A DNA stretch of 64,000 nucleotides, from assembly GCF_040938485.1 (NCBI RefSeq), contig NW_027272265.1, positions 186,001 to 250,000 on the forward strand, in the 5' to 3' direction. How positions within the stretch are numbered: position 1 is the stretch's first letter; the number at the start of each line of letters is the position of its first letter. The translations under genes were made by a program, and so were the position numbers. Positions 1 through 64,000 of this stretch are shown here, in pieces. The notes under the pieces are model-generated. The model was not told the origin of the DNA, made no database searches, and was given only the letters and a program-made list of their open reading frames with translations. The DNA is from Diadema antillarum. Taxonomy: Eukaryota.

Positions 1-14
1 TTTAAATCATACCA

Positions 15-40
15 ATGATGATGATGATAATAATAATAAC

Positions 41-90
<50 letters not shown>

Positions 91-105
91 TAATAACAAT
101 AACAA
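15..105. repeat. (AAT/GAT/AAC)n trinucleotide microsatellite
   Basis: Direct reading: long run of aat with gat/aac variants. Confidence 0.95.
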
Positions 106-111
106 CAGTAG

Positions 112-450
112 CTAGAAAAGCACTCGGAGAGTGCAGACCTCCACCAAATTCGCGAAAATTAAACCCTCGCGAATAAGCTTATGCAGTATACAAACTTCAA
201 ATACGCACTGCTGAAACTCTAAATTCATTGACCCCGTTTACAAAAAAGATTTTACCTTCAAAAATCTCCAGAAATTCCCATATCACCAGTCTACCACAAG
301 TTTATCATCTGTTTCTTGTGTCATTATCAACTTTTTCCTGCAAGTTCATTCAAATCTGATCACAGCTTCTTGAGTTATTTTGAAAACATCAGACAAGCAA
401 ACAAACCAACCAATGCCGATGAAAACATAACCGCCTTCCTTGGTGGAGGT
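112..450 (+). repeat. Interspersed repeat; another copy at ~31033-31480
   Basis: Both copies start ctagaaaagcactc...cagacctcc(a/g)ccaa and end aaaacataacc...ccttggtggaggta. Confidence 0.65.
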
Positions 451-774
451 AATAATAAAAATAACAATAATCATAATAACAACAACAGAACAGAGATCAA
501 CAAGAATAGCAACAATGAGCAATGCTATTTTTGACTAGTTCTTTTCAAGTTCTTGAATTTTTCAAGAGAATTCTCATGAAAACAGCAAGAACATGTGTGC
601 CGAAACGTCAGGAGTGGGTAGTGCCCTTGTAACAAATCAATAAGAGGGGTAGTGAGGTTGCAACATTGCTATACATAGTATAAGATTGAAGTTAGATGTT
701 AAATTCCTCTGATACTAACAATTGTATAGTAAGGTTAGATTTGCTTTCTGCTGACACTAGCAATGGTGTGGTAT

Positions 775-985
775 ACATACATGTACAAATAAGCTGTTAT
801 TTTCACGAATGAGGTCTAAGACATTTTTTGCGAGATGTTGTTTTTGCAAATTGACCAGGGGATATTGTAATTGCACTATTACCCCAGCACATTTGACATT
901 TTGATGTGTTGATAAATTTGCGGTCCAACAGTGATTCACGAAATTCACAAAAATGAAACCCTCAAGAAAATAACAGCTTATACAG
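775..985. mobile_element. MITE with terminal inverted repeats
   Basis: taagctgttattttc (~788) is the reverse complement of gaaaataacagctta (~966). Similar elements at ~27422-27645 and ~59385-59480. Confidence 0.6.
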
Positions 986-1075
986 TATAGGCCTGTCACC
1001 ATTTACAATACACAGCCAAATTCAAAAATGCTGAATCAGAGAGATGCACACGGCAAGTCTGTACAAAATACAAAC

Positions 1076-1247
1076 CTGAAGAATCAGGGACAGGCTCTGT
1101 TGGCGAGTGGTCAACTGGTTGTTGAAGCCATCAAAGTCACTGTCAACGCTTTTCCGAGTCCATAGTTTCTTGAAGTCTCTCATGCCACTGAGTTTATCCA
1201 GGAAAGCCTTGATCTGTTGAAAGCAATCTCTCAGATCCTTAAGTATC
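1076..1247 (-). CDS. MLKL-like: MLKL-like protein, coding exon 2 (second half of the four-helix bundle); gene continues beyond the window start
   Basis: Acceptor ttttgtttttttatcaag|G and donor CTTCAG|gtttgt; 172 nt; its phase matches the phase-2 end of exon 1. Translation (R)ILKDLRDCFQQIKAFLDKLSGMRDFKKLWTRKSVDSDFDGFNNQLTTRQQSLSLILQ aligns without gaps to remembered human MLKL (T)[57 protein letters not shown]. Not in the ORF track because it has no ATG. Confidence 0.85.
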
Positions 1248-3339
1248 CTTGATAAAAAAACAAAATGACAGTGTTTTTTGTTTAATCTTTTTTTTTTCAG
1301 AATGAGTCTTAACCCTCATGCACGGCTTCTGATCTGCTCTCTTATTAAGTGAACATTTGGATAATGGATATTTTCATGGTTTCCTTCGAAATCACATCAG
1401 GGATATACATACAATAACAAAATGATATGCTAGGCCCCAGAACTCAAATACCGGTTCATAGTTCTGCATGAGGGTTATGATCGCTATGATACGTGTACAT
1501 AAAACCCTAAACTTAGCCTGAATCTTATGGTGGGGTCTATCTATCATTATTTTGCCAGGTCAGAGAGTAGTAAATTGACTTTGCAAACAAGCCCTAAAAT
1601 GATGATAATTCATATTATGCCTTTTATAGAGCTCTTTGTGACAAAGGAAGAGATAGCATTATACAATGACTCAGATATTTCTAATAATGAGTATCGCTGT
1701 TTTGGTTACTTTTCGCTACTTCAGTGTGTTCTAATTTTCACTAATCATATATTCAAACCAAAGAAGTTTCAATCCTAGGCTACACGAGGCTTTAATCCAT
1801 CCCCCTGGTGTATCAATCATCAACAATGAGATTCTTCTCACTACCACTCGAGGGTGAACTGTACCATAACGTCTGTGATTTCATAGCACTGTACATGTTA
1901 CCCACTTTAATAGTAATAGCTGAATTTACACTCCAGTAAAACTTTTACAGTGCATATTTGAACATTTGAACATTTACATTACATACTCCTAGTCCTAGCT
2001 TTGGCTGCTCCTTGGTTGCACATACGCTAGCATGTTAGCATATAGATGAGGGGTTTTAACAGCGACCAGCCCAAACGCTATGGTATAACTGTGTAAAAGG
2101 AGTGCCCAGGGGTTAAATGAGGGGTGAACCTACTGCTTTGTGTCTCCTCGTGTGTCACAAAGCAATTTTACGGGGCATGTGAATAGTTAGCACTACTAGT
2201 AGGTGAGTAGATCGTATCACCGGATGCTTTTTTTTTTTGGTGGCTTTGAATCCCGTACTCAGAGGATGAAATTTCGGCTAAAAATAACACCACTTATTCT
2301 TGCACAGACTCCTGGAAATTACGAATTTAGCCAACTTATGTCAATTGTTCGCTCCAGTTTTTAGAAAATATGCTTCAAACATACCCCTCTAAAAAAAGTT
2401 GTCTTTTTGCGCGGTGCAAAATCGCGTAGTAATTCCGGACAAGATTTTCGCAATGAAATAATCGACGTCTTTCGCACCTAGTCCTTTCACCAGAATCACA
2501 TTCATCTAACAAATCACCGTACGTACACATTCTCACCGAGCGGATGACAAAGAAAAAAATCGGCAAATGAGGCTAAAATTTCGTATTTATACGGTAAAAT
2601 GTCTGTCTCGAACATTTCAAACAGTTCACGCAATAAAACCTTGTGAGAAATCAACAACTTCTATTTTACGTGCTTTGTCTATGGGAGCTGCATGCGCGGG
2701 TGACGAGTTGCGGGCCCCTTCCTTAGCGCACAACTATTCCGCATCGTTCGCGTTTGAGAATGATAGCTACAAATTTCCGATATCAATCAGTGAACTTTTG
2801 GTTCTATTCCAATCTTTAGCATTTTTCCTGTATGTGAGTGGGATTTCATAGAATTTCATCAGTCACGAAATGTGATTCAAACATGCATAAATATTAACTA
2901 TGATGAGGTGCGGGTCACTCAACTATAAATTTGAGGTAAAATGTGAATTTATTAGTGTTTTTACATTTTTATGTCGCGTTTTTTGCGATTTCGGTCCACA
3001 CAAAGTTCTGTGAGGTTAATCTATGAAGTCTCGCGCATACAGAATGTCATTAGTACGCAAAAATGTGAGTGTCGGTCCTGTAATACCATGGTGTCCGGCA
3101 ATACCATACCTGTATATACCTATGGCTACACATTACAAGCTCTTTGATCATTAATTTACCAAAAGTATTGTGCATAATGCTCATGGGAAACTAGCTACAT
3201 GTGTATTTAATTTGATGAGGCTGCCACTCCTCTGAGATTTTGTTACATTCCCACTGCAGACTCATCATTTGCAGATTGAAACAAATCTGAAAGTATTACA
3301 ACAGCCTAATCATGTCTATTTGATGTGCTCAAATTGCAC

Positions 3340-3770
3340 TGAATATGTGCTTTCGTAAACATCAAACCAGATATTTTCCTAGCACTGTACAAGGCTTTGG
3401 TTCAACCACATTTGCAATATTGCAGTGTTGCATGGAGACCGAGGTTTAATGACTGATGACAGTGAAGAACAACCAAACTGTTTCCTGGACTCAGCACCAT
3501 TTCTTACAGTGAGAGACTCATGAAGCTTAATCTTTATTCTTTGCATTACCGGAGGGAAAGAGGGGACATGATCCAGGTCTTCAAAATACTACATGGTATA
3601 GATAGAATCAACACACAGTCTTTCTTTGTAGGTGTACAATCAGCAGTATCATGGAACAAGAGGCCACCCCTTCAAATTATTTACCACCCATTGTTGATTG
3701 AACATCCGCAGCAACTTTTTTAGCAAAAGGGTCATCCAGTCATGGAACAGTTTGCTTTCATCACTCCTGA
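3340..3770 (+). mobile_element. CR1-clade LINE 3' fragment (degraded RT C-terminus) in the MLKL-like intron
   Basis: Reads ..LALYKALVQPHLQYCSVAWRP.. then ..SYSERLMKLNLYSLHYRRERGDMIQVFKILHGID.. with stops and frameshifts; typical CR1 ORF2 tail motifs. Confidence 0.85.
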
Positions 3771-4260
3771 CATCCACTATCACAATGTAGATCATTCTTT
3801 TAAACATGGTTTAAGATCTAGACACGTTCTGTCTGACATCAACGCTCACACTTGATATAGACTGTTACCTGTGCTACCAAGCGCTGACGACCGGTAGACC
3901 AACAGGACCTATACCTACACTCCCGTAGAGATGATGATGATGATAAGAATATGTTGTAACAGTTAGTGAAGAAAAAAAAAATGCAGAACATTGATCATGC
4001 AACAACGTAAATCTACACCGATAATCCCACACATGATCTGCTGGGCTAAACCCCCGAGATAAAGGAGCCACTTGCAGTGCTATCAACTTAGATGGAAAAG
4101 TCCGTCTGTCTGTCAGCAGGAGTTTTTTTAAAATCATTTTTTATCAAATTTACTTTTAACGTTTAGTTTTTCTGAGGGGATTCCGTGAAGCCACTCTAAT
4201 AGCCATACGTAAACCTCACTAGCGACCCCAACCCTTACCGAGCGCCCCGCGCCGGGGTTA

Positions 4261-4932
4261 AAGCCTGGTAACACAGCGCTTTACGGCTTAATCATGGCCA
4301 ATAAAAAACATATCAAAAAGTGGTCTCCCGTGAAGCAGACGATGTTGTTTGTGTTGATGTCGAGTTTAAGATGAGCTACTACGGTCGATTTGTAGATGTG
4401 GCGGGACACGGGGAAAAATCGGAACAGCGTCGGACGCGGTAAAAAGTTTTGAACTGTTCAAAATTTTATACCGCTGACAACTACGGGCGGCACACATGGT
4501 AAAGACGTTTGAACGCACGTGAAACACACGTGTTACTGATAATCCGTGTTCCGGTAGTGATTAAAACTTGGAGAGGCGGGTAAGACGCGAAAGTTTAGCG
4601 GTCTGTCATGGGCAGAGCATGGTCATTTGACGTACGTTACGTGTTGGTATCACGGGAAATGGTGTGTATTTTATAGCGGCTTATCACTGACAAATGGATT
4701 TTTCCGTGTACATACACGTGGCTGGACGTGGTTAGCCGTGCTTTGGCATAGGCAGTGCTTCAGCAGCTGGAACAGCCGCCAACGGCAATACCCCGCACAA
4801 AGCACGGCCAAACCAAAATTGACCAAAAAATTACCTCTTACGACCACGACGTCCATGTCCACGTCCACGTACTAGATTTTCATAACTTTTTGTAAGTGAT
4901 TTAGACGTGTAGTGCTGTGTGACCGGGGCTAA
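4261..4932. mobile_element. Non-autonomous DNA element (PIF/Harbinger-like ends)
   Basis: Imperfect TIRs agcctggtaacacagc / gctgtgtgaccggggct. Superfamily is an inference. Confidence 0.55.
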
Positions 4933-5289
4933 ATTAAGCCAGACGTAGTCTCCGCTGAACAGATGACTACGCCTATCCCCAGCCATATGACAATTAAGAT
5001 ACAGACTGATCTTTCGCTCAAGTGCCAACTTTTCATACCGGTACCTCGTCAGCTCAGCCTCCCTGCCCTGGTACTACTGAAATGCCAATGGTAGATGCAT
5101 GATATACACGAGTACTTGAAGAACGTAAAGTTTTATACCTTGACAGTTATATTTAAGCAATCATTATTTGGTTGAACGTCCTTGCTCAGTACACATGTCC
5201 AGATTATTTTCATGTTCGCATTTAGTACAGCTTAAAAGATTAGTATTATTTGTGAGGCTGATCATGTCATATTTTGCAAATTTGCAGAA

Positions 5290-5383
5290 GCCTGAACAAG
5301 TTGAGTGTACTTTAGTCAAGAAAGAAAATATTGTAACGCGTAGTGGTAGAAAAATTAAGCATCCAGTGATACTCGATCTATAG
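5290..5383 (+). mobile_element. Possible remnant of a Ty3/Gypsy pol C-terminus
   Basis: ORF 5168..5383 ends TRSGRKIKHPVILDL*, resembling the TRSGRxxKxPxxLDL tail of Gypsy integrases; nothing else of the element is recognisable. Confidence 0.35.
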
Positions 5384-5434
5384 TAGTTGTATGTTACGAT
5401 TGTTTGGTCGTATGGTTCATACGATTAGTTAACC

Positions 5435-5900
5435 TAGCTTGCCAGATGGTGATTTCGGGAACCAAAAATGGTAAAATTTGGTGAGTTTTGAAGTTGTTTG
5501 GTGACAAATTTTAGTCTGGTAACCAAATCAAAATTTGGTGATTTTGGGTAAGTTTTTGGTGATTTTGAGACCAGATGAAAAATAATCACACTAAGTGAAA
5601 GAGAAAATGCATTTTTGCCCAAAGTTTCCCCTTGTTCCCTGCAGAAACATTACATGTGCCCCTTTTTGGTCACTCAACACACAAACACAAAAATCCATAC
5701 ACATTTTGCATTGTGTATGTGACTACGGCGCGCCGTGGTATTGCACCGAAACTTGCGCAGTGTTTGATGAAGGTTTATTGACATCATTTTGCCCTGAAAT
5801 TGAAGCCTTACCTACGCTTTTTCTAAATTTGGTGATTCTTTATGGCTTTTGGTGATTTTTCACATACCTTTTGGTGATTTTGCTCTGTTGGGACCTGGCA
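5435..5900. mobile_element. MITE (hAT-like ends) with internal ttttggtgatttt repeats
   Basis: ttgccag at ~5439 and ctggcaa at ~5896 are inverted; multiple tggtgatttt units inside. Confidence 0.5.
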
Positions 5901-6109
5901 ACATATCACTGTGTATATATGTTTAGTAGGTATACCAAGACTATTTTATATGGGCCATTTTGGTGTTTATATAGGCCTACAAATCATTGACATTGTATAT
6001 CACAAACATGTATTCTTTGTTATTGTAATGACCATGTCTTGTATTTATGTGTTGTACTCGGAATGGGGTCGGAAGAGTCAATAAAATCTATCTAAATTTA
6101 TCTATCTAC

Positions 6110-6306
6110 CTGTGTAGGTCGGGATCGGGCTCTGCCTCCAAGTCCTTCTGTAATTCTTTGATGGGGCGGTAGATGACTTCGACGCGCTTGGCCAGAGTTT
6201 TCGAGCGGTTCTTGAATGTTTTGACCATCTGAACAGCTTCGTATATGTACTTTCCTACAGAAATGATATCTTTAATGACATCAATGGCTGGTAAAACAGC
6301 AGCCAT
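6110..6306 (-). CDS. MLKL-like: MLKL-like protein, coding exon 1 (N-terminal half of the four-helix bundle)
   Basis: ATG at 6306 in aaaATGG context; donor CACAG|gtagat at 6110/6109 (phase 2). MAAVLPAIDVIKDIISVGKYIYEAVQMVKTFKNRSKTLAKRVEVIYRPIKELQ aligns gaplessly from I8 to remembered human MLKL [46 protein letters not shown]. Joined CDS complement(join(1076..1247,6110..6306)) is 123 codons. Confidence 0.85.
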
Positions 6307-6808
6307 TTTCACACGATATTCACACAATCGAATTTTCTATTAAAATTAGGTGGTTGTGGATCCGGTGGTATGCAGCAGCACAGATGCTACCATCCGCAGT
6401 GTGTGAGTCGAGCCGGAATGTGTTCCACCGCCAGCTGTGGCTGTACTGTATGTAGTATTCTATCGTTGTAGTGTACGATCTCTGTGCACGCGCACGTGGT
6501 GGGATTTACTGTACTGTAGTACGTAGTGTAGATTCATGAGATATTGACCTCCACTTCCGCATTTTGTTTAGTACCATTCGAGGATCCAGTTAGCCAGCTA
6601 CTAGTATTACAGTTAGGGGGGATACAATGTATGCCCGTGTAGTGTAGGATTTGATATGATTATATCACCGAAAAATAAATTATTGTAATATCATCATTGC
6701 TACGTGGTAAAACGATCATAATGCAATGCTGACAATAATAATGGTAAATAATCGTTAAACCAAGATGTCGCATAACCCCCCCCCCCCCATTCGTCTCGTC
6801 TGGCTTCA

Positions 6809-6819
6809 GGGGAATCCCC
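6809..6819 (-). promoter_or_regulatory. Candidate NF-kB site GGGGATTCCCC ~500 bp upstream of the MLKL-like ATG
   Basis: Plus strand ggggaatcccc; ETS-like acttccg at 6553-6559 lies between it and the ATG. Function inferred from motif only. Confidence 0.5.
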
Positions 6820-7449
6820 CTCCGTAAAAGTAGAGAGTCGGAGGGATCGGGCCGCATGCAATGCGTGCTCTCGTTTCCGGCTCGCTTTAATCTATAGTGT
6901 AAAAAAAAAAAAAAAAAAAAAAAGGAGAAGAAGAAGAAGAAAAAAAAGAAGGGGTGTATTTGATTTGATTTTTTCCCACGGAAATTTTATTTTTAAAGGG
7001 GTGTGCACCCAGAAATTTTAATTAACAAACATTATGTCATGTTATTATCAATTTTCATTTTCTTTGTTTTTATATATATTTCTTATGAATTATGCGATCC
7101 TAATTGAACACACACACACACACACATACTAAATCTCTCCAAATATGGTACCACAGAACTCTTACACAGAGTGTAGAGTTCTGTGGCGGTACTGGTAAGG
7201 GGGGGGGGGGGGCATGGAAAGTGCACTCAGGGAAGGTGGCGGTGGGGAGTAGTGGGACAAAAATGTGATTTGATGATTTTTCTTGTATACTTTTATTTTT
7301 TCTGATATTTAGCACTCATGTCTCGGACTCAAAGACTATTGATGCTAGGCCACATATGATGGGTTGTTACTAATTCTTCCTCAATTAAGACTCATATAAT
7401 GTGTTCAAGAACACATTATGAGTCTTAATTACTGATTTAAAAGAGCGTC

Positions 7450-8128
7450 TGAACGGGGTGAACTGGGTCATCCCCTGTGAGAAGTGGGACATCGATTGGG
7501 GTAAAGTGGGATAAACAGTAACTATTGGCTATACACTTTTACAAGCATATCATAAAATAATGTATGCCTGTATGTGTGTGTGTGTGTGTGTGTGTGTGAG
7601 TGTGTGAATATTTACACATGAAAGAGTTTCATCGCAAAATGTGATATATCCATTATGGTTCATCATATTGGAAAGTTGCATTTAAAGTACCTGTAATTTA
7701 AAGAAAATAAGAATGTAAAACAAAAATATTTTTATCATATAACTTTGAACGAAGTAGAAGTGGGACAGTAATGATGTCCCACTTTACCCCGGCACCCACA
7801 AAATAAAAAATGGCGGCTAACATCACAATTGCTGAGCTAATTTTTTTCAAAATCTTTTAATGCAAATTATTGGAACTTACAAGGTCTACATATATAATGC
7901 TATAAGTACCTGCTAAAGCTATATGATCAATTCAAAAAGAACTTCACACTGAATGCAAACAACTACAAAAAGTGTCCAAAAAAAATAATAATTCAAAATT
8001 AAACTTTGCAGCAGAGTTGCCAATTATTGCCTAACAGGCAATAAGACTTGAAAGCTGATTAGTTCAAAACTTTTTGAGATATGAGAGGTGTCCCACTTCT
8101 CCCGGGTCCCAGTTCACCCCACTCTCCC
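7450..8128. mobile_element. MITE-like DNA element
   Basis: ggggtgaactggg (~7459) inverted to cccagttcacccc (~8108); internal gagaagtgggaca / tgtcccacttctc. Confidence 0.55.
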
Positions 8129-9267
8129 TATTATATCTGCCTTGAGATATTGATTTGGAATGAGAGCTCACTGAGATAGGGAGTGCGTGAAGTGGTAGTG
8201 TTGCATGAAGATGAAGGGTGATATACAAGCACCAAGGTAGGAGTCTGCGAAAATATTGGTAGGGGGCCTATTGAGGGCTCATACCCGTAAATAAAATGGA
8301 ATGTCCCAGACCCCTTCACAAATTTGCACCAAAGATACCAAACTAAATGAAGAAAAAAATTGATTTGATAAATATCAATGATGTAGTTTGGCAAAAAACT
8401 GAATAGCTGTAGATACTGAGTATGAATTCCTCTACAAACTGCATTTGGGTTGGAAGATGAAAGCTATTCTGATGGAATTTGAGTGGACTATATTTCATTG
8501 GGTATGTGTACGGAAAATAGGTGATTTCTTGAGTGACTAGAACTCGTAGTCTGGCTTTGCGGACCCTTGGACAGAATTTGAGCTGAAGAACCCACCCTGG
8601 AAATTTGATGGATGAAGGGGTATATGTCACTTATCCAGGTTAGTGAAACTGAAACACCTCATTTCTCCCAGCTATTTTACAGAATTTTTTGAAATTTGAA
8701 TTTTAACACACATCTCTATGGGGAATTATTTACGCGTGTGAGCCCTATAGACCTACGTCAGACAAGCAGAAATTATTTATAATCAGAAATGATCCGCTGG
8801 AACTTGCTCGTAATATTCTTAGGTGAAAAGAAATGACCGCTGCCAGACTTTACAAGTGGTGCATGGGGCGTGGAATGAACGTGATTGAAAATACACCTTA
8901 TTTCATATGTTGTTGTTTCTTTGAATTATTTGACAATTAAAGCAAGGATGATTAAACCTGGGATATTTACCTCCACCCCCCCCCCCCTCCTTGATCAGAC
9001 CATCAGAGGAATGGCATGTTTCTGGTTATTTCGATTGGTTTAGGGGCCGGTGCTTTTAATGCCTATATCGATAAACATCGCGTCACAGTCAGTCGCAATT
9101 ATGGTTACCCCGACCTTTTTATTGCCTATATTTGCAAAGGAATTGCTGTATGGTACTTGCTTTTTACAATTAATAATAGTAACGTTTTTCATTGAAAACG
9201 CCAGGCTAAGTCCGCAATAATAGAGGCATCAGGAAAAGTGATAGCCTGATACAGTGCGTCGGTTTAA

Positions 9268-10256
9268 ACCCCTTTTCCACTTTCACGGATCGCATCACGG
9301 ATCATCACGGATCGTCGTTCTGGGATCATCTGAGCTGTTTCCGGTGTGAGTCGACTCCGTGAAGTCATTTGATGTGATCCTTGGCCTTCCGGCATGTCCG
9401 TGGGGAAAAAACAAACAAACAAACGAACAAACAACAACAACAACAACAACAACAAAAGCTTGCTTAATAGTTCATCCCGGAGATCAAGGATGAAAATCAG
9501 TCCGTACTCTTCCTTGTATTAGGCACCGTGCGTCTACTCCATGTTGCCTCCGTGAAGACATCGGGACGTCCGTGTATTTCCATTGGCTCCATCCGGGACT
9601 GAAATTCCGTGTATTGTTCCAAAACGAACTTATTAAGTTCTTGAAATTTGCTCACCTTTTTTCCCATCAGTTACAACTTGTCATATGACATCCTACTAAA
9701 GTGATAATCAGCTGAGAAGCCACGCTTTTGACATAAACACTCCATCTTCTCGCTGCCTAGTTTTTGGTGTGTGTGTGTTTTTTTTTCTTTATGTCATGAA
9801 TGTTGCTGCAAAATGAGTTTCTGCAACAAAGAGTTTTGTTATGGTGTCCGGAAGAATCATATGTGATGTACATTTTCTATGCGCTTGTCATAGTTAGCTA
9901 TGGAGGCATGAGAAGGATGAACTATCAAATGAGTGCCTGCAAGCTAGCACAAGTCATCTGTCAACATTGCGGAGACATCCAGGCAGGGCCACTGGGAAGG
10001 GACCCGCTTATCTTCGTGCTCTCTCTTTATGTTAGTGTTATCCGTTTCCCACGTGGTCCGTATTGCTATCTATCAGTATTGACACCATACTCCGTGTGAA
10101 CTCCATACTTGTCAGTGTAGACAACAAATATATTGGGATCGTAATATCCACACCGGCATTGAAAGAGAAATCGTAATGTAACGTTGCACGCCGGAACACA
10201 ACGGATTACGATTCCTGATGATCCGTGAAGCGATCCGTTGAAGTGTAAAAGGGGCT
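9268..10256. mobile_element. Non-autonomous DNA element with ~40-bp imperfect TIRs
   Basis: accccttttccactttcacggatcgcatcacggatcatca versus tgatgatccgtgaagcgatccgttgaagtgtaaaaggggct. Confidence 0.65.
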
Positions 10257-10761
10257 GTAGCAAATGTAATAGGCCTATTGCCACAACACACAAGTGAAGT
10301 TTAGGAAAATCGAATAATCAGTTCCAAAGTCGTGAGGAGTTTTGTTTGTTTGTTTGTTTGCTTGTTTTGGTTGAGTGTGTTTTGTTTTGTTTTGTTTGTT
10401 TTTTAGTTGATGCGGTTACTGGGTGCTAAATAGACCTGTAGACAACGATTCTTGATTCATATCCCATAGGCCTATTATTAGGGCTCGACACTAGCACTTT
10501 TCTCTGGTACGCCCCCTCAGGCCACTAAAGTCTTTGTATGCGGTATACGAAATTTTGCTTCCTGAAAAAGAAAATAAAACAAAACAAAAAGGAAACATAA
10601 AATTTCACTTTGAATTTCTAGCTCGATCGGACCACCACAAGATAACCTTCTGGGAAATTTTGTGGACTGACATCAATTTTTAGTGGCGCCGGATAACCAA
10701 GCCAGTGCAGATGTCTATCCCTTTTATACACGATAGACACTTGGGGAAAAAGATACTCCCG

Positions 10762-11395
10762 TAAAGGGGAAATCCAGTCCAAATTATATAAGTTAGTCTG
10801 ATAAGAAAGAGTAAAATATTACGAGTTCAGCGGTATAAATTAGATCGAAAACGGATGAAAAATAAGAAAGTCATGACATTCGAAGTTTCACTATTTTGGG
10901 AGGAAACAGTTCTTGAACAGTCAATATGATAGGATACAAATTGCAAAGTGAGCATGTCATTCCCTCACAACTCCCCATATAGTTTGTACATAAAATTTTG
11001 AAATTTCCGGTTTTTCATTCAAACGCAATTATGCCTGAGGCTCAAATCCTCATATTATTATCTAAGTGATCACTATTCTGAAGTTATTCAACCAAGTATT
11101 ATGTCATATGTTTCAGACTTCAATGGCAGAAACATCAAATTTTCGTCTTTTAATGTTTTTCGATACACGATCAATGAAAAATCGTGAGGGTATGACATGG
11201 TTAGCTCACTCATTTGCATATACACGTGTATTCATACCCACTGTACAAGAACTGTTTTGAAGAAAGTATTGAAACTTCAAAATTTCATAACTTCCTTATT
11301 TTTTATCCAATTTCAGTCAAATTTTTACTGTTGCACTCGTAAAATTTTACTTTTTTATCAGACAAACTTATATTTGGACTGGATTTCCCCTTTAA
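10762..11395. mobile_element. Kolobok-like MITE (TTAA-type flanks, AGG ends)
   Basis: TIR aaaggggaaatccagtccaaat / atttggactggatttccccttt followed by aa. Confidence 0.7.
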
Positions 11396-12828
11396 CTGGT
11401 AGGAATCGATCTGTTTATAGAGCAGATTTACTGAATAGGGCCTAGTCTTCTCATTTTTTTTTTTTGCCCCTCATTCTGTTGTAATTGCGTAATCACATTC
11501 CAACCTATATATACTCATCTAGCACTGTTACAACCCCAGATTATGACAAAGCAGAAGTAAAAATTATGGAAATTGTATTCGTTATTCTGCAGGTTTGTTA
11601 ATCCGAAACAGACAAGTGCCCCATACCTAAAGAGGTTCGTTTAATCGTAAATAAAAGGATTCATTAATCCGAATATTTCATTGTGGTGTTGGTAAGTTCA
11701 TTATTCCAAGGTTAGCGATCTGCAATCCTGAAAGATAAAATTATAATAAGATTCGCTGTTCCAAAAGTTTTTTAATCCAAAAACGAAAGAAGGTCAGATG
11801 GTTTATTGATCTGAAATAGAAATATGGTTCGTTAATCCGAAAATGGAATAAGGTTCATAATTCGAAAATTGAATAATCTGAGGCATAGATGGGGGGGGGG
11901 GGGGGGGGGACATGACCAGGGACATAGGTTGGATTCTTTCAAAGTGGTGATCTGTACAAGAAAGAGTGATGTTTGTTTGTTGTTTTTTTTTGCATTTGAG
12001 TGCCTCCTTGTAAATTTTAAGTTCTGTATAAAGTCGTTATAAGTCATGCATGGTTCATCAAAAAAAAAAAAAAAAAGGTCCAAGACTTCCTTGGATTTTG
12101 AAATCCCTATTTGGTCCAATTCGGAGAAAAAAAAATATTGTATTACAAATATAAGCTTGAATGTAGTGACCAATCCAAACATACTTATAAACAAACAAAC
12201 AAACAAACAAACAAACAAACACCTTAATAGTAATCATATATCACAAAATACTAATCACCTCTCAATTACTCCGTTACATATGCTTTATTTCTCCCTGATT
12301 TTACCCTGTACTTACATTTACAGCTTGTTGGCTCGGAGCAATACTCATCAAATATCATTAGACAGATTGCTCTCTCTGAGAAAAAAACAACCAAACATTT
12401 GAAATGCATTAAGTAACAATATCAAAAAGTCCTGTCATTATCTGTATTCAAAAGAAAATTGAAATAGATATTTGCAATCATGTAAATCAAACATGTGTGA
12501 GCAATAAACTTATGGATAAGTATAGTCAGAATTTGTTCAATGTTCTTACCATTTATCCATTGCCTAATCCATGCATTTCAATGAATCTACCATCTTCTCT
12601 TCCTCTCTCCCATTCTTATTCCTTTTCTCTTTTCTAAACATCCATCCCAATTTTTGTAGTATTGTTGCGCATGCAGCTTTCTTGTTTGTACTTTGGTGTG
12701 TCTCAGCTTGTGTATTAACCCGTCTTGTATCTTGTTTGTTAGTCTCATCTCTGCTGAATTTATACACTTTTAGTTTTATCAACCCCCGGAACAATATGTA
12801 TTCATGAATGTATTGTGTTTCATCTGGT

Positions 12829-12964
12829 GGGCATTTCATGAAGCAGTTTGGTCGGATATTTTTCTGACAACGACTGTTTTAAGCTACTGAAATCCTTGCA
12901 TCTGATTGGCTGAGAGCAAATTTGTGCGACAACTTTGTTGGATAAAATGCTTCATGAAATGCCC
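12829..12964. mobile_element. Short MITE
   Basis: Perfect 17-bp TIR gggcatttcatgaagca / tgcttcatgaaatgccc. Confidence 0.75.
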
Positions 12965-14550
12965 CCTGGTCAAATGATTAAGCAATATGCACCATTTTGG
13001 TGAAAACATATTTGTTTCCTTTCTTTATTGTATGATATTTCAATGGTATATTGTGACTGGTGGGATGCAAAAAGTGTACAAGCTTTGCTTTTCAGTGGGT
13101 CCCCCATCTTCATCCTCCAATTTATTTTAACCCATCGATTATGTATCTTTTCTTCATGTTATCCCCATCAGTATAATGAACCCTGCTTTTTAGATTACCA
13201 ATGTTGACATTTATTTACTTTCATTCACATTATGGTAAATAATACGCTGTTATCATATCAAGATGGAGGGGAAAAAATAAACTCGAACTTGACACTTGCA
13301 AATCCTCATGTTTTTCATTGTGAGTGCAAATCGCATACCGAAATAATTATAGACAAAGATGCAATGGCCTCAGAGTGTTTTATTGATCTGCAAATAAATC
13401 GTGTTCCTTGTTCTAATTAATGTTAAGCAGAAGAAGAAACAATTGATTAAACTTTCCAAAATAATCACCAAGTTGCTCATGACTGAGCAATAAAACTAAT
13501 AACTTTCAAAGAGATGGATACAATGATTTAATCTGTGACAATAAATAATGGATTGTCAAAATATTTTATGAGCAAACTGGTGAGAGGGTTTTGAACTTCT
13601 GAAATTGTCACTTCATCTCATTTGCATACTGTATATTGGTATTTGATTAAGACTGATATTTTATTTCAGAAAAACATGAAACTTTACAACTTTTCTCTTT
13701 AAGGAATTCAGTAATTACAAATTATTGATGGCAATTGGAAGGTTATTAGGTGCCAGAGGAGTTTATCAGCTGTGTGTGGTTTCAACAATCAAAAGCAAAA
13801 CAAAAACAATATAACAAAAACAAAGAGAATGAGATTCCAACAGGATGCAAAGTTAGAAAAAACCCTAAAATTCACATGGTCATAACTTTACATGTTTGTC
13901 CACATAAAACCTATTTACATGAATTCATGATAGTTTGTTGGATGTCAGTTTTCTCTCCTTTCACCAAAAAAACAAAAGAGAGAAATATCAAAAAAAAAAA
14001 TAAAAAGTCTCCTTCTGAGCTACATTCAGTGACAGTTTCTCTCAATGAAAATAAAAGAGGAATTACGATGACATCGATGGAAAATGCTTGAAATTTATTT
14101 GTTCGGTACAAAGATGTGTATCCTAGCTACATATGGACACGATCTAAAATTTCATTGAAACATGATTTCCATAATGACACACGTTATCATTTTCAACATT
14201 GGATTAAGCAAAGTGCATCATGAAAACAAAATTCAGATAGACACCCAAAAATGTTACAAGGTGAAACATTCTTCAAGAACATTATTGAAGTGATACATTC
14301 ATTCTTCACATGATAGGAGACAGCCCCAGGTTTTGAACTTTTCTTTGTTGATTTGTTTGTTATCATTATTAGCACTTTAAAGATACATGTATGTGGCATC
14401 CATATTTTTCTCCCATGCAAGCCTACATACAGAATCTGTACTCTGACACAGGTTACAAGATTATTCTCTTTCAGTTCAGGAGATAAAATATAAGAAACAA
14501 TTCAAGACAGAAGAAGAGATAAATACAATTTCCAAAAACGTACACAAGCT

Positions 14551-14932
14551 TTAAGGGATGGTAAATATATTTCTGGTTGAGATGAGCAATTCAGATTTTC
14601 ACTTTTTTTTTTGCGAGATAATTAGAAACTGCTTATGATATCAAAGAGGATACAATTCTTAAGAGAATGTCAAGGTTTGATTTGATGAAATGAAAATTGG
14701 CTTTGAAATGGCTGAGATATTTAAAAAAAAGGAAATGAAAGTGGTCCTAATAAAAGTCGGGTCCCACCTGTTATCGGGACCTCTTTGTTTTGGGATATCT
14801 CATTCATTTCAAAACCAATTTTTCATCAAATAAACTTTGAATTTCTCTTTCATATAAAGCAGTTTCTAATCATCTCACAAAAAGTTAAAATCTGAATCCC
14901 CCATCTCAACCAAAACTATATCATCCCTTTAA
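14551..14932. mobile_element. Kolobok-like MITE
   Basis: ttaagggatg...ggttgagatg at left; catctcaacc...catccctttaa at right. Confidence 0.7.
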
Positions 14933-15263
14933 CCATGACTTTTCTCCCCAGCCCCAGCCCCAGCAGCATACAGACTAATCATCAGGGCAACTCCAAGACA
15001 TATCAGCCAACCAGGTAACACAAAGAAATCCTTTAAGCTGATTAGTTATTGCTACACTACATAGCTGCTATACCAAAACATTATGTCTTTTTTTTCTTTG
15101 AAGTTGTAATGACCAAAAATGAGCACTTTACCTTAGAATTTTTACACAAGGTGGCAAATGATTTTGATACCAAAACCAGTACAGGGCTTGAAATGAATAT
15201 ATAAAAATCTCTACCATTTTCACACCGATTGAATGTGATTAGCAAAATTATCATCGAAATGCA

Positions 15264-15900
15264 CGGAGGTGCTGTGGCCGAGTGGATAAGAGTGCACGTC
15301 TCCGAATCACATGAGCTTGGTATGACACAGACTTCAACTCTCCTGCTTTCGACGGGAGATCTCCCGCCGAAAGCCCATTTTTGCAGAATCTCCCGGTCTC
15401 CCGCTTGGTGTTAACCTCTCCCGCTTGAAAGGATTTCTTACGTAATTTCATTGTATGTTGAAAAATAAGCCTTAAATAATGCGAGATAGCATCTAGAACC
15501 CTAGACCACAAGGGACTTTGCGCTCATAACGTGCGCAACTTGGAGTCTCCCGTTTGCCAGGGGCTTCAGGCGGGAGAATCTCCAGATCAGAAGGTGCTTG
15601 GGGTTGGAGTCTCTGGTATGAGTTAATGGGTTCGAGCTCAATGAAGTCTGACACGTTTGCCCTTCCGCACATCACTTTATCCACATTGCTGCTCTCCACC
15701 CAGGAGTATTTAATGGGTATCCGGAAGGATGAAAATGTCTATGTTTGTTGATTGGCATGCGTGTGCCTGTAAAATGGTGACTGGCTGGAATGCTCCCCAG
15801 GGAGTGGAGAGTGAGCACTAGTAGGGCCTACTGTCAATGCAAAACTATACACTATTTAGTGACCGGGATAATGCATAACATGTAAAGAGCATTGAAATTC
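15264..15900 (+). mobile_element. tRNA-derived SINE interrupted by a nested DNA element (15326-15615)
   Basis: A-box tggccgagtgg and B-box ggttcgagc are separated by the insert; colinear with the intact SINE copy at 18301-18630. Confidence 0.8.
15326..15615. mobile_element. hAT-like non-autonomous element; second copy in opposite orientation at ~19395-19763
   Basis: Imperfect TIR cacagacttcaac / gttggagtctctg; flanking duplication GTATGA at 15320-15325 and 15616-15621. Confidence 0.65.
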
Positions 15901-17083
15901 TTAACAAATCTGAAACGGGCTGTACAGAAATTAGGTATTGCTATTATTATCATGCTCATATTAGTGTTATTTCTAACAGGACAACAGAAGAAGAATTATA
16001 CAAATGCTTTCCCTGCATTAGTGGGCAAAATGATGTATTATTGTACTGCAGCAACTCAGTAGAATAAGATCCTTAGGACCAAGACACTTTGTTCTTTTTA
16101 TCAGACATTTGGTTATATCAGTAGCAGATAAACATTACAAAAAAAAGGAAATAAATTCATTGGGACCGGAGAAATTAGTTTGTTATATCAAGTATTTTGT
16201 TATATCAGATCTCTTTATATCGAGTTTCCACTGTAACTTCTTACAAAGGGTGTGTCTGGCTACAATTGGACAGAGCGTATTTAAAGCATGTACAAATGGG
16301 GACTCTGCCTGTCATTCACGATTAATGACAAAGCTTGGAAGCCCTCTAGTGGTCCCTCAAAGTAGAGTTGAGCCTGGCAATTTGGTGAGCGAAATCTTAA
16401 CCAATCAGTGCATGCAGCCTGCTGGCCACGCCCCTAGCCACACTCTAGTAGCTGATACAGATCTTTTTGTCCGTAACAGCAAATAATCTTCAAAATCTCT
16501 TTGTCACTCAATATACATCTCAAACATGGCATGATCAAACTTAAATTTAATTGCCATACATTACAATCAATCTAAGTTATCGCCTGCCTGTCACGCTGTG
16601 TACACTATCAAGTACAATGTTCGAGTGGGAAGATGGGGATGGGGGGGGGGGGGGAATCTCCAGATAAGGTACATTGTTACGATACATTGCATGTTACTAT
16701 GAAATTTCCACTGTCTCCATTTTTTCTTCCGTACAAGACAATGCATTTTTCCAAGGTTATATCAAGATCAGCTATACCAAAATAACTGCCGTAATGACAT
16801 GAATCTTGTGACTTCCAAAGAAGATGAAGGAAAAGACATGATGATGATTTTGGCAGCAGAATTACCCCTTGACTTGATGAGTTGGCAAAAGGGTCATGAC
16901 TTGATACTTTTACTGGGTTTCATTTACCCCTTAATATGCTTTAATCGTCGATTAAGAGTGTTTTCTTGCTGATAGGCACAAAAGACTGGAAACTATTCCT
17001 GTCAATGATTCTTGCATTGAGGTATTTTTTACTACAACATATTGCATGTAGCAATCAGAAGATTGTTTGTTTGAGTCAAACCA

Positions 17084-17252
17084 NNNNNNNNNNNNNNNNN
17101 NNNNNNNNNNNNNNNNNNNNNNNNNNNNNNNNNNNNNNNNNNNNNNNNNNNNNNNNNNNNNNNNNNNNNNNNNNNNNNNNNNNNNNNNNNNNNNNNNNNN
17201 NNNNNNNNNNNNNNNNNNNNNNNNNNNNNNNNNNNNNNNNNNNNNNNNNNNN
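17084..17252. other. Assembly gap (169 N)
   Basis: Run of N. Confidence 1.
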
Positions 17253-17959
17253 CATCATTACACAGCTGACAAATACAAGCCTTGATAGACTTTCAGCAAC
17301 AACATTACCAACTTGATATTTATACTTCACATGGCACCAACAATCTACAGTTAGACATTTCATTGCAGTCTACACATAAAGGTAACAAATGTGTCTGTTC
17401 CTTTGCATCCTTTGCTTTCTTTTGAACATAGTCTGCCATTTAAGCAGCTCTGTTCATGAACGATGTATTTGTGGTACCAAAATAGATGATAATAAAATAG
17501 ATCTAATGAGATCTGAACAGCATAAAAGTTCATTCCTGACTTGTCACCACAATACCCTGGTAAAATCACAGACATTTAAGCCAAGAAATTTGCAAAATAA
17601 GTAATGTGGTTGAAAGATATGATAAAACATTGGTTTCATACCTAAACTACATTCTGTCCAGATTTCATATTGAAGAAGTGTTTTTAAAAGAAGAATTCTT
17701 TAAAAGTTCTTCAGATGTATGGAAACAACAGTGTCATGTACTGGCCTAGGGCTCGAATAACAAGGTGTCCTCATTTCTCTTAAAACTGTGTTCACTGGGA
17801 ATGATAAAGAAATCAGAAAATTGATGTTCAACGACTCTTTTAGGCTCTTCTGGTGACATAATTGCACTTGCATCTGACTGAAAAATGCAATCCAAGCCTA
17901 AAGGCCGCAATGTGGGCACAACTGTGGTTTAATCAGACGACAGCATGGACCAAGGAGCG

Positions 17960-18084
17960 TCAACAGTTGAGCTGTGATTGGTGGACTGCGGATGTGTCCG
18001 TCTTCATCACCTCACGGAGGGCCATCGTGGCGTAGCAGGAGCTGGGCAGAGAGAACTCCACTTTGAGTGCCCGGAAACTGCCCT
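17960..18084 (-). CDS. PUS7: Pseudouridylate synthase 7 (TruD family), terminal coding exon
   Basis: Acceptor ggtttttcctgtatccaacag|AG; translation (E)[40 protein letters not shown] matches remembered human PUS7 C-terminus [40 protein letters not shown]. Confidence 0.92.
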
Positions 18085-18300
18085 CTGTTGGATACAGGAA
18101 AAACCAAGAGATGACCTTGCAACAAGAGGAACTACACATTCTACTACTGTAAGTGGTTTTACTGAAAACATGAACATAGGGCCCATTACCATATCATATA
18201 CCAAATTTATGTTTCTGGAATGTGTATATCATTCAAAGTACTACAAACATTTCATTAATTCTTTAATTCAGTCAGGTGTCCAGTCTTAGTTTGTTCTTTG

Positions 18301-18630
18301 CGGAGGTGTCGTGGCGGAGTGGATAAGAGCACATGTCTCTGAATCTTATGAGCGTGGTATGGGCTCTTGGGTTCGAGCCAAATAAAGTCTGACATGTCTG
18401 CCCTTCAGCAAGGCACTTTGTCCACATTGCTGCTCTCCACCTAGGAATATGAATGGGTACCCAGTAGGATGAGAATGTTGGTTGATCAGCATGACTTTGT
18501 GTGCGCCTAAGATGGCGACTGACTAGCATGCTCCCTAAGGAGTGGAGAGTGAGCACTGTCAGTGCTGGTGGAAATAATGCAGGCCTATCCAGTGATCGAG
18601 GTAATAACTGTATGTATGTGCCTTGTGCAC
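18301..18630 (+). mobile_element. tRNA-derived SINE (uninterrupted copy) in the last PUS7 intron
   Basis: A-box tggcggagtgg, B-box ggttcgagcc, body ccacattgctgctctccacc...ggagtggagagtgagcact shared with the 15264 copy. Confidence 0.8.
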
Positions 18631-19049
18631 GCTACAGAATGGATTTGGTCCAATATAAGTCATATGTATTCATCAGTTTGCATTCATAGTCATGGGGGGT
18701 CAGTCAATATGGGGGGATCCTTTTTAGTGGCCGTATACAGCAGGTGGCCGTTAAAGCTGGTTTGACTGTCATTACTGCTTTGAGCACCCAGTTGAAAGAG
18801 CATATAGTTCTGTACCAGTACCGTACATATACTTAGCACTATTATCATTATCATAAATATTATAGTAAAACAATGATAATGATATAAATACTGATTATCA
18901 TTATTGTTGCTATTTTTAATATCATCCCAATTGTAATCATCATATCATTAAAATAATTATTATTGGTAATCACATTTTCATTATTGTTACACATACAGGC
19001 CTACCGGTAATGGAGCACGTACTAGGTAGTCCCATGATTTGTACCTTAC

Positions 19050-19141
19050 CTGTTGGGAGCTGCTCAGACTCTGTGCTTTCCAGTTTCTCTAGGTCGGTCA
19101 GAGCCAGTGGAATCTTTACATTGTCGTAGGAATACAGCGCC
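19050..19141 (-). CDS. PUS7: PUS7 penultimate coding exon
   Basis: Acceptor ttttcgatttctgcttcacag|G, donor CAACAG|gtaagg; 92 nt (phase 2 to phase 1), splicing in frame to the 18084 exon. ALYSYDNVKIPLALTDLEKLESTESEQLPT resembles remembered human [30 protein letters not shown] (same length). Confidence 0.88.
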
Positions 19142-19782
19142 CTGTGAAGCAGAAATCGAAAATTAAAGACTGGAAGGGTAGCACTGACATGTCAATATGA
19201 GGACTTTCAATGGAAAACAAGTGAGATTTATTATTTGTTTGCCAGAGGCTGTTTATCACCCTGTATCATTTTTGTGTTGTGAGGCTGTGGTGACACACAT
19301 ACACACACCAAAAATCCATACAATGATAGAAAATATCATGCCATAGTATAATGTCTTCAGCACCTAATAGTTAACACATGCAGTGGGTATTCAGCAGAGA
19401 CCAGACTCCAACCCCAAGCACCTTCTGATCTGTAGATTCTCCCACCTGAAACCCTTAGCAAACGCAAAACTCCAACTTGATGTGCGCGAAGCACACATCA
19501 CAAGCGCAAAGCACGAGGTTCCTTGCGGCCGGGGTCCAGGGCTCGTTTAAGGGCCCTAATGCTCTAGGGTTCTAGATGCTCTCTCGTACGATTTCAGGCT
19601 TATTTTACCACATACAATAACACTGAGTACAAAATCATTTTAAGCGGGAGACACAGAGCCAGGGCAGGAGAAATTAAATCTAGAGCGGGAGAATGGGAGA
19701 TTTTGCAAAAATGGGCTTTCGGCGGGAGATCTCTCATCGAAAGCGGGAGAGTCAGAGTCTCTAACTCGGCAATCACGTAACA

Positions 19783-20349
19783 TTAAAGGACAAGTTCACC
19801 TTCATAGACATGTGGGTTGAGTGAATGCAGCAATATTAGTAAAACACATCAGTGAGAGTTTGAGCAAAATCGGACAATCCGTTCAAAAGTTATGAATTTT
19901 TGAAGTTTCTGCTGAGTCACGGCTGGATGAAAAGACTACTATAGCTTGTGATGTCACATGAGTACAACGATATAAAGAAAGAATAAAGAAAATTCAACAT
20001 ATTTCCATTTTTCTCGCATAACAAAAGAACACTCGACTTCTCTCTTTCAGAAGGCAGGGGGAATAATATTACCCTTAACATACGTCAGTAGCAAGTCGAA
20101 GAAATGTGCACTTTATTCAAAAAGTAAAGTTTTGTGAAATTCTCTTTTTATTTTCCTTATACAGTTGTACGCATTTGACATCATACACTGTAGTAGTCTT
20201 CTCTTCCAGCAGTGACTGCGCAGATACTTAAAATATTCGTAACTTTTGAACGGATTGGTCAATTTTCCTCAAACTTTCACTGATGTGTTCTACTAATATT
20301 GCTGCATTCTCTCAATCCTTATGTATATGAAGGTGGACTTGTCCTTTAA
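19783..20349. mobile_element. Kolobok-like MITE; related fragments at ~20760-21335 and ~57330-57785
   Basis: TTAA-aggacaagttcaccttcat ... atgaaggtggacttgtcct-TTAA. Confidence 0.8.
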
Positions 20350-22140
20350 TGGAATATGCAGTGAAGTCTTTCCAAAGTATTATAGCCTCAAACTTGTTAC
20401 ACAACTCGAAAAAAAAGAGAGAAAAGTATTGCAAGCAAAGGAGAACACTAGATATCTTTGATTTTTTTTTTCTTCCTGGTATGTGTGTGCCTATGCATGT
20501 TCAGTATTAAAGGGGATTTCCCTACTCAGAGATCAAAGCAGGAACAGCACTTGTTTTATGTACTTGCATTGACCACTGACCTATAATGAATGAAGACAAC
20601 GTTCTGCAGTCCACATTTACAATGACACTAAAGATGAAAAGGAGCTGTGCAAAGCTCATATACTAAAGCAATACATGATAACTCACCAGCATCAAACAAT
20701 GAAAGTACAGTCTTTACTTAAAGGGATAAAGGGAAATAGTATAGGCCCTACCCAATATGATATGTGAATTGAGTGAATGTAGCAATATTAGTAGAACATG
20801 TCAGTTAAGTTTGAGAAAAATCAGAAAATATATTCACAAGTAATTATTTTCTTAAAAGCTTTTGTGAGGCCATCGGTGGATGAGAAGACTGCAAGAGTTT
20901 GTGACGTCACTGTAGGACAACCATACAAAGAAAATAAAGGAGAATGATAAACATATTCTTACTTTTCCAAATTCATGAAATTCTTCCGTCGAGATCAGGA
21001 GGTCTTAGGTTCGAATCCTGGCTATCATGGCTATACTACTAAAACACTAATTAATTCAGTACTTATTTACGTCGATGCAGGGCAATTTGTCAATCAGTTG
21101 CAATATTCTTACTTGTTCGGCTTTTCTCTACAGAAGGCAGGTGGAATAATATTTACCACTGCATGTGTCAATAGCAAGTCAAGGCAATATGAACTTTTCA
21201 TTAGAAATATCAAATTTCATGGAATTCTCTTAATATTTTTTTTTTCTTGCGGTGACTTTTTTTTTCTCACTCTCGTTAGACCAAAAATAAAATTCTGTTC
21301 CTTCTTCCAAAAATTTGTTAATCTGAAAGTGACATGAGCTTTGGTTATTCCCAATGCTTGTTAGCCTGCAAATGAAGTCAGGTTCTTTAGTCTGAACCTT
21401 ATATGGTATACATCAACTCATACATAAGGTTAGAATGCATTAAGAAAAAAAAATGTATTAACACTCCTGTCTTTTCTGATGAATAATGATAAACTTACAT
21501 TAAAGAAACATCCCAAAGTACATAAAAGATAAGGTACTGTCAAATTACATTAGGCATGTTGCTACTAGCTGCAGCTCTTGCCCCGGTCATTAATAGCTAA
21601 CCATTCCCATGGGCGCAGAGAGCTTTGCGAGCACAACTGGTGAGTAGAATTGTGTCTCTAATACACTATTATAAATCTACACACCTCTTTGGTAACCCCA
21701 TCCTGTAGAAGTAAAGGGGAGCAGTTTGGGGTCGTTATTCTGATCTGTGGCATATCAGCACATCTTTACCATGGCCGTTTTTGTACCAGCCGAGAAACGT
21801 AACTGCAATGCTTAATTACAATGAAGATTACAATTACAAAGAATCGTCATCCAGGAGAAGGAGGTGTGGCTTCTTTAAGAGTTCAAATCAATCATTCTTG
21901 AGCGGTAAGCAGCGAGTGCTTTGACTGCGGTGCGAGCGTTTGAGGAACACTGTGTTGCGGAAGTGGTTGGAAGGTCCTCACAAGCTTTGCCCCCAAAACA
22001 TGATTTGGAGCTAGGCACACAATCCACACACACTACTTTTTCGTTCCATAATTCTTGAGCATCATGACTGGAAAACTCCTCTGGACCGTCATTTGAATCA
22101 CAACTGGAATTGTGACTTAACTCACCCTCCACGATTCCAT

Positions 22141-23777
22141 GGTGGTATTCTGAAAATCTTCCTAGGAACTTCTTAATGCACATTAGGCCATCCTTATCCC
22201 CACCCACGTCCATTCTTAAGCCAATACGAAACGCCGTATCATAAGGAACCATGGCAACCAATGACAATCGCATATTTCTTATGATGTAGGGTTAAATACA
22301 TGTGTGCGCGGCATGTCCCCTTTCTCATGTCCATTGCATGCATCAAAGTACATGTTGTACGCAGTGAATGACATATGTGCCTATAGTCCATGGGCCAAGA
22401 CCCGAAAAATGGGTTGTTGGTACCATCTGAGGTGGCACAACCTTTTTGGTGTCAGTTTGTTTGTCGGGCAGAGATATGCTTATCAAGCTATGATAGCATT
22501 TCCAAATGAGTAGCTTAGTCATAATAAATGAATTTTTAACCAATTTGGTCTCGTTTTTATATCCCTATACTTCTGAATCGAAACTAAACCGCTATACAAA
22601 GAAGAGCACTGCCTTCTGTATGTCCACAGGTGTTCTGTTGTAAACGCGGTGCGCTTAGTCTTTATTCAAGGCAGCGAAGGGAATATCCAAAGGGTTATGA
22701 TGTCCACAGCTGTCACGAGGTGCGCTTAGTCTTTATCTAAACCAATGTACCGTTATCATATCTAAAGTTCCTCATAAAAGGGATTATCTATACTGTTTTT
22801 ATACTACCCTATCAACAAATACATCAGTTTTAAACAAAAATCACTCTGTTCATTTACAATCATTCATTATAATGTATCGTAGTGTACCGGTACATTGTTT
22901 TTGCATTATCTTATATTGTTGGAGGGAAATAAAGCGACATTGTCGTGGTATCAGCGTTTTCACCGTAGCGTTTTCGCCAGAAAATGATAAATAATTGAAA
23001 GATACGGTAAAATTCACGAGGAAGTGCTTTTGTTGTTGTTGTTGTCTTTAGATAAAAGCATATACACTGCATCATACGCTTTGGATATTCCCTTCGCCGT
23101 CTAGAATAAAGACTAAGCGCTGTGGACCTCATAACCTTTGGATATTCCCTTCGCTGCCTTGAATAAAGACTAAGCGCACCGCGTTTACAATAGAACACCT
23201 GTGAACATACCATAAGAGCTGCATTTTACAGCTCCTATGGAACATACAGAAGACAGTGCTCTTCTTCGTATAGCGGTTAGTTTCGATTCAGAAGTATAGG
23301 GATATAACAACGAGACCAAATTGGTTAAAAATTCATTTACTATGACTAAGCTACTCATTTGGAAATGCTATCATAGCTTGATAAGCATATCTATGCCCGA
23401 CAAACAAAATGACACCAAAAAGGTTTTGCCACCTCAGATGGTACCAATATCTGGCCTGGCCCATGGACTACTATCACTATGTTTGCAGCTTGCTACCGTA
23501 TATCTTAACAACGTACATAGGACAGGGGTGGGACTTTCCTAAATATCTTCCTAAAATTCTTTTCTAAGTGCATTCTAGAATACCAACTTCTTCCTAAGTC
23601 AGAAATTTGCATATCTCATCCTCATTTGCATATCTTCCTAAGTTTCTTCCTAAATTTAGAAAAAAAAAATAGGAAGAAACCTAGGAAGAAACTTAGAAAG
23701 ATTTTCAGAATACCACTGAGGAAAAAATCCTGACTTAGGAAGATATTTCTTCCTACAAAGGATTTCAGAATACCACC
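22141..23777. mobile_element. MITE carrying a nested element
   Basis: TIR ggtggtattctgaaa / tttcagaataccacc; internal cttcctaag repeats. Confidence 0.65.
22384..23470. mobile_element. Foldback-type element with ~350-bp inverted arms and CTA flanks
   Basis: tagtccatgggcc ... ggcccatggacta; the ORF pair 22343..22543(-) and 23321..23542(+) both reading MVKNSF.MTKLLIWKCY reflects the arms; CTA at 22381-83 and 23471-73. Confidence 0.8.
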
Positions 23778-24115
23778 CCCAGTTTGCATAAACACAGCCA
23801 TTTGAATCGTGATTCTACAGTGATGCACAATTACCATCGTAATTCAAATTAAATATTCACATATGTGTGAAAACAGCCCAAGACTATCTTTGGGTTTCCC
23901 CATCTTGTAGGAGCAAAGAGGGATGGCTCTTTAGGATTGTAAGCTTGAGCTGTGCACATATACTTGTATTATCACTATTTATCTTTTTGGCAAGATAAGA
24001 CAGAAGTAATCACATTACATATTTTCGGTATGTGTGAAAACAGACCAAGACTATCTTTGGACTATCTTTGGGTTTCCCCATCCTGTAGAAGAAAAGAGGG
24101 GTGGCACTTTAGGAC

Positions 24116-24673
24116 TTAAAGGTAGGGGATACCTTTTACAGACCTCCCAAAATGCAGCAAAACATTAATATGAACCTCAGGGGACTTGCTTAGGCCACTG
24201 CTTAGAAATTTGGAAGTCAACAGTTATCTAAAATTTGAATAATGCACAAAACTCAACTTCTCAGTAGTTCTGTGTGTCAGCCACACTTAAGCCTTTTTGT
24301 TGCATTCTTCTGTATTTGTGATCTATAAACACAAATCTAAAAGTACAAGAGCTGATGTAATAACATATAGAGTGCATGGCAAGAATGTATATAGAAATGT
24401 TAGTAGGTGTTGATGAACTTTCTTCACAAAATATACATGATGGACACACATGCAGTACATGGGTCTGCAAAGGTAGCCTAGTAATGTACTGGAATTTACG
24501 GTGAGCCCCGAAAACAATTCAATTCAAAATCTAACGGTCAAAAAAATGTACTAAATGTTACCTTCCACTTTCAATACTTTATGGGAGTTTCTAATATGAT
24601 ACTCTCTTCAACATACCGCTGTATTTATACAACTCTTCATTTAAGGCGTGCAAATGGGATTCCCTACCTTTAA
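24116..24673. mobile_element. Kolobok-like MITE inserted in the upstream repeat array
   Basis: TTAA-aggtagggga ... ttccctacct-TTAA; host repeat resumes colinearly (gcttgaactg). Confidence 0.75.
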
Positions 24674-24792
24674 GCTTGAACTGTAACATACTTGTATTAT
24701 CACTATTTATATTATTATCTTTTTGGCAAGATAAGACAGAAGTAATCACATTACACATTCTCAGTATGTGTGAAAACAGTACTGGTATCACT

Positions 24793-26280
24793 AGGCGTGT
24801 CTTCATCAGCCCGAAGTTTCAAAATAGCGCGCTATCTTGCGGTTACCAAACTAGTCCGATGTCAAAATAGCGCGCTATCTGTGTAGTGAAGACGCAGATA
24901 GCGCGCTATCTGATCGGGAAAATTTCCCCCAAAATCTTGGTCTAGTTCGTCAACTAGAGCGCTAATTCGTGAAATAGCGCGCTATCTTGGGGTGCGTCTC
25001 CATCAGCCCGAAATTTTCTCGATCCCTCTACGCTTCTGGTTAGCCAGCTGGCAATGGAAAGCGCATGTACAAGCAGCTAGTGATTGTGTATAGTACATTA
25101 TAAAATGGGTTCAAGAATGTAGCCAATTGGAAGCGCTGAAATGAGTCACGTGTGCGTGCATTATTTTCTTCAGGTAAGCACTAAGAAGAGTCTCTCTTCC
25201 ACCTCCCTGGCCTGACGTACGTCACAATGTTTTACACTAGCAGTGCGCACTCAATCAGTTGTTACAAGTGCGTCACGCGCTACTATACGCGCTGTCAATC
25301 CTGTAAACAAGTTCTAGTTCGGGCCGCGGGCTGCCACAACAGCCGGCGGCCTTTCTTGTGCATAACAGTACGTGGCGTACGTAATATACTCTTATACGTA
25401 CGTACAGTAGTGCGGGATTTCCGAGTGCACGTGCGTAAATGTTTGGGACGAACATCTTCGGACATCTTGACTTTTGAGCGAGTGCTACATGTAGCTGACT
25501 GGTATTGACCCACAAAGGTACGTGAATAATGCTTTTAGTTTTCGACCCATTTTATAAAACTAATGATGCACAGGATTATTTCGTGGCGTTAGTGAAGGTG
25601 CGGCTCACTCTCGAGTATTGACAACGGTTGCAAACATGCACTCGGCTGCGCCTCGTGCATGTCGCACCATTGTCAATACTCTCGAGCGCGCCGCACCTTC
25701 ACTAACACACTCTATCCTGTGCATCATTAGTATATTACACGCTCGGTGTATTCAAGGATCACATGTGTGTACTATAGGCCTACTGTTGTTGTCATCTTTA
25801 AAACCAGGGAGGTGATTTCTCTCACCTCCCTATTAAAACTCAGTGCCGTGCATGCTAGCTGTTTTTTTGTAAACTTCTTCTTCTGGTCCACTCTACCTTA
25901 GCTGAAGATTCTTGCAGATTGTGTGCATTTTGGATTTGTTTAAACATTGCAATTCGTTAATTTCATATAAGATGCCTCACTGGACAGAAGAAAGAGTAGC
26001 GTTATTAATATCCCTTTGGAGAGAATTTGCTGTACTGCTCACCTCCCTGGTTGTAGAATCGTACATACGGTGATATAGGAGATTTTGAGCGGGGAAATCC
26101 ACTTTCGAACCGCGAGCCAGGCAGAGTAATATTGCAAAGTGCGCATGCGTCAATTTTCGGACTAATTTCCCGAAGCAGGCTGTTCGAGCTGATGAAGACG
26201 CACATTCGCTGTATCGGGCTATTTTCTAAGACCGCAAAATGTCCCGCTAGTTTGAACTTCGGGCTGATGAAGACACGCCT
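24793..26280. mobile_element. 1.49-kb non-autonomous DNA element with perfect 26-bp TIRs
   Basis: aggcgtgtcttcatcagcccgaagtt / aacttcgggctgatgaagacacgcct; subterminal atagcgcgctatct repeats; no transposase ORF seen. Confidence 0.8.
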
Positions 26281-29200
26281 TTTGGGTTTCCCCATCCTGT
26301 AGAAGCAAAGAGGAGTGGCACTTTAGGATTTTAAAGGCTTGAACTGTGCACATACTTGTATTATCACTGTTTGTATCATTATCTTTTTGGCAAGATAAGA
26401 CAGAACTACGGTAATCACATAAAAATACCCAGTAATCTGTGAGGTATTAGAAATAAACCCTGTTCCAACAAACTGTCTGCATTCACTCATTTTGTCTTGA
26501 CATGACTGCACATGCATTATCATCGCACTGAAGAAATGACTGCGAAAAAGACTTGACTTCAAGCAGACTGTTCAGTTTGATCTTTTCGAGTTGGCTTTTC
26601 ACTGTGTAATCTACGTTTGGTGTATCAGGAAGGCAGTACAGTACAGGTAAGGACTGTTCACATATTGTAAACATCAACATATATGTGAGATTATTATTAT
26701 TTTTTTTTCACTGAGCGGCTCAGAAACATATTTGTGGGTCTTGAATTTGTGCTTCTCAAGTGCTGTATACCCCAACATTTTCATCCAATTTACAGAAAAG
26801 GCGGAAACACTTCCCTGTATGAAAACTGTATGGCCTGTGTAGAAACTACTGCACGCACACAAACTTGTACCAGGGAGGCATGACTGCATGCACTCATGAA
26901 GCCCATGATTCAATCAGTTCAAATGTGCAGAGAAAATGTGAAGACATTTTTGTGGGTTGTAGACTTCATGCTAGCCAAAAAGTAGCACAAAAGAAGCAAA
27001 ACATGGTGTACCATGAAAATTTCTGCATTTACAGTAATGCATACAAGTTTTTATATCGTAGGTTTCCATTGCTACAATGTATACTGAGAGTGCAAAACTG
27101 TGAGAGCTAGAACCTGAGTGCCACAGCTATTGGCATCTTTTCACATACATCTGTCACCATTCAACAAAAGTGATTCCAACACTATCCAAATTTTCACGGT
27201 TTACCTGCATTTCAGAAAGACAAAAGGTTGTGCTTGATATCAAATATAACTAGATCAATGAAATTATGGCAGTGTGACTTATTGATGTTGTTTGATGAAT
27301 TTCATGTTTATATTTAAAAGCAACAAAGTTAAAAGGGAAGCTGGTTTCTAAGCTCAGTCAATAGTTTCCCTCTGACTCTTATCCTTTAACCCAAAGAACA
27401 AGTTTTGCCCAAGCAAAATGAATACTGTATTTGAAAACAAGGAATGTTCGTGTGCATTTTAATTTTGCGAATTTCGCGAATTTCGCGAGCACCAAAATTC
27501 GTGAAATTATAATGCACGCGAAAGTTTTTGCCTACACAATATGCATTAGATGCCAGTGGCAATTTTCCAAAATTTCATGCTGCAAGAAAGGCCGTCGGCT
27601 CCTATTCGCAAAATTTTCATGCTGCGAATACATCGTGTTTTACATTGCCATGCCTCTTATAGAAAACCAACAAGGTGACAATATGATAGGCTTTGCAATC
27701 GGTGCTATACTATACTCACCAGGACATATGCTATAACTAAAATCATGTGATTGGGCAACACAAAGTAAAGAGCATGATATATTCGCCTTCGTCGGGAGGC
27801 GATAGGGACAAAAAAACCCCCAGGTTTCAGAAGGCCTCGTGGTTGTGCCACTTGGTCTTGCATTCATCCAGTTCTCACAGTGCTCGGTGTGGCGAGTTAG
27901 TCTCGATCTTCAGCCACGAGGCCTTGTCAAAAGGCTACGTCCACTCTGGTTCCTATTTTAATTCCTTGCTTTTTTTTGTAAATGAATATTTGGAAACAAG
28001 AACAATGTTCTCACTTTGGATGATAAATTCATTCATTCATTCATTCACTCATACATACATAGATATGCAAAGTTTCATTTGGACACTCCTAACCATTCTT
28101 CAGTAGCGCCATCCATGAAATTGATTATGGACGGACAGATGACAACCTGAACACAAACAAAATGGCTCTGATGACACTTTCTGGTGGAGGCATTATGGGT
28201 AAAAACAACAATGGATAGTCAATAATGGTGTGAGTAGTCAAGCCTCTAAGATACTTGAAAGCAAAAGCTGTGTTAATGACAATGTTACACCGTAATCTGC
28301 ATGGGATTGCTTACAATTTCAATATCTCAGCAGGTCAAAGCTATCGTACCCCGTTTAAAGCAGCATTATACATCCCTGTCTGCAAGCATCCTCATCAGTA
28401 CTGTAATTATCAATTTTGTGACAAAAAAAAATTGTCAAGATTTGAGGTTTGCTGCTCCCATGGACCTAATACACATGGACTATTCACGGCAGTCTTTCTT
28501 TGATGTAATGATCGTCACCGACACATGATTATGTGCATCTTAATGAGTACATTCAGGTGTCTTGACAATAACGATTGTGTAATCATGTATTGTCACTATT
28601 AAACAAAATAATCGTTTCCCTCATTTCAGTCTTGTTTCGCTGATGTGCCTTTTTCAGACGGAAATGTCTTTAAATAAATACAGGTGATGAGGAGCAGCAA
28701 ACCTGAGATCATTACAAATTTTGTGTAAAAGATGGGTAATTGCTGATTCGCACATTTTCGCACACGCATAAGACCTTGCCTAATGGCAAGATATATCTGT
28801 ACTCTACCATTACCGTCCCTTTTTGCTCTGGAATAAGCTGCGGAAAAGTGAAATATTGAGATCACAACTGACAATCATTCTGCCAAAATGTTAGCTTTCT
28901 TTTAAAAACTGCCTGCATCTCCCAAGCAAAATTGTTTGAGGTAAGATTTCCTAACATACACCCCAACTGCACATTCACTTTACTTGATTTTTGTGAGTTA
29001 TTTTCTTCTGCTCATACAGTTTTAGATTTCTCGAATCTCCATCTTGTTCTTCTCCCAGCTTGTTGGCGGTGACGATCATGGGATCAAAGCAATGAAGCAT
29101 GCTAAAAATGTCTTTGTGGCGCTTTTGAGATGTACAGGTGCATGAATTAATTAACGATACGATGAATGTCCATGTGTATTAGGTCCATGCTGCTCGATCC

Positions 29201-29439
29201 CCATCATTTTTTCAAAGGCAGTTAAGTCTGAAAAGAAACCTCAGTGAAATAAAATCGAACAGAGAGAAACGGTTCTTTTGTCAGTGACAATGCACTATTA
29301 CATAATTGTCACTGTCCAAGCACCTGAATGTACTCATCACAATGCACATATAAGGTGGCAGGACACTGGTCAGATAAAAGAAAGACCTCCGTTCATAGTC
29401 CATGTGTGTAGTAGGTCTATGGCTGAACTATACATCATA

Positions 29440-30326
29440 TACCTCTACATCTTGTACCAAGACTAGCTTTGGGTTTTCCCCACCTGTAGAAACATATACA
29501 TGTATCCCACTTTGGCATTCTGTACATATCTACAGAACAAAGGTATTTCATCTGTCATTATTTGTCCATCTACTTGGATGCAATTTGAGATAAACATCCT
29601 GAGCCACGTTCCTTACACATATCTTGTACCAAGACAAACTTTGGATTTCCCCATGTGTAGAAGTACAGATGTTCATTCTCACATTAAAAAATGTTCTGAA
29701 TGTGTCTAGACAGCACAGTTATTTCTGTCATTATCTGGCAATCAACAGTTTGTGATTAGCACCCTGAGCAATATATCATACCTTTACACCTTGTACTAAG
29801 ACTAACTTTGGGCTTCCCCACCTGCAGAAGCAGAGATGTGTATACTTTAACATTCAGAAGTATTCTCTATGTTTCTTGAGAGCAAAATGGGTATTTCTGT
29901 CATTATTTGTCATCTACATACTTGAATTTTTTAGGTTGTTATCCTGAACCAATTCTTTACATCTTGTACCAAGACTAACTTTGGGTTTTCCCATCTTGTC
30001 TATAGGCAATGAGGATGGTCTTTTTGGCTTGCAATCTTGACCTGGATGTGCACTAATTCTACAGTCAGTATATTATAAAAAAAGAAATAAACAAGGACTG
30101 ACAGCATTCAAAAGAACCAGTCATCTGTAAAATGTCAGAAATCAAACCTCTTCCCATAAAACTACAAGTACTCACTTGGCACATGCACACACATTTACAT
30201 CGCATCAGAGAAAAGACAGGTGAAACAGACTTGTTCACTTCAAGCAGATTGTTCAATTTGATCTTTTTGAGTTGGCTTTCGACGGCTCATTCTATGCTTG
30301 GTGTATCAGGAATAAAGCAGGTAAGT
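29440..30326 (+). promoter_or_regulatory. Upstream module of TPR-TIR gene 1: four ~170-bp repeat units and putative non-coding leader exon (donor CAG|gtaagt at 30320/30321)
   Basis: Units cttgtac(c/t)aagac..tttgg(g/a)(t/c)ttcccc at ~29452, 29623, 29790, 29962; homologous module precedes gene 2. Leader-exon status is inferred. Confidence 0.5.
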
Positions 30327-32004
30327 GCTATTCATATCGTGCATCCATCATAACTTGTCTTGACCAATATAGCAAGAAATTGTGAAAGAAACCTGACTGC
30401 CCTTTTAGCTGCTATTGATATCTTGTGATATGTATTTAGCAAGATTCAACATAGGTCAATCCAATACCATACTTGCCACATTTGTCAATGAGAAAGTGGT
30501 AGACTGCGAGGGACTGAAGTGAGTGAGTACAGCTACGCTAGGCAAGCACTGTGAAGGGGAGGGGGTGTGAGAGGCACAGGATGTCCCGATGTCACGGTAT
30601 GAAGCTGTTTTCTTTTTAAATACGGTACAAAGTTGTGTCATTTGGTGTACACTTTATAGGGTATTTTGTACATCTATAAAGCAGACATATTATTTTGTGT
30701 TTCATTACTAGTTCTGTAGTAATGATTACCATTTATAGGGCCTAAAAATCAAGTACCGGTATGCTGTCTGATAAGAATGCATGGCACATAGGGTATTTAA
30801 CCATGCCATAAAGGATAGAGGGACTTGAGCCGTATTATGTTTATATATGCTGAGCATTTATCATGTTAACCTACTACAAGTCTCTTTTTGCAATGACTTA
30901 TTAAAAATGGCTATAAGTTAATGAGGAAAACATCACCACATGCCAGCAAGTACATCTACAGGCACCTTTAAAAGCACTGCTCACTATCACTAGTCACGAG
31001 CTATTGCCAAAGAAGCATTGTCTCAGATTATAACTAGAAAAGCACTCTTAGAGCTCAGACCTCCGCCAAGCAGCTACTTTCCACCGATGATCTTGCTTTT
31101 CCACAGAGATCAGTGTTTTCCACTCTTCTGTATGCATGCTGAAAAATCGCCCAGTTTCCCAATATAGAAAAATTTGTTACGTACGGCGCGCCTCGCCTCA
31201 GTGGAAACTAGAGCATGCACTTTAGTGTGCGCATGAAAATCTCAAAAATGCACAGCTTGAACTCCCAAGTTCATTGACCCTACCTGTCAAAATATCAAAA
31301 ATCGTTCATAAATTCCCCAAAATTCTCAGATCACTACCAAAATTTAATTATTTGTTACTTGAGTCATTCTTAACCTTTCCTGTAAGTTTCATCCAAATCT
31401 GTTCACTACTTTTTGAGTTATTTTGCACACGGACAAACAAACGGTAAAGAAAACATAACCTCCTCCCTTGGTGGAGGTATTTAAAAAAAAAAACAGATAC
31501 CCGGTACTACCGGTAGTGGTTTCTAAAGGTGCATGCAGTTATGTAGGTTTCTAAGACACAGGGGAGTCCCATTATATAAAAAGTCCTTGGGACTGGCAGT
31601 TTTCTTTCATTACCGGTACATCAAAATTCCATTATTGCTACACAAATGAAGTATATAAGAATATAGAGATGATAATTCTGGAACCGTACTTTGAATTGGC
31701 CAGGGAACAGAGTGCACGGTGTTGTGATGCTGATACAACACTGTCATCTACATACTTATAACCTAAATATCTCAGCAGGTTCTAGTAAAAGGCATGTGTG
31801 CCCTCAGGTTGACCCTATCTCTGGGCTTGTAAGCCTCTGTAAGTATACAGCATCACATAACAATTCCATTGGCCGTTCAGTAACATCGCACAAACATACA
31901 TAATCACACATTTATTTATGATGACCCTTTGATTTCTTGACTGCAAAATCATGTGTAATGTGAAAAAAATGTAATCTTGATACAAATGGCACTGATACTC
32001 TTTT

Positions 32005-32475
32005 TTCAATTCAATTCAATTCAATCAGGTTTATTCATAATACTGCCATGGCAGCCAAATGGCTGAATTGCGGAGTAGTACAACTGTATACACAATGAAA
32101 TATAAAAAGTCATTATTGCATGGAAACAATATATAATGATGATATACACTTGTACATATTATATTCATAGATAAATCTGTGAGGAAATAATAAGTTTACT
32201 TCACGCTGTAAGAATACATACTTAAACGGCAACAATCAACATGAATAAAAATATCAATCACTTATTTATCATTGACCATATCAAAAATATAAAAATTATT
32301 GCATCACTTATGAGTATCGGGTACATGGGTTGCTATTACATGGTGTACTAAAATATAACCTGAACCAAATGATAATATCAACACTCCTGTTATTCTGTAT
32401 ACCGTGTGCTTTGAATTGTGGCATAAACCAATCAAGTGACAAGTGAAACACTAGGATGCACACACATACCCTCAC

Positions 32476-32511
<36 letters not shown>

Positions 32512-34105
32512 TTCACGCCCACACACATATACACTCGTACATATTATATTCACAGATAAAACTGTGAGAAAATAATAAGTTTGCTTCACGCTGTAAGAAT
32601 ACCTCCTTAAACGGCAACAATCAACATGAATAAAAATATCAATCACTTATTTATCATTGACCATATCAAAAGTATAAAAATTATTGCCTCACTTATGAGT
32701 ATCGGTTACATTTGTTGCTATTACATGGTGTACTAAAATATAACCTGAACCAAGTGATAAATATTAGCGCTCCAGTTATTCCGCGTGCTTTGAATTATGG
32801 CATAAACCAATCATGTGACAAGTGAAACACTAAGATGCACACACATACCCTCACAACACACACACGCACACGCACCCACGCCAACACACATATACACACG
32901 TACACAAACGCAAACACACACAGACACACACATTCACACATACACACACAAACGCACACAAATAAAAGGTAAATGATTTCGGATGTGAATATATAATACA
33001 GAAGTACATGAGAGCGGCAAAAAAAAACAACAACAGTGTGTTGAGTCTATAAACAAAGCTGTAAAAACTTCACAGTATCTTCAAAAAATATATCAGATTC
33101 ATCTTCAATATGTTAACTTCAAATTGCACATGTTACATTGCATCAGAAGCTTGAAATCACTTGCAATCACTCCTAAGGAGAAAAAAAGAATTACAAACAC
33201 ATGAATGGACATAGTAAATTCCGTGATTAAATCCATTCAGTTCGCGTTGCGGTAATAATAATACAACCAAACAGAGCCACACCTATCGTGAGTATTTCAA
33301 TTTATATGAACTTGTACTCGCACCCACTCATTTATAATTATGCAAGTATAAATGTGTTCGATGTGGTACATACATACGTACAAACAGGCAAATAGTAGTT
33401 CATGCACACAGGCACACATACCCATTATACATGCTCAAACACATTCACACCCACACATACAGGACATAATGTGCTGTACACAAGGCATATACATACGCAT
33501 ATTATACTTTTCCGAACATACAGGTATATACGCATAATTATACCCAAGCAGTATACAACACAGACACACACGTACACCCACAAGTACGACATAATAGTTT
33601 GCTTGTGCCCTGAGCATGCGAACAGCGGTGTAACACATGCATAATAATGATCAGTGCATTTAAATACACATGCTATGGGGTGACAGAAAATAAAGCAATA
33701 TACTGCAAAATCTTTAATACAATTATTTCAGAGTCGGTTAACGATTGGTTAAAGACATAATTACGGCTGGTTGATGAGAGTAACAAAATATGGTATTGCG
33801 GAATCTCGGAGTCTATTTGTTCGGAATCTAAGTTGGGGGATAGGCTGGGTGTGTCTCGTTGTCCGTATGCCGGGATTTCGAGTTGGGAGTAGATGGCGAA
33901 GACCTGAGGTAGGAGCAGAAAGTTTCAAGGCAAATTTGCGGGACAATGTAGTACGGCGGTGAGCTAGGGTAGGTAGGTTTACGAGGAGGAGAGCCTCGTC
34001 ATAGGACGTATACTGCGAACCAAGTAGGATTCGGAGGGCTCGCTTCTGCACGGACTCTAGCTTGGTAGCTTGATCCTTTGTGATGCCGGCGTTCCAAACG
34101 GGAGT
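32005..34105 (-). mobile_element. 5'-truncated L2/CR1-group LINE, antisense, just upstream of the gene 1 ATG
   Basis: Open frame TPVWNAGITKDQATKLESVQKRALRILLGSQYTSYDEAL...RTNRLRDSAIPYFVTLINQP* (34105-33761); 3' end aattcagcc..ggctgcc..aataaacctga(ttgaa)n at ~32005-32070; ~385-bp tandem duplication in the 3' region (32146-32530 / 32531-32905). Confidence 0.85.
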
Positions 34106-34139
34106 ATACAGCTGTATAACTGTTGTATCCAGCTTTCTG

Positions 34140-34383
34140 ATGGCAGAATATGAATCTAACCCAGGACCTGGGGGTCAATGTGAGCCATCCACCATGCCAA
34201 CAACACCAGCTAGGCAGCCTCCAACTCCAGGTCTCCTTGAACTCAGGGAGCTGAATATCAACAAGGGCCAGATCACCCTCGTGGAAGAAAAATTCATCCA
34301 GCGGACAATATCAGACCAGGTCTACATCCTAAACAGAAGTATCCACAGTCCGCAAATCCTGAATGCTGCAAGGAATGTTGCAG
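34140..34383 (+). CDS. TTC22-like: TTC22/IFIT-like TPR-TIR protein 1, coding exon 1
   Basis: ATG 34140; 244 nt ending GCAG|gtgagc (phase 1). MAEYE...PTPGLLELREL...AARNVA is homologous to gene 2 exon 1 and to PVPGLLNCDL...AVRNYI in gene 3. Confidence 0.85.
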
Positions 34384-35688
34384 GTGAGCCAGGATGAGAG
34401 AGGAGTATGAAACAGATCTCATACAGGGCTACAGTGCATTATTCCAGAAGTTTGTTATTCTGGAGGCTTGATATACTGTAGGTTCATTATTCCAAAGGTT
34501 TGTTAAGCCAAAAATTATTTAAGGTACATTATTCTGATAGTTTGATTATCCAAAAATGAAATAAGGTTTGTTATTTTGAGGGTCTGTTAATCTGATATTG
34601 AAACAGGGCTTTTAATTCCAAAGGTTCATTCATATGCACCATTTGTTCATTTTAAGATTAATTAACATCTTCAGGTGCATTACAAGTACATTGCAACATT
34701 TACATCATGTCCATATCTTATATTGAAATGGTATATAGACCCAAGCTAAGGAGCACATTTATCTGTTGTTTTTGCTTTAAACACACATGCCGATGAAGTT
34801 TGGTCTTGACCAGTGATCCTTTTACTTTGAGCATGTGCATCCACAATTGATAGGTGCAGCTTCCACGCATACATTACATTTGCCAAGTTTCACATGGATT
34901 CCTTGGACAATTCTTACATTAACAATTCACAAAATTGAATATGGACAGACAGGACACGTACCCCAAACAAAACAAAAAATATCCTGTCAAAGGAATATGT
35001 GGTACATCTTTAACCCGTTGCTTAAGGGAACCTGTAAGTTCAAATTTATTTCTGCTGACCCCATGCAGGTGCCTACTTTGCACAGAACCAAAGAGTTTGT
35101 GAGCCCATCAGTGCACGCTCTATTAATACCTCATGCCTGATCAATATTTTGCCTTGTTTGATGGCACATATAGTTGAAGTGGAAAGGGGATATATGTACC
35201 ACTTGACTACTTTCACACAAGCAGATTACCAAACTGTCCAATCTCCATTGCCCTGCAAAAAGAATTTCATTTTTCAAGGGTAATGAATGCTCTTGGAGAA
35301 TTGCGGGAGGAACGGGTTAACTGATGAAAGATGTTGGCTGTAGTGTCAGAAAAATTGATCATGTTCTTATGGTTTCTGCACACTGAAATAAATCATTTGG
35401 AATCATAATGTTGTCTTTCAACAAAACAATTTCTAACAATCCACTGAACTGGACAATGAGTTTGTGGAGGCCATCAAAACTGTATTACTTTCTTTATAAC
35501 TCTGTTACAACTTAATGTGTTTACAGCATCAGTGTGGTTCTGTGCTACCCTCACAAAGGCTGTTATGACTATACCAATTTTAGAGGCTGTTAGGATCATA
35601 TTAAGATTACATCAAACATTTTTTTCCTTCTTCAAATGTCTATGTAACAAACACATGTTTGTGATTGTGTGATTTTTACATTACCTAG

Positions 35689-37790
35689 GACTGATGTTCT
35701 ACCACTCCTACAAGAAGGACAAGGCGATTAAGTTCTGGCAGGAAACAGTAGATTGTGACCCGCAGAATCTCAATGCCCTGCAGGATCTGGCAACGGCATA
35801 CAGAAAACTTCGGAACAATAGAGAGGCAATTGAGTATGAGCGCAAAATCAAGGAACTCCTGGAAGATGCTTCAGATGATGACAGGCAGCTGATGATGGCT
35901 CGCTGTCAGCTGGAGCAGGCCTACGCCCAATTCTGGGACATCCACACAGAATCCTGGTCTGGGGTAGATAAGCGTAAGAAGCAGGTGGAGAGCTATGAGG
36001 CTGGGCTGGACTTTGCTGGAAAGCTCTATGATGAAGAACGCCACCATCTGGAAAAGAGAGACTGGCTTCTTTATACAGCACAGGCTCACGAAAGACTCTC
36101 ACATGCATTCTTTCGGATGGGAGATCATACCAACCACTTGAAGGCCATTGGTGCAGCCATTGAAATACTCCATGCTGTTCGGCAAAAGTGTGAACGAAAT
36201 GATGTATTCCTGGCAGAGGTGTGGTATGTCATGGGAAACACATTAGCCAAAAATGAAGGCAGCCTACAGTCTGATGATGTTACTCTTCCCAAAATAGTAG
36301 CTAAAAAGTACGGCAAGGAATGGAATGATCCATCTTTGTGCTACGTAAATGCACTTAAACTTGACTGTGACAATGTGTGGATTTTAGGCCGCCTGGGTGT
36401 TCACTGGTTCAAGAAAGAACAATATGATGAAGCAGTCATATTCTTGACTAAATCCATAGAAGCTGCCGACAAGCATGGAGAGGACAACCACATGAAGAAG
36501 TCATGCTGGAATGCCCTGTGTCACAGAGCAAAGATAAACATTAAGAAAGCAAAAGCCCAAAGACCACCTACTGGTGAGTCCTACTACCTACTATGGCAGG
36601 CCATGCAAGACTCAAGCAGGGCTGCTGAGTACAACTTCAGTCCAATGACTCTGGCTGTGGACGGAGAAGCACATCATCTACTAGCTCGGCACCCCCACAC
36701 TTCACACAAAGATGCAGAAGAGCTCAGAAACACTGCCCTGCAGAGATTCTATGAAGCTTCAGTCTGCCAAGATGGCCAGTCCATATCAAACACTCATCTA
36801 AAATGGGCAGAATGTCTGATGGACAAACAGGATCTCACTGCAGCCACAGATTCTTACAAAGTTGCTTTTGAAACAGCCCATGACACAAGTGGGAGTTTCA
36901 AAGCCTATATAGCCTCACAGCTCCTACGTGCCATGCTTCAGAACTTCACAAATGAGAAGGACCCTGAGTACCGGTATCTGCTATTAAAGGAGCTTGTATT
37001 CTGCTTCACACATATCTACCGCCACTGCCAGCCCACACGCTTTGAATTTGAAAGGCTTCTCTGGAAGAATGCTTCTGCAGTTCTTGATGTCATGGAATAC
37101 TTGGTCTGCAAGACTCCTCTGCCCAGTGATGAGATGTATCTCTACAAAAAAATGATTCAACCTGCTCTGAAGGAGTTCAGCAAAATGCTAAAAAAGCCAG
37201 AATTCAAAGAAAAACTACAGCAGCTGAACGTCTTTACAGATTTTAAATCAAGACTGGAGAACCTCATTCAAGGGAATGAACGGAACATCAACAATTGTCC
37301 AATGTCAGGACCAAAGAGTCCAGAGGTTGTATCCCCTAAGGATCACCATCAACCTCCTGATCACCCCCTAGCTGAGGGTGTGAAATATGATTTCTGTGTC
37401 ATCTATGATACAGGTAACTTCACAGTGGAAGGTTGGGTAGAGTTCTTTCTCCTATCTGGTCTTGAGTGCCCCTTCTACGGCCTGAAGGGATGCTTTGAAA
37501 AAAGGGACTTCAAGATGGGAGCGCTAAAACTTAATGGGGCATGGACACCTGCATTGACTCAGAGCGCCTATATTCTCATTGTACTTACCCACAATATGAA
37601 CAGAATTAGTACACTCTTGAGTGAGATGTCACAGGAAATTGAAGGGAAGGAAATCATTGTCATCCAGCGAGAAGCAACAGCAGTGCCTGTTCCATTACGC
37701 ATATGTCGCAAGTTCGACTTCACTGTGCAGCCAGACATTCCTGACTTGGCAAGGTACCTGATGCCCCGAAAGATGAGTTTATTCATGTGA
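35689..37790 (+). CDS. TTC22-like: TTC22/IFIT-like TPR-TIR protein 1, coding exon 2 (joined product 781 aa)
   Basis: Acceptor tttttacattacctag|GA completes Gly. TPR helices with DPQNLNALQDLATAY, ARCQLEQAYA, DPSLCY match remembered TTC22 motifs (PGNLNAWANLAHVY, ARCLAEQGYA, DPLDCF). C-terminal TIR: YDFCVIY..WVEFFLL..LE..KRDFKMG..SAYILIVLT. Confidence 0.92.
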
Positions 37791-38205
37791 GAACTATAAT
37801 CACCTACCTCAACTACAACTCCATGTGCCTGTGCTGACAAGATATGATGTCTTGTTTCCAGACTGTGTAAAGGTCTTTTCATCTTAGTTTTTAACATTCA
37901 AATTCTATCATTAGTACACTATTCACACCACCAAGACATGGTATCTAGCTTCGTGGGTTGATGATTAATATATTAGCAATATGAAAAGCTTCTTAAACAC
38001 ATGGACCTGTTCCTTCTGCAATTCTCTGAGGACTGTCAAGGTCTCCAAATGAGATTCTTTTTGCCTGTCGACAAAGAACAGACAGATTGGTGTGATATCC
38101 GTCTGTATGAAAGCAGTCAAGCAGTACATTGCATTCATTGCCCATGGGCAACTGCATGTGCCATGGAACAATATAAACTATTGATTGGACATTAGGTTTG
38201 TTTTT

Positions 38206-38482
38206 TACTCTCTAAAAAAATTGAGTGAAAATTTTCACTCTAAAAAGAGTGAATACAAAAAAGAGTGAATTTCGAGTGAAATTGGAGTGATTTTTAGTGA
38301 AAATGCTCATTTTCACTCATTTTGGAGTGACGTCAGGGATCACTCGAAGATTTTGGGTGATCCCTGACGTCACTCCAAAATGAGTGAAAATGAAAATTTT
38401 CACTTAAAATTCACTCCAATTTCACTCAAAATTCACTGTTTTTTGTATTCACTCTTTTAAGAGTGAATATTTTCATAGAGTA
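38206..38482. mobile_element. Palindromic MITE forming a ~277-bp hairpin
   Basis: Core gagtgacgtcagggatcac / gtgatccctgacgtcactc; arms complementary out to tactct / agagta. Confidence 0.8.

Positions 38483-64000: not shown

What the first reader, a model, noticed from the sequence alone, without database searches (positions are those of the whole stretch)
1076..6306. Invertebrate MLKL-like four-helix bundle hidden from the ORF track
Seen: two exons 4.86 kb apart splice in phase into 123 codons that align almost gaplessly with the whole human MLKL four-helix bundle, ending SLILQ versus SLLLQ. The C-terminal partner domain is outside the window. It could be a pseudokinase (true MLKL), an active kinase, or another module such as NACHT, which would be a novel fusion.
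Basis: partly seen in the sequence, partly recalled or inferred. Interest (0 to 1): 0.7.

Follow-up and report, generated by a model that had tools for sequence, protein, structure and literature searches.

The report
Sea-urchin MLKL gene, already annotated
The two exons are the real start of the MLKL cell-death gene of the sea urchin Diadema antillarum, a four-helix killer domain joined to a dead kinase. Public databases already name this gene and echinoderm MLKL is already published, so the finding is correct but ordinary.

Summary
Exon 1 (window 6306-6110, minus strand) and exon 2 (1247-1076) have GT/AG borders and join in phase across a 4,862-base intron. They match Pfam MLKL_N one after the other: profile positions 1-50 at E 1.4e-8, and 58-113 at E 2e-3.

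Nine further exons lie left of the window (C1377:168957-184892). They encode brace helices and a kinase-like domain whose catalytic Asp and Asn are lost (HRA...R; DFG reads DNG). This is the true MLKL architecture, with no NACHT or other fusion.

The gene is not new. [quoted passage not shown] A second copy on contig C1267 (XP_071477105.1) is most likely the other haplotype of an uncollapsed assembly. Orthologues are annotated in D. setosum and Lytechinus.

Echinoderm MLKL is in the literature:
- PMC11476962 surveys MLKL across animals and tests N-terminal domains in human cells.
- PMC11932488 shows caspase-1 activation of the sea-cucumber protein.

Lytic function and the trigger in urchins are inferred, not shown. 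No RNA run was listed, so junction reads could not be checked. Other agents of this scan had already identified this genome as Diadema, working on other DNA.

The parts
6110..6306 (-). MLKL coding exon 1. Runs from the ATG at 6306 and covers residues 1-65 plus 2 nt of codon 66. Encodes helices 1-2 of the four-helix bundle.
   Evidence: Translation. Pfam MLKL_N E 1.4e-8, profile 1-50. Identical to residues 1-65 of RefSeq XP_071478450.1 (P0005). Best PDB hit is mouse MLKL 4btf, residues 4-53.
1248..6109 (-). Intron 1 (4,862 nt), with GT at 6109-6108 and AG at 1249-1248.
   Evidence: Sequence read directly. The junction is the one used in the public models P0005, P0001 and P0004.
1076..1247 (-). 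MLKL coding exon 2. Covers the last base of codon 66 through residue 123 and encodes helices 3-4 of the four-helix bundle, ending SLSLILQ. The donor is CAG|gtttgt at 1075.
   Evidence: Translation. Pfam MLKL_N profile 58-113, E 2.2e-3. 100% identical in the second haplotype.
1..1075 (-). Start of intron 2. The gene continues left of the window with exons 3-11 at these C1377 coordinates: 184775-184892, 183696-183791, 183024-183150, 182140-182249, 180034-180260, 177770-177921, 173324-173385, 171414-171563, and 168957-168991 including the stop. To convert, window coordinate = C1377 coordinate - 186000.
   Evidence: Exon borders were read from the sequence, all GT/AG, with consistent phases. tblastn of P0005 and P0001 on the locus agrees. 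Pfam kinase hits fall on exons 7 and 10.

Best explanation
This is the 5' end of the single MLKL gene of the sea urchin Diadema antillarum. The coding sequence has 11 exons, spans 23.35 kb and encodes 481 codons. RefSeq lists the locus as XP_071478450.1.

The protein has three parts:
- an N-terminal four-helix bundle (residues about 4-125, encoded by the two exons in the window);
- brace helices (about 132-196);
- a C-terminal kinase-like domain (about 208-470).

The kinase-like domain keeps the beta3 Lys (K232) and the Asp of DFG (DNG 352-354). It has lost the catalytic Asp (HRA 332-334) and the catalytic-loop Asn (R339), so it is a regulatory pseudokinase.

By homology with vertebrate, starfish and sea-cucumber MLKL, the pseudokinase and brace most likely hold the four-helix bundle in check. 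On an immune trigger the bundle is released, oligomerises, binds acidic membrane lipids and permeabilises membranes, causing lytic death of coelomocytes.

Shown here: the gene structure, the domain identity, the dead catalytic motifs, intact copies in both haplotypes, and conservation in other urchins. Inferred: the killing activity and its trigger. The trigger cannot be the RIPK3 route as known in mammals, and the LxxD caspase-1 site of the sea-cucumber protein is not present at the N-terminus.
For: Domain identity:
- Pfam MLKL_N matches exon 1 (E 1.4e-8) and exon 2 in the same order.
- The full public protein of the locus has MLKL_N at 67.4 bits plus a kinase domain at 109.5 bits.
- The best solved-structure relatives are mouse MLKL 4btf (E 3.2e-26, aligned 6-475 to 4-457) and human MLKL. 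Both rank ahead of RIPK4, RIPK2 and RIPK1.

Public records:
- Exact cluster look-up names P0005 as XP_071478450.1, MLKL of Diadema antillarum, on a contig of 859,647 bases. That is the length of C1377.
- P0005 maps at 100% to every exon.
- Orthologues with the same architecture are annotated in D. setosum (93% identity) and Lytechinus (48-49%). HRA, R339 and DNG are invariant among them.

Integrity:
- All 11 exons are intact in both haplotype copies, with pN/pS about 0.35.

Literature:
- MLKL is present in Echinodermata including S. purpuratus, and starfish N-terminal domains kill HEK293T cells (PMC11476962).
- A. japonicus MLKL drives lytic coelomocyte death after caspase-1 cleavage, without phosphorylation (PMC11932488).
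Against: - No RNA run was listed, so no junction reads or expression data could be seen.
- In PMC11476962, S. purpuratus N-terminal domains were tested but are not among those listed as giving robust death, so killing by an urchin four-helix bundle is not shown.
- The LxxD caspase-1 motif of AjMLKL is absent from the first 20 residues. D9 has Pro at P4 and D13 has Val at P4, and Lytechinus differs again.
- The AlphaFold model built from a 5-row alignment was poor (mean pLDDT 43). Its Foldseek top hit, 4btf, has a TM-score of only 0.2, so there is no usable structural confirmation.
- The RHIM profile search of the genome was blank, but the tool itself warns that this is uninformative.
Confidence: 0.85

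Rival explanations
1. It is a true MLKL orthologue, but in sea urchins its main role is not lytic killing. Candidate roles are membrane trafficking or endosomal work, or a scaffold role of the pseudokinase. The four-helix bundle alone would not be cytotoxic.
For: In PMC11476962 the N-terminal domains of S. purpuratus MLKL were expressed in HEK293T cells, but robust death is listed only for the starfish A. planci and P. miniata among echinoderms. No RIPK3-type partner is known in echinoderms (PMC11932488 discussion).
Against: The sea-cucumber orthologue does cause lytic coelomocyte death and liposome leakage. Failure in a human cell line may be species-specific, as with mouse MLKL(1-180) in human cells. 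The four-helix bundle is conserved between Diadema and Lytechinus.
Confidence: 0.15
2. The kinase-like domain is catalytically active, or at least signals by binding ATP. The protein would then be a four-helix-bundle kinase rather than a pseudokinase effector.
For: The beta3 Lys (K232), a Glu at the alphaC spacing (E249, 17 residues after K232, as K236/E253 in AjMLKL), the Asp of DFG (D352), two of three Gly-loop glycines, and APE are all retained. AjMLKL is predicted to take a closed, active-like conformation.
Against: The catalytic base Asp is Ala (HRA). The Lys/Asn positions of HRDLKxxN are Thr and Arg. The Phe of DFG is Asn. All of these are invariant in four urchin species. The nearest solved relatives are MLKL pseudokinases.
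Confidence: 0.05
3. The locus is a decaying fragment or pseudogene, or the C1267 copy is a true paralogue rather than an allele.
For: Two copies exist in the assembly. The RefSeq model of this copy has a different C-terminus of 38 residues with no homologue.
Against: All 11 exons are open with GT/AG borders in both copies. They differ at 16 of 1,422 coding positions and have no stops. Non-coding flanks are collinear at 94-98%. The published 1.75-Gb, 2,964-contig assembly of this species retains both haplotypes, with 84.4% of BUSCOs duplicated and a haploid size of about 0.7-0.9 Gb (PMC13511894). The conserved last exon is intact here too.
Confidence: 0.03

Closest known systems
Vertebrate MLKL (mouse 4btf, human 6lk5/2msv)
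   Same: The order of parts is the same: four-helix bundle, brace helices, C-terminal pseudokinase. It aligns end to end with mouse MLKL (E 3.2e-26). The helix-4 end SLSLILQ lies opposite ELSLLLQ. The catalytic loop begins HR followed by a non-Asp residue, as in mouse HRN.
   Different: Identity is only about 20-25%. The urchin protein keeps the Asp of DFG (DNG) where MLKL has GFE. No RIPK3 is known in echinoderms (literature), so the activating kinase route of mammals is unlikely.
Echinoderm MLKL: A. japonicus AjMLKL (PIK49054.1) and the S. purpuratus, Lytechinus and starfish MLKLs of PMC11476962 and PMC11932488
   Same: It belongs to the same phylum-level clade and has the same 4HB-plus-STYKc architecture and a similar length (481-525 aa, against 491). 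It is 48-49% identical to the Lytechinus MLKLs.
   Different: The 14-LVAD-17 caspase-1 site of AjMLKL has no LxxD counterpart in the first 20 residues of the Diadema protein. The Diadema genome shows one locus with two alleles, whereas several copies are reported for S. purpuratus. I did not have the AjMLKL sequence and could not align it.
Plant MLKLs and fungal HeLo/HELL-domain proteins
   Same: They have a related N-terminal helical bundle. Language-model look-alikes of exon 1 include plant MLKL_N/MCAfunc and fungal HeLo clusters at scores of 0.80-0.88.
   Different: Those are only distant look-alikes scoring below 0.9. Their partner domains differ, and the urchin gene's closest relatives are animal MLKLs.

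Membership tests
[quoted passage not shown] | N-terminal four-helix bundle matching the MLKL_N profile (PF22215) | tested here: met
   Exon 1 scores 34.8 bits against a cut-off of 27 (E 1.4e-8). Exon 2 matches in the same order. The locus's public protein P0005 scores 67.4 bits over residues 11-137.
[quoted passage not shown] | Helical brace linking the bundle to the kinase-like domain | tested here: inconclusive
   Exons 3-4 encode predicted helices at 132-140, 144-165 and 170-196. The model is of low confidence, and the region aligns only loosely to the mouse brace.
[quoted passage not shown] | C-terminal protein-kinase fold | tested here: met
   PF07714 scores 109.5 bits over residues 208-468 of P0005. 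Exon-wise hits fall on exons 7 and 10.
[quoted passage not shown] | Degenerate catalytic motifs (pseudokinase) | tested here: met
   Read from the sequence and alignment: HRD is HRA (332-334), the catalytic-loop Asn is R339, and DFG is DNG (352-354). The HRx-to-DxG spacing of 18 is canonical. All are invariant in Diadema and Lytechinus. Loss of activity itself was not assayed.
[quoted passage not shown] | MLKL is the closest relative over the full length, rather than another TKL kinase | tested here: met
   The top PDB sequences are mouse and human full-length MLKL and then the horse MLKL pseudokinase, ahead of RIPK4, RIPK2 and RIPK1. NCBI names the protein and its urchin orthologues MLKL. No phylogeny was built.
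[quoted passage not shown] | Membrane permeabilisation or cell killing by the released N-terminal domain | not testable with these tools
   Only literature on relatives is available: starfish N-terminal domains and sea-cucumber MLKL.
Mammalian-type necroptosis module (RIPK3-RHIM upstream of MLKL) | A RHIM-bearing RIPK3 partner and a phospho-acceptor in the activation loop | tested here: inconclusive
   The RHIM profile found nothing in the genome, but it found nothing in the controls either, so the result is uninformative. Ser/Thr residues in the activation loop (K357 S358 S360 K361 I362 S363) are conserved between Diadema and Lytechinus, and S360 lies opposite human T357.
Caspase-1-activated echinoderm MLKL (AjMLKL type) | An LxxD tetrapeptide near residue 17, at the N-terminus of the bundle | tested here: not met
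   The first 20 residues hold D9 (P4 is Pro) and D13 (P4 is Val) and no LxxD. Lytechinus has SVVD5. The motif definition comes from PMC11932488. Cleavage at another site is not excluded.

The most novel reading that the evidence does not exclude
Sea-urchin MLKL may be switched on by a route that is neither RIPK3 phosphorylation nor the LxxD caspase-1 cut of sea cucumbers. One possibility is signalling from the neighbouring tandem TPR(-TIR) genes about 29 kb upstream, which would make this a linked sensor-executioner immune locus. The cluster of allelic amino-acid differences at residues 195-206 could then mark a region under diversifying selection.
Probability: 0.07. Interest if true: 0.6.

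Novelty: already known. Interest (0 to 1): 0.12.

Why it matters
It matters little as a discovery. The gene already carries the name MLKL in RefSeq for this very assembly. MLKL in echinoderms has been catalogued and partly characterised (PMC11476962, PMC11932488).

The check still has three uses:
- It gives the full 11-exon structure and points to a probably wrong C-terminus in the RefSeq model of this haplotype.
- It records that the Diadema protein lacks the caspase-1 site reported for sea cucumber, so the trigger of MLKL in sea urchins remains open.

D. antillarum suffers mass die-offs from infection, so its lytic-death genes may interest people who work on its immunity.

Tried and rejected
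- **RNA evidence.** The look-up of sequencing runs for window 1000-6400 listed no run, so read laying was not used and the junction could not be checked with reads.
- **Structure.** AlphaFold2 on the 5-sequence alignment A1 gave mean pLDDT 43. Foldseek put mouse MLKL (4btf) first, but with TM-score about 0.2, so I do not count it as evidence.
- **Exon 2 alone against the PDB.** It gave only chance-level hits to IL-10.
- **ESM Atlas look-alikes of exon 1.** All MLKL_N or HeLo clusters scored below 0.9, so they are leads only.
- **RHIM profile in the genome.** The search was blank and uninformative.
- **Joined exons.** Exons were searched one by one by reference, and every full-length analysis used public proteins returned by the tools (P0001, P0002, P0004, P0005, P0006).
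- **Rejected readings.** The NACHT or other fusion partner, an active kinase, and a pseudogene fragment were all rejected.
Full report
**Observation**

On the minus strand an ATG at window 6306 opens a 197-nt exon. An in-frame TAG lies a few codons upstream, and the exon ends CAC AG|gtagat at 6110. After an acceptor ...ttatcaag| at 1249-1248, a 172-nt exon runs from 1247 to 1076 and ends CTT CAG|gtttgt. The intron is 4,862 nt. The split codon AG|G gives Arg66, and the two exons total 369 nt, or 123 codons.

I searched the exons separately by reference. Exon 1 matches Pfam MLKL_N (PF22215) at 34.8 bits (cut-off 27, E 1.4e-8) on profile positions 1-50. Exon 2 matches positions 58-113 (E 2.2e-3), so the two hits follow one another along the profile. 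Exon 1's best PDB sequence hit is mouse MLKL, residues 4-53. Exon 2 alone gives only chance-level hits.

Full-length analyses below use public proteins that the tools returned.

**The rest of the gene**

The window is G000:C1377:186001-250000. I fetched the 40 kb to its left and read the minus-strand open frames. Nine more exons follow, all with AG/GT borders and consistent phases. Their C1377 coordinates are:

| Exon | C1377 coordinates | Encodes |
|---|---|---|
| 3 | 184775-184892 | brace region |
| 4 | 183696-183791 | brace region |
| 5 | 183024-183150 | Gly-loop EGTFGP, beta3 LLIVK |
| 6 | 182140-182249 | alphaC region |
| 7 | 180034-180260 | catalytic loop MLHRAITTTRF |
| 8 | 177770-177921 | ISDNG, activation loop, LAPE |
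| 9 | 173324-173385 | |
| 10 | 171414-171563 | |
| 11 | 168957-168991 | DVVTRLNKMCL, stop |

The coding sequence is 1,443 nt (481 codons) spread over 23.35 kb. Exons 7 and 10 hit the kinase profile PF07714 on their own.

**Public records**

No RNA runs were listed and I could not join the exons. I therefore ran the representative-protein search with exon 1 alone. It returned three proteins.

The best, P0001 (481 aa), is 100% identical over exon 1. [quoted passage not shown] Its cluster mate P0005 is XP_071478450.1 (508 aa), on a contig of 859,647 bases. That is the length of C1377.

P0005 maps at 100% to every exon I had delimited, including the exon 1/exon 2 junction. Further annotated orthologues are D. 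setosum XP_072180332.1 (93% identical) and Lytechinus pictus and L. variegatus MLKL (48-49%).

Notes from other agents of this scan had already called this genome Diadema, and my look-up confirms that independently.

**Identity tests on the full-length public protein**

P0005 carries MLKL_N (67.4 bits, residues 11-137) and a kinase domain (109.5 bits, residues 208-468). Its best relatives among all PDB sequences are:
- full-length mouse MLKL (4btf, E 3.2e-26, aligned 6-475 to 4-457);
- human MLKL (6lk5, E 2.3e-24);
- the horse MLKL pseudokinase.

RIPK4, RIPK2 and RIPK1 come only after these.

**Pseudokinase status**

This was read from the sequence and from alignment A1, using the standard kinase motifs.

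Retained:
- the beta3 Lys, K232;
- a Glu 17 residues later (E249, the spacing of K236/E253 in AjMLKL), although Lytechinus has Gln in that column with Glu beside it;
- two of the three Gly-loop glycines;
- the Asp of DFG (DNG 352-354);
- APE.

Lost:
- HRD is HRA (332-334);
- the Lys and Asn positions of HRDLKxxN are T336 and R339.

The 18-residue spacing from HRx to DxG is canonical. HRA, R339 and DNG are invariant in all five urchin sequences. This is a predicted dead kinase, so the architecture is that of true MLKL and not an active-kinase or NACHT fusion.

**One locus, two haplotypes**

The MLKL_N profile finds only two places in the genome, this locus and C1267:928543-928737. The C1267 copy carries all 11 exons in the same order. 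It differs at 16 of 1,422 coding positions, with no stops and a crude pN/pS of about 0.35. It is collinear at 94-98% in introns and in the intergenic DNA beyond the gene.

The published 1.75-Gb, 2,964-contig assembly of D. antillarum is reported to retain both haplotypes. It has 84.4% duplicated BUSCOs, a haploid size of about 0.7-0.9 Gb and 2.5% heterozygosity (PMC13511894). G000 has 1,754,659,819 bases in 2,963 contigs. The second copy is therefore most likely the other allele.

**How it probably works**

In mammals the pseudokinase and brace restrain the four-helix bundle. Once released, the bundle oligomerises and permeabilises membranes.

For echinoderms, PMC11476962 reports MLKL in five species including S. 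purpuratus. It reports robust killing of HEK293T cells by the N-terminal domains of two starfish. PMC11932488 shows that sea-cucumber MLKL drives lytic coelomocyte death. It is not phosphorylated and does not bind RIPK3, and it is activated by caspase-1 cleavage after 14-LVAD-17.

I infer the same executioner role for the Diadema protein, with these caveats:
- S. purpuratus N-terminal domains were tested but are not listed among the robust killers.
- The Diadema N-terminus has no LxxD motif. D9 has Pro at P4 and D13 has Val at P4, and Lytechinus differs again.
- Activation-loop Ser/Thr residues are conserved between Diadema and Lytechinus, with S360 opposite human T357. Phosphorylation by some other kinase is therefore not excluded.
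- A RHIM search of the genome was blank but uninformative.

**Attempts that failed or were inconclusive**

- AlphaFold2 on the 5-row alignment gave mean pLDDT 43. Its secondary structure shows four helices (4-26, 32-56, 62-87, 97-125) followed by three more. The Foldseek top hit was 4btf but with TM-score about 0.2, so I do not count it.
- The Atlas look-alikes of exon 1 were only leads.
- Read laying was not used, because no run was listed.

**Verdict**

The observation and the interpretation are both right, and the open question is answered: the partner is a pseudokinase, making this a true MLKL. The gene is already annotated as MLKL in this assembly and echinoderm MLKL is published, so novelty is nil and interest is low.

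Two small by-products remain:
- The RefSeq model of this haplotype probably has a wrong C-terminus. It reads through the GTGAGT donor after exon 10 instead of using the conserved, intact last exon.
- Five of the eight allelic amino-acid differences cluster at residues 195-206, between the brace and the N-lobe.

Noticed in passing
L010:2957-2991 and L010:5301-5414 (C1377:168957-168991 and 171301-171414), left of the window: The RefSeq model of this haplotype (XP_071478450.1, 508 aa) reads through the GTGAGT donor after exon 10 and adds 38 residues with no homologue. The conserved last exon (DVVTRLNKMCL, stop) is intact here. The other haplotype's model, D. setosum and Lytechinus all use it. The 481-aa form is probably the real product.
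   Followed up: partly
L009:7026-7148 (C1377:183026-183148), exon 5, against C1267:936782: Five of the eight amino-acid differences between the two haplotype copies cluster in residues 195-206, between the brace and the first kinase strand (T195N, D202A, D204C, G205D, E206K). The four-helix-bundle exons are identical at the nucleotide level.
   Followed up: partly
window 35694-37790, 47551-49629, 59725-62073 (+): Three long single-exon ORFs (698, 692 and 782 aa) with TPR repeats lie here, and the third has a weak TIR_2 match. Further copies at 90% identity lie beyond the window at C1377:253750 and 264866. They sit about 29 kb upstream of the MLKL start on the opposite strand. Another note of this scan (s1-225711) reads this as a sensor-executioner locus. 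I did not test any functional link.
   Followed up: partly
window 186-480, 789-988, 10760-11400, 58646-59368: Dispersed repeat families are present on dozens of contigs at 76-89% identity, probably transposon remnants. Two of them lie in MLKL intron 2.
   Followed up: no
G000:C1267:922944-951606: The whole MLKL locus and its flanks are present a second time at 94-100% identity, in inverted orientation on another contig. This fits the published statement that this 1.75-Gb assembly retains both haplotypes. Any gene count made on this genome should expect allelic duplicates.
   Followed up: yes
L010:4724-5271 (C1377:170724-171271), minus strand, in intron 10: A tandemly repeated open frame ('GHLRSYIKVYLQDSL...' units of about 55-60 aa, at least three copies) sits just downstream of exon 10. 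It is probably a repeat element and is not part of the MLKL protein.
   Followed up: no
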